Part shown: piece by piece, positions 1 through 64,000 of the stretch
Layout: each line of letters starts with the position of its first letter
Position numbering within the stretch: position 1 is the first letter of the stretch
Source: Escherichia phage FL31
Strand: one strand, 5' to 3'
Sequence record: PP400782
Length of the DNA stretch: 64,000 nucleotides
Made by a program: the position numbers and the translations under genes
Notes under the pieces: generated by a model
Databases searched by the model: none
What the model was told of the DNA's origin: nothing
What the model saw: only the letters and a program-made list of their open reading frames with translations

Positions 1-236
1 CGAGTGGCTAATGTGAACTCAATAAAATCCAACATGTCATCTAATTCAAGAAGACCATACGCTTGAGACCTTTCACCTGGTCCTGGCCATTTCTTAATAT
101 AATACTGGATACCACGTGCATATGTTAAACGATACACACGTTCAAGTAATTTGTTGTCCTTATTTTTCTTAAGGATTTCCTGTTTTGTTTTAGTAGAACC
201 GATCGCAGCTATTTGGTTTAAAATATCTAAAATCAT
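1..236 (-). CDS. 30: ATP-dependent DNA ligase, N-terminal fragment (gene runs off window start)
   Basis: Minus-strand ATG at 234-236 overlapping upstream stop (ATGA); hand translation MILDILNQIAAIGSTKTKQEILKKNKDNKLLERVYRLTYARGIQYYIKKW matches T4 gp30 N-terminus. Confidence 0.8.
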   Translation of the reverse strand, partial: MILDILNQIAAIGSTKTKQEILKKNKDNKLLERVYRLTYARGIQYYIKKWPGPGERSQAYGLLELDDMLDFIEFTLAT

Positions 237-502
237 TTGATGTCCTCGATTTTGGTTACGGTTCTATTATAAGCCACTTCATCTAGAAGCGATTTCAGCG
301 TTTTCTGATAAGTGGTAATCCATTTACCGAGACCTTCAACATAGTATTCTGAAATGTAGATGAACCCTTGTTCAACACACTCTTTAAATATTTCTGCGTC
401 TTTTACTAAACGAAACAACGGCCAGTCTCGAAAGAACATGTTAACGTGACCGTAGTCACGCGTTGTGTTTTTGCCATCTGTAATATCATGAACTACAAAC
501 AT
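233..502 (-). CDS. hypothetical protein (89 aa)
   Basis: ORF track; stop overlaps ligase start; no recognisable motif. Confidence 0.5.
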   Translation of the reverse strand: MFVVHDITDGKNTTRDYGHVNMFFRDWPLFRLVKDAEIFKECVEQGFIYISEYYVEGLGKWITTYQKTLKSLLDEVAYNRTVTKIEDIK

Positions 503-511
503 AATTAACCC

Positions 512-1327
512 TTAACAATTTATAGACCAAGTCCATTTGGACGAATCTAAAGGAAAGTTTTGAATCGTCCACCATGGCTGCATATCGGTTGGTCCTGGAG
601 TTCGCCAGGTATACGGATTCGACGGAGCGCCGATTTGATTAGGCCATGCGCCTGGACTTGTTGCACCAGATTCTTTAAGCAAATCCGCCAATCGTTTTAA
701 AAGGTCTTCACGATCTGAATCTGAATTATGCTCAGGTGGAACCAAACGAGATTCAATATCATCCCACGTGTGTACACGTTGTGCAGTACGAGGAATGGCA
801 TCACGTTCACCACGAGCCAACCAATAAATCGGTACATTAAGAATTTCTGCCGCATGGTCACAGTGATGAGCTAAATCGTCAACGTAACAAATCACGTTAT
901 ATTTTGTTTTAGCTAGTTCAAATAATTGTTCCTTTGACGAATCATGACCACACATCATTACTTCAGAAAAAGCGCCTGGGAACAAAGCATTCAAATTAAA
1001 TTGTCTATTCAATCGAGCATCAATTGAATCACCTAGCGCCGTCACGGCTACAAAATTATAGTCTTCTTTTAGTTTATTGATAACTCGAAGAGCATCAGAA
1101 TAAGGCGCTAAGTAACGAATAAAATCAGAGCTATTATATTTTTCTATTAATTGTTTACCAAGGTTATCGTCGGTATTGAACAGTTTACCAGGAGAAATAA
1201 ATTTTTCGTCCTGAATCATTTTTAAAATATGTTCTAATGGAAGGTTATATTTTTGGGCAAAATAAGGAAGTCCAGATTGCCAGCTTAAACATACACCATC
1301 AATATCAGTCAAAATAGTAGGCTTCAT
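512..1327 (-). CDS. HAD-superfamily hydrolase/phosphatase-like protein (271 aa)
   Basis: N-terminal DIDGV (HAD motif I); Trp/Pro-rich C-terminal tail; motif-level call only. Confidence 0.5.
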   Translation of the reverse strand: MKPTILTDIDGVCLSWQSGLPYFAQKYNLPLEHILKMIQDEKFISPGKLFNTDDNLGKQLIEKYNSSDFIRYLAPYSDALRVINKLKEDYNFVAVTALGDSIDARLNRQFNLNALFPGAFSEVMMCGHDSSKEQLFELAKTKYNVICYVDDLAHHCDHAAEILNVPIYWLARGERDAIPRTAQRVHTWDDIESRLVPPEHNSDSDREDLLKRLADLLKESGATSPGAWPNQIGAPSNPYTWRTPGPTDMQPWWTIQNFPLDSSKWTWSINC

Positions 1328-1791
1328 AAAGAGTCTCTTAATAGGTTTAACACGTCAATAAATTCATCTTCAGTTAGTATTGTATCATCTTTTGTTAGGT
1401 GGCTGGCCATGCTGTGCTTCAAAATTTTTCCTTTAGAGGCTTGTAAGGCATCACGAAACCCCTTGTTTTGGATCGCGGCTTCAAAATATGCATTTGTGTA
1501 TAATTCTTTCCACGCTTCAGAGTATCTTGAAAATGGAACTCCTAACCAGAAGAGAGTCCCACGGTCCTGAGCTCTTGCGTAAGACCTTCCAGCTTGCTGT
1601 GCAGCCAATCCAGACAACCCAAATATACGTCTTTGTTGTTCAACATTTTTCACCTTACATCCTTGGAGAAATCCTTCAAGACCTCCGAATTGAATACCAT
1701 CCATAACAAAAGGCCATTGAGCAAAGTTACTTAATGCACATGATGGCCATTTGAAATTACTTCTTATTTCTAATTCAGACATCTTTAACAC
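1324..1791 (-). CDS. NADAR (YbiA/DUF1768)-like protein (155 aa)
   Basis: LSNFAQWPFVMDGIQFGGLEGFLQGCK resembles YbiA core FSNFAAWPIKVDGKTWPTSEHYFQAQKF; 4-nt overlap with downstream gene. Confidence 0.45.
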   Translation of the reverse strand: MLKMSELEIRSNFKWPSCALSNFAQWPFVMDGIQFGGLEGFLQGCKVKNVEQQRRIFGLSGLAAQQAGRSYARAQDRGTLFWLGVPFSRYSEAWKELYTNAYFEAAIQNKGFRDALQASKGKILKHSMASHLTKDDTILTEDEFIDVLNLLRDSL

Positions 1792-1993
1792 TTATAATTT
1801 CAACATCAGCCCAATGACCGTATCCAGGTATACGGTCTTCGATAGATAAATTTCTGTCATTTTTAGGCATTTTAATTGACGTAACGTATGGTTCTAAACG
1901 GTTTTCCGCGTAATATGGAAAAACGTCGGTTACACGATAAGTAACTTCAATCATTTCCGTACCAAACAATTTCTGCATCAGTTTCTTAAACAT
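1775..1993 (-). CDS. hypothetical protein (72 aa)
   Basis: ORF track, tightly packed in minus-strand operon. Confidence 0.45.
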   Translation of the reverse strand: MFKKLMQKLFGTEMIEVTYRVTDVFPYYAENRLEPYVTSIKMPKNDRNLSIEDRIPGYGHWADVEIISVKDV

Positions 1994-1994
1994 A

Positions 1995-2189
1995 TTATCC
2001 TCGCTTTAAACATTTGATTACAGACAGTTCTTGGCTCATGCGGACGTCTTCAGTTCCATCAACCCACAGGACTGCATAGGCTTCTTTAATTAAATTACCG
2101 TTAATTTTAAAAGCAGGTAAAACCTTTGAAATCATTCCGGGGATACCTATACCTTTTAACTGGACAGTTTGTGATAAGAATAGTTGCAT
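1995..2189 (-). CDS. hypothetical protein (64 aa)
   Basis: ORF track, abuts neighbours. Confidence 0.4.
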   Translation of the reverse strand: MQLFLSQTVQLKGIGIPGMISKVLPAFKINGNLIKEAYAVLWVDGTEDVRMSQELSVIKCLKRG

Positions 2190-2509
2190 TAGAACCTCAT
2201 CTGAAATCCGTGTGATTTAACATTACCGCCATAGATGTCAGAGGTATTGACTTCACGAGCGTCGCTAGGGTCGATGTTAATATCATGGTTGAGCTTAGTG
2301 ATTGCTAGGGTGTCACGACCATTGACTGTACGGAATTCTACTGGACAAACCACATCAGCATAAGCCTTAATGGATTCACGGGTGGGCTGTTTGTCGGCAG
2401 GAACATCTTTACCTGCTTTAGAGAAAACAACTTCACAGAAATTTTTACGAGTATCGAAATAAGTGGTCATAAACATAATATTTTCCTCAATGGAGGCCGA
2501 AGCCTCCAT
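2189..2509 (-). CDS. hypothetical protein (106 aa)
   Basis: ORF track; start may be an internal Met. Confidence 0.45.
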   Translation of the reverse strand: MEASASIEENIMFMTTYFDTRKNFCEVVFSKAGKDVPADKQPTRESIKAYADVVCPVEFRTVNGRDTLAITKLNHDINIDPSDAREVNTSDIYGGNVKSHGFQMRF

Positions 2510-2517
2510 TTTTAAGA

Positions 2518-2883
2518 TTAGATATCGAATTCATTCAGAACTACATCAAAGATTGCTTCCAGGTGTTCAGGTTTAGCTCGGTTGCTCAGGATGTGACGAA
2601 TCCAAGTTTTAACCAGAAGCTTACGATTAACACCGTTCCAGCAAGGATGAGTACCTAAATCACGTTGACGGAAATCGTCATCTAATGCAATTTTGAAGTT
2701 GGAACCTTCCATCGTGATTGAAACCGTGATGCCATTTTCAAATCGCATATAAACGTAGTTAGGAGTCATGCACTGTTCGATTTCACAAACTGTACCATTT
2801 TCGTGTTTCCATAAGCAAATAACTTCAGAAGAACCAGCGATACCGTTAGAAACATATTTACGTTCGAAGTTGATGTAGTTCAT
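2518..2883 (-). CDS. hypothetical protein (121 aa)
   Basis: ORF track; early-type promoter immediately upstream at 2913-2953. Confidence 0.5.
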   Translation of the reverse strand: MNYINFERKYVSNGIAGSSEVICLWKHENGTVCEIEQCMTPNYVYMRFENGITVSITMEGSNFKIALDDDFRQRDLGTHPCWNGVNRKLLVKTWIRHILSNRAKPEHLEAIFDVVLNEFDI

Positions 2884-2912
2884 TTTATTCTCCAGATGTT
2901 TAAGTTATTTGT

Positions 2913-2953
2913 TGGTACAGGACTATAATAACATAACCTGTACCAAAGTAAAC
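2913..2953 (-). promoter_or_regulatory. early-type promoter (GTTTAC -35, 17-nt spacer, TATTAT -10)
   Basis: Minus-strand read; 8-bp inverted repeat GGTACAGG/CCTGTACC flanks the -10. Confidence 0.5.
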
Positions 2954-2957
2954 ATTT

Positions 2958-3329
2958 TTATTTGATTTTTGTCCACTTAGCTGAATCAATAACACCTTTT
3001 GCTTTAATCTTCTCAATTAATGACTCTGCGCGATTTCTGGCATTTTCGTACCATACAACATCTTCAGAGTAACCAGTTTCTTCATCTTCGTAAGTTTTAG
3101 AACGAATACAGCCATAAACTGTAGAATTCAGACGGTAAATTTCACCAGTGAAAAAGTTTTCGATTTCGATATGATAACAAAAATCGTCTGAAGGGCCGTC
3201 AGGAGTTGTACAATAAACCACATCACCTTGAACTGAACGAACCATCCACTGTAACTCGTTAACAACTTGAGATTTATATCCATCATGGTCACGGCATTTA
3301 ATTGTAGCATTTAAATTGATAGTGTTCAT
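2958..3329 (-). CDS. hypothetical protein (123 aa)
   Basis: ORF track; early-type promoter upstream at 3362-3400. Confidence 0.5.
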   Translation of the reverse strand: MNTINLNATIKCRDHDGYKSQVVNELQWMVRSVQGDVVYCTTPDGPSDDFCYHIEIENFFTGEIYRLNSTVYGCIRSKTYEDEETGYSEDVVWYENARNRAESLIEKIKAKGVIDSAKWTKIK

Positions 3330-3361
3330 TTTATTCTCCGGTTGTTTTATTGATTAGGTGG

Positions 3362-3400
3362 TACAAGTCTATAGTAACACATCCTACAGGAGAGTAAACA
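3362..3400 (-). promoter_or_regulatory. early-type promoter (GTTTAC ... TACTAT)
   Basis: Minus-strand read, upstream of ORF 2958-3329. Confidence 0.45.
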
Positions 3401-3435
3401 TCTTTTTAAACTTTTTCTGCCCTAAACGCACAAAA

Positions 3436-3453
3436 GGGAGACCGAAGTCTCCC
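3436..3453 (-). terminator. intrinsic terminator hairpin with UUCG tetraloop
   Basis: GGGAGAC-UUCG-GUCUCCC on minus strand followed by UUUUG. Confidence 0.6.
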
Positions 3454-3458
3454 TAAAA

Positions 3459-3638
3459 TTATGCAACAACCTTTCCAAAACGAGAAGCATCATCTCGAAG
3501 AACTGCACGTGCTCTGCGCATGATCTTCTCAACTGTTTGATTAATACGAGAGTTCGACCCACGCTTGTATCCAGCGCGTTTAGAGGTACCATCAACTTTC
3601 TTTTCAACTGCTTTCTTTGCTTTAGCTTGTTTTGCCAT
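3459..3638 (-). CDS. small basic protein (59 aa), below ORF-track size cutoff
   Basis: Hand translation MAKQAKAKKAVEKKVDGTSKRAGYKRGSNSRINQTVEKIMRRARAVLRDDASRFGKVVA; followed by hairpin terminator 3436-3453. Confidence 0.4.
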   Translation of the reverse strand: MAKQAKAKKAVEKKVDGTSKRAGYKRGSNSRINQTVEKIMRRARAVLRDDASRFGKVVA

Positions 3639-3902
3639 TATAAATTCTCTTTAAATGAAAATGCAGGACTTATTGACATTGCCTGCGCAAGCCCTCAAGG
3701 GGAACATAGGTTTTGGATATTTAACGACAGGATAACCATAAACCTCGTCATCATACCAACCACGTCTTAGACAGATAACCTTTTTCTGACGCGTGATAGT
3801 ACAAAATACATTCAAGAGGTACACCGTAAAACTGCCGGGGACTTAAAACTATAATGATTCGCAAATCATTAATCAGACAGTTCGACGGCTCCTCGATTTA
3901 AC

Positions 3903-4151
3903 TTACTTTAGGGTAATAACAAAATGACGAACTGCTTTACGTGCGGCAGAAGCCAAAGGCTTAGCATATTTCAGTTCATCTTTTGCTTCCAGTTCAGAGG
4001 CCAAAGCTGCCTGGACCGGGTTCAGATGTTTGAAATATCGCAGGATTTCAAGAGCTTCGGCTTCAACATCGATAGATGCGCCATAGTTTTCGTGACCATT
4101 ATTCCATGCGTTACGTTGCAGTTCAAGAGCGTGTTGTAATTGTTTAATCAT
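3903..4151 (-). CDS. rIII: lysis inhibition accessory protein rIII
   Basis: 82 aa, MIKQLQHALELQRNAWNNGHENYGASIDVEAEALEILRYFKHLNP near-identical to T4 rIII. Confidence 0.9.
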   Translation of the reverse strand: MIKQLQHALELQRNAWNNGHENYGASIDVEAEALEILRYFKHLNPVQAALASELEAKDELKYAKPLASAARKAVRHFVITLK

Positions 4152-4267
4152 TTTAAATTCTCAATTCGAGATAATATTTAGTAACCACGTTTGTCTGAAT
4201 TTCACCTTCTTTCGACAAGTCTCTCAGTTGTAGGCTACCGCTTAGAAGAGTGTTCTCTTCATATAGT

Positions 4268-4275
4268 TATTTATA
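4268..4275 (-). promoter_or_regulatory. possible late promoter TATAAATA upstream of rIII
   Basis: Minus-strand TATAAATA about 115 nt upstream of rIII start. Confidence 0.4.
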
Positions 4276-4608
4276 TCACTTATAAAGACACGGAATAGCT
4301 TTATAGTGGCATGTTACGAATTTCTGTTTAATTTCTTTAGGTTGTTTAAGTCCCAAAGCCACAAATGGATGTGGAACATTTCGAATTTGTCCAACCGGTA
4401 GTGGAGTCAAATCACCGACTTCAACAAAACCTTCAGGAACATCAGGACCTACAGAATGAACTACACATAGTTCAGGAACTTCACCTTGAACACGTTTACC
4501 AATCACAAGTCCTGATTCGGTAACTTCTTCATCACCTGCTTGAGCGGGTTCAGAAACCAGAATAACATATTCACCAACAGCACGAATTGGGAGTTGTACT
4601 TCAGACAT
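4276..4608 (-). CDS. 31: co-chaperonin (GroES-like) gp31
   Basis: 110 aa, [34 protein letters not shown]...[14 protein letters not shown] matches T4 gp31. Confidence 0.92.
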
Positions 4609-4665
4609 CTTATTTCCTTGTTGTTTGACGATAGATTAATAATACCATACTATTCGTAAAGCATA

Positions 4666-4974
4666 TTACATAAGAAGCAAACGTTCTACCGGAGTACCAT
4701 CAACCGAAATTACTTTATCAAGACGGAAAGAACGCCACTGACCTAACTTGGTATCGAATGCTCGAACTGATTCACGAGGTTCATAACGAACTTCTGTTGC
4801 CGGATTGTTATTTTCATATTTGACTTCAAGTTCATCGCGGGAAGCAAACATAGTACGAACATCACCGTTAGCCTTTTCAAATACAACACAATGAACGCCT
4901 ACAGACAGAATAGTTTTAATACGTTCACGAAGAACCATAGTTTCTTGTTCAGTTAAAATCATATTATTCACCAC
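4666..4974 (-). CDS. hypothetical protein (102 aa)
   Basis: ORF track; between cd and 31. Confidence 0.5.
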   Translation of the reverse strand: MVNNMILTEQETMVLRERIKTILSVGVHCVVFEKANGDVRTMFASRDELEVKYENNNPATEVRYEPRESVRAFDTKLGQWRSFRLDKVISVDGTPVERLLLM

Positions 4975-5545
4975 AAAAGTTTCGGATTTGTTCCCAATTC
5001 AGAGAACGAAGATTATTACGAGAGTACTGAATTACTTCAATACCAGCTTGTTTAAGAATGTCTGCCCAATTTTCAGGAGACCGGTCATATAATTCTGCAT
5101 ATACAACCTTTTTAATGCCTGACTGTGTGATAGCTTTAGTGCAATCAGGACATGGAGAAAGTGTCGTATACAACGTAGCACCTTCAATAGAATTACCTTT
5201 GCGAGCTGCAAATAAAATTGCATTCAGTTCCGCATGGATTTCGTTATTAGCAGACCATGCACTATGAGCGGCCCGATGTTCTTTAGCCAAAACAAAATTA
5301 TCTGCCCGTCCAAATGCTGTAGTGCCTTCTTTATGACCAACAACGATGACCGGGCTTGGTTTATTCTTCAACCAGCCGTTTTCGGATGCATGTTCGCAAC
5401 AGTTAACGCCACCTGAAGGAGAGCCATTATAACCTGTAGAAATAATGCGTCCATCTTTTTCAATGACTGCGCCAACTTTCCATGAACAACATTTTGATTC
5501 TTGAGAAATCAGATATGCAATCTGAAGGTATGTGCTAGCTTTCAT
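4964..5545 (-). CDS. cd: dCMP deaminase
   Basis: 193 aa; zinc-binding HAELNAI and SPCPDCTKAI motifs; same length and position as T4 cd. Confidence 0.9.
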   Translation of the reverse strand: MKASTYLQIAYLISQESKCCSWKVGAVIEKDGRIISTGYNGSPSGGVNCCEHASENGWLKNKPSPVIVVGHKEGTTAFGRADNFVLAKEHRAAHSAWSANNEIHAELNAILFAARKGNSIEGATLYTTLSPCPDCTKAITQSGIKKVVYAELYDRSPENWADILKQAGIEVIQYSRNNLRSLNWEQIRNFCGE

Positions 5546-6537
5546 TATTGAACCTTATTAATATAAGTTAACAGCTCTTTAGTTTGTTCCCAACTGATGC
5601 ACGCATCGGTAACGGAAACGCCATAGGACATATTATCAGAAATTTTTTGATTTCCTTCATGTAGGAATGATTCTATCATAATTCCTTTGACCAAATCATT
5701 AGCTGCTAAATTTTTACCAATACCAATTTGATTGCTATAATGCCCAGCAGCGTTTGCATGGCTACAGTCAACCATTACATAATGATTCAGACCTACTGCC
5801 CTTGCTTTGTTAGAAGCTTCTTGAATATCAGAAGAATGATAGTTCGGACCGTTGGTCCCACCACGCAATACGATATGCGTATTCTGATTACCTTCAGCTT
5901 CAACAATGCCTACAGTACCATCGACGTCCATACCCATATACCGATGAGGCCAGGCGGCACTATACATCGCGTCTGTAGCTACTTTAATAGAACCATTGGT
6001 TGCGTTCTTGAAGCCTACGCACATCGGTAGACCTGAAGCAATTTCACGATGTGTCTGGCTTTCAGTAGTACGGGCGCCAATAGCAACCCATGAGAAAATA
6101 CCAGAAAGATACTTAATCGTGAATGGGTCTAATACTTCAGTTGCTAATGGAAGTCCCATACGTAGAAGTTTACGACACAATGTTCGTGCAACTATAAGAC
6201 CGTGGTTCATATCAAAACTTCCGTCAAGATATGGATCATTTACAAGACCTTTCCAACCTACGGTAGTTCGAGGCTTTTCAAAATAAACGCGCATCACTAA
6301 CAGAACATTAGGAAGACGAGTTTGAAGTTCAGCCAGACGTTTGCCGTATTCAACAGCAGCAATAGGGTCATGAATTGAACAAGGACCTACAACAATAAGT
6401 TTGCGTGGGTCTTCACCGTTCATAATCGAATTAACTTGTTCGCGATGAGAAGCCACTTGTGATGCGTAAGCTTCCGACAAAGGAATAATCTCAGCCAGTT
6501 CTTTTGGAGAAATAAGTTTTCCGACGACAGGTAACAT
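5545..6537 (-). CDS. 3-deoxy-D-arabino-heptulosonate-7-phosphate (DAHP) synthase-like protein, class I AroG/AroF/AroH type
   Basis: 330 aa; VVGPCSIHDP, MRVYFEKPRTTVGWKG, GARTTESQ, VGFKNAT, ILRGG, ESFLHEGNQ, SVTDAC align with E. coli AroG; stop overlaps cd start by 1 nt. Confidence 0.75.
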   Translation of the reverse strand: MLPVVGKLISPKELAEIIPLSEAYASQVASHREQVNSIMNGEDPRKLIVVGPCSIHDPIAAVEYGKRLAELQTRLPNVLLVMRVYFEKPRTTVGWKGLVNDPYLDGSFDMNHGLIVARTLCRKLLRMGLPLATEVLDPFTIKYLSGIFSWVAIGARTTESQTHREIASGLPMCVGFKNATNGSIKVATDAMYSAAWPHRYMGMDVDGTVGIVEAEGNQNTHIVLRGGTNGPNYHSSDIQEASNKARAVGLNHYVMVDCSHANAAGHYSNQIGIGKNLAANDLVKGIMIESFLHEGNQKISDNMSYGVSVTDACISWEQTKELLTYINKVQ

Positions 6538-6657
6538 AACAATCCTTAGGAGATATAAACAGATTCTGATTCAACAATACCTTTAACCGGATTAGACAGG
6601 CTAAGTTGGTAGTGCTCAGATTTATGACCATTCTCGATAGTAATGAGATAGCTCTCA

Positions 6658-6894
6658 TTATAGTGTTCCATATACTCGAGTTGCTTCAACAAGACCATCA
6701 CTGCCTAATTTAAGATTAGTAATTTGGTCACCATCTTTAGGATTAACGATTATGAGAAAAGAACGTGGAGATTCTTGAATAACTCGTAATGTTGCATCTT
6801 GGAAACGTTCAGACACTTTATTGATGAGTGCTTGAGCAAATTCTTTTACTTTAATCTGAAATTCGTGTACTGTAATTGGGTTTTCACTTAGCAT
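6658..6894 (-). CDS. hypothetical protein (78 aa)
   Basis: ORF track. Confidence 0.45.
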   Translation of the reverse strand: MLSENPITVHEFQIKVKEFAQALINKVSERFQDATLRVIQESPRSFLIIVNPKDGDQITNLKLGSDGLVEATRVYGTL

Positions 6895-6910
6895 TTCTAT
6901 TTCCTCATTT

Positions 6911-6950
6911 TGGTAGAGTCATCATATCACAACTCTACGGTGTTGTAAAC
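6911..6950 (-). promoter_or_regulatory. early-type promoter (GTTTAC ... TATGAT)
   Basis: Minus-strand read; 7-bp inverted repeat GTAGAGT/ACTCTAC flanks -10. Confidence 0.45.
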
Positions 6951-7226
6951 TTAAATTGCAAAACATTTAATTTCTTGTGAATCGAAATCAACTTCGCACT
7001 GAATTACTAGTTCAGCATCAAGTCCAAACACAACAATCACATGAGCCGAGCTGGGCAACAGTGTAACGGACACAGAATCCACTTGGTCAGGCACCAGCGT
7101 ATTCAAAACGTAGAGTAGTTCAGAGTGGATCTTAAGCTCTGTAGCCGTGTCCAGCTTATCAAAGAAATGATTTGCGATAATCTGACTAAAAACGACCTTT
7201 ACAATTTCAGAATATTTAGGGAACAT
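6951..7226 (-). CDS. hypothetical protein (91 aa)
   Basis: ORF track. Confidence 0.45.
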   Translation of the reverse strand: MFPKYSEIVKVVFSQIIANHFFDKLDTATELKIHSELLYVLNTLVPDQVDSVSVTLLPSSAHVIVVFGLDAELVIQCEVDFDSQEIKCFAI

Positions 7227-7233
7227 AATTACC

Positions 7234-7458
7234 TCAGTGTACAGTATTTACTTTAACTCGAACAACAAATTGCTCGGTCGGTTCGCCTACAGGAACAAAC
7301 TCTACATGATATTCACCTTTGTAACGAGTATTCAGATCATTACGAATTCCTGCGAGTTTGTTGATTAATGTAGGACTCATATTAAGTCCCACTAGTTTAC
7401 GAAGCATTTTGTATGCTTCATCTTCGATTTCATGATGTTTATCGTACATAGTTTTCAT
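7234..7458 (-). CDS. hypothetical protein (74 aa)
   Basis: ORF track. Confidence 0.45.
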   Translation of the reverse strand: MKTMYDKHHEIEDEAYKMLRKLVGLNMSPTLINKLAGIRNDLNTRYKGEYHVEFVPVGEPTEQFVVRVKVNTVH

Positions 7459-7629
7459 TTAACCATTCAATTGCCTGGTCGACGTTATCAAATATACCGC
7501 CGTCCAAACGTTCTTCATGCTCATAGTCCAGCACATCAATATCGAACTGTCCATTTACTAAAGGCCAGGCTACAAACAAATATTCTTTATGATGTTCGAT
7601 GGCCTCAATCACTTCATATAATCGTTTCA

Positions 7630-7630
<1 letters not shown>
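7439..7630 (-). CDS. hypothetical protein (63 aa)
   Basis: ORF track; abuts pseT start. Confidence 0.4.
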
Positions 7631-8716
<1,086 letters not shown>

Positions 8717-8717
<1 letters not shown>

Positions 8718-9016
8718 TATTTTATTCCTAAGAAAGTTTCAAGAATACGAATGTTATGCTCGCGCCGGTCTTTATTAATTTCAGCAACGTTTTTATTAAT
8801 TGACGTACTTCTAACGTTTGAAGAAATAAATTTAATCATATGACTTTTGAGTTGTTGCAAATCCAACCCTTTTTCTTTAGCAGCTTTACGAAGAGCTTTA
8901 CCTGCTTCATCTAGTGCCTTTGCTGCATCTTTGTCATAATTGACAAGTGACATTCCACGGCAGATATCAATATACTCATCAGACCGTTTGATGTAATTCT
9001 CTAGTAATGTTTTCAT
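8717..9016 (-). CDS. hypothetical protein (99 aa)
   Basis: ORF track; SD GAGGAAA upstream; early-type promoter 9037-9074. Confidence 0.5.
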
Positions 9017-9036
9017 CTAGATTTCCTCAATTATCC

Positions 9037-9074
9037 ATAGGAGCATTATACTCTGCTCCCGAGAGTTTGTAAAC
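9037..9074 (-). promoter_or_regulatory. early-type promoter (GTTTAC ... TATAAT)
   Basis: Minus-strand read; inverted repeat GGAGCA/TGCTCC flanks -10; near-duplicate of promoter at 38200-38237. Confidence 0.5.
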
Positions 9075-9298
9075 TATTTTACTAAAGATTCAATATACTC
9101 ATGAAGAGCTTTAGTAGCTACTGCCCACTTATTCTGATATTCATTTTTCAGATTAGCACGAGACTGAACTAACAAGCTGTCATTAGTCGGAGGCAAAGAT
9201 TCTAATCGTTGAATCTGGCGCCCATAAATCATAGCCGCCATTTCAGATTCATAGATAAGCCCTTTAATGTGTTCAAGCTGTTCTTTAGTCATTGGCAT
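9074..9298 (-). CDS. hypothetical protein (74 aa)
   Basis: ORF track. Confidence 0.45.
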   Translation of the reverse strand: MPMTKEQLEHIKGLIYESEMAAMIYGRQIQRLESLPPTNDSLLVQSRANLKNEYQNKWAVATKALHEYIESLVK

Positions 9299-9579
9299 TT
9301 TTCCTCTTTTAAACCACTACGATAATAACATAACATAGTCTTCTGGTCATGTACATATCTTTTTACGTCGTTTAACCAGATACGAAATTCTTGAGAGTCT
9401 TCAAATGGCATTCCAACCCACGGATTACCATCAATAACCTTTACTTGCCATTTCTGGTTGTATTCGGAAATAGGCGTAGGCCATGAAGGATGTAAAGTTT
9501 CTTTAGGGCTTACTGGCACATCCTGGGTACATCCAACTAGGAGACCAATAGATAATACAACTGCGGTTAATTTAATCAT
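9289..9579 (-). CDS. outer-membrane spanin (o-spanin lipoprotein), PseT.2-like
   Basis: 96 aa; signal peptide with lipobox LLVGC; immediately downstream of i-spanin, as in T4 pseT.3/pseT.2. Confidence 0.6.
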   Translation of the reverse strand: MIKLTAVVLSIGLLVGCTQDVPVSPKETLHPSWPTPISEYNQKWQVKVIDGNPWVGMPFEDSQEFRIWLNDVKRYVHDQKTMLCYYRSGLKEEKCQ

Positions 9580-9932
9580 TCTGAGAGCTTCCTGAGGTCT
9601 TCTGCAAAGGAATCGAAGGACCTGTTGATTTGTTTTTCGACCAATCCTGGTTTACTTGCCACCACGTTCTTCTTCTTCGAATCCTTACGGAGCTTTTCAT
9701 TTTCAGCCTTAAGTTGGTCAACTAAAACACGGTTCTTATAAGTCATTTCTTCGATTGACTGATATTGAACCTTGAAGTCGTCTAATACTTTAGCATTGTT
9801 TTTAGCAGTCTCTTTTACTGTAGCCAATTCAGTATTCAGCGAATCGACTTTATGGTTCAGAAATGCTATTGTTACAGTAGCAACAACCGCAAAAGCTGCC
9901 ACTACAATATATGATGCATTTACTTTAAGCAT
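9576..9932 (-). CDS. inner-membrane spanin (i-spanin), PseT.3-like
   Basis: 118 aa; N-terminal TM segment YIVVAAFAVVATVTIAFL then charged coiled-coil region. Confidence 0.6.
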   Translation of the reverse strand: MLKVNASYIVVAAFAVVATVTIAFLNHKVDSLNTELATVKETAKNNAKVLDDFKVQYQSIEEMTYKNRVLVDQLKAENEKLRKDSKKKNVVASKPGLVEKQINRSFDSFAEDLRKLSE

Positions 9933-10420
9933 GTTTGAATAATCTCAATGATTTCGTCTCGGGATAATCCATTGATAAGAACTGTTTTAGGCCCGTCAGT
10001 TTGGATTTTGTATGATTCAAACAATACACACAACTCTTCTGCTGTATGATATGGGCTTGAGATTCCGAGACGGTTGAATTTGTCGGTAAGAGGGTCGCAA
10101 ATGATGTAGAATTTGATACCTGCGATATGTACGTTTGGTTGACTAATATTAATGAACACATTAGCGTCATATTTAGTCAAATTGTTTTGAAGAAATTCTA
10201 CCATAGCATTAACTGCTTCCGGCATCGCTTCGCGTTTCTCTTCAGCGTATCGGGTGGAATACTCTTTTTGTTTTACTTTCTTTTTAAGATTTTTGGCCAG
10301 TGTAACACGTAGGTCAGTAAGATAACCAACTGGACGTCCTTTCTTAAAGACCCGGATTCCGTCAGTTGTGTCTCCAAAAGCGGTTACGACCATATCGTTA
10401 GTAATCAATTGCATATTCAT
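9920..10420 (-). CDS. alc: Alc-like protein (transcription termination on cytosine-containing DNA)
   Basis: Position between 63 and spanins as in T4; start moved to internal ATG (MNMQ...) because SD GAGGAG precedes it and the longer ORF would overlap promoter 10441-10480. Confidence 0.5.
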   Translation of the reverse strand: MNMQLITNDMVVTAFGDTTDGIRVFKKGRPVGYLTDLRVTLAKNLKKKVKQKEYSTRYAEEKREAMPEAVNAMVEFLQNNLTKYDANVFINISQPNVHIAGIKFYIICDPLTDKFNRLGISSPYHTAEELCVLFESYKIQTDGPKTVLINGLSRDEIIEIIQTCLK

Positions 10421-10440
10421 AATTTTCTCCTCGTATTGTT

Positions 10441-10480
10441 GATAAAAGCCATAGTAACACCTTCCTTGGTGTTTGTAAAC
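10441..10480 (-). promoter_or_regulatory. early-type promoter (GTTTAC ... TACTAT)
   Basis: Minus-strand read; between gene 63 stop and alc. Confidence 0.45.
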
Positions 10481-10482
10481 CA

Positions 10483-11616
<1,134 letters not shown>

Positions 11617-11627
11617 TCAGTTAGTTT

Positions 11628-11662
11628 TTTAAATTGTACCACAATCCTTGTGGTATGTAAAC
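11628..11662 (-). promoter_or_regulatory. early-type promoter (GTTTAC ... TACAAT) upstream of gene 63
   Basis: Minus-strand read; -35 overlaps denA stop codon. Confidence 0.4.
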
Positions 11663-12072
11663 TACTTTTTCTTATGTTGGATATTCCAAGGCGGGTTGAA
11701 CTTTTTGATAAAAAGCGGTTCTTCAAGGTCCATTGTTGCGATGGTCATTGAACCAAGTTCGTTGGTGACTGAAAGGTCAAAACATTGGCGGGCCCAGAAT
11801 TCAACCTTTTTGCCTTGCATTAAGGCATCCAAAATCATAAGTGATTTTCTTGAATCTGAAGTCTGGTCTTTTCGATTTATGGCTGTTCGATAATAGTTAA
11901 TGCGTTTCTTTAAATTCTTGGTTTTACCAATATACACAAGTTCGTCATCTATAGCAATAGCATATATGACATTTTTCTTATTAGGGACATCAACTGTTTT
12001 AATTGTTGCATCTTCTAATAGCTCCAATTCTGTATATTTAATAAAGGAATATTCGGCGGCGATATCTTTCAT
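11662..12072 (-). CDS. denA: endonuclease II
   Basis: 136 aa; GIY-YIG-like VYIGKTKNLKKRINYY; position between 63 and nrdB. Confidence 0.8.
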   Translation of the reverse strand: MKDIAAEYSFIKYTELELLEDATIKTVDVPNKKNVIYAIAIDDELVYIGKTKNLKKRINYYRTAINRKDQTSDSRKSLMILDALMQGKKVEFWARQCFDLSVTNELGSMTIATMDLEEPLFIKKFNPPWNIQHKKK

Positions 12073-12080
12073 AATAAAGT

Positions 12081-12094
12081 GGGACCGAAGTCCC
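12081..12094 (-). terminator. UUCG-tetraloop hairpin between nrdB and denA
   Basis: GGGAC-UUCG-GUCCC followed by U-rich tract. Confidence 0.45.
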
Positions 12095-12098
12095 GTCC

Positions 12099-12601
12099 TT
12101 AGAAATATTTTTTGTATGAATTGATTACATTTTGGTCTACATCATTATCAATTTGTGCGACAAGATAAGAACTGATTTCAACTTCCTGAGGAGCTGCTTG
12201 AACTAAATCAGAGTTCAGATATTCACGAATCCAAGGATACGGATGCTTGGTCGGAGCATCAGTAATTGGACATGGCAAACCACACTGTTTCATACGAGAC
12301 ACAGTCAAGTAATCAACAAAAGCACACATACTCTGCGTATTGATACCTGGACATGTACCATCTTTAAAGAGGTGTGCAGCCCATTCCTTCTCTTGACTAT
12401 TTACTTCCATAAAAATGTCAACTGCTTCTTGTTCACATTCTTTAGCAATTTGAACCCACTCATCACCGTCAGTACCAGATTGAAGTTGACGGATAATGTA
12501 CTGAGTACCCTTGAGATGGAGTTGTTCGTCACGAGCAATGAACTTCATAATCTTTGCATTACCTTCCATAATTTCCATGTTCTTATGGAAGTTAAAGGTA
12601 C
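12099..12601 (-). CDS. nrdB: ribonucleotide reductase small subunit NrdB, exon 2
   Basis: In-frame continuation ...TFNFHKNMEIMEGNAKIMKFIARDEQLHL... of NrdB; proposed 3' splice site after intron-terminal G at 12602. Confidence 0.75.
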
Positions 12602-13692
12602 CGTTATGTTCGATTGAGCTCGCTAATTCTCAACCCGTTCTCTTATGAACTGCTACATATTACTATGCAGACCAGACTATATCACAATCCCAGAGGGATT
12701 CTCCCCATTTCGAGTCGCTTGACCCTACGTCCGAAGACTAGTCGTTGAACCTTGCTTTGCAATTGTCGCCGTGCCATCGTTTATATGTTGATGGTGATAA
12801 ATCTTTCTTATCACAATATGGACAATTCAATTGAATTCTATTTGGATTTAATTTACATCTATCATTATGTTTTAGATAAAATCCAGGACCTTTACCAATG
12901 TGACCGCAGAAATCACATGTGATTTCTTTTTGTGCAGGATGGGTTCCGTTCTTAACCATTTCTAATGTTTTTGCTGATGTTCTTTTCTTATGGTCTTCTG
13001 ACAAGAAATGATGTGAACCGTCATTTACCCGTTTTGATTGAGTTTCTGACTGCATTTTACCACCGCAAAATACATGAGTACCTTCTTTTATAGCTGCAAT
13101 ATTGCGTTCTTTAACTTTTGCAATATGCTCAGCTTGTTGAAAATTATGTATACCTAATGCAACTCTATTTAAATTAGATTTACGCTGTATTTCACCGTCT
13201 AAAAGATGAAATGTACCATTTTCTATCTTAGATTTAATAGAGGCAATATTTTTAGCTCGTACTTCAGGGATATTAAAAATCTGGATTTCTCTAGATTTTG
13301 CGGCTTTAGAAGCTAATTCAGAAATTTCTTCAGGAGAATATTTCATTCTAAGCTTTATAGCGTGACAAGCCTGGTAATCTTTTTGAGCTAAATGTATATC
13401 ATAATGTTCCTGTATAGAAAGGCACATCAAATTATCTAAATCATTATTTTCACGGTTACCGTCTTTATGATGGATTTCGTATGTTCTTCCATCAGAATCT
13501 TTAGGTATAGGTCCGTTAGCATCTATCCAAATTTTTCTATAGTTCAATTGTGCATCCTCTTAAAAGTATAATCATATTTATATTATACTAATTAAAGGTG
13601 CAAGCAAAACCTTGGCTGCTAGTTTTCCTATAAAGGACTTTCCAGCAATTAAAGGAGTTTTCGATAAACGTTACCGTTTAAAGGCGCATTTT
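12602..13692 (-). mobile_element. group I self-splicing intron in nrdB carrying a homing endonuclease ORF (about 1091 nt)
   Basis: NrdB reading frame interrupted between RFYVSFA and (C)TFNFHK; exon 1 ends in U, intron ends in G; boundaries inferred by frame reconstruction, not by folding. Confidence 0.7.
12738..13547 (-). CDS. HNH homing endonuclease, I-TevIII-like, full length (269 aa)
   Basis: N-terminal HNH motif YEIHHKDGNRENNDLDNLMCLSIQEHYDIH; C-terminal Cys/His-rich region CDFCGH...CPYCDKK...WHGDNCK; lies inside nrdB intron. Confidence 0.8.
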   Translation of the reverse strand: MNYRKIWIDANGPIPKDSDGRTYEIHHKDGNRENNDLDNLMCLSIQEHYDIHLAQKDYQACHAIKLRMKYSPEEISELASKAAKSREIQIFNIPEVRAKNIASIKSKIENGTFHLLDGEIQRKSNLNRVALGIHNFQQAEHIAKVKERNIAAIKEGTHVFCGGKMQSETQSKRVNDGSHHFLSEDHKKRTSAKTLEMVKNGTHPAQKEITCDFCGHIGKGPGFYLKHNDRCKLNPNRIQLNCPYCDKKDLSPSTYKRWHGDNCKARFND

Positions 13693-14368
13693 ACGCAAAA
13701 GATACATAAAAACGAATAGCTTCTAAGGCATTAATAACGTGTAAACAGAGGTAAAGAGATTTCATTAAAGCACGTTTAGCTTCGGCTTCTTGTTTAATAG
13801 CTCGGTTTAAACGAAAATCAGCATCAGGAGATTCTTTAGCTAGTTCTACAAATTCTTTAGCATTTTCCCAATAACGAGTTTTAACCAGAACATCATCGTA
13901 ATATTTACCTATTGATTCAGCTCGTTTCATGATTGCTTCGTCTAATACAATCTCATCAAATACCTTAGATGGATCGGTATAAAGATTTCGCATAATATGA
14001 GTGTACGAACGAGAGTGAATAGTTTCACTGAATGTCCATGTTGCAACCCACGTATCTAATGAAGGGTCGGAAATCAGTGCCATAAGTACCGCAGATGGGG
14101 CCCTGCCTTGGATAGAATCTAATAATGATTGATACTTAAGATTGTTTGTAAAGATGTCCTGTTGGAACTGAGGAAGCTTATTGAACTGCGCAGAGTCCAA
14201 CATCAAGTTTACCTCTTCTGGGCGCCAGAAAAACGACAATTGCTTTTCAATAAGTTCTTCAAAAACTTTATGTCGCTGAATATCATAACGTGCGAGGCCA
14301 AGACCAGAACCAAAGAACATTGGTTCATTCAAAACATCGACTTGTTGTGTGTTAAAAACTGTACTCAT
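13693..14368 (-). CDS. nrdB: ribonucleotide reductase small subunit NrdB, exon 1
   Basis: MSTVFNTQQVDVLNEPMFFGSGLGLARYDIQRH...LHVINALEAIRFYVSFA matches NrdB; start placed at ATG matching T4 N-terminus. Confidence 0.8.
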
Positions 14369-14422
14369 TATATTTCTCACTTAGTTATTAACTCATCCAT
14401 GAGTAAATTATAATCAAAAGTC

Positions 14423-16678
14423 TTAAAGCTTACAAGCAGAACAATCTTCAGCTTTAGGTGTTTCTAATTCATAGTCATCTGTACCTGACCCATCACGGGT
14501 GTTATGATAGTAGAGGTTTTTTCCGCCAAAGTACCAGAAGTAAAGCAGATCGTCAAGCATTACTGACATTGGCACTTTACCTTTCTCAAATACTGCAGGG
14601 TCATAGTAAGTATTAGCAGAAGCAGATTGGCACACCCATTTCAACATGATAGCAACTTGGGTCAAATAAGGTTTATTACCTTTCTTAGCAAGTTTCCACG
14701 CGTAGTCGTAAAGACTCATGTTATGTTCTATATTAGGAACAACCTGTCGGAAGTTGCCTTCTTTAGATTCTTTAATACTTACTGGACCACGTGGGGGCTC
14801 AATCCCGTTTGTAGAGTTCGATACTTGACTGCTTGACTCACAAGGCATGAGTGCAGACAACGTTGAGTTACGAATTCCATGTTCTTTGAGTTCAGCTCGA
14901 AGTTCTTCCCAGTCACAGACATAGTTCGGGGCTGCGATTTGGTCAATCTTTTTATTGTACCAGTCGATAGGTAATTCGCCTCTAGACCATTTAGTGTCTG
15001 AATAATACTCACAAGGTCCTTTTTCTTTGGCGAGTTTGATTGATGCTTTGATAAGGCCATATTGCAATCTCTCGAACAATTCATGGGTCAAATCGTTAGC
15101 GTCTTCATATGAAGCAAAGTTAGAAGCTAACCATGCAGCATAGTTCGTCACACCAACACCAAGATTACGACGCTTTTTAGCTTTTAAAGCTTCTGGAACC
15201 GGATAATCTTGATAGTCTAACAGGTTATCAAGTGCACGTACTTGTACTTCAGCAAGTTCATTAATTTTATCTTGGTCTTGCCAATCAAATTTATCTAATA
15301 CAAAAGCAGATAATGTGCATAAACCAATTTCAGCATCAGGACCATTCACATCATTAGTTGGAATAGCGATTTCACAACATAAGTTACTCTGACGAATTGG
15401 AGCTTTTTCACGAATAAACGGAGTGTAGTTATTCGTGTTATCAACAAACTGTGGATAAATTCGAGCAGTGCCAGAACGTTCAGTCATGAACAATTCAAAG
15501 AGTTCTAGTGCTTTGATTCTTTTCTTTCTGATTGTTGGGTCTTTTTCAGCTTTCTCATAAAGCTCACGGAATTTATCTTGATCTTCAAAGAACGAGTAGT
15601 ATAGTTCGCCTGACATTTCGTGAGGGCTAAATAAAGTAATATAATCATTTTTACCAAGGCGTTCCATCATAAGGTCATTAATCTGAATTCCGTAGTCCAT
15701 ATGTCGAATACGGTTTTCATCCACGCCTTTGTTATTTTTCAGAACTAATAGGTTCTCTACTTCTAAGTGCCACATCGGATAATACGCTGTAGCAGCACCA
15801 CCACGAATACCGCCTTGAGAACAAGATTTTACTGCAGTTTGGAAATGTTTCCAGAATGGAATAACACCTGTATGTCGAACTTCACCCATACCGATCTTAG
15901 AACCTTCTGCACGAAGCATACCAACGTTGATACCAATACCAGCTCGTTTAGAAATATATTCAATAATTGATGCTGAAGTTTTGTTAATAGATTTTAACGA
16001 ATCACCGGCTTCAATAACTACACAACTAGAGAACTGGCGAGTCGGAGTACGAGCACCTGCCATAATTGGAGTTGGCAATGAAACTTGATGAGTAGAAACG
16101 GCATCATAAAAACGAATAATATGTTTCAAACGGTCATGAGTTTCGTCTTGGTGTAAGGCCATACCAATAGCCATGATAGCAAACTGCGGAGTTTCATAAA
16201 TCTTACCAGTTGTTTTATCTTTAACCAGGTATTTTTCTTTAAGCTGCATAGCACCAGCATAAGTCAGGTCAAAGTCTCGTTCATGTTTAATCTGTGAATC
16301 GAGATAAATGATTTCTTCTGCTGAATATTGAGACAACAGCTCAGGGTCATATTTGCCTTCATTAACACAGTAAGAAATATGGTCGATAAAAGCAGGTGGT
16401 TCAAACTGCTCATATACATCTTTACGAAGTGCAAACATTAGACCTTTGGCGGCGACATACTGATAATCAGGTTCTTCGACAGAAATCGAGTTAGCTGCAA
16501 CTTTAATACAAATCTTCTGAATATCTTTGGTGCTCATCCCATCAACCAGATGAGTCTTAATTTCTTCATACAATTCGTATGGGTCAATTTGTGTTCCTTC
16601 ACATTGCCAAGTTAAGACTTGAATAATTTTCTGTGCATCAAAATTTTGTGATACACCACTGCTCTTAGTTACTTGCAT
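14423..16678 (-). CDS. nrdA: ribonucleotide reductase large subunit NrdA
   Basis: Class Ia RNR alpha motifs (NLCCEIAIP, C-terminal CSACKL); start moved to ATG preceded by SD GAGGAA; no intron. Confidence 0.92.
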   Translation of the reverse strand: MQVTKSSGVSQNFDAQKIIQVLTWQCEGTQIDPYELYEEIKTHLVDGMSTKDIQKICIKVAANSISVEEPDYQYVAAKGLMFALRKDVYEQFEPPAFIDHISYCVNEGKYDPELLSQYSAEEIIYLDSQIKHERDFDLTYAGAMQLKEKYLVKDKTTGKIYETPQFAIMAIGMALHQDETHDRLKHIIRFYDAVSTHQVSLPTPIMAGARTPTRQFSSCVVIEAGDSLKSINKTSASIIEYISKRAGIGINVGMLRAEGSKIGMGEVRHTGVIPFWKHFQTAVKSCSQGGIRGGAATAYYPMWHLEVENLLVLKNNKGVDENRIRHMDYGIQINDLMMERLGKNDYITLFSPHEMSGELYYSFFEDQDKFRELYEKAEKDPTIRKKRIKALELFELFMTERSGTARIYPQFVDNTNNYTPFIREKAPIRQSNLCCEIAIPTNDVNGPDAEIGLCTLSAFVLDKFDWQDQDKINELAEVQVRALDNLLDYQDYPVPEALKAKKRRNLGVGVTNYAAWLASNFASYEDANDLTHELFERLQYGLIKASIKLAKEKGPCEYYSDTKWSRGELPIDWYNKKIDQIAAPNYVCDWEELRAELKEHGIRNSTLSALMPCESSSQVSNSTNGIEPPRGPVSIKESKEGNFRQVVPNIEHNMSLYDYAWKLAKKGNKPYLTQVAIMLKWVCQSASANTYYDPAVFEKGKVPMSVMLDDLLYFWYFGGKNLYYHNTRDGSGTDDYELETPKAEDCSACKL

Positions 16679-16764
16679 ATATTCCTCGGATAGATTGATA
16701 GACATTACTCCAAACGGGATAGTATTTATCCCGTTAATTTATTATACACTTTTAAACTGAAGCG

Positions 16765-17019
16765 TTAATTATTCTTAGCAATAATTTCTTTGTATTCTTT
16801 AGGAGTCAAGACCGTAATATCGAAATAAACCAATGGTTCTTTTTCCATACCGTAACCACCACAAAATTCGCGATATTCATAAATTCGTTCGTGTGAATGG
16901 CAAATGAATCGTTCACCTTTAACTGTGATTTCACTATTTGGTGAAGGGATATCCAGTTCACTTGGATTTTTCATTTCAAAAATTGTGGTGCCATATGAAT
17001 TAATAAAACGTAAAATCAT
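16765..17019 (-). CDS. hypothetical protein (84 aa)
   Basis: ORF track; between td and nrdA. Confidence 0.5.
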   Translation of the reverse strand: MILRFINSYGTTIFEMKNPSELDIPSPNSEITVKGERFICHSHERIYEYREFCGGYGMEKEPLVYFDITVLTPKEYKEIIAKNN

Positions 17020-17020
17020 T

Positions 17021-18716
<1,696 letters not shown>

Positions 18717-18778
18717 TTTATTCTCCTTCACTTTTGATTTGATAGGGCTACTATAACATAACCCTATCTGATTATACA

Positions 18779-19171
18779 CTACTTTTTAAAAGTTTTTTGC
18801 AAAAGTTTGATGATTTCGTCGACGTTGGTTTCATCTACGATACAATGGATTTTTGTTACACCTAAAGTTATACCTTCGTTAGTAGGTTGAGGCTTTACTA
18901 AATCTACCTCAGTAAAGTATTTGAACTCGTCATGATAAATCTCAAAATAAGTTTCAATTTCACCACCGGCAGAACATACCGTACCGTCTTCCATAGTTAC
19001 ACTTACTACGTTTGACGTATCGCTATCATAATCAGGTTCCATTCCGTTTACAACAAAACTAGGCCCGTGGAGTTCAATCAATTTTAACATCTTAGCGTTA
19101 TTGTGTGGTGCTTCTTGAACAAAGTCGTCTTTAAATAAAGGGTTAATGATATAAGATTTTCCGATTTTCAT
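18779..19171 (-). CDS. hypothetical protein (130 aa)
   Basis: ORF track; early promoter 19192-19229 upstream. Confidence 0.5.
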   Translation of the reverse strand: MKIGKSYIINPLFKDDFVQEAPHNNAKMLKLIELHGPSFVVNGMEPDYDSDTSNVVSVTMEDGTVCSAGGEIETYFEIYHDEFKYFTEVDLVKPQPTNEGITLGVTKIHCIVDETNVDEIIKLLQKTFKK

Positions 19172-19191
19172 TTTGATTTCCTCATGTTGTT

Positions 19192-19229
19192 GATAGGTCT
19201 ATACTAACACATCCAGGTAAGAAGTAAAC
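19192..19229 (-). promoter_or_regulatory. early-type promoter (GTTTAC ... TAGTAT)
   Basis: Minus-strand read; directly downstream of gene 32 terminator. Confidence 0.5.
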
Positions 19230-19260
19230 AACTTTTTCGGCAATTTACAGATACTCAAAA

Positions 19261-19278
19261 GGGAGACCGAAGTCTCCC
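19261..19278 (-). terminator. intrinsic terminator after gene 32
   Basis: GGGAGAC-UUCG-GUCUCCC then UUUUGAG, 6 nt after gene 32 stop. Confidence 0.65.
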
Positions 19279-19284
19279 AATTTA

Positions 19285-20184
19285 TTATAGACCAGCTAAC
19301 AGGTCATCGAGGTCGCCATCGTCAGAAGACGAGGAACTCATGAAGTCATCTTCAGTTTTTGCAGAACCAAAGGCTTCCATGTCTTTATCAAAATCGTCAA
19401 GGTCAGAAGCAACTTTATCTGCAACAGAAGCTGCTGCGGCTGCTGCACCACCAAGAGCGGCAGTACCAAGAACTTGATTAAATTTAGTATTCAATTCTTC
19501 AAACGATTTGAACTTATCTTTAGAAGTCATTTCAGAAAGGTCAACCATTTGTTCGAACAATTCTTTCTGGAAAGATTCATCATCAATGTTTGGAATCGCA
19601 GATTGATTCAGGAATTTAGATTCGTCGTAGTTACTGAAACCAGAAACCTGTTTAACTTTCAGCACAAAGTTAGCACCTTCCCATGGGCAAGTTACATCAA
19701 CAGGAGTTTCACCCATTTCAGTATCGACTGCAATCATTGCATTGATTTTGTCCCAAATCTTTTTACCGAAACGATATTTGAATACTTTACCTTCATTATC
19801 TGGAGCTTGAGGGTCTTTAACAACCAGAATATTAGCCCAATAAGAAGTTTTACGTTTCAGTTGAGAATATTCAGTTTTGTTGGTATTGTACAGGTCATTT
19901 TTACTAATGTACTGACATACAGGACAAGAGTCATAATCGCCGTGTGTAGATGAACAGGTTTCAATATACCATTTACCATTTTTCTTGAACCCGTGGTTAA
20001 CAAGAATTGTAAACGGAAGTGCGTCATCTGTTTTTGCCGGCAGGAAACGAATTACCGCTTGACCATTACCGGATGCATCGAGTTTCAGCTTCCATTCACC
20101 TTTATCTTCTGAAGAGAAACCTTTGTTACCATTCAGTTTAGCCATCTGAGCTGCGAGGTCTGCGGTACTTTTACGTTTAAACAT
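19285..20184 (-). CDS. 32: single-stranded DNA-binding protein gp32
   Basis: 299 aa; [36 protein letters not shown]..., zinc-site cysteines and acidic C-terminus match T4 gp32. Confidence 0.95.
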
Positions 20185-20230
20185 TTTATTTGCCTTTATT
20201 TAGATTATTAATTAAATTTTACAGTTGGTT

Positions 20231-20254
20231 GCTACGACACTTATACCTCGTAGC
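20231..20254 (-). promoter_or_regulatory. gene 32 mRNA leader hairpin (candidate autoregulatory operator/pseudoknot) followed by A/U-rich leader
   Basis: Minus-strand RNA GCUACGA-GGUAUAAGUG-UCGUAGC about 45-70 nt upstream of gene 32 start. Confidence 0.5.
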
Positions 20255-20264
20255 TGGTATGTTT

Positions 20265-20272
20265 TATTTATA
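20265..20272 (-). promoter_or_regulatory. late promoter TATAAATA upstream of gene 32
   Basis: Plus strand tatttata = minus TATAAATA, about 80 nt upstream of gene 32. Confidence 0.6.
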
Positions 20273-20301
20273 CGGTAATTCTAACACAGATAAAATAAAG
20301 C

Positions 20302-20955
20302 TTAATACTTACATGATTTGATTGTTTCTATGAACAATTTCTTAGCAGCATTTCCATCGATTTGAAGTATTTTTCGATATGCCTTTAATTTGATAGAATA
20401 ATTTTGCCAGACTAAGTTATCGGTGAGTTCGTCGTGCTTATCTATAATATTCAAAAATGAGTCCAACAATAAGAAAGTCTCAAATGAAATTATATTGCTT
20501 TGTAGCAATTTGAATATGTAGCTCGACTGAACGTTGTTATTATAATCAAATATCTCTTGAAGCGCACTAACTTCAACTTTCTTACTGAAATAGTAGATGT
20601 TACGTACGTCTTCAGCAAACGTCTCTTTAGCTTGTTTGAGACGTCCAATATATTCCCTATAGAAAACTAATGCATCAGCGTCTGATATCTCACCAATCCA
20701 TGCGTCTTGGTTAGCAACTAAGTTGCTTATGAATATCAAGGTGAGTTCCTTCAATTTATATTTCTCTGCTAGTTTTTCAAAGAAATATTTATCTCGGCGT
20801 TTTTGATACGCATTATCCGAAACACGCATGCACCAGTTATATTTGATTACGTCATACCGACCATTAAAATGTTGTTTGCACATCAAGTATAGTTTGTATA
20901 CCGATTTTCCGTTAATATAACGTTCTCCATCAGGAGGCATGCGTATTTTAATCAT
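20302..20955 (-). CDS. 59: helicase loader gp59
   Basis: 217 aa; near-identical in length and sequence to T4 gp59. Confidence 0.88.
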   Translation of the reverse strand: MIKIRMPPDGERYINGKSVYKLYLMCKQHFNGRYDVIKYNWCMRVSDNAYQKRRDKYFFEKLAEKYKLKELTLIFISNLVANQDAWIGEISDADALVFYREYIGRLKQAKETFAEDVRNIYYFSKKVEVSALQEIFDYNNNVQSSYIFKLLQSNIISFETFLLLDSFLNIIDKHDELTDNLVWQNYSIKLKAYRKILQIDGNAAKKLFIETIKSCKY

Positions 20956-21290
20956 AATAAGAAATCTAACGTATTAGTTTTTTCACCACGAGCAACTGAC
21001 GGGCGAAGCATGTTTTCGTCAATTGCTTCGCTTGTAATTTTTTCAACAATTCCTGTAGGAATAAATTTAGCAAATTGTGTTTCCGGAATAGAATTTTCTT
21101 CCAAGAAAGCAGTTGTTGCTTCTAAATAAGACATACCAAATTGTTCAACCATAGATTCGATAATGAATCCGTTTTCTTGCCGGTCAAGCAATTTAGCGAT
21201 ATCATCTTTATCGTGTTTTACTGCTAATTCTTGTTCAGATAAACCGGCCTCATCAACCGGTTTAATATCACTTAGTGAAAACTGTGTCAT
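20952..21290 (-). CDS. 33: late transcription co-activator gp33
   Basis: 112 aa as T4 gp33; position between 59 and dsbA; 4-nt overlap with 59. Confidence 0.7.
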   Translation of the reverse strand: MTQFSLSDIKPVDEAGLSEQELAVKHDKDDIAKLLDRQENGFIIESMVEQFGMSYLEATTAFLEENSIPETQFAKFIPTGIVEKITSEAIDENMLRPSVARGEKTNTLDFLL

Positions 21291-21537
21291 AAAGCTCGAC
21301 TACCTCTTCGTTTTCAGCTTCAAATTGGTCACGAGCGTCTTTATGATAAAGAGCTAACAAACGATTAAACATTTTTCCATCGACACCAAGCTCTTCTTTA
21401 GCACGAGTACGAATGTCTTTAATCAGTTCATTATAACCAGAAATTTTAAGTTTGTTATCGGAAGCTTCCTTGACTAGTTTAGCCAGTTCTTCACCGTGCA
21501 CATCTTGATTAAATTCAACTGCTTCTTTCTTAGCCAT
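21268..21537 (-). CDS. dsbA: dsDNA-binding protein DsbA
   Basis: MAKKEAVEF... start chosen to match T4 DsbA N-terminus; position between 33 and rnh. Confidence 0.7.
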   Translation of the reverse strand: MAKKEAVEFNQDVHGEELAKLVKEASDNKLKISGYNELIKDIRTRAKEELGVDGKMFNRLLALYHKDARDQFEAENEEVVELYDTVFTK

Positions 21538-21544
21538 GTTTACC

Positions 21545-22462
21545 TCAGAATTCATTAATTACACTTGTTAATTTAGAAAGACCAGATTTTACAAAATATG
21601 AATAAATCTTGCCTTTAGGTTGTTGTTTATATGAGTTATAATACTCTATAATGGTTGAAGCAATATTATCAGGGATATAATCAAAATCAATGAGAACCAA
21701 ATTTTCTTGATACCGTTTATATTCTTCTGCACTTAATAATACTTCAGCTTGAGAACGATCGTTGGCAATTGCTTCAATAATCGTTGTTTTCATGCTCGGA
21801 GTTCGTTCACCATCAACTCTGGTAAACCAGAAATCGCCACGAACTCGAACAGATGCAACACCATCCTTACGGTCGCCTTTAAGAATTTTAGTCATGCAAT
21901 CAATTTCAGCAGAACCGTTCTTAATTTTAACCCATTTTTTCTGTGGTGGCGACCACTGTTTAACGTTAGGATATTTGTGTAATTGTGTAAAGTCACCATC
22001 TGATGCAACAATACATACCTTATGACCAGCTAATGACAAATATTTAGTTAATACACCGATATGGTCGTCCGCTTCATACTTGTCAATATCCATTACAACG
22101 TATGGCATGTATTTCTTAATCTCATCAACAACTTGATGGAGTGCAGTAAAATATCCTTCCCAATCCCACTTTGAAGCTTCACGATCGGTTTTACGATTTT
22201 TCTTATAATAGTAAGCAAAGTCACGACGCCAATAACCTGAAGTAGCATTATCCATACACAATACAAATTTTGTATAGCCTTGCTTACGGAACATCACTAC
22301 GTTTTTACGAATTGAATTCAAGATTACATGTCGAACCATTGGAACAGTAATTTTATCACCGTCTTCAAAGTTGTTTAATGCGGCTGCTAATGCAATGTTA
22401 CTAAAGTCAGCAAGTGCAATACCTTCTTTGTAATCTTCATCCAACATCATTTCTAAATCCAT
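21545..22462 (-). CDS. rnh: RNase H (5'-3' exonuclease, FEN-1 family)
   Basis: 305 aa; MDLEMMLDEDYKEG...YWRRDFAYYYKKNRK...SDGDFTQLHKYPNVKQW matches T4 RNase H. Confidence 0.92.
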   Translation of the reverse strand: MDLEMMLDEDYKEGIALADFSNIALAAALNNFEDGDKITVPMVRHVILNSIRKNVVMFRKQGYTKFVLCMDNATSGYWRRDFAYYYKKNRKTDREASKWDWEGYFTALHQVVDEIKKYMPYVVMDIDKYEADDHIGVLTKYLSLAGHKVCIVASDGDFTQLHKYPNVKQWSPPQKKWVKIKNGSAEIDCMTKILKGDRKDGVASVRVRGDFWFTRVDGERTPSMKTTIIEAIANDRSQAEVLLSAEEYKRYQENLVLIDFDYIPDNIASTIIEYYNSYKQQPKGKIYSYFVKSGLSKLTSVINEF

Positions 22463-22487
22463 ATGAACCTCTTGTTCAGTTAGTCAA

Positions 22488-22525
22488 CTTGGACTATAGT
22501 AACATACTAGTTCGAAAGCGTAAAT
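22488..22525 (-). promoter_or_regulatory. early-type promoter (ATTTAC ... TACTAT) for rnh, divergent from gene 34 late promoter
   Basis: Minus-strand read in the rnh-34 divergent region. Confidence 0.4.
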
Positions 22526-22540
22526 AGTCTTTTACTCATT

Positions 22541-22548
22541 TATAAATA
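22541..22548 (+). promoter_or_regulatory. late promoter TATAAATA for gene 34
   Basis: Exact TATAAATA 35 nt upstream of gene 34 ATG. Confidence 0.75.
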
Positions 22549-22582
22549 GTAAAATAGAACACATAATGATAAGAGGACTACC

Positions 22583-25500
22583 ATGGTTGACATCAAACGT
22601 AAGTTCAGGGCCGAAGATGGTCTTGACGCAGGCGGTGATAAGATAGTTAACGTTGCGCTTGCTGACCGCACAGTTGGCACCGATGGCGTGAACGTTGACT
22701 TTTTGGTGCAAGAAAACACCGTACAGAATTATGACGATACGCGCGCGTATACAAAAGATTTTATTGTTCTTTATGATAATCGTTTTTATCAAGCTTTAAG
22801 CGATATTCCAGCTCCGGCAGGCCCTTTCTCTTTGGGTAAATGGAAGGCAACTCGTACAGATGCAGATTGGATTACAGTTCAAGGCGGAGATTTCCAATTA
22901 TCAGTAGGTAACTCTATTGCGGTTGATACTTCAGCTGGCACTGATATTAATTTCACTTTGCCTCAAAATCCTTTAGATGGCGATACAGTTATTTTGTCTG
23001 ATATTGGCGGTAGAGTAGGCTATGTAAAAGTTCAAATTACTGCAGCGGCTCAAAGTATTGTAAACTTTAGAGGACAACAGGTTCGTTCAGTTTTAATGAC
23101 GCACCCAAAATCTAAAATGGTCTTCATTTTTAGCAACCGCCTATGGCAAATGTATATTTCTGATTATGAACGTAATGCAGTCACAGTAACTCCTGCTAAG
23201 CCGTATCAGGCGCAACCTAACGATTTTATCATTCGTCGTTTTACATCAGCCGCTCCTATTAATATTACATTGCCTCGCAATGCTAATAATGGCGATATTA
23301 TTAATTTAGTTGATTTAGACAAATTAAACCCGTTATATCACACAATTGTCAAAACTTACGATGATACAACTTCTATACGAGAAGCTGGTGTTCATGTAGC
23401 AGAAGGACGTAATACTGCGGAAGCGTTCTTTGTTTATGATTCTGCTAATAGCTTATGGCGTGTTTGGGAAGGTGACCAGAAATCTCGTTTACGTATAGTT
23501 CGTAATGATACTGATTTACGCCCTAATGAAGAAGTTCTTGTGTTTGGAACTAATAATGATACAATCTCGACGGTAAATCTTACTTTGCCTACAGATATTT
23601 TGTCTGGCGATACTGTTAAAATATCGTTGAATTATATGCGTAAAGGGCAAACTGTAAAAATTAAAGCTGCTGAAGGCGATACAATTGCTACCAGTATTTC
23701 TTTATTACAGTTCCCAAAACGTTCAGAGTATCCACCTGATGCACAATGGGTTTCTGTTAGTGAGCTGGAATTTAATGGCGATACTTCGTATGTACCTGTA
23801 CTTGAGTTAGCTTATATAGAAGATTATTCATCTGAAACAAAATATTGGGTAGTTCAACAAAACACTGTAACCGTCGAACGAGTCGATGCATCGAGCAATA
23901 CAACTCGAGCTCGTTTAGGTGTTATTGCTCTTGCTTCTCAAGAGCAAGCAAATGTTGATTTAGAAAATGCTCCTGGTAAAGAACTGGCTATTACTCCGGA
24001 AACATTAGCAAATCGTACAGCAACTGAAACTCGTCGTGGTATTGCTCGTATTGCAACAACTGCACAAGTTAACCAGAATACCGATTTTGCATTCCAGGAT
24101 GATTTGATTATTTCTCCTAAGAAATTGAACGAACGTACAGCAACTGAAACCCGTAGAGGTGTTGCTGAAGTTGCAACTCAGGCTGAAACTAATGCTGGCA
24201 CAGATGATACCACTATTATTACTCCTAAGAAATTGGATGCCCGTCAAGGTTCTGAAGTTTTATCCGGTATTGTAAAATACACATCTACGACTGGTACTAC
24301 AGCTGCTACTATTCGTGGTAATGCTGGGACTAACGTTTATAACAAATCCGTAGATAATTTAACTATTTCTCCAAAGGCTCTTGACCAGTATAAAGCTACC
24401 CCTACTCAACAGGGCTCAGTAATTCTTGCTATTGAAAGCGAAGTTATCGCTGGCGAATCACAAGCTGGTTGGGCTAATGCTGTAGTGACCCCTGAAACTC
24501 TGCATAAGAAAACTTCTACTGATGGACGTATTGGTTTAATTGAAATTGCTACGCAAGCAGAAACTAACACTGGAACTGATTATACTAGAGCAGTAACGCC
24601 TAAGACGTTAAATGATAGGAAAGCTACGGAAGGATTATCTGGTATAGCCGAAATTGCTACGCAAGTTGAATTTGATACTGGAACTGATGATACTCGTATC
24701 TCAACTCCACTGAAAATTAAAACTCATTTTGATTCTTCTGACCGTACCAGTGTTAATTCTGATTCCGGACTTATTGAAGAAGGAACCTTGTGGAACCATT
24801 ATACTCTTGATATTTCTAAAGCAAATGAAACACAACGTGGTACACTTCGTGTAGCGACCCAAGCTGAATCTAATGCAGGAACTTTAGATGACGTTCTTAT
24901 TACTCCTAAAAAGCTTTTAGGGACTAAGTCCACTGAAACATCTGAAGGTGTAATTAAGGTTGCTACTCAAGATGAAACTGTAACGGGAACTTCCACTAAT
25001 ACTGCTGTATCACCTAAGAATTTAAAATGGATTGTTCAATCAGAACCATCATGGACTGCTACTACAGCAATTCGTGGATTCGTTAAAACTTCGTCTGGTT
25101 CTATTACATTCGTTGGTAATGATACAGTTGGTTCAACACAACCTTTAGAATCATATGAAAAAAATAGCTATGCTATATCTCCATATGAATTAAACCGTGT
25201 ACTTGCTAACTATTTGCCATTAAAAGCAAAAGCAGCTGATAGTAATTTGTTAGATGGTCTAGATTCTCTTCAGTTCATCCGTAGAGACATCGACCAGACG
25301 GTTAATGGTTCTTTAAGTCTTACTAAACAGACCAACCTGAGTGCCCCTTTGGTATCTACAAGCACCGCTTCTTTTGGTTCCGAAGCATCTGTTACTCGTA
25401 GATTAACTCTTAATGACTCTAGCGGTTCCGAAATAGTTTTCACTAAAGGAACCCAATCTCTTAGTAATAAAGAGAATTTCGTTGTTAGAGTATGGGGTAA

Positions 25501-26416
25501 TAGCGCTACAGATGGTGCCCGCGATACAGTATTTGAAGCGGGTGACGAAACCGGATACCATTTCTATTCTCAGCGCGCTGCTGATAATAAAGTATCATTT
25601 AATATTAATGGAACACTTTATTCAACAGGTATTGTTTCTACAAATGGATTAAATGTTACAGGTGTTTCTACCTTTACCGGGTCTATTAGTGCTACAGGCG
25701 AAATTGTTTCTAGTTCTCCTATTGCATTCAGAGCTATTAACGGTAACTATGGTGTTATGCTTTATAACGCTGGTAACAGTTCTTATATTGCATTAACTAA
25801 CTCAGGTGACCAGACCGGGACGTTTAATAACTTACGCCCGATCACGATTAACAACGCCACAGGCTTAGTTCGTCTTGACAATGGTGTTCAAATCACAAGT
25901 GGTGCAACAATAACTACCGGCGGGTTAACTGTAAATAACAGAATTATTTCTAACGGCGTTAAAACTGCCACGGTTTATACCGATAAACCAACAGCTTCTA
26001 CTGTAGGTTTTTGGTCTATTGACATTAACGATTCTGCTGTATATAGCCAATTCCCTGGATACTGGACGCGTGATAACAAAGGTAACCGTGACCAAGAAAT
26101 TAAATATCCTGGTACTTTGACTCAATTCGGCAATAGCTTAGATTCGCTTTATCAGGATTGGATTTGTTATCCTACGGGTGCAAATGGTGGTAGTATTCGT
26201 TATACTCGTACCTGGCAGAAAAATAAAGATGCTTGGACTTCATTTGCAATGGTATTTGATAGTGGCAACCCACCTTCACCTAGCGATGTCGGTGCTATCC
26301 CATCTGATAATGCTGTTATTGGAAACCTTACTGTTCGAGACTTCTTACAATTAGGAAATGTGAGAATTGTTCCAGACCCGGTTAACAAAACAGTTAAATT
26401 TATATGGGTTGAATAA
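22583..26416 (+). CDS. 34: long tail fibre proximal subunit gp34
   Basis: 1277 aa; MVDIKRKFRAEDGLDAGGDKIVNVALADRTVGTDGVNVDFLVQENTVQ matches T4 gp34; TATAAATA late promoter 22541-22548. Confidence 0.95.
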   Translation: MVDIKRKFRAEDGLDAGGDKIVNVALADRTVGTDGVNVDFLVQENTVQNYDDTRAYTKDFIVLYDNRFYQALSDIPAPAGPFSLGKWKATRTDADWITVQGGDFQLSVGNSIAVDTSAGTDINFTLPQNPLDGDTVILSDIGGRVGYVKVQITAAAQSIVNFRGQQVRSVLMTHPKSKMVFIFSNRLWQMYISDYERNAVTVTPAKPYQAQPNDFIIRRFTSAAPINITLPRNANNGDIINLVDLDKLNPLYHTIVKTYDDTTSIREAGVHVAEGRNTAEAFFVYDSANSLWRVWEGDQKSRLRIVRNDTDLRPNEEVLVFGTNNDTISTVNLTLPTDILSGDTVKISLNYMRKGQTVKIKAAEGDTIATSISLLQFPKRSEYPPDAQWVSVSELEFNGDTSYVPVLELAYIEDYSSETKYWVVQQNTVTVERVDASSNTTRARLGVIALASQEQANVDLENAPGKELAITPETLANRTATETRRGIARIATTAQVNQNTDFAFQDDLIISPKKLNERTATETRRGVAEVATQAETNAGTDDTTIITPKKLDARQGSEVLSGIVKYTSTTGTTAATIRGNAGTNVYNKSVDNLTISPKALDQYKATPTQQGSVILAIESEVIAGESQAGWANAVVTPETLHKKTSTDGRIGLIEIATQAETNTGTDYTRAVTPKTLNDRKATEGLSGIAEIATQVEFDTGTDDTRISTPLKIKTHFDSSDRTSVNSDSGLIEEGTLWNHYTLDISKANETQRGTLRVATQAESNAGTLDDVLITPKKLLGTKSTETSEGVIKVATQDETVTGTSTNTAVSPKNLKWIVQSEPSWTATTAIRGFVKTSSGSITFVGNDTVGSTQPLESYEKNSYAISPYELNRVLANYLPLKAKAADSNLLDGLDSLQFIRRDIDQTVNGSLSLTKQTNLSAPLVSTSTASFGSEASVTRRLTLNDSSGSEIVFTKGTQSLSNKENFVVRVWGNSATDGARDTVFEAGDETGYHFYSQRAADNKVSFNINGTLYSTGIVSTNGLNVTGVSTFTGSISATGEIVSSSPIAFRAINGNYGVMLYNAGNSSYIALTNSGDQTGTFNNLRPITINNATGLVRLDNGVQITSGATITTGGLTVNNRIISNGVKTATVYTDKPTASTVGFWSIDINDSAVYSQFPGYWTRDNKGNRDQEIKYPGTLTQFGNSLDSLYQDWICYPTGANGGSIRYTRTWQKNKDAWTSFAMVFDSGNPPSPSDVGAIPSDNAVIGNLTVRDFLQLGNVRIVPDPVNKTVKFIWVE
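23990..25030 (+). repeat. internal tandem repeats in gp34 coding sequence (about 8 copies of a roughly 36-45 aa fibre repeat)
   Basis: Reiterated TATETRRGxAxxATxAExNxGTDxTxxxTPKKL units in the translation. Confidence 0.6.
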
Positions 26417-26424
26417 GAGGTTAT

Positions 26425-27549
26425 ATGGAAAAATTTATGGCAAGGTTTGGACATGGATACGTCCAAACGCCGTTTTTATCGGAAAGCAATTCAGTTAGAT
26501 TTAAGCTAAGTATAGCGGGTTCATGCCCGCTTTCAACAACTAATCCGTATATTTTGTTCCAAAACGAGCCTTTAGGGTTGCAGTCTTTTGGTATTGGACT
26601 AAATGTTAGGGTGATAAATCCTGAAAATGGAACTATAGTTGATAGTAAATTATACAATTTTGCGCCTACAAATAATGCAACTTCGGCAGCGTTTATTTCG
26701 TTTGTTAATACATACGCGGATAATTTCATTTTCGCATTTATTTCTAATAACAAATTTAATTTGCCACCAGAAATAATTGAATGGTTTAAAGCTGCTGGGA
26801 GTTCAGTTATACCGTCAATTGAAGTTGCTAGTCTTGTTGATATTTCATATTCAGCGTTTTATGTTTCAGGTAAAAATACTATTGCATTAGAACACATAAA
26901 ATACAGTAATAAGAAAACAATTTCTGATTACGCAACTCCATTAGATATTGTATATGACTCTATTGCTGATATAGGTGCTACCGGCTATCCTAGACGCACA
27001 TATGAAGCTCTAGAAACGTTTTTATCTCCTGTTGGAGGAACTAACAATGAAATAAAAAGGATGCCTACATCATCCCTTGTTACTCCTATCGCAAACTATG
27101 GATTAAAGCCTACAGATTTTCTTTATTTGAAATTTCAATTAATGGCTGATGAAGAATTATTAGAGGAAGGAACCACAAGACTTTCAATTCGTTTCTTTAA
27201 GTCTCCATCTAGCTCTCCTATATCATCTAAAGATATAAACTTTGATGGAACTGCTGGTGAATGGAAGTTATACGAAGAATATGTTGAAATACCAGCCGAA
27301 GCTGATGGCTTTACGGTATATTGTTACCGTACGGCCCCAGTCGGTCAAGGTGGACTAAGAAATGTTATTTTCACTGAAGTATCATGTAACGGAAGTATAG
27401 CAAAACCTGCCGAGTTTGGTATAAACGGTATTCGTGTTAATTACATTGATGAATCATTAACCGGTAATGATATAATGGACTTGCCTACTCAGTTATCTAA
27501 CGACACAGGTAAGGTATTTGGGCAGGAATTTAAAGAGTACACAGAATAA
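26425..27549 (+). CDS. 35: long tail fibre hinge protein gp35
   Basis: 374 aa; MEKFMARFGHGYVQTPFLSESNSVRFKLSIAGSCPLST matches T4 gp35; SD AAGAGG. Confidence 0.88.
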   Translation: MEKFMARFGHGYVQTPFLSESNSVRFKLSIAGSCPLSTTNPYILFQNEPLGLQSFGIGLNVRVINPENGTIVDSKLYNFAPTNNATSAAFISFVNTYADNFIFAFISNNKFNLPPEIIEWFKAAGSSVIPSIEVASLVDISYSAFYVSGKNTIALEHIKYSNKKTISDYATPLDIVYDSIADIGATGYPRRTYEALETFLSPVGGTNNEIKRMPTSSLVTPIANYGLKPTDFLYLKFQLMADEELLEEGTTRLSIRFFKSPSSSPISSKDINFDGTAGEWKLYEEYVEIPAEADGFTVYCYRTAPVGQGGLRNVIFTEVSCNGSIAKPAEFGINGIRVNYIDESLTGNDIMDLPTQLSNDTGKVFGQEFKEYTE

Positions 27550-27550
27550 A

Positions 27551-27566
27551 GGAGACTTCGGTCTCC
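27551..27566 (+). terminator. intrinsic terminator after gene 35
   Basis: GGAGAC-UUCG-GUCUCC followed by UUUU. Confidence 0.65.
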
Positions 27567-27574
27567 TTTTCGCG

Positions 27575-27582
27575 TATAAATA
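27575..27582 (+). promoter_or_regulatory. late promoter TATAAATA for gene 36
   Basis: Exact TATAAATA between terminator hairpin and gene 36 SD. Confidence 0.7.
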
Positions 27583-27608
27583 CTTTAATATTAATAAGGA
27601 GACACGAA

Positions 27609-28265
27609 ATGGCCGATTTAAAAGCCGGAAGTACAGTTGGTGGTTCCGTCATATGGCATCAAGGCAATTTTCCTTTAATGCCAGCTGGCGATGACATCCT
27701 ATATAAAACATTTAAATTATACACCGAATATAACAAGCCAAAAGCGGCTGATAACGATTTCGTATCTAAAGCAAATGGTGGGACATATCTCAAAAAGGTA
27801 ATCTTTAACGAAGGTGTTGCAGTCAAAACAGCAGATGACCAAACGAATGGCATTTTTTCTGGCGGTGGTGACGCCGCGACATTCGACCAAACAAACATGG
27901 ATATTGTTTCGTGGTATGGTATTGGGTTTAAATCATCTCAAGGTACAGGTGAAAGAACTGTTGTAATTGATACTCGCACCGGTAATATAAGTTCTAAAGG
28001 CGTTATTGAAGCATCTCAATTCAGAGCCACAACGTTAGCACCTTTAAATAATTACGACCTTACTCGCAAAGATTATGTTGATAGTCAAATAAATACAGTT
28101 AATGCTAATGCAAACAGTCGTGTACTCCGTTCAGGAGATACGATGACCGGCGCGCTAACCGCCCCAAACTTTTTCTCACAGAATCCTGCATCTCAACCCT
28201 CGCATGTTCCACGATTTGACCAAATTGTTATTAAGGATTCTGTTCAAGATTTCGGCTATTATTAA
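27609..28265 (+). CDS. 36: long tail fibre distal connector gp36
   Basis: 218 aa; position and size as T4 gp36; late promoter TATAAATA 27575-27582 and SD AAGGAG. Confidence 0.85.
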   Translation: MADLKAGSTVGGSVIWHQGNFPLMPAGDDILYKTFKLYTEYNKPKAADNDFVSKANGGTYLKKVIFNEGVAVKTADDQTNGIFSGGGDAATFDQTNMDIVSWYGIGFKSSQGTGERTVVIDTRTGNISSKGVIEASQFRATTLAPLNNYDLTRKDYVDSQINTVNANANSRVLRSGDTMTGALTAPNFFSQNPASQPSHVPRFDQIVIKDSVQDFGYY

Positions 28266-28273
28266 GAGGACTT

Positions 28274-31200
28274 ATGGCTACTTTAAAACAAATACAATTT
28301 AAAAGAAGCAAAACTGCAGGAGCACGTCCTGCCGCTTCAGTATTAGCCGAAGGTGAATTGGCTATAAACTTAAAAGACCGTGTACTTTTTACTAAAGATG
28401 ACCAAGGAAATATTATTGATCTGGGTTTTGCTAAAGGTGGTAGTATTGACGGGAATGTTATTCATACTGGCAATTATAACCAAACTGGCGATTATACTTT
28501 AAATGGCACCTTCACTCAGACAGGTAATTTTAATTTAACCGGTATTGCTCGAGTAACTCGTGATATTATTGCCGCTGGGCAGATTATGACTGAAGGCGGA
28601 GAACTTATTACAAAAAGTTCAGGTACAGCGCATGTTCGTTTTCATGATTCAGCTAATCGTGAACGTGGAATCATTTATGCCCCGGCTAATGATGGATTAA
28701 CTACGCAAGTAGTTAATATCCGCGTTCAAGACTACGCCGCCGGTGATGAAAGCACCTATGCATTTTCAGGCAGTGGCCTATTTACTTCACCTGAAGTATC
28801 AGCATGGAAATCTATGTCAACTCCTCAGATTTTGACAAATAGAGTTATTACTAATAATAAATCTACGAGCGATTATGATATTTATTCTATGGCAGACAAC
28901 GTTCCATTGTCTGAAAGCACTACTGCTATTAATCATCTCCGTGTTATGCGCAATGCTGTAGACGCTGGTGTATTCCATGAAGTTAAAGATAATGATGGAA
29001 TAACTTGGTATACCGGAGATGGCTTAGACACTTATCTTTGGTCGTTTACCTGGTCCGGCGGATTGAAAGCAGGCCATTCTATTTCTGTTGGTACTCCTGG
29101 TGGCAATAAAGGATACTCTGAATTAGGGACTGCTTCAATTTCTCTTGGCGATAATGATACCGGGCTAAAATGGCATCAGGATGGATATTATTTCAGCGTC
29201 AATAATGGAACGAAAACATTTTTATTTAGCCCTAGCGAAACAACTAGCCTAAGAAAATTTGTAGCTGGATATTCTACTAATGGAACAGATTTAACTACTC
29301 CTCCGACTGAAAACTATGCATTAGCCACTGTTGTTACTTACCATGATAATAACGCGTATGGTGACGGTCAAACTCTTTTAGGTTATTATCAGGGCGGTAA
29401 TTATCACCACTATTTCCGCGGTAAGGGTACTACAAACATTAATACTCATGGCGGTTTGTTAGTTACTCCTGGTAATATTGACGTTATTGGTGGTTCTGTT
29501 AATATCGATGGTAGAAATAATTCTTCTACACTGATGTTTAGAGGTAACACAACTGGTGCTAGTTCAGTTGATAATATGACAATTTCTGTATGGGGTAATA
29601 CGTTTACTAATCCTAGTGTAGGTAATCGTAAAAACGTTATGGAAATTTCTGACGCAACTAGTTGGATGAGCTATATTCAAAGACTTACTACTGGTGAAGT
29701 AGAAATGAACGTCAATGGTTCATTTGAATCATCTGGTGTTACTGCTGGAAATAGAGGAGTTCACACAACAGGCGAAATTTCATCCGGAGCAGTGAATGCG
29801 CTTCGCATTTGGAATGCAGATTATGGAGCTATTTTTAGACGTTCAGAAGGCAGTCTTCATATTATTCCAACTGCTTATGGTGAAGGTAAACATGGTGATA
29901 TCGGTCCACTTCGCCCGTTTAGTATGGCTTTAGATACCGGTAAAGTTACTATTCCAGATTTACAATCAAGTTACAATACGTTTGCTGCTAACGGTTATAT
30001 TAAATTTGTTGGTCATGGAGCGGGTGCCGGCGGTTATGACATTCAATATGCTCAAGCGGCCCCTATTTTCCAGGAAATTGATGATGATGCTATAAGCAAA
30101 TATTATCCTATTGTTAAACAGAAGTTTTTAAACGGCAAAGCTGTTTGGTCTTTAGGTACTGAAATTAATTCGGGTACATTCGTTATTCATCATCTGAAAG
30201 AAGATGGTTCACAAGGCCATACGTCTCGTTTTAATCAGGACGGTACTGTTAACTTCCCGGGTAACGTTCAAGTTGGTGGTGGCAGAGCTATTATTGCTGA
30301 AAATGGTAACATTTTCTCTGATATCTGGGAAACATTTACTTCAGCTGGAGACACTACAAATATTCGTGATGCGATAGCTACTCGTGTTTCTAAAGAAGGT
30401 GACACGATGACTGGTAAATTGACTTTATCTGCTGGAAATGATGCCCTTGTTTTAACTGCAGGCGTGGGTGCTTCATCGCACATCCGTAGCGATGTAGGTG
30501 GTACAGGTAACTGGTATATAGGCAAAGGCGGCGGCGATAATGGTCTAGGTTTTTACAGTTACATTACACAAGGCGGTGTATACATAACAAATAATGGCGA
30601 AATATCGCTTTCTCCTCAAGGTCAAGGAACATTTAATTTTAATAGAGACCGCCTTCATATAAACGGTACACAATGGGTTGCGCATAAATCTGGCGCCTGG
30701 GGTGACCAATGGGGTTTAGAAGCTCCTATATTTGTAGATTTTGGATCCGTCAGCAATGACTGCTATTATCCTATTATTAAAGGAAAATCTGGTATTACTA
30801 ACGAAGGATATTTTTCCGGCGTAGATTTTGGTATGCGACGCATTACTAATACCTGGGCGCAAGGTATTATTCGTGTAGGTAACCAGGAAAATGGCCATGA
30901 CCCACAGGCTGTCTATGAATTCAATCATAACGGCACTTTTTATTCTCCTAACATGGTTCAAACCGGCGCAAAACTATCAGCTGGTGGTGGTGACCCGGTA
31001 TGGACTGGACCGTGTCTTGTTATTGGTGATAATGACACTGGGTTAGTTCATGGCGGTGACGGCCGAATCAATATGGTTGCCAATGGTATACATATTGCAA
31101 ACTGGGGAGCAGGCTATCAATCTCATCCTGGGCTTTGGGATTCAACCGGTGCTTTTTGGACAGAAGTTGGAAGAGCTATCGTTTCTCATGGGCATCTCGT

Positions 31201-31585
31201 TCAGGCAAATGATAGTTATTCAACGTTTGTCCGTGATGTTTATGTCCGTTCTGATATTCGTGTTAAAAAAGACCTTGTTAAATTTGAAAATGCTTCTGAG
31301 AAGCTTTCTAAAATTAACGGTTACACTTATATGCAGAAGCGAGGCCTAGATGAAGAAGGTAATCAGAAATGGGAACCTAACGCCGGTTTGATAGCTCAAG
31401 AAGTTCAAGCTATTTTGCCTGAATTAGTTGAAGGTGACCCTGATGGCGAAGCTTTACTTCGTTTGAACTATAACGGTGTAATTGGTTTAAATACAGCTGC
31501 AATCAATGAGCATACTGCAGAAATTGCGGAACTTAAATCAGAAATTGAAGAACTTAAAGCATTAGTTAAATCATTGTTAAAATAA
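28274..31585 (+). CDS. 37: long tail fibre distal subunit gp37 with C-terminal intramolecular chaperone domain
   Basis: 1103 aa; N-terminus [52 protein letters not shown] matches T4 gp37. Confidence 0.92.
31250..31585 (+). other. gp37 C-terminal intramolecular chaperone / autoproteolytic (peptidase S74-like) domain
   Basis: SDIRVKKDL...[13 protein letters not shown]...[15 protein letters not shown]...[26 protein letters not shown] resembles endosialidase and T5 pb1 C-terminal chaperone domains. Confidence 0.6.
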
Positions 31586-31590
31586 TAAGA

Positions 31591-31604
31591 GGGGCTTCGG
31601 CCCC
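31591..31604 (+). terminator. GC-rich UUCG hairpin between genes 37 and 38 (attenuator or RNA-stability element)
   Basis: GGGGC-UUCG-GCCCC; no strong U tract, overlaps SD region of gene 38. Confidence 0.4.
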
Positions 31605-31616
31605 TTGGAGGTTTAT

Positions 31617-32390
31617 ATGGCAGTAACAGGACCATGGGTAGGATCGTCTGCAGTAGTTAATACAGGACAAAATTGGATGGGTGGCGCGGCCCAACGATTA
31701 AGAATGGGCATTCCGTTTTGGATGAGTAATATGATAGGTCGATCTGTTGAAATAATTCACACGCTTGGAGCAGACCATAACTTCAATGGCCAATGGTTCC
31801 GAGATAGATGTTTTGAGGCAGGTAGTGCACCTATAGTGTTTAATATCACTGGAGATTTAGTATCATATTCTAAAGATGTTCCTTTATTCTTCATGTACGG
31901 AGATACACCAAATGAATATGTTACTTTGAATATTCATGGTGGAGTTCATATGTGGGGACGAGGTGGTAACGGTACTGTAAACGGAAACCCAGGTACAAAT
32001 GGCGGCGATGTAATCCAAAATGATATCGGCGGAAGACTTCGTATTTGGAACTATGGCGTTATTGCATCAGGCGGCGGTGGTGGTGGTGCAGTGTCATTAC
32101 AGAATAGCTGGGCGCCAAATGCTACAGCAGGTGGCGGTGGTGGTAGACCATTTGGCCTCGGCGGCGGTGGCGTTAATTGGCCGGGTGGTAATGCTAGTTA
32201 TGACGCCCCGGGCGGTGCCGGTTACACTTCCCAATTCGGCGGAGGCAATGGTGGTGATGCTGGAGGTCGGGGCGGAGATGGATGGGGTAATCACTTATCT
32301 AGATCTGGCGGTGGTGCTCCTGGCAGAGCAGTATTCGGAAGTTCACCGTCATGGGGTGCTACAGGCACAATCTACGGCTCCTGGATTTAA
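31617..32390 (+). CDS. 38: receptor-recognising adhesin gp38 (T2/T6 type)
   Basis: Start at ATG 31617 preceded by GGAGG (ORF track used upstream TTG); [36 protein letters not shown] plus Gly-rich blocks match T2-type gp38. Confidence 0.8.
31950..32345 (+). repeat. glycine-rich motifs (GGY codon runs) alternating with variable segments in gp38
   Basis: [49 protein letters not shown] in translation; ggcggtggtggt runs in DNA. Confidence 0.7.
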
Positions 32391-32408
32391 ACGATAATAC
32401 CTCTCAAT

Positions 32409-32416
32409 TATAAATA
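32409..32416 (+). promoter_or_regulatory. late promoter TATAAATA for holin t
   Basis: Exact TATAAATA 20 nt upstream of t ATG. Confidence 0.7.
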
Positions 32417-32435
32417 TTGATAAATGGGAGGTAAT

Positions 32436-33095
32436 ATGGCAGCACCAAAAGTATCATTTTCGCCTAGTGATATTTTATTTGGGTTGCTAGACCGCATTTT
32501 CAAAGATAACGCCTCTGGAAATATTCTTATTTCCAGAGTTGCTGTTGTAGTTCTTTTGTTCCTAATGGCACTAATATGGTACAAAGGGAATATTTTTATG
32601 GATTATTACGTGAGGTCGAAATATGATACTTACACAGAAGTAATTCAAAAAGAAAGAAATACACGATTTGAATCTGCGGCTTTAGAACAACTACAAATAG
32701 TCCACGTCACATCAAGGGCGGATTTTAGTTCGGTGTATTCTTTCAGACCTAAAAATCTAAATTATTTCGTCGACCTTATTGCGTATGAAGGTAAGTTACC
32801 TAGCACAGTAACTGAAAAATCTATGGGAGGATTTCCTGTCGATAAAACGACAGCAGAATATTCGGTCCATTTAAGTGGACTTCACTTTACTTCTAAAACA
32901 GATTTTGCTTTCTTACCTACCAAATCAAAAACTCCGGAACTGGCATATATGTATAGTTGTCCTTACTTCAATTTGGATAACATATATGCTGGAACTGTTT
33001 CTATGTATTGGTATAAGGGGTCAGATGTGTTAAATGAAGAACGCTTGGCCGCAATATGCAACCAAGCTGCAAGGATATTAGGGCGGGCTAAATAA
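32436..33095 (+). CDS. t: holin / lysis inhibition sensor T
   Basis: MAAPKVSFSPSDILFGLLDRIFKDNASG...RVAVVVLLFLMALIWY...CNQAARILGRAK matches T4 holin; SD GGGAGG; late promoter 32409-32416. Confidence 0.95.
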   Translation: MAAPKVSFSPSDILFGLLDRIFKDNASGNILISRVAVVVLLFLMALIWYKGNIFMDYYVRSKYDTYTEVIQKERNTRFESAALEQLQIVHVTSRADFSSVYSFRPKNLNYFVDLIAYEGKLPSTVTEKSMGGFPVDKTTAEYSVHLSGLHFTSKTDFAFLPTKSKTPELAYMYSCPYFNLDNIYAGTVSMYWYKGSDVLNEERLAAICNQAARILGRAK

Positions 33096-33368
33096 TTAGT
33101 TGTTAGAATACATCGTCAAATGGCGATAAATATTTTCAAAACCTTCATTGAATTCACTAATCAGTGTTTTCTTTTCTTCGGCAGTTAAATTTGTAATTAG
33201 TTTTCTGAACGAATTCTGATTTAGCTGCCGACCATCTTTTTTAATTCCAATCTCATTCAAGAATCCGATGAAATTTGCTCGGTCTTCAACAATATCTTCC
33301 CTCGAGAATTTAATCAAAATAGAAGCAACCGTAATAATTTCACGTACAATTTCAATATCTTTATTCAT
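33096..33368 (-). CDS. asiA: anti-sigma70 protein AsiA
   Basis: 90 aa; MNKDIEIVREIITVASILIKFSREDIVEDRANFIGFLNEIGIK matches T4 AsiA. Confidence 0.92.
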   Translation of the reverse strand: MNKDIEIVREIITVASILIKFSREDIVEDRANFIGFLNEIGIKKDGRQLNQNSFRKLITNLTAEEKKTLISEFNEGFENIYRHLTMYSNN

Positions 33369-33414
33369 AACGTTTTATTCATTCCATTTGGTTGATATGA
33401 GTATAGTACCATTA

Positions 33415-33576
33415 TCAGTGTTGATTGTAAACAGCTTTTTCTACACTTTTAACGTAATCAGTGTAGTCTTCCTGTTCATACGAGTGTAAGGCCAAGAACG
33501 TGGCTAATAGTTCATTATAGACTAAAGCCTCACGCTCACGTTCTGCCTCTACTACGTTCTGAAGATTATGGCTCAT
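33415..33576 (-). CDS. hypothetical small protein (53 aa)
   Basis: ORF track, start moved to internal ATG to avoid overlap. Confidence 0.35.
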   Translation of the reverse strand: MSHNLQNVVEAEREREALVYNELLATFLALHSYEQEDYTDYVKSVEKAVYNQH

Positions 33577-33577
33577 A

Positions 33578-33865
33578 TCATTCCTTATAACTATCAATGT
33601 AGTCCTGTATGTCAAAGAATGACATTTCATATTCTAGGACATTAAGAGCCCGTTCTTCAGTATAGTCAGAACCAAATACGATAGTGATTTCACCAGGCTT
33701 CATATGATTGAAATCGACACTAAAAGGAATACGAGAACATACTTCGTCTGCCATATCTGCAACAACACTACGATATACTTCTCGGTTAACCTGATAAAGC
33801 TCTGCAAGTTCTTCGCAACGAATAACAAGTTCAGTGGCAGGATTTTCTTTTATTTTAGTAAGCAT
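33578..33865 (-). CDS. acidic small protein (95 aa), possible Arn-like anti-restriction protein
   Basis: About 20 acidic versus 9 basic residues; T4 arn (92 aa) lies in this interval; no sequence-level confirmation. Confidence 0.45.
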   Translation of the reverse strand: MLTKIKENPATELVIRCEELAELYQVNREVYRSVVADMADEVCSRIPFSVDFNHMKPGEITIVFGSDYTEERALNVLEYEMSFFDIQDYIDSYKE

Positions 33866-33939
33866 AGTCTTTACCCTTATGTTTTTGTTTACGTTTAGAT
33901 TGAAGTTCTGATTTCTTCTTGTCCTTATGGACAGAAGCC

Positions 33940-34167
33940 TTATTGAAATCGTGTTTTGCTACAAGATTGTTCATAATGATTTATAACCTCATTTAAACAT
34001 TTATCGGTAAAAGAAAACTTTTTAGCCACAGAACATTCGATGATGTGTTCTTTCAAATCTTTAGAGTCAGTATAACCCATCTCAGTAATAAAGTGGCGAA
34101 TTAAAGCTTTATTCTTATCATTAACAGAATTAAAATAATCTGCTTTAGAATCAATTATTCTCATCAT
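33940..34167 (-). CDS. hypothetical protein (75 aa)
   Basis: ORF track. Confidence 0.45.
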   Translation of the reverse strand: MMRIIDSKADYFNSVNDKNKALIRHFITEMGYTDSKDLKEHIIECSVAKKFSFTDKCLNEVINHYEQSCSKTRFQ

Positions 34168-34432
34168 CTAATTTCCTTAATTGATATTGCAACGAGCTAA
34201 TAATTTCTTCGTTCATTTTAATATACATGTCGCGCAAGAAAGGTTTTAACCCATCACGAATAATTGCCAACGTATCACCTTTACATAAATTAACCAAATA
34301 AGGATGATCTAAAGCATCCCAACCCGGCTGATTAGCATACATACCATAGTTTTCTTCCATCATATGATTAAGACGTTTGATATCTTGGATACGTGATTCA
34401 ATAGCATCTTTCTGGAGTTGTTTAATATTCAT
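34151..34432 (-). CDS. hypothetical protein (93 aa)
   Basis: ORF track. Confidence 0.45.
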   Translation of the reverse strand: MNIKQLQKDAIESRIQDIKRLNHMMEENYGMYANQPGWDALDHPYLVNLCKGDTLAIIRDGLKPFLRDMYIKMNEEIISSLQYQLRKLDDENN

Positions 34433-34893
34433 TAATAAAGGTCCTCTGAATAAAGTTCTTTCTCACTTCCACCACGTTCAATATGTACCTGTCCAGCATA
34501 CGTTGCAATAATCATTGCTTCTTCACGAGTCCAGTAATTAGAGTATTGGTCGATAAAGCCTTGGTCATCGCCACAAACTTGTTGCGAGACTAATTGAGGA
34601 CCAACTATATCAAGTACTTCAGCCATATCTTTAGAGTAATGACGAACTCCAGGAATAACCAGAGTTCCACCGCTCTTCAATTTAAACCTATTAGCTGCAC
34701 ATACTATAACACGTTGAACTTTTTGGTCATTATTCCAATAGCACGTTTGCCAACAGATTTCAGGAACTTCATTCATTATATCATCAGCAGAATAATTATA
34801 ACCGTAGGACTGGAATTTTTCTGCTAGACTTTCAGGAGTCTCACGAGACAAGGCCAAATCTAATAGCTCTAAACGTTCTTTAAATGATTTCAT
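34432..34893 (-). CDS. hypothetical protein (153 aa)
   Basis: ORF track; conserved-looking blocks [34 protein letters not shown]; function unknown. Confidence 0.5.
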
Positions 34894-35219
34894 TTAAACC
34901 ATTCCTTAATACGTTGCCAAATAGATTTTTGTGCTTGTTTATTTACACCAATCGAACGAATAACCGGTTGTGACTGCTGGTATTCTTTGTAATCTTCTTT
35001 ATAGATTTCGTAAGGTGCATCAACAAATGAACTGATCGCTGCCATGTAGTTTTTACGAAGGCCAAATGGCGCGTCATTATTTTCACGAATAACCGTATAT
35101 TGGCCTGCTTTAATCTTTACAATTGTCCCTAAATAAGCCCCGTGGTACCAAATATCCCATCCTTCCTGAGTAGGTTCTGCACATTTACGAAGTTCGTTAA
35201 TAATATTCAGCTTATTCAT
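34890..35219 (-). CDS. hypothetical protein (109 aa)
   Basis: ORF track; 4-nt overlap with upstream gene. Confidence 0.5.
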
Positions 35220-35229
35220 TATGTATTCC

Positions 35230-35862
35230 TCACAGTACGTTAGTTACAAGGGTAATGATTTCTTTGGACACATTAGGGAAGTCAATGTAAGTATATTTAC
35301 CACCGATCTTAATCTTAACATCATTTTCAAGAGAAGTAAACAGCTTTGATTCAGTTTCTGACATGTTGTATGCAAAGATTCTAAGAGCGCCATCTCGACG
35401 AATTTCGATCTGACGAATACCTAGAACTCGTTTTGCAAATCGAACTTCCAAGTTACTACGGTTTTCACCAATTTCCTTAACTTCAACTTTATCTTTAATA
35501 TTTTCAAAAACAAAGTTTGCTAGTTCATGCATTTCAGGAGTAACTCCACGTGCTTTTCTAGTGTTACGTTTCTGAAGAAGTTCTGGAGCATTTTCTTGAG
35601 CAAATAGGTCTGCAGCTTTTTGGATAATATTCATTGCTTCGCCTGTTGCTACAAGTCCATCACCAGATTTTTCGACTAAACCTTTCTTAATCAATACACC
35701 AATGTTAGAGTTAACAACCGATGCATTGTATTCTGCTTCCAGAGCTTCACGGACATTGGCAGCAGTGGTGAAGTTGTTCTTAATGATATAAACCATTATT
35801 GCAGCAGTTTTTTCATTCAGAACGTTTTCAGAAGCTTTGATGATGTAAGTAACTTTAGACAT
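35230..35862 (-). CDS. motA: middle-transcription activator MotA
   Basis: 210 aa; MSKVTYIIKASENVLNEKTAAIMVYIIKNNFTTAANVRE...NSNIGVLIKKGLVEKSGDGL matches T4 MotA. Confidence 0.88.
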   Translation of the reverse strand: MSKVTYIIKASENVLNEKTAAIMVYIIKNNFTTAANVREALEAEYNASVVNSNIGVLIKKGLVEKSGDGLVATGEAMNIIQKAADLFAQENAPELLQKRNTRKARGVTPEMHELANFVFENIKDKVEVKEIGENRSNLEVRFAKRVLGIRQIEIRRDGALRIFAYNMSETESKLFTSLENDVKIKIGGKYTYIDFPNVSKEIITLVTNVL

Positions 35863-35892
35863 TTTATTTCTCCAATTTGGTTGTTTTGTTTT

Positions 35893-35930
35893 GATAGGTC
35901 TATAATATCATGTTTGAAGCACATGTAAAC
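35893..35930 (-). promoter_or_regulatory. early-type promoter (GTTTAC ... TATTAT) upstream of motA
   Basis: Minus-strand read; directly downstream of gene 52 terminator. Confidence 0.5.
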
Positions 35931-35955
35931 TGTTTTGTGAGAAAAATGCACAAAA

Positions 35956-35971
35956 GGGAGCCGAAGCTCCC
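35956..35971 (-). terminator. intrinsic terminator after gene 52
   Basis: GGGAGC-UUCG-GCUCCC then UUUUGUG. Confidence 0.6.
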
Positions 35972-36047
35972 TAATCATGTTTGTCCAACCAATACAGCCA
36001 AATCACTAGTGCAGCTATTGCACCGAGAAATCCTAAGGCTAGGGCAC

Positions 36048-37373
36048 TCAAAGTGCCTCCAAGTCTTTAGTGTACTCTGTCACAACATCAGTAGACTTCC
36101 AATACTCATTTTCTTCTTTCTTAGCTTTAGCTTCTTCTGCCAGTTTACGTGCTTCATCGGAAGTGATATGGAAGATATTAAGACCTACCAGTTTATCGAC
36201 ATGTTCTTTATACATTTCGATTTGTGCTAGCTCTTCAGTCAAAGCTTTACGGGTCTTGCCTTGAATCACAATTTCACCGTTGATAACTTTTTTGATGAAG
36301 TGTGCCTTAGCAAAAGCCAGTTTAAATGCTTTTTCAGATTCAAGGATTTTGTTATCAATACGTTTCTGAACGTAAGTCTTACGGACTTCAACAAAATCTT
36401 TGATTAAGTCCACTACGTTATCGTAGACCGCTAATTTACCCTTTTCATTAATCACTGTGATGTTTTGTGAACGACGTTCGATGAGACTAAAATCTTTCAT
36501 GATTTTTTCATGACGTAGCTCTTCATCATCAGGAAGCGAGTACTCTTTACGGAACTTCACCTTAAACCCAAAGCCGTGTTCACCGCAATCATCTTCCCAT
36601 GAGATTAGACCTTTGTCTTCCAACGGGTCAAGAACCTTACTCACATACGTTTCACGGTCGAATTTATATGGGATTTCAGTTATCTGCATTTGAGTGCGAG
36701 ATGTGAACTTATATGTTCCGTGAATCTCATAACGCCCATCAACTTCATGTACTTCGCCATGGAATTCCGGGAATTCAACTTTTGGCTTAGTGACATTTTT
36801 ACCTTGAAGAGCTTGTAATACAGCCTTTTTGACTGATTTAAAACTATGAGGCAGAATATTTGTTGCGTAACCGGTTGCAATACCAGATACACCATTCAAA
36901 AGAACTGTCGGAATAATAGGAAGATAGAATTTTGGCGGAATGTGTTCTTTATCTTCATGAGCTGGAGCATATTCAGTATCTTTATATACGTTATAGAAAT
37001 TTTTACTTACACGAGCAAAAATATAACGAGATGCTGCAGCCTTTTGGACTGTTCTAGAACCAAAGTTGCCTTGGCCATCTAACAGTGGATAGTTGTTATT
37101 CCATGTGTTAGCCATCAATGCACCTGCATCTTGTGCAGAAGATTCACCATGGTGATAACCTAAATCTGCAACACCTCCTGCAATTGACGCAAGTTTATGA
37201 AATTTTTCTTTATTACCACGAGCCAAATCTAATGCACGATGAACCACAAAACGTTGAACCGGCTTAAATCCATCAATCATGTTCGGGATTGCACGGTTTT
37301 CAACGGTGTACATCGCATATGCTAAGGCTTCGTTATCAATAATACTTTTTAGATTACGAGAATTCAATTGCAT
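36048..37373 (-). CDS. 52: DNA topoisomerase II medium subunit gp52 (GyrA-like)
   Basis: 441 aa; ALAYAMYTVENRAIPNMIDGFKPVQRFVVHRAL... matches T4 gp52. Confidence 0.92.
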   Translation of the reverse strand: MQLNSRNLKSIIDNEALAYAMYTVENRAIPNMIDGFKPVQRFVVHRALDLARGNKEKFHKLASIAGGVADLGYHHGESSAQDAGALMANTWNNNYPLLDGQGNFGSRTVQKAAASRYIFARVSKNFYNVYKDTEYAPAHEDKEHIPPKFYLPIIPTVLLNGVSGIATGYATNILPHSFKSVKKAVLQALQGKNVTKPKVEFPEFHGEVHEVDGRYEIHGTYKFTSRTQMQITEIPYKFDRETYVSKVLDPLEDKGLISWEDDCGEHGFGFKVKFRKEYSLPDDEELRHEKIMKDFSLIERRSQNITVINEKGKLAVYDNVVDLIKDFVEVRKTYVQKRIDNKILESEKAFKLAFAKAHFIKKVINGEIVIQGKTRKALTEELAQIEMYKEHVDKLVGLNIFHITSDEARKLAEEAKAKKEENEYWKSTDVVTEYTKDLEAL

Positions 37374-37377
37374 ATTT

Positions 37378-37518
37378 TCACCATATTAATGAATGAATAA
37401 CCATTATAACATCTGAAATGAAAAGCACTACTTGGACTAGTCCAAACATCACACCATAGTACAGAACCGTAAGCAACAACAAGAGCCCGAAGGCTCCTGC
37501 TAAGATTTTCTTAATCAT
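37378..37518 (-). CDS. small hydrophobic membrane protein (46 aa)
   Basis: Hand translation MIKKILAGAFGLLLLLTVLYYGVMFGLVQVVLFISDVIMVIHSLIW; start overlaps upstream stop. Confidence 0.4.
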   Translation of the reverse strand: MIKKILAGAFGLLLLLTVLYYGVMFGLVQVVLFISDVIMVIHSLIW

Positions 37519-37664
37519 TACTCGCCTTTTAACACGTTAAGAAGAGCTAAGACCGCTAAGGTACCTTGTGATATGGCCTGTTGAAATACTGTTGTTTCGC
37601 CTGTAACTAAAGTGTTAACGAATAAAAACGACCAACACAGCAATGCAATAATCCATGCTACCAT
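37518..37664 (-). CDS. small hydrophobic membrane protein (48 aa), possibly ac-like
   Basis: Hand translation MVAWIIALLCWSFLFVNTLVTGETTVFQQAISQGTLAVLALLNVLKGE; SD GAGGT upstream. Confidence 0.4.
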   Translation of the reverse strand: MVAWIIALLCWSFLFVNTLVTGETTVFQQAISQGTLAVLALLNVLKGE

Positions 37665-37716
37665 TTTAATTACCTCAAAAATAAATTAAAGGCCTAACTT
37701 AATAGGCCTGTATAAA

Positions 37717-38163
37717 TTAATAACTCTGCAGAATGAATTTGAAATTATCTGCCAGAAGACGGTTCATTTCAGTGAGTGTTTGATATTCTGATGTATGGTT
37801 GCGAGTGAATGCCAGAGCCAATTGACCTTTACCATAACCAGTGGTCAGTGGTTTCATGTTCTTAGCTGCAACAAAGATTACATCATATTCAATATTGTTA
37901 GTGCCCATGGTACGGGCTAGTTGCGAACGGCCTTGACGAATGTGAGAAAGAATTGCATCCAACCCTTGTTTAGAACGTTGACGTCCTACAAAGAACCGTG
38001 CTGCTACTTGTCGCCAATCGGATGAACCTTTAACAAAGAAGTAAAAACCTTCACGAGAACGAAACTCTTTAGAAACTTCGGAACCGTATTCGCCATTACG
38101 AACTACTGCAACAACTTCACCGCCAACTGCCAGAAGGTCTTTACGAGTTAAATATTTGGACAT
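37717..38163 (-). CDS. ndd: nucleoid disruption protein Ndd
   Basis: 148 aa; [30 protein letters not shown]...[40 protein letters not shown] matches recalled T4 Ndd. Confidence 0.65.
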
Positions 38164-38199
38164 GCTAATTTCCTCAATTGATTAATGTTTTTGTAATCC

Positions 38200-38237
38200 A
38201 TGAGAGCATTATACTCTGCTCTCAAGAGTTTGTACAA
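38200..38237 (-). promoter_or_regulatory. early-type promoter (TTGTAC ... TATAAT) upstream of ndd
   Basis: Minus-strand read; inverted repeat GAGAGCA/TGCTCTC flanks -10. Confidence 0.5.
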
Positions 38238-38239
38238 TT

Positions 38240-38440
38240 TTATTCGGCCATATCAGAACGTTCAAAAAGCTCTTCAACAGTTAAACATTCAGTGTCATCT
38301 TCAATAAAGAATCGAGTCCAACACGTTGGGGCGATACAGTTATGAGTTTGTCCGGCGATAGAAGCTACACGAATAAGCTGCTGACCATTATTCAGAACAA
38401 ATTTTTCACCAATTTCAACATCTTTAAAAAGCTTAGCCAT
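38240..38440 (-). CDS. hypothetical protein (66 aa)
   Basis: ORF track; promoter 38463-38498 upstream. Confidence 0.45.
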   Translation of the reverse strand: MAKLFKDVEIGEKFVLNNGQQLIRVASIAGQTHNCIAPTCWTRFFIEDDTECLTVEELFERSDMAE

Positions 38441-38462
38441 TTTGTGTTCCTCATGTTTCAGT

Positions 38463-38498
38463 AAGACTACTATACCATAATCCTACCGTGATGTAAAC
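38463..38498 (-). promoter_or_regulatory. early-type promoter (GTTTAC ... TATAGT)
   Basis: Minus-strand read. Confidence 0.45.
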
Positions 38499-38690
38499 AA
38501 TTAAATTACATTAAAATATGTTAAAGCCAACCATGTTCCAGTGAACGAACATGCAATGTAAAAAACCGTATCACAAATTGTTCTTAGTACAATAAGAAGT
38601 GCATTTTTCATAAGTACCTCAACACAATTGAAAATATTATACAAATCATTGGGATACTAAGCAACCATATTCCTATCCACATTTTAGAGC

Positions 38691-38954
38691 TCATATCTCA
38701 ACTTCCGCGAGTTCCATATATCCTTTGTTGATAACCTCTTTAAGGTCTTTAGAAAGGATAACACTAAAATGGTCGTTCATATGTCCGTTAACTAAACGAG
38801 TTATTTCGGCTTCAGATGACATATAAGGCACGTCTGAGTCCCAGTGAGATAGTCCCAAATGGGTATAAATCATCCCTTCGTCATCTGCGGTGTTGTACAT
38901 TGAAACAAATTCGCCTGTTACTTTATGTTTTGCGTAGAAAAATTTAAATTTCAT
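38691..38954 (-). CDS. hypothetical protein (87 aa)
   Basis: ORF track; promoter 38971-39010 upstream. Confidence 0.45.
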   Translation of the reverse strand: MKFKFFYAKHKVTGEFVSMYNTADDEGMIYTHLGLSHWDSDVPYMSSEAEITRLVNGHMNDHFSVILSKDLKEVINKGYMELAEVEI

Positions 38955-38970
38955 GATGTTATCCTCTTTT

Positions 38971-39010
38971 AGATAGGACTACTATATCATAGTCCTACTT
39001 AGTTGTAAAC
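38971..39010 (-). promoter_or_regulatory. early-type promoter (GTTTAC ... TATAGT)
   Basis: Minus-strand read; inverted repeat TAGGACTA/TAGTCCTA flanks -10. Confidence 0.5.
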
Positions 39011-39022
39011 ACTTTTATGAAA

Positions 39023-39580
39023 TTAAAGATGAAGATACCACCCGTTGTAGTTGCTCTTGCGGACGATTTTCTTTAGGTCTTCATGGTCTCCCACGAACTT
39101 TATAGAATAAGAGAAGACGTCAGGTGAGGTTTCTTTGACATCTAATATAATAATACAATCTGCGACTCGATGATTCAAGAAGGGCCCTATGTTGATTCCG
39201 TTGCCACCCGGATAATCACCACCGTATCCTGTGGTAACCGAAATCCATTTCGAATCCATCTGATGGGTCTTTACTTCTACGCGTAGACCACAGTACTTAG
39301 GATGAGCTAAAACGTCCCATGCATACGTGTACGGGTCTTCTACGTCTTCATTACCTTTATTAACATATCCGTCTAGCCAATTTGCTACTACATACTCTGC
39401 AAAGACTGCAACCTTACAACGTCGAACAACGTCTTCTTTTATTTGACCTGGATCTTGTTTCAACGAGTACCGAGCAGTATCAGCAATCTTAACCTTCATT
39501 TCGCTAGTCAAAAACTCATTCGACAGGATAAATGTCGGAAGACTCTTCAGCCTCAACAGTCCCAAGTTCGTCTTTACCAT
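39023..39580 (-). CDS. denB: possible endonuclease IV (DenB)
   Basis: Assigned by position (two genes from rIIB) and size (185 aa from internal ATG); no catalytic motif recognised. Confidence 0.35.
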   Translation of the reverse strand: MVKTNLGLLRLKSLPTFILSNEFLTSEMKVKIADTARYSLKQDPGQIKEDVVRRCKVAVFAEYVVANWLDGYVNKGNEDVEDPYTYAWDVLAHPKYCGLRVEVKTHQMDSKWISVTTGYGGDYPGGNGINIGPFLNHRVADCIIILDVKETSPDVFSYSIKFVGDHEDLKKIVRKSNYNGWYLHL

Positions 39581-39803
39581 AGATACCTCTGATGTGTAGT
39601 TCGCCAAAATAAATGCGGTCACCTTCTTCAAGATATTCAGCATCTACCGGTGGGATTTCAATAACAACTTCGTCGCATTCTAACCAGCCGTAGTGTGCAT
39701 CACCAGGATGTTTTACCAATTTAGCACAATAAACTGATTTACACTTATGATGACCACGAAGATTAGCAATTTTGGATTCTGATACGTCAAATGGATGAAT
39801 CAT
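39516..39803 (-). CDS. hypothetical protein (95 aa)
   Basis: ORF track; Cys/His-containing; adjacent to rIIB. Confidence 0.4.
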   Translation of the reverse strand: MIHPFDVSESKIANLRGHHKCKSVYCAKLVKHPGDAHYGWLECDEVVIEIPPVDAEYLEEGDRIYFGELHIRGIYGKDELGTVEAEESSDIYPVE

Positions 39804-39823
39804 AATTACCCCTAAAGAAAAAA

Positions 39824-39839
39824 GGGGACCGAAGTCCCC
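39824..39839 (-). terminator. intrinsic terminator after rIIB
   Basis: GGGGAC-UUCG-GUCCCC then UUUUUUCUUU. Confidence 0.65.
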
Positions 39840-39844
39840 AATTA

Positions 39845-40771
39845 TTATTCTGCAAATAATTCAGTAACGTCTGAAATTACTTCGTAACGACAAGTACGCA
39901 TCTTAGCATCGCCATAGTCAACTGGGATAGATACAACATCACGTGGATGAACTTTAACTTTCACAACTTTATCTGAGCTTGAACCAAAGTGGCGAATATA
40001 AGATTTAGCACAAACGTGGAGACCGCGAGAACAGGTTTGAGTATCATCGTCGTTAACTCGAGTACGAGGCATTGAAACAACTTTACCTGGGGAGTTATCA
40101 AATGTACCACTATAGCAGTCTAAATAGTCCTTACGAACTACTTTCCACGCATAGAAATGACCATCTTCAGTGATTTCAATATCGTTTGCAACCAAGAAGT
40201 CGAATAAACGTTGTACAGCTTTTTCGCTTGGGTTTTCTAACAGGTTTTCAAGGAATGGCAGATAGAATTTAAAGTCTTCGCCTTTTTCCATAGAATCAAT
40301 AATACGATTAACCAGGCCAGAACGAATCTCTATACCTTGATAAAATAAACTACCACCTTCAATAACAACATTACCGTCAACAAACTTACTAATAGCTTTC
40401 TTGATGTTAATAAGTTCGACAGCTTTACTAAGGTTTCCTGCGACCAGATTAGCTTTAATTTCTTCAAAATTTGCATGACTTGATGGAGTCGCATTGTATG
40501 CTACGCGTCCTTCAATAATTGAAATAAATTTAGATGACGCATTCCATACGATTTCAGGACGATGGCCGCCGATAATAGGTTCATCATTTTCTGGAACTTC
40601 TTCAACTTTCGAAGTCTCATCTTCGGCTTTAAAATTCTTAACAATCTTACGAAGAGTATCTGTTGAAATGTCAAAGTAATCGGCAATTTCTTTACGGGTC
40701 CATTTGCCTGATTCAACCAGGCCGTAAGCTTCTAACTGTTCTTCTTGGGACAAGCATTTGATATTGTACAT
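39845..40771 (-). CDS. rIIB: rIIB protein
   Basis: 308 aa; MYNIKCL..., FYLPFLENLLENPSEKAVQRLFDFLVANDIEITEDGHFYAWKVV, MPRTRVNDDDTQTCSRGLHVC match T4 rIIB. Confidence 0.92.
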   Translation of the reverse strand: MYNIKCLSQEEQLEAYGLVESGKWTRKEIADYFDISTDTLRKIVKNFKAEDETSKVEEVPENDEPIIGGHRPEIVWNASSKFISIIEGRVAYNATPSSHANFEEIKANLVAGNLSKAVELINIKKAISKFVDGNVVIEGGSLFYQGIEIRSGLVNRIIDSMEKGEDFKFYLPFLENLLENPSEKAVQRLFDFLVANDIEITEDGHFYAWKVVRKDYLDCYSGTFDNSPGKVVSMPRTRVNDDDTQTCSRGLHVCAKSYIRHFGSSSDKVVKVKVHPRDVVSIPVDYGDAKMRTCRYEVISDVTELFAE

Positions 40772-40780
40772 AATGTTTCC

Positions 40781-42994
40781 TTATTTGGCCGCTTCCACGG
40801 CCTTCATGAATTTAACGATTTGAGCGACCTGTTCTTTTGAAAGAGTACCACGTCGTCCCATGTATTCTGACACAATATGATAATTGGTTTCGAATTCGAT
40901 AACCATTTTATCATCATTATCGTAAGCATTATCTTTAAGCTTATCGAAAATTTTAGCACACAATTCTAACTTCTTATTCAGGTCTCTGTTATCAGCACCT
41001 GCGAATCGATTCCATCCCCAACGATTATTTACTGTTGAGAGTTTTGCAAAGTCTTTACTGATTTCTTTGTTCTTAGAGCTAAAATACTTACTAAGGAAGT
41101 TAAGCTCTTCATTACGAGTAATATGATTCAAATAAGGCTGTGCTCTACGACTTGGTGATACATACTCATCATAATCCACTTTATCGATTAGCGTAATATA
41201 GTCATTAATTGATTTTTCGAACAAGCATTCTACTTCACCAAGTTTACGAACTTTCTTAGCAATCTGTGGACGAACTACAGTGAACTCTTTAATACCTGAC
41301 AAATCAGCAATACGGGTCAAGAAATTGGAGTCATAGTTCAACCAACCTTTATCTGAGTCAAGACATTCAGCATTAGAACGATTACGAACTATAGCATAAC
41401 CTTGGATTTCATCTGCTTCACTTGCCGGAATAAAGAGGTCTTCTGATACCCAAACATCGTTTTCATTCTTAAAGAATCGATGAGCACTTGGGGATTTAGG
41501 ACGAGGCTCATTAGTCCGTTTCCTGACTTCAATCCATGGCTTAACGATTTGTAAAAGCTCTGAAGTCTTGTACATGTTAATGTTGTCGCCATCAAAGATA
41601 CCTTTAAGGCGTTCCAGAAGTTTCATTGCATCTTCGTCTGTAGGGTCAACGAATAGTACGCTTTTACCAAAACCGCGTGGAACTTTACCAGTTAATTTAA
41701 CCTCGTCTTTAGACATTTCAATTGAATTAAGAGCTCGCATTAATGGAACGCGTCCCTTAACGTCGTCAATAACAATTTCAACGTTTTTAATGTTAATGCC
41801 AATCAGGCTGTTAATTGAAATGGTTGATGATGAGCTACCACTTTCACGAATACGACGAAGACGAGGGGATTCAACGATATCGTATACGACGCCAAGATTA
41901 CACCACTCAGGCCCCATTTTAAAACGTTTGTACAACTCGGAATAAGTTAGTTGTTCTTTAGAGTATTTCAGTGATTCAATATTAGACCCAGCCTTTTCCA
42001 TGTATTTACGAGCGGTATAGCCAAGAGAATCAATTTCACGGAACACACGACGTGGGTATTTACAATCAATCCATTTCTTAGAATCTTCAGCGAACAATTT
42101 AGCATCGATTTCTGCAACGCGTTTATGGATATTTGCTACTGTACGTTTATCAAATGACAACGCTTCACGAGACGGGGCTACATCTAGTTCACCCATAGGG
42201 AATTTAATATAAGCTGTAGTGCATCGCGTCATCATCCATGTTTGTTCTTTAATAACACTTCCGATTGGATATACAATACCACCATAAACAGCCATGATAT
42301 TACCACGTTCACCCCATGGAGCTTCCTTGGCCAAATAAACGTCATCGAATTCCGGGAAGTATTTGATATCTTTAACACCGCGAACTTCTGCAATATCACC
42401 TAGAGGACGCATAACATATGCAATTTCGGATGCGAACTTTTCAAAATCTTCTGGATTAACCGGTACAACTACTTCTACACCCGTACGGTCATCAGGGCCC
42501 ATCTTATCTACAAAGGTTGGCTTAATTTGTGGACCTGTGTCATCTTGGTAGATTACGTAACCACGAACTTCACCATTATGATAAGAAGTAATGTTAAACG
42601 TATCGGTATATGCTAGTGGAGCTTTAGAGCCGAGTCCGAAACCACCAATGAAATCGTTACTCGATGTTTTAGTTGAAGCAAAATATGAGTTATAGATTCC
42701 TGGCTCTTCATCATTACCACGAATAGTGAAATCACTCATACCAGGACCAAAGTCTCGAACTACAAAACGTGGGTCTAAACGACCTGGAGCCTGAACAATA
42801 AACTTATCAGTGCAACCATTAAGAATTTGTCCATCGATACAGTTTGTGATTAATTCACGTACACAAGCCAATTCTTTGTTTGTATAAAGGTCATTAGACA
42901 AAATCTTATAAACTTTACTATTGCCTTGAATAGTAAATGCTGTGCTTTTACCACCAGAACCAATAATCGTTTCTTTAGCCGTTTCAATAATCAT
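40781..42994 (-). CDS. rIIA: rIIA protein
   Basis: 737 aa; N-terminal ATPase-like region ELITNCIDGQ...DFGPGMS...GGFGLGSKAP; size and position as T4 rIIA. Confidence 0.92.
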   Translation of the reverse strand: MIIETAKETIIGSGGKSTAFTIQGNSKVYKILSNDLYTNKELACVRELITNCIDGQILNGCTDKFIVQAPGRLDPRFVVRDFGPGMSDFTIRGNDEEPGIYNSYFASTKTSSNDFIGGFGLGSKAPLAYTDTFNITSYHNGEVRGYVIYQDDTGPQIKPTFVDKMGPDDRTGVEVVVPVNPEDFEKFASEIAYVMRPLGDIAEVRGVKDIKYFPEFDDVYLAKEAPWGERGNIMAVYGGIVYPIGSVIKEQTWMMTRCTTAYIKFPMGELDVAPSREALSFDKRTVANIHKRVAEIDAKLFAEDSKKWIDCKYPRRVFREIDSLGYTARKYMEKAGSNIESLKYSKEQLTYSELYKRFKMGPEWCNLGVVYDIVESPRLRRIRESGSSSSTISINSLIGINIKNVEIVIDDVKGRVPLMRALNSIEMSKDEVKLTGKVPRGFGKSVLFVDPTDEDAMKLLERLKGIFDGDNINMYKTSELLQIVKPWIEVRKRTNEPRPKSPSAHRFFKNENDVWVSEDLFIPASEADEIQGYAIVRNRSNAECLDSDKGWLNYDSNFLTRIADLSGIKEFTVVRPQIAKKVRKLGEVECLFEKSINDYITLIDKVDYDEYVSPSRRAQPYLNHITRNEELNFLSKYFSSKNKEISKDFAKLSTVNNRWGWNRFAGADNRDLNKKLELCAKIFDKLKDNAYDNDDKMVIEFETNYHIVSEYMGRRGTLSKEQVAQIVKFMKAVEAAK

Positions 42995-43006
42995 ATTTTT
43001 CTCTCA

Positions 43007-43207
43007 TCACAAGTTACGTTTAAAAATTTCTGCCACTTCGAGAAGTTCTTCTTTAGTAGCTGTATCGGTTTGTATTTTATATCGAATTTCTTTAAAGCGT
43101 TCTTTAAAGGACTCTGCTGACTCGATATCAAAAAATCTTTGGATAAGCCGGAATTCCCGGAGCACTGCTTTATCAAAAAGTTCCAAGTCCACATTATATG
43201 TTCTCAT
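43007..43207 (-). CDS. hypothetical protein (66 aa), rIIA.1-like
   Basis: ORF track; position upstream of rIIA. Confidence 0.5.
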   Translation of the reverse strand: MRTYNVDLELFDKAVLREFRLIQRFFDIESAESFKERFKEIRYKIQTDTATKEELLEVAEIFKRNL

Positions 43208-43299
43208 AATATTCTCTTCAGTAGATTCCTAGGGCACTATTACTAAAGACCATATAATCTATCATCTTATGTGTAATAGTGCCTCAGGCGATTCAGGAT

Positions 43300-44400
43300 T
43301 TACGCTGTGAAGATTTTATCCCACATCGCAACAACCGCATCTCGGTTATACTTCTTCCATACTGCTTCAGCACGTTTAACTCGAGCTTCGTATGTGTCAG
43401 TGAATTCTAATACAGCTTTTGTGTAAAGCGCAACTACTTCTTTCTTAGGAGTAGAGGAATCAATTTCTACACGCACAGTATCTGGGTCATATTCGAATGT
43501 CGCGTGCGGATAATCCTTAAAAACTAACTGGATTACAGGGACACCTTTAGAGATGGCTTCAATAGAACTATTCTCTACCGTACCTGTGTCAGGACACGTA
43601 TTAATAAGTGCTTTAGCTGTTTTAAGACGTTCCATGATTTCACTGTGTGGAGCATCAATAATAACAGGATATTTAGCTGGTGGCGCCCATTTGCTTGGAC
43701 AGTATCCTGCACCATTTTCGCCTAGTGCTTTAATCGCTTCAAGAGCAACATCAGTACGACGCATTTTAGTGTCATAACGTTGTGCACTAATAATCAGATC
43801 CGTCGCCGGAAGAACTTCAGGTTTCTCATTCAAACAAATAACCGGATAATCTTCGGCTTCAAACAACGGATTTGCTCGCCAATAATCATAATCAATTTTG
43901 TCAGTCAGACCTGAAGTCATATAACAATATTTGCGTTCAAATTCACGGAAGGCTTTAGTAGGAGCATAACTCTTACCACCGTTCTTATGAATTTGAATAG
44001 TCTGGTCCCAAATTTGAACAATGCCACGAGATACCGGTTCAAATGGTGTTGCCATAAAATTCTTATGAACTTTAGAGAGACCCGCGTCTTTAATTGCCTG
44101 AACGGTTAGTTTGGTCGGTTCCATTGTAACAACGAAATCATACTCATTAATGCCGGCTAGTTCAACAATCTTACGAGCCATAGTATAACTCATACCTAGA
44201 CTGAATTTAGTCAGATGACCAACAGGATGATGATTAACCTTCCAGTCACCAAACGTGTCATTATCAAAGCCGATATAATCAATATCAGCACCGATGGACA
44301 CAAGATATTTCAACACATTTAAATGTACTGCTTCAAGACCACCTTGTACACGTTCTGGGTTAAATGGGACTGCGCGAGATGGGATAAACATAACTTTCAT
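43300..44400 (-). CDS. putative GT-B fold glycosyltransferase (366 aa)
   Basis: C-terminal half has the GT4-type E-x7-E-like segment GTVENSSIEAISKGVPVIQ; lies between rIIA.1 and gene 39. Confidence 0.5.
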   Translation of the reverse strand: MKVMFIPSRAVPFNPERVQGGLEAVHLNVLKYLVSIGADIDYIGFDNDTFGDWKVNHHPVGHLTKFSLGMSYTMARKIVELAGINEYDFVVTMEPTKLTVQAIKDAGLSKVHKNFMATPFEPVSRGIVQIWDQTIQIHKNGGKSYAPTKAFREFERKYCYMTSGLTDKIDYDYWRANPLFEAEDYPVICLNEKPEVLPATDLIISAQRYDTKMRRTDVALEAIKALGENGAGYCPSKWAPPAKYPVIIDAPHSEIMERLKTAKALINTCPDTGTVENSSIEAISKGVPVIQLVFKDYPHATFEYDPDTVRVEIDSSTPKKEVVALYTKAVLEFTDTYEARVKRAEAVWKKYNRDAVVAMWDKIFTA

Positions 44401-44426
44401 AATTAAGCCTTATTAAAATTAAAATG

Positions 44427-44444
44427 AAGCTCCCGAAGGAGCTT
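44427..44444 (-). terminator. UUCG hairpin overlapping gene 39 stop codon
   Basis: AAGCUCC-UUCG-GGAGCUU then U/A-rich tract. Confidence 0.45.
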
Positions 44445-46260
44445 AGGACATCCATTCTTTACGAAGTTCTGAATCATCACCCAACAACATTTCAAAGAGT
44501 TCTTTCCAATTTTCAGGAAGTTTAACTACGTCGTACACAGGGTTCTGAATCATTTCACGATACTCTGACTTTTCAAGGGAGCCTAATCCCTTGATGTATC
44601 GAATACTATGCTTAGGCAGTGTATCTTTAACTTCTTCATACTCAGCTACAGTATAAAACCATTTTTGAGTTTTGCCAATTTGTGCAATAATTACAGGTGT
44701 TTTAACAAAGCGAATACGTCCTTGTTCAAACAATTCAGGCCAATTACTAAAGAAAGCAAGCAAAGCAGGATAAATACTTCCAAGACCGTCATGATCGGCA
44801 TCGGTCATAATTGCAATATTACGATAGTTCGTATTCTCTGCCTTTTCACCAAGAATAAGACCTGTGATAGCACAGATATCGAAGAGCTCTTTGTTCTTCA
44901 TCATATCAGCATATGACATACCCCAGCTATTCATCACCTTACCACGTAGTGGGAATCCGCCGTGTAGTTCACGGTCACGAACATCAATGAGATAACCAAT
45001 TGCAGAATCACCTTCTGTTAAAAACAATGTCGTATCTGCATCTTTACCACATTGGTTAGCTTTAATATGCTTATGAACCTTAGCTTTAGTTGCCTTTTTA
45101 GCTGCTTTAGTTTCTGCAGCCTTTTCTGCCGCCAATTTACGAGCTAATGCTGCTTCAACAATAGGCATAATCAAGGCTTCGTTTTTAAGAAGTGCTTGAG
45201 CAATTTTCTTAGCATCTAATTGGATATGATTACGAATATCACCATACGTTGACGTTAAACGTTCTTTAGTCTGAGAATCAAAACGCATGTTGCTCATGTC
45301 TCTAATAAACATCAACATTGTGAGACATTCTTTAACACGAGCTTTAGTGACTTCAATACCCTTATATTTCTTTTTAATACCCGGCAAAAGATGTTCGCAG
45401 ATATCGTCCATTACACATTCAACATGATGTCCACCATTTTTAGTATGGATATTATTCACATAAGTTAAATGACGGAAGCCATCTGGTGATGTTGTGAATG
45501 CTATAGAGACTTTATCATTTTCTTGAATGATGTTATCTTCACCAAATTGTTTAGCAAATCGTTTAAAATTACCGTCAACCTTTTTACCATTAAATGTGAA
45601 CTTGATATCAGGATAAACGACTGCCAATGTTTGAAGTCGGTCTAAAGTAATATCTAAATAAATTTGAGATAAATTATGCTCTTCAAATGAAGAGAAATCA
45701 GGAGTGAAGATTACTTTAGTGCCTTTATCTTTAGATTTCTTAGAAGACCATGATTTGTTTTCCATTCCGTTTGAACAGTTAACAGTGATTTCGTTTTCGC
45801 CATCTGACGTGATGCCTGTAAACAACGTAGAGAAGATATTAGTTAAACTACTTCCGACGCCGTTCATACCACCAGTCTTGCGTTCAGAATCATCACCAAA
45901 GTTACCACCAGCCTTTGGAATAGTCCAGGCTGCTACAGGCCCAGGAATTTGTTCACCTGTTTGGTCGGTAACTAAACCTTGAGGAATACCACGTCCGTTA
46001 TCTTCCACCGAAACTTGATTATTTTTAATTTGCACATCAATTTTATTTGCAAACTTAAATGATGTACGAATAGCTTCATCAACCGAGTTGTCAATAATCT
46101 CATCGATTAATTTAACCAGACCAGGAACATATTCAACTTGTTGATATTTACCAAACAAAAAACGCTCATGTGCTTCTTTAGCAGAAGAACCAATATACAT
46201 ACCACTACGTTTCTTAATATGTTCTACATCTGACAATACCTTAATTTCATTTTTAATCAT
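44443..46260 (-). CDS. 39: DNA topoisomerase II large subunit gp39 (fused 39+60, GyrB-like ATPase plus Toprim)
   Basis: 605 aa continuous ORF; ...NSVDEAI..., DNGRGIP, GGMNGVGSSL ATPase motifs. Confidence 0.92.
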   Translation of the reverse strand: MIKNEIKVLSDVEHIKKRSGMYIGSSAKEAHERFLFGKYQQVEYVPGLVKLIDEIIDNSVDEAIRTSFKFANKIDVQIKNNQVSVEDNGRGIPQGLVTDQTGEQIPGPVAAWTIPKAGGNFGDDSERKTGGMNGVGSSLTNIFSTLFTGITSDGENEITVNCSNGMENKSWSSKKSKDKGTKVIFTPDFSSFEEHNLSQIYLDITLDRLQTLAVVYPDIKFTFNGKKVDGNFKRFAKQFGEDNIIQENDKVSIAFTTSPDGFRHLTYVNNIHTKNGGHHVECVMDDICEHLLPGIKKKYKGIEVTKARVKECLTMLMFIRDMSNMRFDSQTKERLTSTYGDIRNHIQLDAKKIAQALLKNEALIMPIVEAALARKLAAEKAAETKAAKKATKAKVHKHIKANQCGKDADTTLFLTEGDSAIGYLIDVRDRELHGGFPLRGKVMNSWGMSYADMMKNKELFDICAITGLILGEKAENTNYRNIAIMTDADHDGLGSIYPALLAFFSNWPELFEQGRIRFVKTPVIIAQIGKTQKWFYTVAEYEEVKDTLPKHSIRYIKGLGSLEKSEYREMIQNPVYDVVKLPENWKELFEMLLGDDSELRKEWMS

Positions 46261-46277
46261 GTTGTCTCCTCGTTATG

Positions 46278-46310
46278 AAGGTATTCTATCATCCGAAATC
46301 TAAAGCAAAA
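46278..46310 (-). promoter_or_regulatory. possible MotA-dependent middle promoter for gene 39
   Basis: Minus-strand TGCTTTA (MotA-box-like) 14 nt upstream of TAGAAT -10-like hexamer. Confidence 0.3.
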
Positions 46311-46325
46311 AGGGCCGAAGCCCTT
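46310..46325 (-). terminator. intrinsic terminator upstream of gene 39
   Basis: AAGGGC-UUCG-GCCCUU then UUUGCUUU. Confidence 0.55.
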
Positions 46326-46746
46326 ATTTAAATTTAATTTTCTGAAGTGCATCAATTGCAGCCAAACGTCCTTGTTCACTTTTAACTGTAATGACCACAT
46401 CGCCTGATACGATCACCGAACCATCAACAAATTCTATAGAGCCTTTTTTGAAATCGACAGCTGTATCTGGTTCCGGAACTTCTTCAAAGAATTTAAATTC
46501 TGCACCATAAATTAGAATATCACCTTGCATACTAATGATTGTACGTCCAGGTCCATCGGTTTCAGCGGCAATCATTGAAACACCGTAACCAATCATCTCT
46601 TCTACAATAAAATCTCTTGATAATAAAACTGTATGCAGAGTAGTGTTAAGACGTTTACCAGTCGTATTAAGAATTCTCAAGAAATTATCTTCCTGTCCTT
46701 TGATAATACGATATTTCTTACCAACTTCAAAACCTTTAAAAGCCAT
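46324..46746 (-). CDS. hypothetical protein (140 aa)
   Basis: ORF track; terminator hairpin 46310-46325 immediately downstream. Confidence 0.5.
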   Translation of the reverse strand: MAFKGFEVGKKYRIIKGQEDNFLRILNTTGKRLNTTLHTVLLSRDFIVEEMIGYGVSMIAAETDGPGRTIISMQGDILIYGAEFKFFEEVPEPDTAVDFKKGSIEFVDGSVIVSGDVVITVKSEQGRLAAIDALQKIKFK

Positions 46747-46748
46747 AA

Positions 46749-46928
46749 TTAACCCTTCTTAAGTAAGTCGTAAAAACCACCGTTCACATGTTTAGGAGCA
46801 GAAACCCGACGAGTAGACAGACGATGACATTCAGGGCAAACATCGTTTTCTCGTTCAGAAATCCTTTTAATTTTTTCATATTCATGTCCGCAATCTTCAG
46901 ATTGGCATTTATAGTCGTATAACGGCAT
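46749..46928 (-). CDS. small zinc-ribbon protein (59 aa)
   Basis: Hand translation MPLYDYKCQSEDCGHEYEKIKRISERENDVCPECHRLSTRRVSAPKHVNGGFYDLLKKG with CxxC...CxxC. Confidence 0.45.
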   Translation of the reverse strand: MPLYDYKCQSEDCGHEYEKIKRISERENDVCPECHRLSTRRVSAPKHVNGGFYDLLKKG

Positions 46929-46930
46929 TA

Positions 46931-47359
46931 TTATTCCTTAAAATGTGCTTTCAACATTTGATACAAAGACCATGCCTGGTCGTTATTTTCGATAGTAATC
47001 GTCATCACCGGAAATTCAGACAATTCGTCAAGTTCACTAGAATCTTGCTCTTCGGACGCTTGATACGGATTTCCAACTTCGTCAAAGAACTCTGCTTCAT
47101 TCGTGGAAAGCCAGATAAAGTTTTCATCAAGAATATCACCGCCTGTTGCGTATCCAACCATGCCGGTAGATGTCACAATTTTAGTAGGACGACCAAGATG
47201 GTCAACATCTAATACTTTAAATGGTTCCATGCCAAGACGTCGTGCATAAATCCCATTATCAGTATGGTCTTTAATAAACTCTTCTTGGGCACGTTTATCT
47301 TTAAATTGGTACCACGAGTTAACGCGGAATTTATTAGCCATTAGTAAGTTTCCTTCCAA
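46931..47359 (-). CDS. hypothetical acidic protein (142 aa)
   Basis: ORF track; size and position compatible with T4 goF but not verified. Confidence 0.5.
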
Positions 47360-47568
47360 TAAGTTGTACCGTTTTCAGTGATTTCACGGAAGATACCATA
47401 GATAGGCATTTCATCACCAAGTTTTTCGTAAACGTAAACCACTTCGGTGTAGCATAAAAATCCGGTCCAGCTTTTCTGTACAACAACTAAATCAGGATTA
47501 AACAGAACATCTTCAAACTCATCGATGTTTGAATCAGTAGTTACGTTTTTAATGATTTGACGTTTCAT
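47341..47568 (-). CDS. hypothetical protein (75 aa)
   Basis: ORF track; promoter 47588-47626 upstream. Confidence 0.45.
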
Positions 47569-47587
47569 AATATTCTCCTCTTGTTTT

Positions 47588-47626
47588 GATAGGTCTATAG
47601 TATCATAGACTATAGTTGTTGTACAT
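47588..47626 (-). promoter_or_regulatory. early-type promoter (ATGTAC ... TACTAT)
   Basis: Minus-strand read. Confidence 0.4.
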
Positions 47627-48150
47627 CATTTTAGCAAAATAAAATCAACTTGTTCTGCCAATGAACGTCTAAACATTAATTGACAACTTCCGAGGATGAA
47701 ATCAGGTGCTTCATAGACCGCGATGTAGTATCCTTTAGCTTTCAAGAGTTCAACATCTACCTGGTCATCAAACCATGCATAAACCGCGTCAACGCTTTCA
47801 AATCCAAAATAGAACCCTTGAGCCCAATCTTCACTCAATTCAAATGTGTACTCAATTCTATGGTATCTTAAGATATTTTGTTCAAGAAGTTTGTCTTCAT
47901 TTACTGTAGGACGATTAGGGACATTATAGTTGTCGCCGTGATGGTAGAAGTTACCTGAGAGTATTCCATGCTTATCAAGGAACTCCCATGTTTCTTCAGA
48001 GTTGTCAGTGCCGGACCAACCATAAGGTGAGCGAGGTTCTTTATTCCAAGAGGTTTCCCAAATTCTGACGGCTTTACCGTCTTCGATAGCAATTCCTGGT
48101 AATGATTCACGTTGAGTACAAAAACTACGTTCTACGCGGTAAACTAACAT
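47626..48150 (-). CDS. hypothetical protein (174 aa)
   Basis: ORF track; SD GAGGAG; promoter 48164-48205 upstream. Confidence 0.55.
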   Translation of the reverse strand: MLVYRVERSFCTQRESLPGIAIEDGKAVRIWETSWNKEPRSPYGWSGTDNSEETWEFLDKHGILSGNFYHHGDNYNVPNRPTVNEDKLLEQNILRYHRIEYTFELSEDWAQGFYFGFESVDAVYAWFDDQVDVELLKAKGYYIAVYEAPDFILGSCQLMFRRSLAEQVDFILLK

Positions 48151-48163
48151 ATTATTCTCCTCT

Positions 48164-48205
48164 GGTTGATATGGTTATAATATCAAAACCAGAGGAGAAG
48201 TAAAC
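48164..48205 (-). promoter_or_regulatory. early-type promoter (GTTTAC ... TATTAT)
   Basis: Minus-strand read; 10-bp inverted repeat TCCTCTGGTT/AACCAGAGGA whose downstream arm contains the SD of ORF 47626-48150. Confidence 0.5.
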
Positions 48206-48209
48206 AACT

Positions 48210-48629
48210 TTATGCGAAAGCAGCTGGGCTATATTTTTTAATTTGGAATTCAGGAACTACCATGAACTGACCAGCGAAAACGATGTTATAAAGCTTAACA
48301 CCATCTTCTACCCAACGGTCGCTAATAAATCCGGCGATTTGCTTAGTTTTCCATGGCGTTCCATCAGTTGCCGCAGCAATAGTGAATTCATGGTCTTTTT
48401 CAACAGAAACTGATCTGCATAGTCCCCATTTGAACGCTTTTTCTTCTGGCTCAATGAACTGGCTTGAGACGTAGCCAATATTACCATTAGCATCACGAAC
48501 TTTAACTTGGTTACGACCAAAAACCGGATCACTCACAGAAAGAACTTCAACCAACTTCCCGGCAACTTTAGAGCGAGAAGCAACAGATACATATACGTAA
48601 TCACCTGTAGAGAGATTTACAATATTCAT
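48210..48629 (-). CDS. paralogue A of tandem gene family (139 aa)
   Basis: Shares SASRSKxAGxLVEV, FKWxLC and GFISDxWVEDGxKLYNIVFxGxFxVV blocks with paralogue B. Confidence 0.55.
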   Translation of the reverse strand: MNIVNLSTGDYVYVSVASRSKVAGKLVEVLSVSDPVFGRNQVKVRDANGNIGYVSSQFIEPEEKAFKWGLCRSVSVEKDHEFTIAAATDGTPWKTKQIAGFISDRWVEDGVKLYNIVFAGQFMVVPEFQIKKYSPAAFA

Positions 48630-48638
48630 AATAATTCC

Positions 48639-49094
48639 TTAAGCTTTACGAGGAGACACGTAGCGAGTGATTTCAGATTCTTTAACAACTCGGAAGTCAC
48701 CTAAGAATACGATATTGTATAACTTTTCACCATCTTCAACCCATTGGTCACTGATGAAGCCGCACATAATATCAGTTTTGTTTGGATAACCATATTCGTC
48801 GATGAAATCAAATTCTTTATCAGTCCGGAATTCAACGCCTTTGCAAAGGGCCCATTTGAACTGTACATTAGGTTCAGTAGAAGCAAAATGAGCGCTCACA
48901 TGAGTTTCCAAGAATTTAGGACTTACGTAAGCGTACTGAGTTTCAGTTTTTCCAGAACTAGGAATGATTCGAACTTTAACTTCTTTAACACGACCAGTAC
49001 CATTAGTACGAAGTCCTACCACTTCAACTAGACGACCTGCAGCTTTAGAACGAGATGCAGACGATACACGCTTAATTTCACCAATAGTAATCAT
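48639..49094 (-). CDS. paralogue B of tandem gene family (151 aa from internal start)
   Basis: Start moved to ATG (MITIGEIK) because promoter 49118-49154 overlaps the longer ORF; SD AGAGAG. Confidence 0.55.
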   Translation of the reverse strand: MITIGEIKRVSSASRSKAAGRLVEVVGLRTNGTGRVKEVKVRIIPSSGKTETQYAYVSPKFLETHVSAHFASTEPNVQFKWALCKGVEFRTDKEFDFIDEYGYPNKTDIMCGFISDQWVEDGEKLYNIVFLGDFRVVKESEITRYVSPRKA

Positions 49095-49117
49095 AATTTC
49101 TCTCTCTTTGTTTAAGT

Positions 49118-49154
49118 TGAATTCATTATACTCCATCCGTCCTTGGATGTACAA
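49118..49154 (-). promoter_or_regulatory. early-type promoter (TTGTAC ... TATAAT) for paralogue B
   Basis: Minus-strand read; near-duplicate of promoter at 49672-49712. Confidence 0.45.
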
Positions 49155-49156
49155 CA

Positions 49157-49651
49157 TTAATTAAGGATATTAACCACAGCACTACGTGGAACTACACTAA
49201 AATCACCTGCATGAACTACGTTCAGAAGTTCAACACCGTCTTCAATCCACTGATCAGTTACCCATCCATTTACTGGACCAGCGAATGGGCGTCGAATTGA
49301 AACATATTTACACAACAAATCAGTAGGCTCAATAGGCTTAATCAGAGTACCGTACATACAAGCGATATCCATATCAATACAGATATCTTTAACGGGTTCT
49401 ACTTCTTCAATCAACAGTTCAAAGTCGGTGCTTGGAATGGCGGTAGTAGAAATTGTACCATATGAATTTTTAATTTCTAAGAATAACCAAGGGCCTTCGG
49501 CTTGTTTGATGAAGTTAACAATAGTGAAACTATTACCTTGAGTGGCGCCTAAAATTTCACAAAACTTTTCATAAGCTCGCACTGAAGCACCGTACCAGTT
49601 AATTTGTTTTTCGTCTTTCAGGATGTAAGTAGCCGTAGTATTGATATTCAT
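49157..49651 (-). CDS. paralogue C of tandem gene family (164 aa)
   Basis: C-terminal GWVTDQWIEDGVELLNVVHAGDFSVVP matches the conserved C-terminal block of A and B. Confidence 0.55.
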   Translation of the reverse strand: MNINTTATYILKDEKQINWYGASVRAYEKFCEILGATQGNSFTIVNFIKQAEGPWLFLEIKNSYGTISTTAIPSTDFELLIEEVEPVKDICIDMDIACMYGTLIKPIEPTDLLCKYVSIRRPFAGPVNGWVTDQWIEDGVELLNVVHAGDFSVVPRSAVVNILN

Positions 49652-49671
49652 AATGTTTTTCCTGTTTGGTT

Positions 49672-49712
49672 AGGATAGAAAGATTATACTCCAACCGTCC
49701 TTGGTTGTAAAC
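49672..49712 (-). promoter_or_regulatory. early-type promoter (GTTTAC ... TATAAT) for paralogue C
   Basis: Minus-strand read. Confidence 0.45.
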
Positions 49713-49717
49713 TGGTT

Positions 49718-50395
49718 TTATCGCTGTTTTACACTTAACGGGTCAGGATTCTCAGGGACATCTTCAAGGCCAAGCGCATAACGCTGAGCATATTTTAACA
49801 TCAAAATATCTTTAGCACAATCATGAATACTATCATGGGCAACGAATCCTTTTAGCGCACCCATCGGTAATGGACACATACTTAATCCTCGTGTCAACGA
49901 GTAAGCTTCGATTGCCGTACGAATATCGCGTTGAGCCCAGAATTTAACAGGTTCTAATTTATCGGTATCAATATCTGGTTCAAGAACACCTTCATCACGA
50001 TAGAGGTCACGAATCAAATCGACCAAGATCGGGAAGTCAAAGCTCATACCACGGCACCACATCTGTGATTTCCATTGGTCAACTTTATTAGCTCGACAAT
50101 AATCTAAAAAGATTTTAATGCCTTCAAGCGTAGTGACATCGTCTTCAGACGGGGCCAAGTTTTTACGCGCTTCCGCCGATTGTTCTTTCCACCATTTCAT
50201 AGTGGATTTAGCGAAAACTCGCTTCCCTTTCTGAGAAGCTAAATTAAATTTAATTCGCTTACCTCGTTGAACAAGTTCTTCAAATGATTCAACAACTTCA
50301 GGGTCGGAATTATATGCAATAACCGCAAGATCAATAACAGCCGCTTTTGATGTATTGCCGAATGTTTCAAAATCTATAATAACATCAGTGCTCAT
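49718..50395 (-). CDS. dexA: exonuclease A (DEDD-type 3'-5' exonuclease)
   Basis: 225 aa; N-terminal IIDFETFG exo motif; adjacent to dda as in T4. Confidence 0.8.
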   Translation of the reverse strand: MSTDVIIDFETFGNTSKAAVIDLAVIAYNSDPEVVESFEELVQRGKRIKFNLASQKGKRVFAKSTMKWWKEQSAEARKNLAPSEDDVTTLEGIKIFLDYCRANKVDQWKSQMWCRGMSFDFPILVDLIRDLYRDEGVLEPDIDTDKLEPVKFWAQRDIRTAIEAYSLTRGLSMCPLPMGALKGFVAHDSIHDCAKDILMLKYAQRYALGLEDVPENPDPLSVKQR

Positions 50396-50404
50396 AATTT
50401 TCTC

Positions 50405-51718
50405 TCAAATAAAATGGACGTCAAAACGACCACGAGTTGTGCCGACATACAATAACTGTTTAGCTAGTTCTGAATCGGCATAATGGATACACGGTGTATA
50501 AACAAAGGCAGTGTCAACAGACATACCCTGGGCCTTATGGAAGGTTGATACTGGTAGTGCCTTCACCTTAGTGAACATACGTTTAGCATCCCAGAATTCG
50601 CTCCATGGAGCTTTACCACCTTTATTCCAGAATTTGTATGTTTCTGCGGTCTTAGCCAAAAACAAATTGAATTTATAAAGCTCTTCTTCAGAAGAAATAA
50701 CCTTTATATCTTCGCGGATGTATTCTTCATCATCCCCATATGTTTCTACTGTAAGATTCCAGTATCGTATCATATATTCGCCTGAAACACCACGCGCTTT
50801 AACGAATGTAGACGTTTCTACAGCATCTCGAATACGAACGAATTGCCCGTTATTGAAAAGCATTTCGGTCATATTTTTACCGTCTAGCTTATATGTCTTA
50901 GTAAATGGCTCTTGTAGAACAATGACTTCATCTTTAATAAATGGTTTTTCTGTTTCAAGAAGTTTTCGGCGAATAATTGAATTTAACTTGTCCACCGACT
51001 TATTTGTGAATGCCATCATTCGATTTTCGAAAAGGTCTTCAGGAGTTTTAACAACGTTAAAATAGTTCATCATATACGATTTAAGGTCTGTATATCCATG
51101 AACACCGTGCCCATCAACTACTTTATCGTAAATCCATTTGCCATTACGAATATCAGTCGCAACATCAATAATTGGTGCATTGCTACGTTTAACTTCTGTA
51201 AGGTTGCATTGCACGAAGTCTTTGTGAGTGAAGAAAGGACTTAGATACGCAGTTGATTCGCCTGGGTCTACCGGACGGATCTGGCATCGGTCGCCGATTC
51301 CAATTACTGTACACCATTTAGGGATACTAGCTAACATTATTTTAAACAGAGAACGGTCGCACATTGACGCTTCATCAAATAACAGTACACGACACAAGGC
51401 TAAGTCGGGAACCTTTTTCTGTTCAAACAATACGTTTTCTTCGTATGTAGTTGGGTTGATTTTAAGAATGCTATGAATAGTCGATGCTTCTTGACCCGCA
51501 AGTTTGCTTAGAACCTTTTTAGCAGCATGTGTAGGGGCTGCTAAAATAATACCTGATTCTCCAGAAGAAATAAGGGCTTCAACGATGAATCTAGTAAGGG
51601 TTGTTTTACCTGTACCAGCAGGCCCGTTAATAGTTACGTGATGTTTCTTTTCTTTAATAGCGTTCATAACAACGTTGAAGGCGTTTTTCTGGCCTTCAGT
51701 CAAATCATCAAATGTCAT
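50405..51718 (-). CDS. dda: Dda DNA helicase (SF1B)
   Basis: 437 aa; MTFDDLTEGQKNAFNVVMNAIKEKKHHVTINGPAGTGKTTL, Walker B LLFDEASM; matches T4 Dda. Confidence 0.93.
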   Translation of the reverse strand: MTFDDLTEGQKNAFNVVMNAIKEKKHHVTINGPAGTGKTTLTRFIVEALISSGESGIILAAPTHAAKKVLSKLAGQEASTIHSILKINPTTYEENVLFEQKKVPDLALCRVLLFDEASMCDRSLFKIMLASIPKWCTVIGIGDRCQIRPVDPGESTAYLSPFFTHKDFVQCNLTEVKRSNAPIIDVATDIRNGKWIYDKVVDGHGVHGYTDLKSYMMNYFNVVKTPEDLFENRMMAFTNKSVDKLNSIIRRKLLETEKPFIKDEVIVLQEPFTKTYKLDGKNMTEMLFNNGQFVRIRDAVETSTFVKARGVSGEYMIRYWNLTVETYGDDEEYIREDIKVISSEEELYKFNLFLAKTAETYKFWNKGGKAPWSEFWDAKRMFTKVKALPVSTFHKAQGMSVDTAFVYTPCIHYADSELAKQLLYVGTTRGRFDVHFI

Positions 51719-52026
51719 CGTAAAGTCCCTGCAATTGGAATACTAACAATATGGCCTGTGTCCAGAATTCGTTGATACAATCTTTGCGTCTCCGCATCTA
51801 GTTTAACGTGTTTCATTTCAAGCTTATTAAACCAGAACTTACGCGGAGTTTCGACCATTCTTAGAACTCCCATTTTTAAATCTGTTTTATACTGTGTTTT
51901 CAAAGTATCGAAAACTTTATCTGCAATATCCTTTCTAAAAAATACTGCAGGACGATGCTCATCAAGTGGAACCGGGACAGTAAATCCTTCCATATCTCGA
52001 TAAACTATTGCATATACATAAACCAT
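51715..52026 (-). CDS. hypothetical protein (103 aa), dda.1-like
   Basis: ORF track; 4-nt overlap with dda. Confidence 0.5.
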   Translation of the reverse strand: MVYVYAIVYRDMEGFTVPVPLDEHRPAVFFRKDIADKVFDTLKTQYKTDLKMGVLRMVETPRKFWFNKLEMKHVKLDAETQRLYQRILDTGHIVSIPIAGTLR

Positions 52027-52028
52027 AA

Positions 52029-52775
52029 TTAACCTTTAATCAGTTGGAATAATGATGCGCTAAGTGGTAAGCCACGTTTCAATTTTAATTTACCAATGAA
52101 ACCAATCTTTTCAAAACGTTGCAGACCTTGGATAACTTTATCATATGTATCGAAAAGCGATTCAGCGTCAGTTAATTTAGTTTTAGTTTTCCAGTCAGAG
52201 CCTTTAAGAAGAACGTTGAGTTTAGTAAGTTCATGGCCTTCTGCTTGATGTGAGCCATTAATGCGTGCTTTCAAAGCAACAATTCTAAGTTTAGATTCGT
52301 TAGATAAATGTTGATTTTTCATCATGTTCGCCATATGCTTAACACGATTTTCACGTTTTGCTCGGATTTTTAAAATAGTATCATAAACCTTTTTAATTTG
52401 GGTCCATTTCTTCTCGTCGAGATTAAGTTTCTCTACTTTACGGACAGAAGGATTAGCAATACGTCTTGCAACAGCGTCACGTTTCTCAATAAGTTCTTCT
52501 AATGTTAAATCAGAACGAGCCGTGTTATATTTTTTCTTAACTGGGATAACATTACCTTTAATGTAGCCTATATCGTTATTAAAACGTTCTAAGGATAATT
52601 TCTCACCTTCAACAGAGTTATTAAAAGATTCACCTGAGTAAGCGCAGACCTTTTGATCAAGAATGTTTTTAAGGTAATTAAAGTCTAAGTTAAAATCCTT
52701 AGAGCGTCTCTTCGCAGAAGCTCTGGTGTGGTCAAGACGACGATTGATTTTGTTAATTTTATTATTTGATAACAT
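52029..52775 (-). CDS. srd: Srd-like protein (248 aa)
   Basis: Assigned by position between dda.1 and mod genes and size; sequence not independently recognised. Confidence 0.4.
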   Translation of the reverse strand: MLSNNKINKINRRLDHTRASAKRRSKDFNLDFNYLKNILDQKVCAYSGESFNNSVEGEKLSLERFNNDIGYIKGNVIPVKKKYNTARSDLTLEELIEKRDAVARRIANPSVRKVEKLNLDEKKWTQIKKVYDTILKIRAKRENRVKHMANMMKNQHLSNESKLRIVALKARINGSHQAEGHELTKLNVLLKGSDWKTKTKLTDAESLFDTYDKVIQGLQRFEKIGFIGKLKLKRGLPLSASLFQLIKG

Positions 52776-52814
52776 AATATTTTCCTCTGTCTTACGGACG
52801 TTAGGTCATTTAGC

Positions 52815-52853
52815 TGATAAGTTTATAATATCATGCCCTCAGGTAGTGTACAC
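52815..52853 (-). promoter_or_regulatory. early-type promoter (TGTACA ... TATTAT) upstream of srd-like gene
   Basis: Minus-strand read. Confidence 0.4.
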
Positions 52854-52927
52854 TCCTTTTTCATAAAATGCTTTAATTTTTTATGTGTTATAATGGTTCT
52901 GAGTTCCATCCGGTTATTCCAATCCAG

Positions 52928-53536
52928 TCAGTAACTGACAATAGTCAGATTCCAGATTGTATAATTTCCATCTTGAATAATAGAATCTACACGCAGTGTA
53001 GTCCCTATAGGGAGCATAAATTCACATTCGTCAGATATAAGTCTAGCATTAGACCGTCTTGTCGCTTCAGGGAAAGCTCCATTGAACTCACAAGATGGCG
53101 CAGCCAGAATCATGTTAAGCATATGTTCACGGAAGTTGAAAGCAAATGGTGCATCTTTGATGCAGAACATATTAAATGTTCCGTAAAAATTATACGAAGC
53201 AAAGTTACGTGCTACACCGAACACTGGGCTGAAGCTCATTACTCTGTCAAATTTAATAATACTACCAATGCCTTTATCATCGAGTGTGGCCATAGTTTTC
53301 TTAGAGATTCCACGATACATTGTCTCAGGAACAGAAGACGTCCAATTTCTACGAACGATTGAACTTAACTCCTGTTGAATACAATCTGGCTTGTTTTCCA
53401 TACACTGCCACAATACACTTTGTTCAATGTCGCTGAATTGACTATCAATTTCGTACTGCAATACATCTTGATATTCGGGGTTTTGAGCACGACGAACCAT
53501 TTCTTCAATTTCACACTCGTTATACGGCATAAACAT
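52928..53536 (-). CDS. modA: Mod-family ADP-ribosyltransferase (202 aa), ModA-like
   Basis: R-S-E motif candidates: MYRGIS (Arg), SFSPV (Ser), ISDECEF (Glu-x-Glu); paralogous to adjacent gene; T4 order. Confidence 0.55.
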   Translation of the reverse strand: MFMPYNECEIEEMVRRAQNPEYQDVLQYEIDSQFSDIEQSVLWQCMENKPDCIQQELSSIVRRNWTSSVPETMYRGISKKTMATLDDKGIGSIIKFDRVMSFSPVFGVARNFASYNFYGTFNMFCIKDAPFAFNFREHMLNMILAAPSCEFNGAFPEATRRSNARLISDECEFMLPIGTTLRVDSIIQDGNYTIWNLTIVSY

Positions 53537-53554
53537 TTAGGTTTCTCCTGTGGT

Positions 53555-53594
53555 TGATAAAGGTATAGTATCATCATCGGAAGAGTTTGTACAC
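53555..53594 (-). promoter_or_regulatory. early-type promoter (TGTACA ... TACTAT) between the two mod genes
   Basis: Minus-strand read. Confidence 0.4.
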
Positions 53595-54175
53595 TAAAAA
53601 TTCAACATTTTCAAATGAATGATTTTGTATAATCTAGATAAAGGGTCATATTCTAAGTCTTCAATTTCCACAATCTCAAATCTAGAGATACCTGAGACCA
53701 TGTACTCTTGTTCAGATTCAATCATATCTAGGACGTCAACACGCTTTTCTTCCATAACATGCTTAGGGTTCTTTCCGGCGAGTACAATGTTAATCATGTT
53801 TTGGTAGTAATCAAAAATGAATGGAGCATTCCTGAGACTAAGAATAGTGTACGTCTGATATTCCCATCTCCCAGAGAATTGACGAGCTGTACTGAAATCA
53901 GTTGTGAACGATGTTACTCGTCCAGGAGACCAATGGCATCCAACAGAAAGAAGAGAAAGACGTTCTACTTCTTCTGGAGTTACACCACGGTAGAGTTCTA
54001 CTGGTACTGTAGAAGTCATATGCTTACGAACAAGATGGTCTAATTCATAGTGGAAATCCGGGTCTTCCTTAGAATCAGTGCAAGCCCAGAGAATGTTTTG
54101 TTCTTGGCGGGTGAATTTGCTATCAATAAGATTTGTTAGGTATTCACGTTCTTGAAGTTCAGATTGACATGTCAT
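53594..54175 (-). CDS. modB: Mod-family ADP-ribosyltransferase (193 aa), ModB-like
   Basis: R-S-E motif candidates: LYRGV, FSTARQ, ESEQEYMV; shares ILW(A/Q)C..., YRG, F(I/A)F(D/N)... blocks with ModA-like gene. Confidence 0.55.
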   Translation of the reverse strand: MTCQSELQEREYLTNLIDSKFTRQEQNILWACTDSKEDPDFHYELDHLVRKHMTSTVPVELYRGVTPEEVERLSLLSVGCHWSPGRVTSFTTDFSTARQFSGRWEYQTYTILSLRNAPFIFDYYQNMINIVLAGKNPKHVMEEKRVDVLDMIESEQEYMVSGISRFEIVEIEDLEYDPLSRLYKIIHLKMLNF

Positions 54176-54192
54176 GATAGACCTCCATTTAA

Positions 54193-54231
54193 AGATAAGC
54201 CTATCATAACATGAGAGGAGGGAATGTAAAC
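54193..54231 (-). promoter_or_regulatory. early-type promoter (GTTTAC ... TATGAT) upstream of modB-like gene
   Basis: Minus-strand read. Confidence 0.45.
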
Positions 54232-54391
54232 TACTTTTTAAGCTTTCCTACTAAAGGTCCATCAGGGCCAGGTTGTTCTAACATGAATAACGATGCTTTA
54301 AAAAGCAATGTCAACCCTTTCACCATTCGATACCATGTCTCAAAGTCTTTTTCCTTGATTTCTAGTAAGAATTTCTCTTTCAATTTCTCTT

Positions 54392-54580
54392 TCATTTCCA
54401 AGGACTCCATGGCGGAGGGTCGTCATAATAAGAGGCAAGGTCTTTCAGGGCTTCAACAGGTAAACTAAAGCCATGACGCTGTATAATACTATCTAGTTCA
54501 TCAACAAGTTCACTACGATGCACTTTAGGAGCCTCAACTTCAGGCTCGTCAAACATACTCATAAGGTCCATATTACTCAC
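54392..54580 (-). CDS. hypothetical protein (62 aa)
   Basis: ORF track. Confidence 0.4.
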   Translation of the reverse strand: MSNMDLMSMFDEPEVEAPKVHRSELVDELDSIIQRHGFSLPVEALKDLASYYDDPPPWSPWK

Positions 54581-55037
54581 CTAAATAAAAACTAGGCTGC
54601 TCGGAGAATGTTTCTAGCGCTACACCTTTTGTCTTAAAAAATTTCCAAATAGCTCGTTGCAAATGGATTAAATCTGCTAATGATGTAATAAAGTATTTTT
54701 TGGCAAAATACTTATGGTCTCGCTTTTCAAACAAGTCTAAACGCTTTTCAGGATTCACATAAACGGCATTTTCCGTAGATTCATAACCTAAGTCCTTTAT
54801 GCCTTCTTCAAGACTAAACGGAGAATTTTTAGAACGAGTAATAGCTCCAACTCGCTCTACACGAATTTTGTAACCTTTAGGAATCTGCAATTTGCAGAAT
54901 TCTTCTACGATATATTGCGGATTATTTAGACTTTTGTTAATGAGAATAGCTATTTCTAGTGGAGTCTTATCTTCCACTGGTATATGTTTAAATGACTTGG
55001 CTTCAAGCAAATACATTTTAAATAGCATAGCATCCAT
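54573..55037 (-). CDS. hypothetical protein (154 aa)
   Basis: ORF track. Confidence 0.5.
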   Translation of the reverse strand: MDAMLFKMYLLEAKSFKHIPVEDKTPLEIAILINKSLNNPQYIVEEFCKLQIPKGYKIRVERVGAITRSKNSPFSLEEGIKDLGYESTENAVYVNPEKRLDLFEKRDHKYFAKKYFITSLADLIHLQRAIWKFFKTKGVALETFSEQPSFYLGE

Positions 55038-55243
55038 TATAATTTCCTCGATGGTTCACCCATATAAAGTTTTACAATACGTTCGCCTTCATCTTCGACG
55101 AGCTTTTCTTCATGTTTCTGGAATTCTTTAGCCATATTCTCTTCAAGAACATCCAGCCAATCTTCTGGACCGACACCATCGTCCCAGCTTTTAAACCATT
55201 TAACTATCTTGTTCATTCGCAGCTCCCTGAGCTTGAACCACAA
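55037..55243 (-). CDS. hypothetical protein (68 aa)
   Basis: ORF track; start overlaps upstream stop. Confidence 0.4.
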   Translation of the reverse strand: MWFKLRELRMNKIVKWFKSWDDGVGPEDWLDVLEENMAKEFQKHEEKLVEDEGERIVKLYMGEPSRKL

Positions 55244-55426
55244 TCAGAATAACTTGACCCAGAATCACCAGGCCAAGACGATACGTATGAATGATTATAA
55301 CTTGAAGAGCTTGAAGCATTAACCTGTTTTGTTTTTGGACGAACAACTTCTTCCATCATTCCATCACCGATATATTCCCAACTTTTTTCGTGTGTATCAG
55401 GAATAGGCATCATACCTTCGCCTGGT

Positions 55427-55654
55427 TTAACAGCAAACAACTTCTTCAGTATCGTAAGCATTAATTGTTCCTCGAACAAAACGAACACCACCATCATCCC
55501 AACGGATTTCGGCATTAAATTTGACGTCTTCACCATCCATCATGAATGAGTGTACGACTACATCATCGTAATATCCAAGACCGTACTTTAATGAAACTTC
55601 TTGAGCAATCAAAGCACCTAATGTGTTATTAGGTTTAATCCAACGATTTAACAT
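55427..55654 (-). CDS. hypothetical protein (75 aa from internal start)
   Basis: Start at ATG (MLNRWIK) preceded by SD GAGGAG and promoter 55672-55712; overlaps alternative-frame ORF 55213-55536. Confidence 0.4.
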   Translation of the reverse strand: MLNRWIKPNNTLGALIAQEVSLKYGLGYYDDVVVHSFMMDGEDVKFNAEIRWDDGGVRFVRGTINAYDTEEVVCC

Positions 55655-55671
55655 ATTGTTCTCCTCTTGAG

Positions 55672-55712
55672 TAAGTAAGAATATCTTAACACAGTTTTTA
55701 GCGGTTGTAAAC
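55672..55712 (-). promoter_or_regulatory. early-type promoter (GTTTAC ... TAAGAT)
   Basis: Minus-strand read; downstream of soc terminator. Confidence 0.4.
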
Positions 55713-55726
55713 TGTAGAAACAAAAA

Positions 55727-55748
55727 AAGGAATCCCGAAGGATTCCTT
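55727..55748 (-). terminator. intrinsic terminator after soc
   Basis: AAGGAAUCC-UUCG-GGAUUCCUU then UUUUUUG; 9-bp stem. Confidence 0.7.
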
Positions 55749-55755
55749 AAATTAT

Positions 55756-55992
55756 TTAACCACTTACTGGTGTAGGGGTAAACATTGCAGCGTTCTTAGT
55801 TTTCCAGTCAGCTGCATCAGAAACTACAGTAGAATAAGCTGCCTTTTCTGATGGAAAGATTTGGTAATGAGAATCTGCAATCCGATGTTCGTTTGAATAA
55901 ATCTCAAACGGTACAGAAACTTCCATACCTTTAACTTCTTTGCCTTCACCAGCAGGATGCGTAAAGGTTTTGATATTAACGTAACCACCCAT
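55756..55992 (-). CDS. soc: small outer capsid protein Soc
   Basis: 78 aa; GYVNIKTF...HYQIFPSEKAAYSTV matches T4 Soc; late promoter 56024-56031; terminator 55727-55748. Confidence 0.88.
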   Translation of the reverse strand: MGGYVNIKTFTHPAGEGKEVKGMEVSVPFEIYSNEHRIADSHYQIFPSEKAAYSTVVSDAADWKTKNAAMFTPTPVSG

Positions 55993-55994
55993 AA

Positions 55995-56219
55995 TTAACT
56001 CCTTTGTTGTTTAATTACAGGTGTATTTATAATGAATTTCTTCGGGACAATAAAATATCCGAATTTAGCTAATATAACAACATCACCGTTAATTATTACC
56101 GGAGAATAATCATCTGGAGTATTAAATTTCCAGTGGAGTCTAGTATTATATCCATCAGAGCCGAATGCTTTATTAGCCGGTCTCCCGGCTTTTTGCCATG
56201 CATAAAAATCAAGTTTCAT
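55995..56219 (-). CDS. hypothetical protein (74 aa; alternative longer start at 56333)
   Basis: ORF track frame; short form MKLDFYAWQKAGRPANK chosen because upstream region is occupied by another frame coupled to gene 56. Confidence 0.35.
   Translation of the reverse strand: MKLDFYAWQKAGRPANKAFGSDGYNTRLHWKFNTPDDYSPVIINGDVVILAKFGYFIVPKKFIINTPVIKQQRS
56024..56031 (-). promoter_or_regulatory. late promoter TATAAATA upstream of soc
   Basis: Minus-strand TATAAATA about 32 nt upstream of soc ATG. Confidence 0.6.
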
Positions 56220-56382
56220 TTGCAACCCAATCAACCACATGTAGATGGTCTGATAATTGACTAACATGCTGAAGCTGATTAGACAGGAGCTTACAAATAA
56301 GCTCACTGTTATCATTTTTAAATAGTTGGTCAATACGTTTCTTATGAGCTTTCTTAAGCTGACGTTTATTTAAACGAGCCAT
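56209..56382 (-). CDS. small basic protein (57 aa)
   Basis: Hand translation MARLNKRQLKKAHKKRIDQLFKNDNSELICKLLSNQLQHVSQLSDHLHVVDWVANET; ATG overlaps gene 56 stop (TAATG). Confidence 0.35.
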   Translation of the reverse strand: MARLNKRQLKKAHKKRIDQLFKNDNSELICKLLSNQLQHVSQLSDHLHVVDWVANET

Positions 56383-56903
56383 TAATAACCTCGGTCTTGA
56401 CGAGCAAAGTTTTCAGCATTCTTCAGATAATACAGTTTAAAGATTTCTTCGGCAGAAAGACCCAGACCTTGGAACATGTTCAGAACGAAGTGCAGAATAT
56501 CAATCATTTCGAATTTAATTTCGAGCTGGTCTTCAGGAGACAGTTCATCAATACGACGATTACGATATTCAGCATGTTGTGCTTTCCATGGCTTCCACAC
56601 AGAGCTGGCAGCTTTTTCACCGTTGGACATACCACCAAGTGAAGTCAGCAGTTCACGAAATTCATCATCAATATAATCTTTCTGATTACGCAGCCAATCA
56701 ACAACATCGCCAGCAGTGGCCAATTCATCAGGATGTTTGTTATGTTCAGGCTTGTCATTTGCCAAACGAACCTGTAAAGATTTCTGCATATCAAGCATTA
56801 CCTGCAGTGGGTCTTTATCTTCGTGAATCAGAGCATTAAAATAAGCTTCTTCTGCTTTATCAACACCAGAAATAAGTTGTGAACATTCGTTAAAGTGTGC
56901 CAT
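56382..56903 (-). CDS. 56: dCTPase/dUTPase gp56 (MazG-like)
   Basis: MAHFNECSQLISGVDKAEEAYF...DPLQVMLDMQKSLQVRLAN...ELATAGDVVDWLRNQKDYIDDEFRELLTSLG matches T4 gp56; start at ATG after SD AAGGA. Confidence 0.88.
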   Translation of the reverse strand: MAHFNECSQLISGVDKAEEAYFNALIHEDKDPLQVMLDMQKSLQVRLANDKPEHNKHPDELATAGDVVDWLRNQKDYIDDEFRELLTSLGGMSNGEKAASSVWKPWKAQHAEYRNRRIDELSPEDQLEIKFEMIDILHFVLNMFQGLGLSAEEIFKLYYLKNAENFARQDRGY

Positions 56904-56991
56904 TATTTTTCCTTTCAATTCAGTATAAGAGAGTTAATTCTAACATTAATTTTATAAAGCGTAATAAATAATAGGTAACTAAGGAGATATC

Positions 56992-57189
56992 ATGTTTAAA
57001 CTTCCATCGTTAATCAACGCTATTAAAGGCAATAAAAAGAAAACTGCTATCGCTGCAATAGTTGTAGGTGGCATTATTTCATGGAACTTCGGGATTGCAC
57101 CATTGCTAGTTGCCCATGGTGTTATGGTTCCTTCTGTTCCATTGGATACTGTAGTTGATTTGGCCTTTGCTATTATAGGGCTTGTTTAA
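56992..57189 (+). CDS. small hydrophobic protein (65 aa) on the opposite strand, convergent with primase
   Basis: Strong SD AAGGAG 5 nt before ATG; predicted TM segment TAIAAIVVGGIISWNFGIAPLLVAHGV; lies in the only sizeable gap between 56 and 61. Confidence 0.45.
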   Translation: MFKLPSLINAIKGNKKKTAIAAIVVGGIISWNFGIAPLLVAHGVMVPSVPLDTVVDLAFAIIGLV

Positions 57190-58208
57190 ATCTTCGAATA
57201 ACGAGATAATCTCATTTTAGCATGCAACCCACTTGAAATATTCTGTTTCATATATTCTAAAATTTCTTGTGGTGTTGCATTTTCTTTCATTACCATATCA
57301 TTCACATCCTTTGATCTCCATGGAGCTCGATCCCAGAACATGACACGTTCGCCTGCATCAACTAATCGCTTCATGCGAGCTATAGTATCCGGATGCCTAG
57401 GTTCATTATCCATTACCCATACCCGACGTTCTTTAAACGGTACCACATCTAAATCTATTGAGCCGCCTGTAATAGCGATTGCATTGGGTATGAATAAACT
57501 ATCAATAGGGCCTTCCATTACCCAGACGTCCCCTTCCTTAACACGTTCAACACCATAAATTTTTGTTGCAGACTCAAACGCTTTAATAGTGATATATTTC
57601 TGAGGAGCATCTTTACGAAGTGCACGTCCTTGGAATGACTCGGCCTTCCCATCTTTATTAAAAATAGGAATCACTAAACGTGGTTCGGGGATCTCTTTCT
57701 TATACGTACCAGGTTGAATCTTGTTGACCAATTTGGGCCATTCTAATGTGAACCATAATCTGTTCCACGATTCTTTAGGAATACACCGAGACTTAACATA
57801 TTTCACAATAGGATGCTCTTCAGGCAACTTGTCCAGACGAGAACAAGACGGCAAAGAATTTATAGTCTTTTTCTCTGGCTCTGGCTTAGCTTCAGGAACC
57901 TTTTCAATCTTTGGTTCCATTCTAGCTTTTTCTTTACGAACTTCCATTAGATATTCGCGATAAAGCTCTTCATCATACTCCTTTAAGTATCCGGAAATTG
58001 TATTGTGGTATTGACAGTTATAGCAATGTACATTACCAGGAGTACCGCCATAATACCAACCGCGAGCTTTCATTGCATCTGTCTGAGAGTCGCCACAAAC
58101 TGGACATCGAAATGTTAATTTAAATGTGCTTGAATTATTGATTTGTCTAAAACGAGGTAGGTGAGAAAACGCACGATAAGCAAATTCATTATCTATCCAT
58201 TCAGCCAT
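57186..58208 (-). CDS. 61: DNA primase gp61
   Basis: 340 aa; WIDNEFAYRA, zinc ribbon CPVCGDS...CYNC, Toprim ITGGSIDLDVVPFKERRVWVMDNEPRHPDT match T4 gp61. Confidence 0.93.
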   Translation of the reverse strand: MAEWIDNEFAYRAFSHLPRFRQINNSSTFKLTFRCPVCGDSQTDAMKARGWYYGGTPGNVHCYNCQYHNTISGYLKEYDEELYREYLMEVRKEKARMEPKIEKVPEAKPEPEKKTINSLPSCSRLDKLPEEHPIVKYVKSRCIPKESWNRLWFTLEWPKLVNKIQPGTYKKEIPEPRLVIPIFNKDGKAESFQGRALRKDAPQKYITIKAFESATKIYGVERVKEGDVWVMEGPIDSLFIPNAIAITGGSIDLDVVPFKERRVWVMDNEPRHPDTIARMKRLVDAGERVMFWDRAPWRSKDVNDMVMKENATPQEILEYMKQNISSGLHAKMRLSRYSKI

Positions 58209-58247
58209 AGTATTCTCCAGAGGCCTTAAATTAATAAGGCCATCTTA

Positions 58248-58742
58248 TCACAACTTATTAATATTTACTTTAATTCGCTTTCTTTTCTTGGAAGGAATTT
58301 GTTCGGGACCTTTATTTACGACTGCACCTGTAGTAGTTCCTGATGCAATAGCTTGAGGACTGCCACCTGAATCACCAGCAACCATATCCTCAAATAAAGG
58401 GAGTTCTTTAAATATTTCTTTCTGCTGTTCTTCGGTAATGTTATAGCGTGAAGCTACAGCACTCCAAGCAGACATCATTGAGGCCATTCCATTAAGACCT
58501 GGAACAGTGCTCATCATTCGCTTCATTGAACGAACTGAAGCATGAAAAGGTGTATAAGCCGCTTTCTCTTCAGGAGTGGAAGGGCGTTTAAGAACACTTC
58601 CACGTTCATCGATGATTTTGGCTTCGTATGCTTTCCATTCGGTAAAAGGTTTTTGCATTAGTCGAATAAACTTATATGCATAAACAGAATCTATTGCAGT
58701 GTTAATAATACCCATAGGTACCTCCTGAGTATATTTAATCAA
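58248..58742 (-). CDS. hypothetical protein (164 aa)
   Basis: ORF track; basic C-terminal tail KKRKRIK. Confidence 0.5.
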   Translation of the reverse strand: MIKYTQEVPMGIINTAIDSVYAYKFIRLMQKPFTEWKAYEAKIIDERGSVLKRPSTPEEKAAYTPFHASVRSMKRMMSTVPGLNGMASMMSAWSAVASRYNITEEQQKEIFKELPLFEDMVAGDSGGSPQAIASGTTTGAVVNKGPEQIPSKKRKRIKVNINKL

Positions 58743-58932
58743 TTACAAAGATTGCTTTGTCACCATTTATATCTGTGACTTCATATGTAGTGCCTTCATA
58801 CTGTGGAATATTCCAAATTACACCATCATTAGCTTTTACGCTAATATGGCATTGGTGTTTTGAAACAACTTCATAATCTTCAAAACTTGTAAAAACACTA
58901 ATTTTAGAACCAGTGCAAATTGCAGTAGTCAT
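58735..58932 (-). CDS. hypothetical protein (65 aa)
   Basis: ORF track. Confidence 0.4.
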   Translation of the reverse strand: MTTAICTGSKISVFTSFEDYEVVSKHQCHISVKANDGVIWNIPQYEGTTYEVTDINGDKAIFVID

Positions 58933-58933
58933 T

Positions 58934-59593
58934 TTAACCTCGATTCATAAATGCATTAAATATTTGGTCATCAACAGAAATTTCTAATTCGACTTCAATT
59001 GCTTCAGCCTTTTCTTCAGGTGGTAATTCGTATCCACACACTACAATTTTTTCATCGATATCAAAATATACAGAAGCAATACGATTAATGTTATTTTCAG
59101 TTAAGTCCAAATCAACATCAACATCTTTTTGGCCTACACTTAGAGGATAACTAATACGGGTTATTTTATTATCTTTAACAAAGAGTCCACCAACATACTC
59201 TGTACTGCGTTTGAAGTTTACACGTTTCCGAATTGAAAGATATGATACATCTTTACCGTGAGCTCGGCTCATAGGACATAATGAATAGCTAGAATAAGAG
59301 ATGTCAAATCCTACACCTTCAATATGAGCCAACGCGTCATGATTAAACCAATTATAATCATATGCCAAATCCATTATATTGTAATATGTGAAAGGCACTG
59401 GATTAACATCATATGTTGTACCTTTAAAATCAGCCCAGGCAACGATTTCGTTATCTTTAACAATTACAAAAATTACACCAATATGGTATCCGTTATTATT
59501 TTCATTCGGCGTTATATTATAACATTGTGCATTAGGAAATTTACCATATTTAAATGGTGCGTTTTTGTGCATGTAATAAATCATATTATTCAC
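58934..59593 (-). CDS. hypothetical protein (219 aa)
   Basis: ORF track. Confidence 0.5.
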   Translation of the reverse strand: MNNMIYYMHKNAPFKYGKFPNAQCYNITPNENNNGYHIGVIFVIVKDNEIVAWADFKGTTYDVNPVPFTYYNIMDLAYDYNWFNHDALAHIEGVGFDISYSSYSLCPMSRAHGKDVSYLSIRKRVNFKRSTEYVGGLFVKDNKITRISYPLSVGQKDVDVDLDLTENNINRIASVYFDIDEKIVVCGYELPPEEKAEAIEVELEISVDDQIFNAFMNRG

Positions 59594-59879
59594 CTGTGAT
59601 TTCGGTTACGATATCTTTGTTATCGAAATTAGGGTCACAATACAAAACATAGTTGTACTGCATAATACCGCCAGACTTAAGTTGTTCAACAACTTTATTA
59701 ACCATGTTAGGACGGTCTCGTTTAGTGATGTTCATGATATCAGAGAAGATTTGTTGTTCAACCTCTTCTTGATTTGCAGTCATTGACCACTCACAGAGGT
59801 CTTTATCATAACCTGCCGTAACTGGAGCCGGTGCACATGATACTGCAAGTAAGATTGCTGCCAATGATAACTTTTTCAT
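59586..59879 (-). CDS. sp: spackle periplasmic protein Sp (superinfection exclusion / lysozyme inhibitor)
   Basis: 97 aa; signal peptide MKKLSLAAILLAVSCA then GYDKDLCEWSMTA...GGIMQYNYVLYCDPNFDNK matches T4 Sp. Confidence 0.82.
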   Translation of the reverse strand: MKKLSLAAILLAVSCAPAPVTAGYDKDLCEWSMTANQEEVEQQIFSDIMNITKRDRPNMVNKVVEQLKSGGIMQYNYVLYCDPNFDNKDIVTEITGE

Positions 59880-59899
59880 TTTAACTCCTTAGTTGATTT

Positions 59900-59938
59900 G
59901 ATAGGACTACTATACTATAGTCCATCTATAATGTAAAC
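59900..59938 (-). promoter_or_regulatory. early-type promoter (GTTTAC ... TATAGT) upstream of sp
   Basis: Minus-strand read; inverted repeat GGACTAT/ATAGTCC around -10. Confidence 0.5.
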
Positions 59939-59942
59939 AAGT

Positions 59943-60191
59943 TTATTCTTTTTCGCGAATAATAATTACTTGTTGAGGCTGCTGAGCCGATTTCTTTTCG
60001 GCAACGATAGACCAAATTAAAGTTCCAATCCAACCAACCATCGTCCAGTTAAAGAGTAAAGATACAAAGAAGATTGCTGTTGTGCTTTTTGTGCCACGAA
60101 TAAGTGCGATTACCCAAGGCAACATGTAAATGATGATTGAACCAATACCTGCGATTAAAACTGCTACTGAACTAGCTACGAATAATTCCAT
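59943..60191 (-). CDS. small integral membrane protein (82 aa)
   Basis: Two predicted TM segments (VAVLIAGIGSIIIYMLPWVIALI, IFFVSLLFNWTMVGWIGTLIWSIV). Confidence 0.5.
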   Translation of the reverse strand: MELFVASSVAVLIAGIGSIIIYMLPWVIALIRGTKSTTAIFFVSLLFNWTMVGWIGTLIWSIVAEKKSAQQPQQVIIIREKE

Positions 60192-60252
60192 GTTAATTTC
60201 CTCTTGATTTGTTATGTTTATAGTATCTTGTTTTAACTTTGGTGTAAACCAA

Positions 60253-60621
60253 TTAATTAAATTTGTTTAAACGTTCAATACACTGGACGTAGTTATTCGC
60301 GATTTGTTTCTGGGTAGGCTCTTTACCAGTTGTTTCAACATAGCGAATGAATGCGATTTCAGTGGCCTGTAGACAATGTTCTTTAACGCGTTGTTCTTTT
60401 GACAATGCTACAGTATCAGAGTCACGATAACGTTGAGCATGGGCATCAGCTTGAATCATTCGATTACCTACAGTAACCGGGTCTTCCACTTCAACTTTAG
60501 GTTGGTCATACTGTTTAACATTCGGATTGTAAATTAATTGGCCAACGTTATTAGGGATAAAGCCATGGGCACCACATCCGGTTAATCCAAATACCATTGC
60601 TAAAGCGATTAATTTTTTCAT
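60253..60621 (-). CDS. putative lipoprotein (122 aa)
   Basis: Signal peptide with lipobox MKKLIALAMVFGLTGC. Confidence 0.5.
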   Translation of the reverse strand: MKKLIALAMVFGLTGCGAHGFIPNNVGQLIYNPNVKQYDQPKVEVEDPVTVGNRMIQADAHAQRYRDSDTVALSKEQRVKEHCLQATEIAFIRYVETTGKEPTQKQIANNYVQCIERLNKFN

Positions 60622-60639
60622 TTCAATTTCCTCTGTAGT

Positions 60640-60679
60640 TGATAGAAAGATAGTAACACAGTATGTGGTGCTTGTAAAC
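60640..60679 (-). promoter_or_regulatory. early-type promoter (GTTTAC ... TACTAT)
   Basis: Minus-strand read; between dmd and lipoprotein gene. Confidence 0.45.
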
Positions 60680-60692
60680 AGTTATTTTAAAA

Positions 60693-60881
60693 TTATTGAA
60701 AACCTGCTTCGAAAACTTTCTCGTCATTAATAAATGCTTTAACTAATGCTTTGTTCACTTCAGCAAGTTGTACCGTAACCCACTCGATTTCTTCGCGATC
60801 ACCTGATAACATGATATCTTTAGTGAACATCTCACCGCTTTTAAACCAACCGATAAAAGTAACTTTAGTTAATTTGCTCAT
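60693..60881 (-). CDS. dmd: Dmd antitoxin (inhibitor of host RnlA/LsoA RNases)
   Basis: MSKLTKVTFIGWFKSGEMFTKDIM...EVNKALVKAFINDEKV matches T4 Dmd; ATG overlaps upstream stop (ATGA). Confidence 0.75.
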   Translation of the reverse strand: MSKLTKVTFIGWFKSGEMFTKDIMLSGDREEIEWVTVQLAEVNKALVKAFINDEKVFEAGFQ

Positions 60882-61195
60882 ATTTCCTCGCAAAATGCCC
60901 ATTCAGCGTGATAAACTGTAGCGCCTTTAGTATCATTCATTTGAACTACATCTACCGGAGAAATTACTCGATAGAGACGTGGTTCACCTCCATAAGAGCG
61001 TGCTGCTCGTCCTGCATAAATCTTTGCTAAACCGATATCTTCAGTAAAGAATACACGATCCAAGTTTTTCTTACGTCCAGTTTCAGACAGAACTCCTGTT
61101 TCTTCAGGAGGACAAAGCATGTTTTCGATGTTAGCTGAACTACTTGAACCGTGATAAAAAATCTTAAATTCTGCTTTACAATCGATGGTTTTCAT
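60878..61195 (-). CDS. hypothetical protein (105 aa) translationally coupled to dmd
   Basis: ORF track; contains FYHGSSS followed by Tyr/Arg-rich segment; promoter 61209-61249 upstream; no T4 counterpart recalled here. Confidence 0.5.
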   Translation of the reverse strand: MKTIDCKAEFKIFYHGSSSSANIENMLCPPEETGVLSETGRKKNLDRVFFTEDIGLAKIYAGRAARSYGGEPRLYRVISPVDVVQMNDTKGATVYHAEWAFCEEI

Positions 61196-61208
61196 TTTGT
61201 TCTCCAGT

Positions 61209-61249
61209 AGTTGATAGGTCTATAATAACACAACTACTGGAGAAGTAAA
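61209..61249 (-). promoter_or_regulatory. early-type promoter (GTTTAC ... TATTAT) for the 105-aa ORF/dmd pair
   Basis: Minus-strand read; 9-bp inverted repeat CCAGTAGTT/AACTACTGG, downstream arm overlapping the SD. Confidence 0.5.
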
Positions 61250-61250
61250 C

Positions 61251-61625
61251 TTAAAAACGTAATTTAGATACATCTGCGTTGATTTCGGTTTGGTTTGCGT
61301 CGTATGCAATTAAACGAACCGCTTTAGATGGGTCATTCAATGCATAGAAATGATGGAACATTGCTCGAACGATATCACCATTTACGAGTTCTACCTGGAT
61401 AGGAGAACCTTTTTCGAGTTGGAAATGTTCATAAGCTTTGATGGTTCGCAGATAATCAAGTTTTTGATTTCCGGCTCCAACAATTTGTACGATACGTTTG
61501 CCCATGTTTTCCATACGAGATACAATAGTTTTAGGAGCAAGAATAACGTAGGTTGCCAGCGGAGAAACTACTTCAACAGTTGTGTTTTCGGTGATTGCAG
61601 TAAAAATTGCTTGAGACATATTCAT
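61251..61625 (-). CDS. hypothetical protein (124 aa)
   Basis: ORF track; own promoter 61645-61684; no T4 counterpart recalled between dmd and 41. Confidence 0.5.
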   Translation of the reverse strand: MNMSQAIFTAITENTTVEVVSPLATYVILAPKTIVSRMENMGKRIVQIVGAGNQKLDYLRTIKAYEHFQLEKGSPIQVELVNGDIVRAMFHHFYALNDPSKAVRLIAYDANQTEINADVSKLRF

Positions 61626-61644
61626 AATGTTTTCCTCTTGGTTT

Positions 61645-61684
61645 GTGTAAGTACATCATATCATGCCTAGAGGAAGATGTAAAC
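61645..61684 (-). promoter_or_regulatory. early-type promoter (GTTTAC ... TATGAT) for the 124-aa ORF
   Basis: Minus-strand read; directly downstream of gene 41 terminator. Confidence 0.45.
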
Positions 61685-61688
61685 CCCG

Positions 61689-61710
61689 AAAGGAGACCGA
61701 AGTCTCCTTT
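61689..61710. terminator. hairpin after gene 41, potentially bidirectional
   Basis: AAAGGAGAC-loop-GUCUCCUUU; U tract follows on plus strand, UUUCGGGG on minus strand. Confidence 0.55.
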
Positions 61711-61713
61711 TTA

Positions 61714-63156
61714 TTAAAATTTTAACTCATTGGCTAAGCTATCTAGGTCAGCACGTGTTGCTTTGGCTTTACCTACGCGTTCCGTACGATTCACCTCTGC
61801 CTGACGCATCTGAGCACCTGCGTTTTCATTTACTGTGTTAGGTGTGTTCATGCCTTCTTGCTCAATCTCAACCCATTTCTGGTTGCCTTTACGTACACCC
61901 ATCAGGAATTTATTCCACTTATTCTTATCACCATATCGTGATTTGATTTGTTTGATAAGTTGTTGTTCAGCTTGTGCAAGTTCTTCGGTTTCAATTACAG
62001 CCAACATGAAATCTGCCGTTGCTGGTAAACCTGCTGATTCTGCGATATCACTCATGTTCATGTCTGAAGCATCCCATGCTGCACGTCCTACTTGAGCTGC
62101 AGTCCATAGAACTGTTTCAGATTCTACTGCTAATGCACGAAGTTCTTCTGCGATAGCTTTAACTAATGTGTAGCTATTTTCAGTGTAAACTCTGATACGA
62201 CAAGACCCACAAATACCTAAGTAATCAACCATGATTACAGATGGCACAAAGTTCTTCTTAAGTTTTAACTCATTAAGCAATGCACGAAATGTATTAGCGT
62301 TAGCTCCACCAGTAGGATACTGTTTAACTACTAAACGTCCTAATGTTGTTTTTGAACGCCATTTTTCCATCTTGGCTTTATATTCAGCATAAGATACGTT
62401 ACCATCATCGATATCATCGAGTGATACGTCAAGCATGTTTGCATCTATACGCTTAGCACAAACTTCTTCAGCCATTTCCATGGAAATATAAAGAACATTA
62501 TGACCTGTTTGAAGATAATCTGCAGCAAGTGAACAAAGGCCTAAAGATTTACCGACGTTAACACCGGCCATTAAAACGTTTAGTGTACCTGTTTCAGCAC
62601 CACCTTTAGTGATTTTATTCAAAATGTTTAATTTGAACGGGACCTTACGTGCTTTATTTAGATAAGAAAGCCAGCGTGCTTCGTAGTCTTCCATCCAGTC
62701 ATGTCCAACATAACTATCGAACGAAATTGAAAGTGCTTGACGCATAATATCAGGAATAGCTCCTACGTCAGGCATTTTCTTGTTACGTTGTTCTGGAGGT
62801 AGTTCAGCATTAGACTGAATCTCAATGATTTTGGACGTAGCATTATACATCGCTTTTTGCTGGACATATTTCTCAGTTTCTTTAACCAACCATTCGTGGT
62901 CTTCAGGAGTATCAGCCAATTTTTCAATTAGGTCTGAAGTTCCTTTATATTCGGCTTCAGTTAAAGAACTGTTATCTAAAGCCACCTTTAACGCATTGAT
63001 AGATGGCATTGCATTATATTCGTTAACGTGGCTCTTTATAATTTTAAAGACATTTTTTGCCGGTCCACGCTCAAAATACTCAGAATCCATATAAGGCCAG
63101 ACCTTAGAAAAATAAGCCTGGTCATATACTAGATGAGACAAAATAATTTCTACCAC
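61714..63156 (-). CDS. 41: replicative DNA helicase gp41 (DnaB-like)
   Basis: 480 aa; Walker A GVNVGKS, DnaB-family helicase blocks. Confidence 0.9.
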   Translation of the reverse strand: MVEIILSHLVYDQAYFSKVWPYMDSEYFERGPAKNVFKIIKSHVNEYNAMPSINALKVALDNSSLTEAEYKGTSDLIEKLADTPEDHEWLVKETEKYVQQKAMYNATSKIIEIQSNAELPPEQRNKKMPDVGAIPDIMRQALSISFDSYVGHDWMEDYEARWLSYLNKARKVPFKLNILNKITKGGAETGTLNVLMAGVNVGKSLGLCSLAADYLQTGHNVLYISMEMAEEVCAKRIDANMLDVSLDDIDDGNVSYAEYKAKMEKWRSKTTLGRLVVKQYPTGGANANTFRALLNELKLKKNFVPSVIMVDYLGICGSCRIRVYTENSYTLVKAIAEELRALAVESETVLWTAAQVGRAAWDASDMNMSDIAESAGLPATADFMLAVIETEELAQAEQQLIKQIKSRYGDKNKWNKFLMGVRKGNQKWVEIEQEGMNTPNTVNENAGAQMRQAEVNRTERVGKAKATRADLDSLANELKF

Positions 63157-63165
63157 GATAACTCC

Positions 63166-63528
63166 TTAAAAGAATTTAAATTTTTTCTTGGTCCGTTCAT
63201 TAAAAGCTTGTTGTACTTGCATTGTAACACATTTTTCAACATGTGGTGCAAGTTCTGCTTTTCTGTCCTGGTCAAGAACTGCAAAGTCCATTACGATTTT
63301 ACCATCAACCCAGTCTAGTTTTGTAATATAGACTATATGATGAGAACCATCTTCAAGCGTAATCAGAATCTCTTGAATGACATTTTCCATTGCTGAACGG
63401 ACAATTTTAAGAGATTCATTAAACACTCGTTCTTTGCGAATGTCTTCCCCTTCCGAAGAAGGGGATTCATCAACGATTTCTAGATTTAAATCATCGAGAT
63501 TATTCATCGAAATCTTCCATTTCGTCAA
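63166..63528 (-). CDS. 40: hypothetical protein (120 aa), gene 40 position
   Basis: Position between 41 and uvsX as T4 gene 40; no independent motif. Confidence 0.4.
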   Translation of the reverse strand: MTKWKISMNNLDDLNLEIVDESPSSEGEDIRKERVFNESLKIVRSAMENVIQEILITLEDGSHHIVYITKLDWVDGKIVMDFAVLDQDRKAELAPHVEKCVTMQVQQAFNERTKKKFKFF

Positions 63529-64000
63529 GGTCGTTTTCTATATCTGCTGCAGACGGAGCATCAGAAGTTTTAACCGGAACTTTAGTTGTTGCTTTGCAAT
63601 TAATAAGGTCGTTAACAGCGTCATCAACTTCTTTAATAGAAGAGATAGCACCTAGTTTATATTTAGTTTCAATTGCATCTCGGAAAGGTTTGTGTTTAAA
63701 CAACGGTCCCCAGAATTCTACACAATCAGTAGCTTTAGCACGCCATGATTTTTCTTCACGAATCATTTCGCCTGTTTCTTCGTCAAGGAATTCACGAGCA
63801 TACCACCCGGCTTTAGGCTTAACTACAAAACCAATTTCAGTTGCCATTTCTAACAAGCCACTGAATGGGTCAATACCGCCATCAAAATTAACCGTGATCG
63901 GGAAAGTAGATTTCTCTTTAACTGTACGAGATTTTTCTGCTTTCAACGTGAAGTCATAACCGGTCAATTCAGTGCCATCTTTAACCTGACGTTTAGAGAT
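63500..64000 (-). CDS. uvsX: UvsX recombinase, C-terminal part (gene continues beyond window end)
   Basis: Frame open to window edge; acidic C-terminus ...DIENDLDEMEDFDE and position next to 40/41. Confidence 0.65.
   Translation of the reverse strand: MSKRQVKDGTELTGYDFTLKAEKSRTVKEKSTFPITVNFDGGIDPFSGLLEMATEIGFVVKPKAGWYAREFLDEETGEMIREEKSWRAKATDCVEFWGPLFKHKPFRDAIETKYKLGAISSIKEVDDAVNDLINCKATTKVPVKTSDAPSAADIENDLDEMEDFDE

Follow-up and report, generated by a model that had tools for sequence, protein, structure and literature searches.

What does the region 28274-32390 of the Escherichia phage FL31 sequence (PP400782) encode, and how would its products determine the host range of the phage? We addressed this question in a window of 64,000 nucleotides, the whole stretch of DNA that was analysed. 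A first-pass annotation, made from the letters of the sequence, had proposed a T2-type host-range module, that is, a gp37 ending in a self-cleaving chaperone domain followed by a gp38 adhesin. This interpretation is supported by Pfam matches to the S74 and GP38 families and by the fold predicted for the chaperone domain. The type has to be corrected: to judge from the comparisons below, its compatibility subtype is that of S16/PP01/RB69 and not that of T2 itself. We are highly confident that this region forms the distal part of a long-tail-fibre operon, the part that determines host range, in a T-even phage of the RB69-like kind (Mosigvirus), and that it acts along the lines proposed here.

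Earlier publications already cover this architecture, its self-cleaving chaperone, the polyglycine adhesin and the shuffling of the adhesin by recombination. T2 gp37 processing was in print in 1986, recombination near glycine motifs in 1996-98 (Tetart 1996, 1998, as cited in PMC3157838), and S16 autocleavage together with the gp37-gp38 structure 6F45 in 2018 (Dunne et al. 2018). In the available text of Lutz et al. 2025 (PMC12032242), FL31 Gp38 is identified as an S16-type adhesin and assayed on receptor mutants, while the C-terminal IMC domain of gp37 goes unmentioned.

Gene order and expression signals

The genes stand in the order 36-37-38-t (Table 1), common to RB69, T2, T6, S16, PP01 and fPS-2. 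The gp38 gene lies directly 3' of the gp37 gene that carries the IMC, and 5' of holin gene t. Gene 36 is 100% identical in nucleotide sequence to that of Mosigvirus WFK, and the backbone of the window agrees with Mosigvirus, the genus of FL31. The GenBank record of FL31 gp37 is labelled only 'hypothetical protein'.

The T4-type late-promoter motif TATAAATA found 5' of gene 36 occupies the same position as in T4 and fPS-2, and is likely the start of the 36-37-38 late transcript. A further copy, 5' of gene t, delimits the module on its downstream side. As the number of TATAAATA motifs in the whole window shows no excess over chance, only their location ahead of genes 34, 36 and t carries meaning. 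Between genes 37 and 38, right after the double stop TAATAA, there is a hairpin closed by a C(UUCG)G tetraloop. The same element is labelled putative terminator in the G2133 and WFK records. We tried this role for the hairpin and rejected it: no U-tract follows on the + strand and the z-score against shuffles is only -2.0. Thus, a UUCG hairpin that stabilises the RNA is the better reading. Translation of gp38 most likely starts at ATG 31617 and not at the TTG (31605) that a mechanical call selects, to judge from the GGAGG sequence at 31607-31611, the start of the Pfam Gp38_N match at that ATG and the annotations of RB69, S16, G2133 and FL31.

Table 1. Features of the FL31 distal tail-fibre region, in positions of the window
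Feature	Position	Strand	Remarks
TATAAATA, T4-type late-promoter motif 5' of gene 36	27575..27582	+
gp36, distal hinge connector of the long tail fibre	27609..28265	+	218 aa; Pfam Phage_T4_gp36, E 1.3e-29
gp37 precursor, distal long-tail-fibre subunit	28274..31585	+	1103 aa, 118.5 kDa; full-length identity to XAO15624.1 (FL31)
gp37 shaft block shared with Tequatrovirus vB_EcoM_G2133	28713..31141	+	99.3% identical; 18 mismatches/2429 nt; one 1071-nt identical run
gp37 distal tip	31013..31249	+	aa 914-992; ends in strand DVYVR; homologous to S16 gp37 beta-helical tip
IMC / Peptidase S74 domain	31250..31582	+	aa 993-1103, 12.3 kDa; predicted autocleavage between R992 and S993
Ser993 codon	31250..31252	+	predicted to act as nucleophile and to become the N-terminus of the freed fragment; PF13884 profile position 1
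Lys998 codon	31265..31267	+	Ser+5; predicted to act as general base in the Ser/Lys dyad
Long C-terminal alpha-helix of the IMC	31469..31579	+	aa 1066-1102; DSSP on AF2 model, model residues 84-120
Intergenic hairpin AGGGGC-UUCG-GCCCCU	31590..31605	+
GGAGG Shine-Dalgarno of gp38	31607..31611	+	5 nt 5' of ATG
gp38 adhesin	31617..32390	+	257 aa, 26.1 kDa, 25% Gly; full-length identity to XAO15625.1, 'adhesin protein' (FL31)
gp38 N-terminal attachment domain	31617..31757	+	aa 1-47; 'MAVxGPW' type
gp38 mid-segment, nearly invariant	31758..31931	+	aa 48-105
gp38 specificity domain	31932..32387	+	aa 106-257; Gly 53/152 (35%)
Glycine-rich motif array alternating with variable segments	31938..32315	+
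Gly-codon runs, first half	31938, 31962, 32001, 32028, 32070-32087, 32130-32144	+	longest run of gp38 begins at 32070
Gly-codon runs, second half	32160-32171, 32184, 32211, 32238-32255, 32262-32276, 32307-32315	+
Inferred switch of ancestry within the GGDAGGRGG motif	32252..32273	+	based on few informative sites
TATAAATA, late-promoter motif 5' of holin gene t	32409..32416	+
Holin gene t	32424-33095

The C-terminal chaperone domain of gp37

The S74-like segment of roughly 110 residues that had been noticed from SDIRVKKD at 31250 proved to be 111 residues long, to start exactly at S993 (codon TCT) and to form the extreme C-terminus of the fibre subunit. Pfam Peptidase_S74 (PF13884) matches gp37 residues 993-1052 with an E-value of 1.1e-12 and 48.4 bits (cut-off 22 bits), over positions 1-57 of the 58 in the profile. 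The first profile position is aligned with the corresponding Ser also in T2, T6, S16 and fPS-2. The peptide across the predicted cut reads DVYVR/SDIRVKKD. Both members of the Ser/Lys dyad that had been suggested are present, and the motif SDx[RK]xK is kept in 23/23 loci spanning IMC subtypes of 30-100% identity. The catalytic-type Ser is kept even in a frameshifted copy (L012), and the Lys998 equivalent in those IMC homologues that retain the Ser-bearing segment. In the MyRF ICA crystal construct, the segment aligned with SDIRVK of FL31 gp37 is ADLRAK.

An AF2 model of the domain (monomer, first residue aa 983) has the fold of an IMC, a beta-rich core and then a long C-terminal helix. By analogy with solved IMC structures, this helix is predicted to be a trimerising coiled coil. 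The model matches only four solved IMC/ICA domains (Pfam PF13884, MEROPS S74), namely those of MyRF, endoNF, the T5 fibre and GA-1; the endosialidase and T5 pb1 chaperone domains, with which a comparison had been suggested, were both reached in this way. Sequence identity to the K1F endosialidase (3GW6), the T5 L-shaped tail fibre pb1 (4UW8), the GA-1 neck appendage (3GUD) and MyRF (7DC3) is 14-28%. As phmmer with the IMC alone against PDB sequences gave matches limited to S16 gp37, MyRF and the tail fibre 8JOV and did not reach endoNF or T5, fold comparison is needed to link the IMC to both. A word-indexed protein search with a 121-aa IMC query returned only 24 proteins of 83-210 aa, all of which look like fragments or incomplete gene calls; their number is therefore no measure of the spread of the domain.

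Trimerisation-dependent autoproteolytic release of the IMC has been reported for S16 (PMC7917993), and there are reports of proteolytic cleavage of gp37 in T2 and T6. By analogy with S16, whose IMC is 56% identical, and with T2 (32%), we expect FL31 gp37 to be cut between R992 and S993, giving predicted products of 106.2 kDa and 12.3 kDa. Just N-terminal to the scissile bond, FL31 has Arg and S16 has Ser. We propose that, after late transcription of genes 36-37-38, trimerisation of gp37 would be nucleated by the IMC through its beta-rich core and long C-terminal helix. After folding of the trimer, the Ser993/Lys998 dyad would cut the R992-S993 bond and the 12-kDa chaperone would depart, exposing a flat tip made of three DVYVR strands. 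In FL31 the surface bared by this release would dock a separate adhesin instead of being itself the receptor-binding tip, a difference from the endosialidase, T5, GA-1 and MyRF systems.

We also considered that the C-terminal domain is S74-like but stays uncleaved as a structural cap, with gp38 binding elsewhere or transiently. Database relatives devoid of the Ser-bearing segment (P0020-P0023) would agree with such a cap, though they look like fragments or chimeras. Conservation of the Ser/Lys motif across IMC subtypes sharing just 30-60% identity is expected only if these residues are used, the docking surface of S16 gp38 is the very surface bared by cleavage (PMC7917993, PMC6851490), and the processing reported for T2 and T6 also speaks against a permanent cap, which we regard as very improbable. 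Release of the chaperone is thus the reading that we retain.

Residues 914-1103 of FL31 gp37 match 6F45_A of S16 with an E-value of 2.5e-43 (phmmer), and the beta-helical tip of S16 gp37 is the docking site of gp38 (PMC6851490, PMC7917993). FL31 and S16 share this tip and the C-terminal IMC, autocleaved in S16 and predicted to be so in FL31, and differ in the length of gp37 (1103 aa in FL31, 749 aa in S16), FL31 having the longer shaft. T2 gp37 also ends in an S74 IMC (Pfam E 3.3e-15, from S1243), of 99 aa. T4 shares with FL31 the gene order and the N-terminal and shaft domains of gp37 (Gp34_trimer-like domain). In contrast, T4 gp37 has Collar and Phage_fiber repeats at its end, lacks an S74 domain according to Pfam, as the first-pass annotation had stated, and binds the receptor itself.

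The gp38 adhesin and its probable receptor

The next gene had been read as that of a T2-type gp38 adhesin, and two Pfam families indeed cover their full length on its product, Gp38_N (PF21721, E 1.8e-21, profile 1-40/40) and GP38 (PF05268, E 1.5e-83, profile 1-218/218). In the PDB, the protein is homologous to two crystallised adhesins, PP01 gp38 (9V85, E 4.8e-75) and S16 gp38 (6F45_D, E 2.8e-50). Together these two entries cover FL31 gp38 by sequence. In S16, PP01 and T2-type phages, gp38 is a virion monomer at the fibre tip that sets receptor specificity (PMC6851490 among others). For FL31, the published evidence consists of plating on receptor mutants. The legacy annotations of gp38 in RB69, ECP52, JS10 and UPEC01 (in RB69, 'distal long tail fiber assembly catalyst') would instead make it an assembly chaperone only, as in T4, and not an adhesin of the virion. 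T4 gp38, however, is an unrelated chaperone of 183 aa for which a Pfam search gave no match, GP38 adhesin families included. Moreover, the RB69 record names T2-subfamily gp38 as an adhesin in its own note, and FL31 gp38 has itself been annotated and studied as one. Taken with the homology to the crystallised adhesins, this leaves a purely assembly-related role with a very low probability, and we treat FL31 gp38 as an adhesin.

S16 gp38 shares with FL31 gp38 a three-Trp 'GPW' attachment domain and, as predicted for FL31, a beta-helix and a polyglycine-II sandwich, the specificity domains being 47% identical. The tryptophans are W7, W20 and W35 in FL31 and W7, W20 and W36 in S16, where all three plug into the gp37 trimer (PMC6851490). 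By analogy with these homologues, one FL31 gp38 monomer would dock on the gp37 tip via W7, W20 and W35 of its N-terminal helical domain, in a 3:1 stoichiometry of gp37 to gp38 and with a similar geometry. The glycine motifs, to which PP01 and S16-type structures lend a putative polyglycine-II conformation, would fold as a sandwich presenting the variable loops to the outer-membrane receptor. T2 has a GP38-family adhesin as well, 45% identical to that of FL31 in the N-domain and 53% in the C-domain, with a different attachment type, 'GVPGW'. T2 gp37 rejects PP01-type gp38, which is the attachment type of FL31. Yersinia phage fPS-2 also differs from FL31: its attachment domain is of the 'GVPGW' type and resembles that of T6, as do its gp37 tip and IMC (31% IMC identity to FL31).

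The specificity domain shows 99% amino acid identity to those of RB69, fPS-2 and EC128, with one residue different in RB69 and none in fPS-2 except an ambiguous X in the fPS-2 record. Since it is only 46-61% identical to the Tsx-, OmpC-, T2- and WFK-type sequences compared, we assign it to the OmpF type, like the adhesins of RB69, RB51, RB68 and fPS-2. The S16 receptor is Salmonella OmpC. The OmpF-recognising gp38 subgroup comprises RB69, RB51, fPS-2, FL33 and FL34, with receptor data in PMC3157838, PMC7917993 and PMC12032242. Published experiments with FL31, RB69 and fPS-2 make the porin OmpF the most likely receptor of FL31, with a contribution from LPS or other factors.

According to PMC12032242, the efficiency of plating of FL31 falls by one log on ompF and tolC mutants, under the 3-log threshold of the authors. 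This dependence is weak, and thus OmpF may not be the only or main receptor. RB69 and RB51, besides OmpF, are reported to require FhuA and a complete LPS core (PMC3157838). Both observations would suit a primary receptor other than OmpF, in another component of the outer membrane, or a redundant pair of receptors. We find this unlikely, as the specificity domain is nearly identical to the adhesins of two phages whose OmpF dependence was established by independent genetics, and PMC12032242 describes gp38 phylogeny as a good predictor of the receptor. OmpF therefore remains our preferred receptor. An adhesin nearly identical to strictly OmpF-dependent ones, combined with a loss of one log on the ompF mutant, leads to a more speculative idea, to which we give a slightly lower chance still: the module may hold a second, redundant receptor-binding activity, for instance in the G2133-derived distal shaft of gp37 or in a TolC/LPS contact of gp38. 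If so, the gp38 specificity domain would not by itself suffice to predict host range.

Mosaic structure and the glycine-rich array

Several breaks in ancestry cross the module. The shaft block of gp37 is 99.3% identical to the Tequatrovirus G2133, while the flanking genes 36 and t reach only ~56-83%, which points to a recent intergeneric exchange. RB69 differs from FL31 in the gp37 shaft, with 46-67% nucleotide identity over ~30400-30700. In gene 38, the nucleotide matches of G2133, PP01 and WFK end at 31884-31930. The mid-segment in which they stop is 84-100% identical in amino acids among coliphage relatives and 41-42% identical to T2 and S16. As judged by these alignments, the mid-segment is the main crossover zone between the attachment and specificity domains. 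Among the loci examined, the 'MAVxGPW' attachment type of gp38 is perfectly linked to the DVYVR/SDIRVKKD type of gp37 tip and IMC. We propose that gp37 tip, IMC and gp38 N-terminus move as a co-adapted unit, the specificity domain being exchanged independently.

The glycine motifs alternate with variable segments, as had been noticed: they align column by column with those of S16, PP01, T2 and T6, and the segments between the aligned motifs differ. Runs of GGY codons had been placed at 32080-32300, where 29 of the 74 codons are Gly and 25 of these are GGT or GGC, but the array is longer than this, extending over 31938-32315. Local G+C in the array is 0.48-0.51, whereas the remaining profile windows between 24000 and 36000 have 0.31-0.44. 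GGY codon choice peculiar to gene 38 was ruled out, the GGY share of Gly codons being 77% in gp38, 77% in gp37 and 81% in gp36. Consequently, the unusual trait of gp38 is its glycine density and not a codon bias. Tandem Repeats Finder detected no tandem repeat in FL31 gene 38, just short interspersed repeats of the Gly runs, which are direct repeats with spacings of 60 and 30 nt and near-identity over 12-18 nt.

The first-pass annotation took the Gly-codon runs for likely recombination hotspots for receptor switching. One inferred junction and one duplication in a relative agree with this proposal, while most exchange falls in the mid-segment. The junction is the ancestry switch within the GGDAGGRGG motif: 3' of it, FL31 has 0 mismatches to RB69 over 32253-32533 and just five up to the end of gene t, and 12 synonymous differences to EC128 start there. 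The duplication, in locus L023, is a perfect 51-bp tandem copy of GRM plus HVS2 bounded by Gly runs. Relatives also mix HVS types: G2133 gp38 combines T6-like HVS1/3/4 with a different HVS2, and L016 and WFK differ in HVS type at the C-terminal end of gp38. In published crosses, exchanges occurred in or near conserved motifs (Tetart 1996, 1998, as cited in PMC3157838). All four observations stand against the possibility that the Gly-codon runs exist purely for the polyglycine-II helices, recombination there being incidental and the key exchanges lying in conserved flanks. In favour of it are the equal GGY usage of gp38 and gp37, the shortness of the runs and of their near-identity, and the fact that, among the loci sampled, the obvious shuffling separates the N-terminal type from the whole specificity domain, with a break in the invariant mid-segment. 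We rate this possibility below even odds, though as one to be taken seriously. Since the 13 related loci that IMG/VR gave are too few for a statistical breakpoint map, the hotspot proposal is illustrated by these cases and not quantified by them.

In summary, the practical value of this analysis lies in annotation and engineering, and little of it in discovery. FL31 gp37 is still filed as a 'hypothetical protein' and gp38 of several relatives as an 'assembly catalyst'. Given the linkage of gp37 tip, IMC and gp38 N-terminus and the free exchange of the specificity domain, host-range swaps would be best made 3' of gp38 residue ~105, for compatibility with the resident fibre. In these phages, host range would evolve through swaps of DNA segments, mainly via the invariant gene 38 mid-segment, with the Gly-codon runs as a rarer site of exchange.

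The long-tail-fibre operon and its surroundings

ORF calls and Pfam matches place a T-even long-tail-fibre operon in its canonical arrangement on the + strand at 22.5-33.1 kb (see the table). The first-pass annotation had read 28274-32390 as a T2-type host-range module, with a gp37 chaperone domain and a gp38 adhesin. This reading is supported by our analysis and its coordinates are accurate, with three small corrections (the gp38 start, the extent of the glycine runs and the share of GGY codons, i.e. GGT or GGC). At the nucleotide level the window flanks are 96-97% identical to numerous RB69-like members of Mosigvirus, the genus of FL31 (Lutz et al. 2025, PMC12032242).

Features of the tail-fibre region and segments of its mosaic map, in window positions
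Feature	Coordinates	Strand	Remarks
gp34	22583-26416	+	
gp35	26425-27549	+	
gp36	27609-28265	+	Pfam Phage_T4_gp36
gp37	28274-31585	+	1103 aa; residue-for-residue XAO15624.1 (FL31; exact-sequence look-up)
gp38	ATG 31617, ORF end 32390	+	residue-for-residue XAO15625.1 (FL31; exact-sequence look-up)
Holin t	32424-33095	+	Pfam Phage_holin_T, E 6e-89
AsiA	33096-33368	-	90 aa; assigned by position and annotated relatives
MotA	35230-35862	-	210 aa; assigned by position and annotated relatives
Late-promoter motif TATAAATA	22541-22548	+	just upstream of gene 34, T4-like position
Late-promoter motif TATAAATA	27575-27582	+	just upstream of gene 36, T4-like position
Late-promoter motif TATAAATA	32409-32416	+	just upstream of gene t, T4-like position
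Hairpin AAAGGAGAC-UUCG-GUCUCCUUU	27548-27569	+	gap after gene 35; G+C-rich, C(UUCG)G tetraloop
Hairpin AGGGGC-UUCG-GCCCCU	31590-31605	+	gap after gene 37; G+C-rich, C(UUCG)G tetraloop
Mosaic: gene 36 and start of gp37	up to 28557		identical to Mosigvirus WFK
Mosaic: most of gp37 shaft (~2.4 kb)	28713-31141		99.3% identity to Tequatrovirus vB_EcoM_G2133; 1071-nt identical run
Mosaic: PTE-Eco05 segment	31055-31338		matches PTE-Eco05
Mosaic: gp37 chaperone domain			conserved across all phages of the window's subtype
Mosaic: gp38 specificity domain and gene t			RB69-like; 0 mismatches over 32253-32533, five up to the end of t

Across the window, the total of the late-promoter motif shows no excess over chance. 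Annotated relatives label the two UUCG hairpins as putative terminators; a U-tract is absent from the + strand at both, and a role in RNA stabilisation or processing is more probable than one in termination. Within gp35, aa 58-131 match Pfam ILEI (interleukin-like EMT inducer / FAM3 fold; E 6.6e-7), barely over the gathering score (30.2 vs 27 bits). The usual early-gene block follows t on the minus strand (33096-35862) and lies outside the tail-fibre module.

The chaperone domain of gp37

The proposed domain start at 31250 is exact: the TCT codon at 31250-31252 encodes Ser993 in the peptide FVRDVYVR^SDIRVKKD, and the segment announced as roughly 110 aa measures 111 aa (993-1103). Residues 993-1052 reach more than twice the gathering score of Pfam Peptidase_S74 ("chaperone of endosialidase"; E 1.1e-12), with profile position 1 on Ser993. 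This domain is also the last one of gp37 in T2 (from S1243), T6, S16 and the Yersinia phage fPS-2, each time from profile position 1, whereas T4 gp37 terminates in Collar and Phage_fiber repeats, as the claimed difference from T4 had it. An AlphaFold model of aa 983-1103, built with 18 homologues as input, gave a beta-rich core and, C-terminal to it, a helix of 37 residues (pLDDT 89.9). In sequence, aa 914-1103 match 6F45_A, the S16 gp37 construct that was crystallised (E 2.5e-43). The Ser-x4-Lys dyad (S993/K998) is conserved in 23/23 compared loci, among which the subtypes of this intramolecular chaperone (IMC) share only 30-60% identity.

In S16, the IMC (last 113 residues) cleaves itself at DLNVS^SDRRIKK following trimerisation, laying bare the gp38 docking surface, and DVYIR^SDGRLKI is the predicted site in fPS phages (PMC7917993). 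The corresponding site in the window reads DVYVR^SDIRVKK. Together with Trojet et al., these precedents argue strongly for cleavage at R992/S993, with predicted products of 106.2 kDa (aa 1-992) and 12.3 kDa. We regard the C-terminal end of gp37 as a true chaperone domain of the self-cleaving kind, its cleavage in this phage being predicted.

Two side observations concern gp37. An internal Gp34_trimer match (PF21446, the gp34 C-terminal trimerisation domain) covers aa 450-550 (~nt 29621-29923), and gp34 as solved in 4UXE and 5NXF is matched as well (E 2e-12); this domain is common to gp37 of T2, T6 and fPS-2 but weak in that of T4. In an IMG/VR relative (L012:692-1169; IMGVR_UViG_2974741249_000001, 155,101 bp), the IMC is divided between two reading frames, owing either to a frameshift introduced by sequencing or to disruption of the gene.

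The gp38 adhesin and its pairing with gp37

We place the gp38 start at ATG 31617, preceded by GGAGG at 31607-31611, and reject TTG 31605 from the mechanical ORF call. The protein is covered end to end by Pfam Gp38_N (E 1.8e-21) and GP38 (E 1.5e-83), as expected of the T2-type adhesin suggested earlier, and matches in sequence both 9V85, the PP01 gp38 receptor-binding domain (E 4.8e-75; PMC12892980), and S16 gp38 (6F45_D, E 2.8e-50). W7, W20 and W35 correspond to the three tryptophans by which S16 gp38 is anchored in the trimer of gp37 (PMC6851490). Glycine makes up 65/257 residues (25%), 53/152 in the C-terminal domain. Compared with S16, PP01, T2 and T6, the glycine motifs align in columns and the stretches separating them vary, also in the proposed comparison with T2 and T6; the alternation seen at first reading holds. 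The specificity domain (aa 106-257) shares 99% amino acid identity with RB69, fPS-2 and EC128, 56% with PP01, 53% with T2 and T6 and 47% with S16. By its sequence, gp38 belongs to the S16/T2-type adhesins and, among these, to the OmpF class.

Across the 23 loci, gp37 tip/IMC type and gp38 N-terminal type are in complete linkage: DVYVR^SDIRVKKD (S16: DLNVS^SDRRIKKD, 112 aa) with a 111-aa IMC and MAVxGPW, DVYIR^SD[GSC]RLKIN (T2: SDIRLKSN, 99 aa) with 113-117 aa and MAVVGVPGW, and DVYIR^SDIRCKSE with 105-106 aa and MAVVGIPGW. The frameshifted L012 copy is consistent with the first type. This linkage agrees with the report that PP01 gp38 functions with T2 gp37 only after a swap of its 113 N-terminal residues (PMC12892980). 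The OmpF-type specificity domain, on the other hand, is found together with each of the three attachment types.

All tested sequence- or structure-based defining features of the S74/IMC and GP38 families were found, and the module is a member of both by likeness and by identity. The label "T2-type" stands for the architecture, but in structure and compatibility its nearest relatives are S16, PP01 and RB69, not T2 itself. The module is already known and holds nothing new; gaps exist only in annotation. Thus gp37 of FL31 (XAO15624.1), G2133 and WFK is deposited as "hypothetical protein", and the T2-type gp38 adhesins of RB69 (AY303349), ECP52, JS10 and UPEC01 are still labelled with the T4 function, 'distal long tail fiber assembly catalyst'.

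Mosaic exchange and receptor use

A sliding comparison with seven relatives gave the mosaic map in the table. G2133 shows only about 56-83% identity to the window in the neighbouring genes 36 and t, and the shared gp37 shaft indicates a very recent tail-fibre exchange between genera. Against EC128, the final 120 nt of gene 38 show 12 nucleotide differences (32273-32378), every one of them synonymous, and the two proteins are identical over this stretch; this fits separate segment ancestry and strong purifying selection.

The gp38 mid-segment (aa 48-105, nt 31758-31931) is almost invariant, and it is here that G2133, PP01 and WFK cease to match at the nucleotide level. With the gp37 tip linked to the gp38 N-terminus and the specificity domain freely combined, the sequences make this mid-segment the principal crossover zone. 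The first-pass annotation had proposed likely hotspots in the GGY runs at 32080-32300. Glycine does account for 29/74 codons there, 25/29 of them GGT or GGC; the runs span a wider 31938-32315, and the GGY share is rejected as a gene 38 peculiarity, being 77% in gp38 and gp37 alike. Local G+C around this region reaches 0.48-0.51. The runs, too, are used in exchange: ancestry switches at 32252-32273, within GGDAGGRGG, and hypervariable segment types are combined differently among relatives. In a T6-like gp38 from IMG/VR (L023:1662-1778; IMGVR_UViG_2974787500_000001, gene 38), a glycine motif and the second hypervariable segment, bordered by glycine runs, are duplicated in tandem as a 51-bp unit (2.3 copies, 100% match), giving GGGGG-YYSPFSQMRLTF-GGGGG-YYSPFSQMRLTF-GGGGG. 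We regard this duplication as direct evidence that glycine-codon runs have undergone unequal exchange or slippage. These 23 sequences illustrate such exchange and are too few to quantify a "hotspot". Exchanges in or near conserved motifs were already published (Tetart 1996, 1998, as cited in PMC3157838).

RB69 and RB51 depend on OmpF, and also on FhuA and a full LPS core (PMC3157838), while fPS-2 uses OmpF and LPS (PMC7917993). Plating of FL31 itself fell by one log on hosts deleted for ompF or tolC, a loss under the authors' threshold (PMC12032242). Of the candidate receptors OmpF therefore has the best support, though genuine doubt persists. A second, redundant activity in receptor binding, which we consider improbable, would if true explain the weak OmpF dependence of FL31.

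Follow-up and report, generated by a model that had tools for sequence, protein, structure and literature searches.

The arn cluster between asiA and motA of the RB69-like phage FL31, with a candidate divergent Arn and a two-module Arn.3

The DNA analysed here, referred to as the window, is a stretch of 64,000 nucleotides from Escherichia phage FL31 (sequence record PP400782), an RB69-like Mosigvirus. Within it, asiA (33096-33368; Pfam AsiA E 3e-33) and motA (35230-35862; MotA_activ E 2.5e-39) flank an interval that is 98% identical to that of phage Bas46. The interval is filled by seven co-directional genes on the minus strand, namely arn.4, arn.3, arn.2, arn.1, a 39-aa gene of the DUF7230 family, an acidic ORF and an AsiA.1-like gene. 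Holin t, asiA, the interval, motA and gene 52 follow one another in the window as they do in T4 and RB69. Synteny and orthology identify 33415-35219 as the arn cluster of a T-even phage of the RB69 type. The features are as follows.

33415..33576, minus strand: AsiA.1-like small acidic protein, 53 aa (100% identical to RB69ORF258c)
33578..33865, minus strand: candidate divergent Arn, 95 aa, equal to RB69ORF259c (acidity, synteny, predicted fold)
33855..33974, minus strand: DUF7230 basic peptide gene, 39 aa, pI 10 (Pfam PF23876; phrog_1359 E 3.8e-22)
33940..34167, minus strand: Arn.1, long form, 75 aa (phrog_4452 E 3.8e-40)
34151..34432, minus strand: Arn.2, 93 aa (phrog_1844 E 1e-40)
34432..34893, minus strand: Arn.3, 153 aa, two modules (phrog_839 E 5e-70; AF2 pLDDT 91.1)
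34435..34713, minus strand: T4_Y16D core of Arn.3, residues ~61-153, beta-beta-alpha-beta-alpha with the conserved C-terminal tail LYSEDLY
34804..34893, minus strand: CmdA-like two-helix module of Arn.3, residues 1-30 (PADLOC PDLC04070, PD-T4-9_B, E 1.9e-7)
34890..35219, minus strand: Arn.4, full-length form, basic, 109 aa (phrog_1594 E 1e-51)
35902..35929, minus strand: promoter-like site upstream of motA, the best of the interval (TTTACA-16-TATTAT with an upstream TG, 10/12 matches)

An earlier sequence-only reading had called this the T4 arn region, and the shared T4/RB69 gene order together with the T4 orthologues of Arn.1 to Arn.4 bears this out. All the ORFs that it named are present on the minus strand at the coordinates it gave, but its count of six has to be raised to seven, as the 39-aa ORF at 33855-33974 was overlooked. 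The six ORFs have not turned out to be T4 orthologues with known non-defence roles; a function is known for Arn only. The ORFs between asiA and motA are real, far beyond chance, because they are conserved in ~1,000 phage records. Identity to T4 is 79% for Arn.1, 41% for Arn.2, 76% for Arn.3 and 73% for Arn.4. The T4/T2 arn operon (arn.4-arn.3-arn.2-arn.1-arn) has the same gene set, order and orientation (bioRxiv 10.64898/2026.06.19.733364), and arn.4, arn.3 and arn.2 are translationally coupled in FL31 as they are there. Unlike in T4/T2, however, the FL31 arn gene would be of the divergent type, and arn.1 and arn.4 of FL31 are full-length at 75 and 109 aa; as annotated in T4 they have 43 and 68 aa.

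The small accessory genes are close to those of RB69. Arn.1 is 100% identical to its RB69 counterpart over 72 aa, while T4 Arn.1 matches residues 30-67 only. Arn.2 has 99% identity with RB69 and is also kept in VR25, EcS1, Roth51 and EnC07. Arn.4, present in about 1,000 phage records, is 97% identical to RB69 Arn.4, and the annotated T4 protein spans its residues 43-109 only. A profile search of PDB sequences with Arn.4 gave no match. Its assignment as a PBECR2 nuclease/RNase (PF18810) was rejected, as the lone hit (E 0.015) stayed at 15.9 bits, below the cut-off of 27.1, and only one of nine diverse homologues matched. The 39-aa ORF belongs to DUF7230 (PF23876; E 5.4e-13, 49.3 bits, with a Pfam gathering score of 27) and overlaps the end of arn.1 and the start of arn. 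By tblastn it is 100% identical in RB69, 97% in Bas38, 82% in VR25, 79% in T4 and 69% in Roth51. It is unannotated in RB69, T4, Bas46 and Bas38; annotated homologues occur in EcS1, EnC07 and CGG4-1. The AsiA.1-like protein matches phrog_5245 (E 1.7e-31), which T4 AsiA.1 also matches (E 2.6e-4, residues 1-28). The ORF read earlier as 33415-33630 (71 aa) exists, but its start is improbable: an AAGGA ribosome-binding site precedes the start at 33576, the upstream ATG (33630) has none, and the MSHNL... N-terminus is kept in RB69ORF258c, T4 AsiA.1, VR25, EcS1 and Roth51. The gene therefore most likely starts at 33576, and the 71-aa form appears to be an over-extension.

The arn genes are tightly packed, with start/stop overlaps and ribosome-binding sites. 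For example, arn.4 overlaps the start of arn.3 by 4 nt, and there is no arn.2-arn.1 intergenic region because these two genes overlap by 17 nt. In T2, arn.4 to arn has been reported as one transcript, the arn genes have been called middle, in contrast to the 'early' ORFs of the earlier reading, and ArcZ pairing was placed in the region of the arn.2 3' end (bioRxiv 10.64898/2026.06.19.733364). The pairing site CCAGGGAAA lies at the 3' end of T4 arn.2 but is absent from FL31, as is the 70-nt intergenic region with an RNase E site of the T4/T2 operon. ArcZ regulation as in T2 was rejected here, since the pairing site is missing. An Rfam search of the interval gave no match. The promoter-like site upstream of motA carries a MotA-box-like TGCTTCA (35921) at its -30 position, and no comparable site was found directly upstream of arn.4; such sites are consensus matches only, and their number does not exceed that in shuffled controls.

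Arn.3 is 98.7% identical to its RB69 counterpart. The Pfam family T4_Y16D (PF26092) is precomputed on 119 of the 120 listed homologues. By sequence and motifs Arn.3 is a member of the family. The motifs CAANR, RH, QGFID, R..EA and LYSE.LY are invariant in alignments of 47 and 114 sequences, and the invariant columns of the Arn.3 family include A66, A67, R84, H85, Q111, G112, F113, D115, R123 and A126. The blocks singled out in this ORF by the earlier reading are present and coincide with the invariant columns. Its description of an enzyme-like protein that could not be placed still holds, as the protein is strongly conserved and has invariant polar residues, but neither sequence nor fold searches detect a relative whose function is known. 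A remote Pfam scan of 114 diverse T4_Y16D members at E<=1 returned no consistent family, and an NCBIfam search returned no match. Ten long homologues (225-434 aa) carry N-terminal extensions without a Pfam domain and with unknown PHROGs only. Distant homologues lie among anonymous small phage genes, with no Arn.4 or Arn.2 partner by HMM, and the Arn.4-Arn.3-Arn.2 linkage is accordingly specific to Tevenvirinae.

The match of Arn.3 residues 1-30 to the CmdA N-terminus is new in this analysis. CmdA is the antitoxin of CmdTAC, that is, the PD-T4-9 toxin-antitoxin-chaperone system, and like Arn.3 it has an N-terminal helix pair (PMC9519451, PMC11618068). The comparison was made with the PADLOC profile PD-T4-9_B and not with the CmdA sequence itself; this profile corresponds to CmdA because of the gene order exotoxin-A-like, unknown and SecB-like. 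Residues 1-30 align to the first 30 of the 77 profile positions, the N-terminal 43 aa taken alone match with E 3.2e-8, and helices are predicted at residues 4-16 and 20-29 (AF2 model). The profile is matched by nine of 47 Arn.3 homologues (best E 2.5e-10), so that the module is found in a subset only. At the level of sequence, Arn.3 is thus shown to be a fusion protein, in which the orphan domain T4_Y16D is preceded by a two-helix module of ~30 aa that is homologous to the N-terminal part of CmdA. The likeness ends there. CmdA has a disordered C-terminal chaperone-addiction region and an LAA ClpXP degron, whereas the rest of Arn.3 is folded (pLDDT >90 for most of residues 41-130) and ends in SEDLY. 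The CmdA gene, as part of a defence operon, lies between the CmdT ADP-ribosyltransferase and the SecB-like chaperone, while the phage-encoded arn.3 lies between arn.4 and arn.2, outside any defence operon; Pfam, PHROGs and PADLOC searches found no ART or SecB gene beside it. Searches for CmdA gave no match in E. coli genomes (blastn), nothing relevant in plasmids (tblastn), a lone chance match in genome contigs (an Anaerolineae MAG, helix-hairpin-helix-like by eye) and, in viral contigs, T4-like phages only. The module is also found within an unrelated Klebsiella siphophage protein, which shows that it is a portable unit.

The best explanation of these features is that the CmdA-like helices of Arn.3 would dock onto a partner, possibly a toxin of the CmdT ADP-ribosyltransferase type or else the binding partner of the CmdA helices. 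T4_Y16D, through its invariant Arg/His/Gln/Asp/Ser/Glu/Tyr residues, may bind or process a small phosphorylated ligand or a nucleic-acid adduct. These two steps are the weakest part of that explanation. A doubtful, though serious, alternative is that Arn.3 is a housekeeping-type enzyme or ligand binder in phage nucleic-acid or nucleotide metabolism, whose N-terminal helices serve in some generic way for oligomerisation or as an adaptor, their occurrence in CmdA being incidental. More than 5,000 protein clusters contain the T4_Y16D core; they include small non-T4 phages and mostly have no CmdA-like module, and the function of the core is therefore independent of the module. Invariant polar residues are typical of active or ligand sites, and the Klebsiella modular protein, unrelated to Arn.3, adjoins an exonuclease and a helicase. 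Against a metabolic role, knockdown of T4 arn.3 has no fitness effect on a laboratory host, unlike what is seen for core metabolism, and neither Arn.3 nor T4_Y16D has a PDB fold relative or similarity to a known enzyme fold or family. In addition, Salmonella phage CGG4-1 retains only a decayed arn.3 fragment of 75 aa, a pattern typical for accessory genes, and Foldseek also detects T4_Y16D within conflict-associated architectures of the 'large polyvalent protein' type.

The homology to CmdA could also mean that Arn.3 is a stable antitoxin mimic against CmdTAC-type systems, in which the helices would neutralise CmdT after the degradation of CmdA. T4 Dmd offers a conceptual precedent, as it replaces the antitoxins RnlB and LsoB and neutralises the abortive-infection toxins RnlA and LsoA once the labile host antitoxin is lost. 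Dmd, as far as we know, has no homology to the antitoxins that it replaces, whereas Arn.3 carries a module homologous to CmdA. Arn.3 has neither the ChAD tail nor the LAA degron, since its module runs into a folded domain, and ClpXP could then not remove it; T4_Y16D would stabilise the protein or also strip ADP-ribose from mRNA. CmdTAC is specific to Tevenvirinae, the module-bearing Arn.3 homologues found belong to T4-like phages, and among CmdTAC homologues the sequence of the antitoxin is 'widely variable', in keeping with an arms race. However, the published CmdTAC phenotypes argue against full protection by Arn.3. The ECOR22 CmdTAC restricts Tevenvirinae 1e2- to 1e5-fold, Bas46 and T4 among them, and only Bas35 and Bas38 are unrestricted (PMC11618068). 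Bas46 Arn.3 is 99.3% identical to that of FL31, the sole difference being at residue 137, and since Bas46 is still restricted, a simple CmdTAC-inhibitor role for Arn.3 is not supported. The type of module shows no pattern with escape among Bas35, Bas38, Bas46 and T4, and neither does its similarity to CmdA: the CmdA-like module scores 25.6 bits in Bas35 and 28.0 bits in Bas38, both of which escape, and 29.6 bits in the type that the window has in common with the restricted Bas46. Moreover, T4 escape mutants mapped to alt.-3 and not to arn.3, and the Klebsiella protein has the module without T4_Y16D. An antitoxin mimic is therefore improbable. A more elaborate version, which we regard as quite unlikely, makes Arn.3 a new kind of two-part counter-defence protein, where the captured CmdA helix fragment would target CmdT-family mRNA ADP-ribosyltransferases and T4_Y16D, a domain without structural precedent that occurs in thousands of phages, would as an enzyme or sponge reverse or block nucleic-acid ADP-ribosylation or a related nucleotide-based signal, giving protection against CmdTAC variants other than that of ECOR22.

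The second protein of interest is the 95-aa acidic ORF, which was rightly described as strongly acidic (pI 4.37, 20 D+E against 9 K+R, net charge about -11; T4 Arn has pI 4.55). It sits between asiA.1 and arn.1, the syntenic position of Arn in RB69, Bas46 and T4. The Arn fold (beta-beta-alpha-alpha-beta-beta-alpha-alpha, about 92 aa) is reproduced by its predicted structure, a prediction made from a shallow alignment, and on this basis it is predicted to fold as T4 Arn does. The earlier proposal of an Arn-like candidate thus stands on acidity, synteny and predicted fold; a sequence match to the Arn family, on the other hand, did not come. There was no match to Pfam Arn PF22134 at E<=0.1 or to T4 Arn by BLASTP, and T4 Arn (3wx4) was absent from a phmmer search of the PDB at E<=10. 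Reciprocal PHROG matches between the two types are sub-threshold (E 0.014 and 0.0054), hhalign gives E 2.7e-4 with a probability of only 42%, and identity to T4 Arn is 16%. T4 Arn (PDB 3WX4) falls in PF22134 and phrog_3151, whereas the FL31 protein falls in a separate PHROG, 8202. Outside Mosigvirus this PHROG occurs only in some mosaic phages of Tequatrovirus, and it has relatives at 31-33% in Gaprivervirus. These comparisons place the FL31 protein in an Arn superfamily that evolves fast and shares little beyond a C-terminal DY motif. That it is instead a common small alpha/beta fold, convergent with Arn and of unrelated function, is very unlikely.

As a DNA mimic, T4 Arn inhibits McrBC, H-NS and PUA-Cal-HAD, and it forms a dimer with DNA-mimicking surface charges (PMC12871103). 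The divergent Arn, an acidic protein as well, would work in the same manner by occupying the DNA-binding surface of host proteins, for example type IV restriction enzymes. It shares so little sequence with T4 Arn that it probably acts on a different range of targets; between T4 and T2 Arn, three substitutions already go with a different target range (PMC12871103), and therefore the targets of FL31 Arn probably differ too.

As a whole, the seven coupled accessory genes, dispensable on laboratory hosts, are best explained as a host-takeover and counter-defence cassette, a reading that we consider likely with the divergent Arn and Arn.3 steps included. In T4, CRISPRi-ART knockdown of arn, arn.1-4 or asiA.1 gave the score 'Not Fit' in every case, here taken to mean no fitness effect. 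About a thousand sequenced T-even-like phages keep the arn operon. The RB69-type acidic ORF, in which the predicted fold is conserved and the sequence scrambled, suggests that the Arn DNA-mimic family spans genera, and annotation pipelines miss this type of Arn because of that scrambling. Arn.3, so far an anonymous 'conserved hypothetical' protein, now poses a concrete question, that is, whether its CmdA-like helices have CmdT or another protein as partner. Such a partner, or the ligand or activity of T4_Y16D, would inform how T-even phages handle toxin-antitoxin-chaperone defences.

The window is an RB69-like Mosigvirus, and its bases 33000-35900 share 98.3% identity with phage Bas46 (ChristianSchoenbein) and 97.6% with RB69. 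The minus-strand genes are ordered as gene 52, motA, seven small genes, and asiA, with the holin gene t on the plus strand beyond asiA. This layout matches that of T4, and the asiA-motA region is a known, annotated cluster. Its features discussed here are:

33096-33368, minus strand, asiA
33578-33865, minus strand, acidic 95-aa ORF (RB69ORF259c)
33855-33974, minus strand, 39-aa basic ORF, Pfam DUF7230 (E 5e-13)
34432-34893, minus strand, Arn.3, 153 aa
35230-35862, minus strand, motA

All seven small ORFs are preceded by Shine-Dalgarno-like sequences, and most of them overlap or abut (arn.4/arn.3 by 4 nt, arn.3/arn.2 by 1 nt). The sequence-only reading made a real observation here and interpreted it essentially rightly; its ORF coordinates are correct, the sequence blocks it quoted lie in ORF 34432-34893, and the ORF it described as acidic has a pI of 4.37. 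The six ORFs it counted are real, but the seventh gene, at 33855-33974, was overlooked. Its first ORF exists, but the true start is most likely 33576 (53 aa) rather than 33630, and the product from the former start is identical to RB69ORF258c. Outside the cluster, a plus-strand ORF of 261 aa (31605-32390) that contains long runs of glycine sits directly upstream of holin t and is presumably a gp38-type tail-fibre adhesin.

The overlooked gene shows 79% identity to an unannotated T4 ORF. It is lysine-rich (...SKRKQKHKGK...), lies between arn.1 and arn (T4 copy at about 161583-161699 of NC_000866; 1784-1900, minus strand, of the T4 locus L003), and is kept at 69-100% identity in T4, RB69, Bas38, VR25, and Roth51, in whose records it is unannotated. 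Among its neighbors, identity to the T4 proteins is 79% for Arn.1, 41% for Arn.2, 76% for Arn.3, and 73% for Arn.4. For Arn.1 and Arn.4, the annotated T4 forms (43 and 68 aa) lack N-terminal sequence that those of the window have (75 and 109 aa), and about 1,000 phage records contain Arn.4 in its full-length form. The Arn.4-Arn.3-Arn.2 trio adjoins motA in T4, RB69-type phages, Gaprivervirus, Kagamiyamavirus, Karamvirus, and Klebsiella phage Roth51, with lineage-variable gene content between Arn.2 and asiA in the same groups.

The arn region of Bas38, a Tequatrovirus (L033, 944-2751), is a mosaic that combines T4-like Arn.4 and Arn.3 with an RB69-type set of Arn.2, Arn.1, DUF7230, Arn, and AsiA.1-like genes; the two parts appear to have been joined by recombination between arn.3 and arn.2. 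Salmonella phage CGG4-1 is without Arn.2 and has Arn.3 cut to a 75-aa fragment keeping the QGFIDQ...REEA part alone (L030, 2930-3157), a case of gene decay within the Gelderlandvirus lineage. Some phages carry inserted ORFs of 51-58 aa, similar by eye, on one or the other side of arn.4, next to arn.3 or next to motA (Bas35, L055 4841-4996; VR25, L004 959-1135; CGG4-1, L030 2437-2604). The window has none of them, and these sites may be a hot spot for insertion. When arn, arn.1-4, and asiA.1 of T4 were knocked down by CRISPRi-ART, each scored 'Not Fit'. Read as no fitness effect on a lab host, these scores fit accessory, host-specific functions.

A single strong promoter-like site is seen, upstream of motA (35929-35902), and it includes a MotA-box-like TGCTTCA; a weaker one stands ahead of asiA. 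According to a June 2026 preprint, arn.4-arn of T2 form one transcript, which is stabilised by pairing of the host sRNA ArcZ at the arn.2 3' end, with Arn.1-4 described as of unknown function (bioRxiv 10.64898/2026.06.19.733364). The T4 arn.2 3' end (L003, about 2077-2100) has CCAGGGAAA, complementary to ArcZ UUUCCCUGG, whereas neither this 9-mer nor any of four tested 7-mer sub-sites occurs in the arn mRNA of the window (arn.2 3' end at 34151-34240, minus strand). The 70-nt arn.2-arn.1 intergenic region with an RNase E site is likewise absent from the window, because the long arn.1 overlaps arn.2. Hence, judging from these two missing elements, ArcZ-dependent stabilisation may not apply to RB69-type phages.

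Compared with T4 Arn, the acidic ORF gave no Pfam Arn match and no BLAST match, nor did phmmer return a PDB match. The relatives detected for it are Mosigvirus-type proteins (at least 82% identity) and Gaprivervirus proteins (31-33%). Significant direct sequence similarity to Arn is absent; the profile signals are weak, but reciprocal and full-length (T4 Arn to the ORF's PHROG, E 0.0054; the ORF to the Arn PHROG, E 0.014), and a profile-profile alignment covers 81 collinear columns (E 2.7e-4, 42% probability). T4 Arn is nearly equal in length, similar in acidity, and likewise placed between an asiA.1-like gene and arn.1. The C-terminal motif x-x-DY-(I/F/L) is common to the same-locus variants of VR25, EcS1, and Roth51. 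From predicted fold, synteny, and these profile signals, we conclude that the ORF probably encodes a fast-evolving, divergent new member of the Arn family. As three substitutions between T4 and T2 Arn already shift the target range (PMC12871103), its predicted targets may well differ from those of T4 Arn. The ORF is labelled 'Arn' in the Bas46 and Bas38 records and hypothetical in RB69. Divergent true Arn proteins are usually named hypothetical in GenBank phage records; phrog_4452, which is Arn.1, bears the label 'anti-restriction nuclease', and pipelines put the same name on further genes of the arn region, as in PHB12 with 'anti-restriction nuclease (x4)'. Many GenBank records thus seem to be systematically mis-annotated.

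Arn.3 combines two parts. Its residues 1-30 match positions 1-30 of the 77 in the PADLOC profile PD-T4-9_B (E 1.9e-7; E 3.2e-8 for the module on its own), and going by this profile they would be homologous to the CmdA N-terminus. PD-T4-9 is the toxin-antitoxin-chaperone system CmdTAC, with the antitoxin CmdA as its second gene (PMC9519451, PMC11618068). The profile is also matched by 9 of 47 homologues of Arn.3 (best E 2.5e-10), and the module is confined to a subset of homologues. An unrelated 320-aa protein from Klebsiella phage Geezett has the module too, at its residues 105-132 (E 2.7e-9), which makes the module a portable unit. That protein, gp63 (L031, 2198-3160), adjoins an exonuclease and a helicase; it is modular, has no Pfam domain, and continues after the module with the motif GTPWDERIHS...WRLRRK and with linkers rich in proline and acidic residues. 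A 2025 paper mentions 'a component of the PD-T4-9 defense system' in vibrio T4-like phages, which may be the same signal.

The AlphaFold2 model of Arn.3 (47 sequences, pLDDT 91.1) has three N-terminal helices, with helices at residues 4-16 and 20-29, then a beta-hairpin, a beta-beta-alpha-beta-alpha core, and a short C-terminal helix. In CmdA, too, the matching segment forms two helices at the N-terminus. The precomputed Pfam match on 119 of 120 listed homologues is PF26092 (T4_Y16D), an uncharacterised family. An exhaustive profile search over 1.84 billion representative proteins gave 5,027 clusters at E<=1e-3, of which 1,733 reach E<=1e-10. In nearly all of 150 listed proteins the core of ~95 aa sits at the extreme C-terminus, ending LYSE(D/N)LY. 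Among 114 diverse members, H85, G112, F113, R123, L147, and E150 are invariant and A66, A67, R84, Q111, D115, Q135, S149, and Y153 nearly so, a pattern suggestive of a site for catalysis or ligand binding. No functional lead came from fusion partners, gene neighbourhoods, weak Pfam matches, NCBIfam, or BFVD, and no fold relative was found in the PDB; the one functional hint is a Foldseek result with weak E-values, which puts T4_Y16D within three entries named 'large polyvalent protein'. The 153-aa protein that the first reading could not place is still without a functional placement.

Our main reading is that Arn.3 would be a modular accessory protein, in which the N-terminal helices serve as a docking element and the core binds or processes a ligand. 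CmdTAC defends specifically against Tevenvirinae (PMC11618068). It is triggered when capsid protein titrates away the chaperone; CmdA is then degraded, which frees CmdT, an mRNA ADP-ribosyltransferase. Having CmdA's structured part without its degron, Arn.3 is an obvious candidate for a stable antitoxin mimic, but published phenotypes count against the simple version. Among twelve BASEL Tevenvirinae, every phage except Bas35 and Bas38 is restricted 1e2- to 1e5-fold (PMC11618068), and the restricted Bas46 has an Arn.3 one residue away from that of the window. Moreover, the module scores follow no escape trend (Bas35 25.6 bits, Bas38 28.0, window-type 29.6, T4 16.4), and T4 escape mutations are located in alt.-3, not arn.3. 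On these grounds such mimicry is considered unlikely. That Arn.3 represents a novel kind of counter-defence protein directed against ADP-ribosylation is quite improbable. The unexpected CmdA-like module and the very large orphan domain family offer two new concrete handles on Arn.3.

Follow-up and report, generated by a model that had tools for sequence, protein, structure and literature searches.

The inverted repeat between the glycosyltransferase gene and rIIA.1 of this phage encodes a real, genus-specific and previously unannotated stem-loop that lies between two cistrons of one message. From its position, strand and stability, which we observe directly together with the absence of other signals at the site, we infer that it may act as a barrier to mRNA decay or processing, which would give the transferase and rII segments of the transcript separate lifetimes. 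We hold this reading tentatively, with a probability of about 0.4.

The window, by which we mean the whole 64,000-nucleotide stretch analysed, is the genome of a Mosigvirus (RB69-like T-even phage), and the locus is 96–100% identical to 154 Mosigvirus genomes. Window coordinates correspond to those of RB69 (AY303349) plus 40780, which places the repeat at RB69 2453-2503. The GC content across the locus is 0.36-0.40, with no compositional anomaly. The minus strand carries every gene at the locus, in the order 60plus39, transferase, rIIA.1 and rIIA, and the relevant features are the following:

46283 to 46307, minus strand: MotA-type middle promoter (TGCTTTAG...TAGAAT) upstream of 60plus39, matching the RB69-predicted Pm:5538
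46260 to 44443, minus strand: topoisomerase gene 60plus39
44415 to 44444, minus strand: C(UUCG)G hairpin with a U-rich tail, an intrinsic terminator between 60plus39 and the transferase gene (RB69 prediction 3649-3662)
43300 to 44400, minus strand: glycosyltransferase gene (366 aa, stop codon at 43302-43300), homologue of RB69 ORF003c, a putative DNA arabinosyltransferase
43208 to 43299, minus strand: intercistronic spacer of 92 nt, from the glycosyltransferase stop to the rIIA.1 start
43228 to 43288, minus strand (sense RNA): full irregular hairpin, 61 nt, about 23 bp
43273 to 43283: right arm of the repeat, the exact reverse complement of the left arm; GTAATAGTGCC on the plus strand, and the 5' arm GGCACUAUUAC in minus-strand RNA
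43253 to 43258, plus strand: TATAAT hexamer near the apex of the hairpin, on the strand antisense to every local gene
43233 to 43243: left arm of the perfect 11-bp repeat; GGCACTATTAC on the plus strand, and the 3' arm GUAAUAGUGCC in minus-strand RNA
43219 to 43214, minus strand: Shine-Dalgarno-like GAAGAG of rIIA.1, outside the hairpin
43007 to 43207, minus strand: rIIA.1 (66 aa; Pfam PF24210, E = 2e-30)
42994 to 40781, minus strand: rIIA

The naming of ORF003c as a putative DNA arabinosyltransferase follows published work (PMC6024577, PMC13326640). Given the minus-strand orientation of all local genes, the repeat follows the glycosyltransferase gene and precedes rIIA.1, whose start (43207) lies about 20 nt away. 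The earlier note on this DNA had described a perfect 11-bp inverted repeat around a TATAAT-containing loop in this spacer, and the element is indeed there, with arms at 43233-43243 and 43273-43283 that stand 29 nt apart and CCATATAATCTATC in the loop. Its placement upstream of the glycosyltransferase was mistaken, as the repeat lies 3' of that gene's stop codon and 5' of the rIIA.1 start. Since the element is sited at the 3' end of the glycosyltransferase gene, it cannot act upstream of it, and if it controls anything, the control falls on the 3' end of the transferase message and/or on the 5' side of rIIA.1-rIIA.

The complementarity of the arms extends to 16 nt (43228-43243 with 43273-43288, 88% complementary). 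From its base upward, the hairpin consists of 4 bp, an A.C mismatch, the 11 bp of the repeat and an internal loop ACAU/UA, followed by 5 bp (43264-43268 with 43246-43250), a G.G mismatch and 3 bp (43260-43262 with 43252-43254) that close an apical loop GAUUA (43255-43259), so that the nominal 29-nt loop pairs internally in 5-bp and 3-bp stems of its own. The structure starts 11 nt past the transferase stop codon and ends 8 nt ahead of the rIIA.1 Shine-Dalgarno sequence, and the only repeat that flanks it is GATT, offset by one base.

On their own the arms are no more than chance would give, because about 1.0 perfect 11-bp inverted repeat with a spacing of 3-40 nt is expected per 64 kb in first-order Markov simulations. 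The whole hairpin, unlike its arms alone, exceeds chance: within a 121-nt context its z-score is -4.36, and none of 200 dinucleotide shuffles folds as well. The sense-RNA hairpin reaches -28.5 kcal/mol within its 95-nt spacer context (-27.2 for the isolated 61 nt) and ranks first for stability among the 12,786 sliding 70-nt minus-strand windows of the 64 kb (mean -10.6, sd 3.9), by a modest margin over the next windows at -26.7 and -25.6 kcal/mol. The 11-bp arms pair with a probability of 1.0 in every RNA context from 123 to 401 nt. The plus-strand RNA version is weaker (-22.6 to -23.8 kcal/mol), and as single-stranded DNA the hairpin has -10.7 to -11.6 kcal/mol. Folding, which had been suggested as a check on the element, returns a stable hairpin that is strongest as minus-strand RNA.

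To place the hairpin within a transcript, we considered the promoters that could reach it. Between 47650 and 42900 the only promoter motifs are the MotA-type one at 46307-46283, the closest from which transcription could pass through the hairpin, and the nearest early promoter, with its -10 at 47602; both are on the minus strand and agree with published RB69 predictions. As these are the sole read-through promoters, the hairpin is transcribed inside one message running from 60plus39 through the transferase gene and rIIA.1 to rIIA. A search of the coding strand from 42900 to 46400 for a MotA box (TGCTT 11-13 nt before TAnnnT) returned only 46307-46283 and none at the hairpin, and the late-promoter box TATAAATA is absent from both strands of the same interval. 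In the RB69 predictions of Nolan et al. (2006), likewise, neither a terminator nor a promoter of the early, middle or late class falls at RB69 2453-2503. Directly after the 60plus39 stop, and 15 nt ahead of the transferase start, comes the C(UUCG)G hairpin at 44415-44444, which is the genuine intrinsic terminator of the unit and presumably a leaky one. With no promoter beyond it, the transferase gene, rIIA.1 and rIIA apparently need read-through of this terminator.

The mRNA of T4-type phages is attacked at its 5' end by RNase E/G and from 3' ends by RNase II, RNase R and PNPase, and RNA secondary structure protects T4 messages from cleavage (PMC3014915). Acting post-transcriptionally in the pre-replicative polycistronic mRNA of 60plus39, the arabinosyltransferase gene, rIIA.1 and rIIA, the hairpin would halt the exonucleases of the host that work 3'->5' (RNase II, RNase R, PNPase) and start at cuts made 3' of it, leaving a longer-lived transferase segment. 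Against RNase E/G attack, which depends on 5' ends and would begin upstream, it would likewise protect the rIIA.1-rIIA segment beyond it, and the outcome would be two halves of a single transcript with separate lifetimes. A 23-bp hairpin that begins 11 nt past one stop codon and stops 8 nt short of the following ribosome site has the classic layout of an intercistronic decay barrier.

The REP hairpins of malE-malF in E. coli and the intercistronic hairpins of puf in Rhodobacter are mRNA stabilisers in polycistronic operons. Our hairpin resembles them in being a stable stem-loop after the stop codon of the upstream cistron, with no U tract and within one transcription unit, and by this likeness a block to 3' exonucleases and differing stabilities of the two segments would be expected. 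Unlike REP, it is single-copy, has a large structured loop and is unrelated in sequence, with no match in E. coli genomes or plasmids. A literature search found no transcriptome, transcript-end or half-life data for RB69 or any Mosigvirus. If the hairpin does work, it would show how RB69-type phages, from one transcript, tune the enzyme that puts a second arabinose on their modified cytosines against the neighbouring rII genes, and it would offer a convenient single-copy element for the study of mRNA-decay barriers in T-even infection. Beyond annotation the result matters little; what is gained is the correction that the element is part of the transferase cistron, at its 3' end, and is not a promoter.

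The main rival to the decay barrier is that the hairpin is a neutral relic, a quasi-palindrome that arose as a mutational by-product (such as an inverted duplication by snap-back or template switching) during insertion of the transferase gene at a hypervariable junction, and was kept since by the similarity of Mosigvirus genomes to one another. We regard this as unlikely, although several observations speak for it. Homology with T4-type phages stops at 43216, 9 nt before the rIIA.1 AUG, and the 60plus39/rIIA.1 junction is hypervariable across Tevenvirinae, differing in every genus examined. The T4-type phage SA21RB, with a fused gene 39, has a 54-nt spacer there with an early promoter and a small spacer dyad; IME08 has a 580-bp gap in the annotation that contains two small ORFs and a terminator/promoter cassette; Moon and UPEC07 have two or three small ORFs with terminator/promoter cassettes; the Tegunavirus phiR1-RT has one small ORF and no transferase gene; and Mosigvirus has the arabinosyltransferase gene. 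The idea that the hairpin travels with this gene was rejected, as the transferase homologues of Acinetobacter phages (42% identical) lie elsewhere, adjoin gene 40 and have an unrelated UUCG hairpin after them. Against a relic stand the tight packing of T-even genomes, in which a signal-free 92-nt spacer would be unusual, the rank of this fold as the most stable of the 64 kb with a second tier of inner pairing, and the absence of indels in 26 copies.

Variation within the genus bears on both readings. The element is restricted to Mosigvirus, where it occurs in 154 records at no less than 96% identity and at the orthologous locus only. Among 26 copies, representing 15 haplotypes, the spacer length is invariant. 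The hairpin is kept in all 15 haplotypes, and the nine that were folded have -23 kcal/mol or better. In the alignment of nine haplotypes (at least 96% identity), none of the 24 pairs is changed on both sides, and four pairs show one-sided, wobble-compatible changes. Pair 41-85 is disrupted in RB69 and pair 33-93 in the TH58 group, and pair 37-89 is mismatched except in AV114, where an adjacent CT->TC change converts G.U and A.C into G-C and A-U and produces a perfect 16-bp stem of -35.3 kcal/mol. This AV114 change, like the retention of the hairpin across haplotypes, counts for a decay barrier; it is also what templated quasi-palindrome correction would be expected to yield if the hairpin were a relic.

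The lack of compensatory changes, a variability higher than that of the mostly coding flanks (12 of 61 columns variable in the hairpin vs 4 of 65) and the A.C mismatch that the type phage RB69 carries inside the 11-bp stem count against a decay barrier, and the lack of covariation and of a clear purifying signal, together with the higher variability, speaks for a relic. We compared the observed substitutions with random ones of the same class for their destabilisation of the fold, which gave P = 0.024 with 10 variants; with 13 variants, P was 0.05 for minus-strand RNA, 0.11 for plus-strand RNA and 0.04-0.07 for DNA. Without AV114 the value is P = 0.30, so the borderline result hangs on one phage. 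The conservation of the hairpin is real but uninformative on selection, because the diversity within Mosigvirus (at least 96% identity) is too shallow for the comparison to say much, and the retention of the hairpin could reflect too little time to decay in one genus of such similarity. The non-Watson-Crick positions are wobble-compatible in 5 of 7 cases on minus-strand RNA vs two on plus-strand RNA; this direction, together with the folding energies, makes us lean toward the sense-strand RNA as the form that matters.

Two of the related phages show peculiarities at this locus. Shigella phage JK45 (NC_054940), whose record is classed as Tequatrovirus yet is Mosigvirus-like here, carries an exact 503-bp tandem duplication (1207-1709 and 1710-2212 of the stretch examined) that takes in the terminal ~395 nt of the transferase gene, all of the spacer and the initial 16 nt of rIIA.1. 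The duplication creates two copies of the hairpin and a fusion ORF of rIIA.1 and transferase, with the junction away from the hairpin, and may be a real product of illegitimate recombination or an assembly artefact. In AV114 (OR352944), an annotated homing endonuclease (1-458 of the stretch examined) stands directly upstream of the transferase gene, in the place that the topoisomerase gene has in the window, and recalls T4 mobA at the same locus. The rIIA.1 gene of AV114 (1664-1894 of the stretch examined) is annotated 30 nt too long, from a GTG in the hairpin arm, because the CT->TC change removes an in-frame TAG. This longer form of rIIA.1, starting inside the 3' arm, was rejected as a general reading, since the in-frame TAG blocks it in the window and in most relatives.

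The early region of phage T7 contains the RNase III processing sites R0.3 to R1.3 between its cistrons. Our hairpin is like these sites in being an irregular, intercistronic structure of about 60 nt with an internal loop that is neither promoter nor terminator, and a double-strand-specific endonuclease such as host RNase III might cut it and so separate the transferase and rII messages. The predicted geometry would fit, with 61 nt, about 23 bp over two helical turns and an asymmetric internal loop, and so would the location between cistrons with no terminator function. We nevertheless consider cleavage of this kind improbable: there is no sequence similarity to the T7 sites, a search of Rfam over the hairpin gave no match even at E <= 10, and RNase III is not known to process the mRNAs of T4-type phages, the term being absent from a 2010 review of T4 post-transcriptional control. 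Somewhat broader, and doubtful to a similar or greater degree, is the idea of a dedicated regulatory RNA restricted to the genus, which a double-strand-specific nuclease would cleave or a phage protein would bind as its operator, and which would set the output of the arabinosyltransferase against that of the rII exclusion-protection proteins. If true, it would be a kind of intercistronic processing undescribed for T4-type phages.

It is also quite improbable that the hairpin is a transcriptional pause site or partial terminator (attenuator) that lowers read-through into rIIA.1-rIIA, although a very stable nascent-RNA hairpin does form just past a stop codon, as it does in the intrinsic terminator at 44444-44415. 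Unlike intrinsic terminators, the hairpin has AU-rich arms and a large, irregular and structured 29-nt loop, vs 3-8 nt, and its 3' flank, CUAGGAAUCUACUGAAG (CUAGGAAUCUACUG), has no U tract, on which grounds an intrinsic terminator was rejected. The hairpin is absent from our intrinsic-terminator scan and from the TransTerm list for RB69, a list that does include the hairpin upstream of the transferase gene. Moreover, as no promoter for rIIA lies beyond the hairpin, efficient termination there would silence that gene.

Several further identities were tried and rejected. T4 genes e, soc, 49 and I-TevI have hairpins that silence read-through messages (PMC3014915). A hairpin that sequesters a ribosome site in the manner of e, soc and 49 does not apply here, as the stem ends at 43228 and leaves the rIIA.1 GAAGAG outside; in contexts of 161-401 nt this motif has a pairing probability of 0.37-0.41 and is mostly unpaired. 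Translational coupling through a UCUUCA:UGAAGA helix, in which the last transferase codons would hide the rIIA.1 site, was dismissed, the helix forming only in a 126-nt context. The hairpin is not a PeSL cassette (PMC2839356, PMC4122927), as it has no promoter and its arm sequence has no second copy in the window and, in databases, occurs at the orthologous locus alone. Nor is it a MITE, other repeated mobile DNA or a host-derived sequence: the search for further copies of the palindrome that the earlier note had advised found the element single-copy in the window, phage records contain it at the orthologous Mosigvirus locus alone, and searches of IMG/VR, of JGI metagenomes and of E. coli genomes and plasmids found no copy. 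The sole non-Mosigvirus match to the hairpin loop, 21 of 23 positions at ~6555-6577 of the metagenome contig Ga0157358_1002706, is taken as chance because its flanks are unrelated, the arms are missing and the collection is very large. A 15-codon micro-ORF from an AUG in the loop to a UGA in the ribosome-site region is not coding, because nearly all substitutions alter the amino acid, with one synonymous change only on manual translation of the variant columns. A replication origin was rejected since T4 oriA lies near soc and not at this locus, and a translational bypass like that of T4 gene 60 since no matched take-off and landing codons could be read from the sequence.

The weakest alternative is a DNA-level site, in which a TATAAT promoter flanked by an operator-like palindrome would let a regulator control the glycosyltransferase; we regard it as very improbable, since the hexamer faces away from every gene, has neither a -35 element nor a TG extension, and lies at the 3' end of the gene supposedly controlled, while the half-sites are 40 bp apart with the sequence between them paired, as in a hairpin and not an operator. 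What gives the idea its appeal is that a consensus -10 hexamer lies between the arms of a perfect 11-bp palindrome, in a phage whose genuine early promoters often bear dyads around the -10.

A scan with promoter consensus sequences found nothing at the repeat. We also built a two-block weight matrix from the 12 strict early promoters of the window, all on the minus strand and of the form GTTTAC-N17/18-TAyTAT. Real sites score 28-44 bits on this matrix vs -34.6 bits for the TATAAT at 43253 (plus strand), which is the 39th percentile of all positions; the best scores within 43200-43330 are -6.4 (plus) and -9.6 (minus), and no plus-strand site reaches 10 bits. The block adjoining the -10, scored alone, is unremarkable at the repeat. 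The plus strand has no gene for TATAAT to serve, the hexamer pointing into the antisense of the transferase gene. The window contains 83 copies of TATAAT where 80 +/- 9 are expected, and the one in the hairpin is a chance match on the non-coding strand. A decayed early promoter on the minus strand, TATTAC-N16-TATATG, was discarded for its wrong spacing, wrong essential -7 T and negative score. A promoter of any T4 class on either strand is thus rejected by the scans, the matrix scores and the published RB69 lists. The earlier note had offered two roles, a regulator binding site or a structured processing signal; the first falls with the wrong strand, the missing -35 and the matrix score, and the second, as an RNA signal, stays the best reading.

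With the promoter-embedded dyads of T4-type phages, the hairpin shares an intergenic inverted repeat and a -10-like hexamer in the loop. In genuine promoter dyads of the window, GTTTAC precedes TAyTAT by 17-18 nt on the minus strand, and the 3' arm holds a Shine-Dalgarno sequence; the hairpin, unlike them, has no -35 on either strand, a negative score, its hexamer on the wrong strand and the ribosome site outside the stem. The statement that its arms are longer and more perfect than those of the other promoter-associated dyads did not hold up, as perfect arms of 13 bp (48155-48199) and 14 bp (61200-61244) occur in the window. These two, together with a 10-bp dyad at 2912-2946, are perfect dyads that contain early promoters on the minus strand (GTTTAC-N17-TATTAT, 37-40 bits); each of the three places its 5' arm in the promoter spacer and its loop around the -10. 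The -10 elements of these three dyads read as TATAAT on the plus strand. In this genome, a plus-strand TATAAT inside a dyad usually mirrors the -10 of a minus-strand early promoter (TATTATA), and that of the hairpin does not.

At 48155-48199 and 61200-61244, the 3' arm bears the Shine-Dalgarno sequence GGAGAA, 4 nt before the AUG, so that a read-through RNA would hide the ribosome site and an RNA initiated at the promoter would not. The arrangement recalls the one known from T4 genes e, soc and 49, with early promoters in this case. The 3' arm at 2912-2946 (CCUGUACCAA) has no Shine-Dalgarno sequence, and GGAGAA follows ~20 nt further downstream. A second type of promoter dyad has arms such as (T)AGGACTA / TAGTCCT(A) that straddle the -10, with minus-strand -10 elements starting at 59914, 47602, 38986, 38474 and 18755, and pairs the promoter spacer with the conserved start-site region TATAGACCTATCA. 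Finally, an 18-bp hairpin at 54160-54225 (-22.9 kcal/mol as minus-strand RNA) lies at a 35-nt gap between divergent ORFs (54175 on the minus strand and 54211 on the plus strand) and overlaps an early promoter with its -10 at 54208.

Follow-up and report, generated by a model that had tools for sequence, protein, structure and literature searches.

The type II topoisomerase of phages T2 and T6 is built from two subunits and that of T4 from three (PMC11461880), with T4 representing the derived state (PMC2988022; PMC11461880). The two-subunit T6 enzyme has been solved by cryo-EM (8ylu, 8yo1 and related entries; PMC11461880). The unsplit large-subunit gene has been termed 'parental' in every clade (bioRxiv 10.1101/2022.08.31.505936). 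In T4, the parental segment is deleted and an element-borne homR is found in its place, and the same preprint puts the MobA nick region of T2 within that segment. An unsplit gene 39, often labelled 'gp60plus39', is already documented for T2, T6, RB69 and hundreds of T4-like phages, and both the literature and the RefSeq notes of RB69 and T4 already treat the single gene as ancestral and the 39/60 split of T4 as the work of an inserted MobA homing-endonuclease cassette. Here we compare with these systems the corresponding locus in the window, that is, the whole 64,000-nt stretch of Escherichia phage FL31 (sequence record PP400782) that was analysed.

An uninterrupted gene 39

The minus strand of the window almost certainly carries, at 44443..46260, gene 39 of a Mosigvirus (an RB69-group T-even-type coliphage), encoding in ancestral, never-interrupted form the GyrB/ParE-like large subunit of a type IIA topoisomerase. 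Nothing in the sequence was found to count against reading it as the unsplit ancestral gene. The gene and the domains of its product are as follows.

44443..46260, minus strand: gene 39, unsplit topoisomerase II large subunit, 605 aa (ORF, PHROG 543, T6 and RB69 matches)
45694..46122, minus strand: N-terminal GHKL (Bergerat-fold) ATPase domain, aa 47-189 (match to Pfam HATPase_c better than cut-off, E=7.9e-11)
45106..45516, minus strand: transducer domain, aa 249-385 (Pfam DNA_gyraseB, E=2.7e-14; 53.4 bits, cut-off 27)
44449..45030, minus strand: Toprim and Toprim-C, aa 411-604 (Pfam Toprim at aa 411-519, TOPRIM_C at aa 520-604)

The first-pass annotation had described one uninterrupted 605-aa ORF that runs through both the ATPase and the Toprim regions, a description borne out by the ORF list, the Pfam matches and the full-length match to PHROG 543. 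The ORF begins with ATG and has no internal stop in the ORF list; at a base composition of about 38% GC, stops should make up a fraction of about 0.066 of random codons, which puts the probability that all 605 are open at about 1e-18. The product matched PHROG 543 ('DNA topoisomerase II large subunit') over its full length with E=5e-287 (profile positions 23-637 of 661), and phmmer aligned it to T6 gp39 (PDB 8ylu_C) at 1159 bits, pairing query residues 1-605 with chain residues 1-604 and leaving a single 1-aa indel.

The assignment of the regions from ATPase to Toprim was judged by Pfam cut-offs, motif positions and the alignment to the solved T6 gp39. The GHKL motifs are an N-box EIIDNSVDE at aa 54-62, a G1 box DNGRGIP at 87-93 and a G2 box GGMNGVG at 130-136, while the QTK loop of the transducer reads QTKERL (aa 330-335). 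Both Toprim motifs lie in one contiguous polypeptide: LTEGDSA (aa 414-420) holds the catalytic Glu, and DADHDG (aa 487-492) is the DxDxD acidic cluster. Pfam Toprim scored 17.5 bits, under its curated cut-off of 23.1, and TOPRIM_C just reached its threshold of 29 with 29.2 bits. The low Toprim score is typical of divergent phage Toprim domains and carries less weight than the structural homologue: the homology of this domain is secured by alignment over the full length with the solved T6 gp39.

Several GenBank records of close relatives name this gene 'parE' or 'DNA gyrase subunit B', and the NCBIfam gyrB/parE models match it with E of about 1e-54 to 1e-69, as might be expected if a bacterial gene had been acquired by the phage. 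However, these matches reach 184-233 bits against curated equivalog cut-offs of 723-900 (TIGR01059, TIGR01055 and TIGR01058), and the 605-aa product has neither the GyrB insert nor a C-terminal extension. It is, moreover, a full-length member of PHROG 543, about 82% identical to T2/T6-type gp39, and its gene keeps the conserved T-even synteny from rIIA to gene 39. The probability of a bacterial origin is thus negligible in our view, and the product belongs to the GyrB/ParE homologous superfamily but lies outside all three bacterial equivalogs.

We attach an equally negligible probability to an assembly or sequencing artefact, by which a real frameshift, stop or short coding gap would have been smoothed over. 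The first-pass annotation had raised it as a general possibility, the only point in its favour. The same intact ORF and architecture are found at at least 95% identity in more than 140 independently sequenced phages, so that a hidden sequencing frameshift is not credible, and no break of frame interrupts the alignment of the protein with a homologue that has been expressed and solved experimentally.

The site of the T4 break and bypass

As the first-pass annotation had stated, T4 divides this function between genes 39 and 60 with a 50-nt gap: at the bypass site T4 reads GAT GGA TAG...(50 nt)...GGA TTA GGT, and its two products tile the window protein. In BLASTP, T4 gp39 residues 1-473 correspond to window residues 1-474 (79% identity) and T4 gp60 residues 27-159 to window residues 473-605 (86% identity); the pieces overlap by two residues (473-474), and every window residue has a T4 counterpart. 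This alignment places the equivalent of the T4 break at Ala474/Glu475, and three short stretches of the gene are of interest here.

44836..44841, minus strand: codons of Ala474/Glu475, equivalent of the T4 gene 39/gene 60 break, which is the 5' MobA-element boundary in T4 (BLASTP boundaries, codon listing)
44785..44838, minus strand: parental segment, aa 475-492, ENTNYRNIAIMTDADHDG (MAFFT alignment of the window, RB69, T2 and T4)
44782..44787, minus strand: Gly492 (GGT)/Leu493 (CTT), equivalent of the T4 take-off codon and 50-nt coding gap (codon listing)

The parental segment has about 83-85% nucleotide identity to the MobA-sensitive T2 allele; in the same four-way alignment T4 shows a gap and the divergent homR. 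At the bypass-equivalent site the window reads GAC GGT CTT GGA AGT, which is contiguous and free of any stop or gap. These contiguous codons uphold the earlier statement that gene 60 and a bypass element are missing, as do the searches: no separate gene 60 was found in the window, and blastn at word size 7 with the T4 997-nt insertion and 90-nt bypass region gave only chance matches against the whole window (E of at least 0.18). In tblastn against all six frames of the window, the best match of the intact HY01 MobA was at chance level (E=1.6), as were those of the T4 CTE and T4 NTE (E of at least 0.6) and of the p000v HNH. Remnants of a bypass or an insertion were thus found by blastn and tblastn neither at the junction nor elsewhere in the 64 kb.

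None of the traits of a MobA cassette was seen at the locus, be it an HNH ORF or pseudogene within the Toprim-coding region, the CTE and NTE, or a gap of about 50 nt with a take-off Gly, a stop or hungry codon next to it and a matched landing codon. The deletion of 55-75 nt of parental Topo2L together with a divergent homR was not seen either; the segment aligns with T2 and RB69. Rfam (gathering thresholds) and ARAGORN returned nothing across all 64 kb, with no known RNA element or intron signal at gene 39. Because the MobA homing-endonuclease cassette, which splits the gene in T4 and its closest relatives, is absent, no recoding is needed, and translation is plain and collinear.

A single ORF could also have been recreated secondarily, by a 'hit and run' in which an ancestor with the MobA cassette and split genes 39 and 60 lost the endonuclease and the bypass by excision. 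A clade of Aeromonas phages sets a precedent for such re-fusion (bioRxiv 10.1101/2022.08.31.505936), and gene 39 is a site of homing-endonuclease activity in the wider group: T4-type phages have MobA, and some Mosigvirus genomes have a related HNH at the 3' end of the gene. On the other hand, the window protein is colinear with T2, T6 and RB69 and has zero extra residues where re-fused genes keep CTE/NTE-homologous insertions, and the CTE and NTE searches gave the chance matches described above. The junction, too, resembles that of the parental T2, unlike the element-borne homR of T4, and includes the stretch that is missing in T4, while all close relatives sampled are contiguous at this point. 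We therefore regard re-fusion as very improbable, if somewhat less so than a bacterial origin or an artefact. On the evidence of one sequence, it is also formally conceivable that gene conversion with an unsplit allele once removed a MobA insertion without trace. The first-pass annotation had called the gene 'fused' and proposed locating a fusion junction, which reverses the polarity: the gene is colinear with its T2, T6 and RB69 counterparts, keeps the parental segment and carries no CTE or NTE remnants. 'Fused' is the wrong word for it, because the unsplit gene is ancestral and the T4 arrangement derived.

Polarity and distribution

On these comparisons, the single gene 39 is evidently the ancestral form and the T4 39/60 split a derived one that arose via a MobA homing-endonuclease cassette. 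Most of the T4 superfamily has the unsplit form, which is thus nothing unusual. A 201-nt probe over both T4 break points was contiguous in 1025 of the 1146 phage records, all full-coverage matches listed being single pieces; T4-type records were matched only from probe position 125 on, downstream of the gap. A probe for the insertion found the full T4 insertion in about 41 records. Gene 39 was covered in one place to 80% or more in 2006 of 2202 records, but this figure is not a count of unsplit genes; the unsplit counts were taken from the junction and insertion probes, because the coverage search may join the two pieces of T4.

The discovery value of the locus is accordingly small, an unsplit gene 39 being the textbook ancestral state and the structure of a homologue having been solved. 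For annotation, the gene requires no recoding exception here, and it is usable as a 'parental' comparator allele in studies of the T4 MobA/bypass cassette.

Expression signals and neighbouring genes

Four features lie at or near the ends of gene 39.

46283..46307, minus strand: candidate MotA-dependent middle promoter, TGCTTTA (46307..46301), 12 nt, TAGAAT (46288..46283), read from the sequence
46266..46271, minus strand: Shine-Dalgarno GAGGAG, 5 nt upstream of the gene 39 ATG (sequence)
46310..46325, minus strand: UUCG-tetraloop hairpin and T-run directly past the stop of the upstream gene (terminator-like scan)
44427..44444, minus strand: UUCG-tetraloop hairpin over the gene 39 stop codon, with a T-rich tail behind it (terminator-like scan)

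The candidate promoter at 46283..46307 has what we take to be a resemblance to the T4 middle-promoter consensus. The terminator-like scan found 10 structures where 2.1 were expected, and the hairpin at 44427..44444 is identical in RB69 and p000v. A scan for sigma-70 promoters performed at chance (15 found, 14.6 expected) and was left unused. Two small ORFs were set aside. The antisense ORF at 44608..44916 (102 aa), which crosses the junction, is open in Mosigvirus but was rejected as a gene because four stops break its equivalent at the homologous T2 position; the ORF at 46257..46400 (47 aa), which overlaps the gene 39 start and covers the hairpin and promoter region, is unannotated in relatives.

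Two genes lie between gene 39 and rIIA.

43300..44400, minus strand: homologue of RB69 ORF003c/gp3, a GT-B (GT4-like) glycosyltransferase, 366 aa (99.2% identity to RB69 ORF003c)
43007..43207, minus strand: rIIA.1, 66 aa (Pfam T4_RIIA1, E=2.1e-30; 100% identical to RB69 rIIA.1)

The product of 43300..44400, which forms no part of the topoisomerase, had no Pfam or NCBIfam match and was similar to PDB 9iqz_H ('Glycosyltransferase subfamily 4-like...', E=2.6e-248); proteins of the ORF003c type are putative DNA arabinosyltransferases (PMC6024577; PMC13326640). A glycosyltransferase gene between gene 39 and rIIA.1, as reported in the first-pass annotation, is thus present, but the place that it takes up is not that of gene 60. 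In T2, gene 39 directly adjoins rIIA.1, whereas in the window ORF003c lies between them. Since the unsplit T2 gene has rIIA.1 as its immediate neighbour, ORF003c is an independent insertion in the Mosigvirus lineage.

The partner subunit and the proposed enzyme

The window also encodes the partner of gp39.

36048..37373, minus strand: gene 52, topoisomerase II medium subunit (GyrA/ParC-like), 441 aa (Pfam DNA_topoisoIV, E=4e-78)

The catalytic-Tyr motif of gp52 is AAASRY(117)IF, and its relative in O157 typing phage 3 is annotated 'DNA topoisomerase II'. If it resembles its solved T6 homologue, the enzyme would be a heterotetramer made of two 605-aa gp39 and two gp52 chains. The GHKL ATPase domains would dimerise upon ATP binding and so trap a DNA duplex. 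Acidic residues of the Toprim domain (the Glu of LTEGDSA and the Asp cluster of DADHDG) would bind Mg2+ and, with Tyr117 of gp52, cleave the gate duplex, and passage of the trapped duplex would relax or decatenate phage DNA during replication. We infer both this ATP-dependent relaxation and decatenation and the gp39(2)gp52(2) stoichiometry from the biochemistry and structures of the T6 and T4 enzymes (PMC11461880).

Possible homing targets in gene 39

In 28 other phages, Mosigvirus members among them, the 3' end of gene 39 is the site of a MobA-related HNH endonuclease, and the final stretch of about 135 nt of the gene is recoded; this element, present in some relatives and absent from the window, is perhaps worth a look. 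The terminus of gene 39 is uninterrupted here (...TGG ATG TCC TAA). It is conceivable, though we hold it doubtful, that the gene is a doubly 'empty' homing site, with an intact T2-like MobA target at about 44785..44838 and a second one at its uninterrupted terminus. If this allele can be cut by both endonucleases, HNH homing would have a two-site hotspot in gene 39, which would also be a natural test bed for whether homing works on arabinosylated Mosigvirus DNA, and the 3'-end element would represent an undescribed second solution to insertion into an essential gene, a recoded terminus as against translational bypass.

Comparison with known systems

T4 gp39 and gp60 are homologous to the window protein throughout the enzyme core and are encoded in the same genomic neighbourhood. 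T4 has, and the window lacks, the 997-nt insertion, comprising the mobA pseudogene, 60.1, the 43-aa gp39 CTE and a gp60 NTE of about 26-30 aa, and the 50-nt gap after Gly46 (GGA-UAG). The 'hit-and-run' Topo2L of Aeromonas phages (clade 7) is, like the window gene, a single full-length ORF without endonuclease or bypass, yet it keeps CTE/NTE-homologous insertions at the MobA site (Manning & Atkins, bioRxiv 10.1101/2022.08.31.505936), where the window gene has none. The gp39 proteins of T2 and T6 are closer: unsplit, 604-605 aa long and about 82% identical, they are colinear with the window protein from end to end, have identical catalytic motifs and likewise partner with gp52. The closest counterpart is RB69 gp39 (NP_861694.1, RB69p004), from the same genus, with the same synteny of rIIA, rIIA.1, ORF003c and 39, which is encoded by one ORF and shares 95.7% amino acid identity. 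The two differ by one residue in length (606 aa in RB69, 605 here) and by about 4% substitutions; their architecture is the same, and the RB69 gene has been annotated as a single gene since the RB69 deposit.

Gene 39 is a single intact gene

The open reading frame at 44443..46260 (-) begins with ATG and continues for 605 codons with no internal stop in the ORF listing, exactly the single uninterrupted 605-aa frame that the first-pass annotation had claimed. At the ~38% GC of the window, stops make up a fraction of ~0.066 of random codons, which by simple arithmetic gives a chance of ~1e-18 for 605 open codons; this ORF is therefore a real gene. The possibility of a cryptic frameshift or stop, raised at the time, is not supported, as the same ORF is present in >140 independent genomes, and an artefact of sequencing behind the single ORF is excluded on the same ground. 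The full-length protein is covered by PHROG 543, 'DNA topoisomerase II large subunit' (E=5e-287), and has the following Pfam domains:

aa 47-189, HATPase_c
aa 249-385, DNA_gyraseB
aa 411-519, Toprim (sub-threshold)
aa 520-604, TOPRIM_C

The N-box, G1 and G2 motifs of the ATPase were all found, as were the QTK loop, the Toprim Glu (LTEGDSA) and the DxDxD cluster (DADHDG). Public records name the orthologues inconsistently as parE, gyrB, 'topoisomerase IV subunit B', 'ATP-binding protein' or 'hypothetical protein', including those of phage T2 (AP018813, 2189-4264 of its locus) and of relatives; the T2 rIIA.1 is labelled 'transaldolase'. That the gene is a bacterial gyrB or parE is argued against by NCBIfam scores far below the equivalog cut-offs for both families, and the match to a phage family (PHROG 543) and the synteny also oppose it.

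Two local features were also seen. Before the QTK loop (45262-45276, the region of aa 329-333) the protein shares MRFDSQTKERL with the solved T6 gp39, where the T4 reference gp39 (region of aa 325-329) reads MRLIRQTKERL, a short difference within sequence that is otherwise highly conserved. An antisense ORF of 102 aa at 44608-44916 (+) spans the region equivalent to the T4 junction; it is open in Mosigvirus (RB69, O157 typing phage 3) and is most likely not a gene, the homologous T2 position having four stops.

Comparison with the split gene of T4

T4 gp39 and gp60 (NC_000866), translated after removal of the annotated 50-nt gap, were compared with the 605-aa protein by BLASTP. Residues 1-473 of gp39 align to 1-474 (79% identity) and residues 27-159 of gp60 to 473-605 (86% identity), so that the alignment proposed in the first-pass annotation locates the junction and the two T4 proteins tile the single protein exactly, overlapping by two residues only (473-474). 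The unmatched residues are those of T4, namely 43 at the C-terminus of gp39 and some 26-30 at the N-terminus of gp60, which are extensions derived from the mobile element (bioRxiv 10.1101/2022.08.31.505936). The T4 break corresponds to codons Ala474/Glu475 (44841..44836), and Gly46, the GGA take-off codon ahead of TAG and the 50-nt gap, to Gly492. At this site the sequence reads GAC GGT CTT GGA AGT (44787..), contiguous and in frame; as claimed, there is neither a gene 60 nor a bypass. In the DNA alignment of the junction, a stretch common to the window, RB69 and T2 is absent from T4, and the T4 replacement segment ('homR') is divergent.

Remnants of the bypass or of the insertion, for which a check had been suggested, were sought over the whole window, and only chance matches were obtained, both by sensitive blastn with the 997-nt T4 insertion and the bypass region (E>=0.18) and by tblastn with intact MobA (phage HY01), the C-terminal (CTE) and N-terminal (NTE) extensions of T4 gp39 and gp60, and a second HNH endonuclease described below (E>0.5). 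Rfam at the gathering threshold and a tRNA scan found no family and no tRNA gene in the entire 64 kb.

The unsplit gene and its history

In the account of Edgell et al. (PMC2988022), an insertion of mobA divided the T4 gene 'as compared to related phage', and the unsplit gene has been termed 'ancestral' or 'parental' by Manning & Atkins (bioRxiv 10.1101/2022.08.31.505936), who found the MobA and bypass cassette in 28 genomes of six clades, each with 96-99% identical relatives lacking it. The notes that RefSeq attaches to T4 gene 39/60 and RB69 gene 39 agree with this literature on the T4 split, as do our own counts on the unsplit ancestral state. The full T4 insertion occurs in ~41 of 50,697 phage records, and with a 201-nt probe that bridges both break points of T4, 1025 of 1146 records give a contiguous match (at least 80% at one site). 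The 154 matches of the probe at >=95% identity are all of the Mosigvirus type, and the full-coverage ones among the matches listed are all unbroken; in T4-type records the match starts only at probe position 125, just past the bypass site. In a 60-row spread of the protein search, full-length matches from 99.8% to ~30% identity are likewise all single-piece, and some records name the unsplit gene '60plus39'.

A gene split by MobA may also be rejoined later. In one clade of Aeromonas phages the single ORF contains CTE/NTE-homologous insertions, read by the authors as a MobA 'hit and run' (bioRxiv 10.1101/2022.08.31.505936). Unlike those re-fused genes, gene 39 here carries no insertion when set against T2, T6 and RB69 (one residue near position 301 accounts for the length difference to T6 gp39) and no CTE/NTE similarity in tblastn. 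The word 'fused' is therefore inapplicable, and on these comparisons the gene has most probably always been whole. The first-pass annotation thus had the facts right and the framing wrong, and it over-rated their importance: the unsplit gene 39 is already known.

A second homing endonuclease in relatives

Mosigvirus p000v, like 27 further records, carries a 265-aa HNH/NUMOD3 homing endonuclease at the 3' extremity of gene 39:

2044-2841 (-) of the p000v locus, HNH endonuclease, equivalent to window position 44443-44451

Copies of a duplicated TGGATG hexamer flank the insertion, which is 794 nt long and whose endonuclease ORF terminates on the W-M-S-stop that originally closed gene 39. Upstream of the insertion, the final ~135 nt of gene 39 form a divergent patch, either recoded or co-converted. 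The HNH domain is 60% identical to MobA over 70 residues. The element recurs in AV115 at 99.5% nucleotide identity although the gp39 of AV115 and the one studied here share only 80.7% identity, so that it appears to be horizontally mobile. The window has no element of this type (tblastn, chance matches only).

Expression signals and neighbouring genes

A predicted Shine-Dalgarno sequence, GAGGAG, lies 5 nt ahead of the gene 39 ATG. Further upstream, TGCTTTA and TAGAAT are separated by 12 nt (46307..46283, minus strand), a candidate that we take, from its MotA-box-like appearance, to resemble the MotA-dependent middle promoters of T4; the gene for a MotA homologue is at 35230-35862. On either side of gene 39 lies a predicted UUCG-tetraloop hairpin, perfect and with a T-rich tail:

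46310-46325 (-), AAGGGC-TTCG-GCCCTT
44427-44444 (-), AAGCTCC-TTCG-GGAGCTT, identical in RB69 and p000v

Terminator-like sites are enriched around the gene (10 found, 2.1 expected).

Many E. coli phages match the 3.9-kb region around gene 39 at 97.7-98.7% identity, and the annotated relatives are Mosigvirus (RB69 group, Straboviridae/Tevenvirinae). Identity to RB69 is 95.7% for gp39, 100% for rIIA.1 and 99.2% for ORF003c, to which the 366-aa ORF downstream of gene 39 (43300..44400) is assigned by sequence. This ORF has no match in Pfam or NCBIfam, but it matches the GT4-like glycosyltransferase of PDB 9iqz/9ir0 (E=2.6e-248), and its earlier designation as a glycosyltransferase was therefore right. 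ORF003c has been proposed as a GT-B arabinosyltransferase (Thomas et al., PMC6024577) and is listed as 'beta-arabinosyltransferase 2' in a 2026 study (PMC13326640). In T2 the unsplit gene 39 directly adjoins rIIA.1, whereas here ORF003c lies in between; gene order thus marks ORF003c as an independent lineage-specific insertion and no substitute for gene 60.

Elsewhere, where T4 has a single goF with 39.1 and 39.2, two paralogous goF-like genes are found (46324-46746 and 46931-47359, minus strand; both PHROG 622, E=1.3e-19 and 8.6e-39), with a 59-aa zinc-ribbon gene (46749-46928) between them. Three ORFs in tandem (139, 172 and 164 aa; 48210-49651, minus strand) share the C-terminal motif FISDQWVEDG.KLYNIVF.G.F.VV, two of them carrying a MotB-like annotation in relatives; they look like a local expansion of paralogues. 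GC skew is positive only at ~26-34 kb, where the tail-fibre genes of relatives sit on the plus strand.

The predicted enzyme

The gene 39 protein aligns end to end with T6 gp39 (PDB 8ylu and related entries, 1159 bits), and its partner subunit is also encoded:

36048..37373, gp52, 441 aa, Pfam DNA_topoisoIV (E=4e-78), motif AAASRY117

By homology, we infer a gp39(2)gp52(2) assembly. The two-subunit T6 and three-subunit T4 enzymes have both been solved, that of T4 being the only three-subunit type IIA topoisomerase (Xin et al., PMC11461880), and the gp39(2)gp52(2) complex would be an ATP-dependent type IIA topoisomerase that acts as the T6 enzyme does (PMC11461880).
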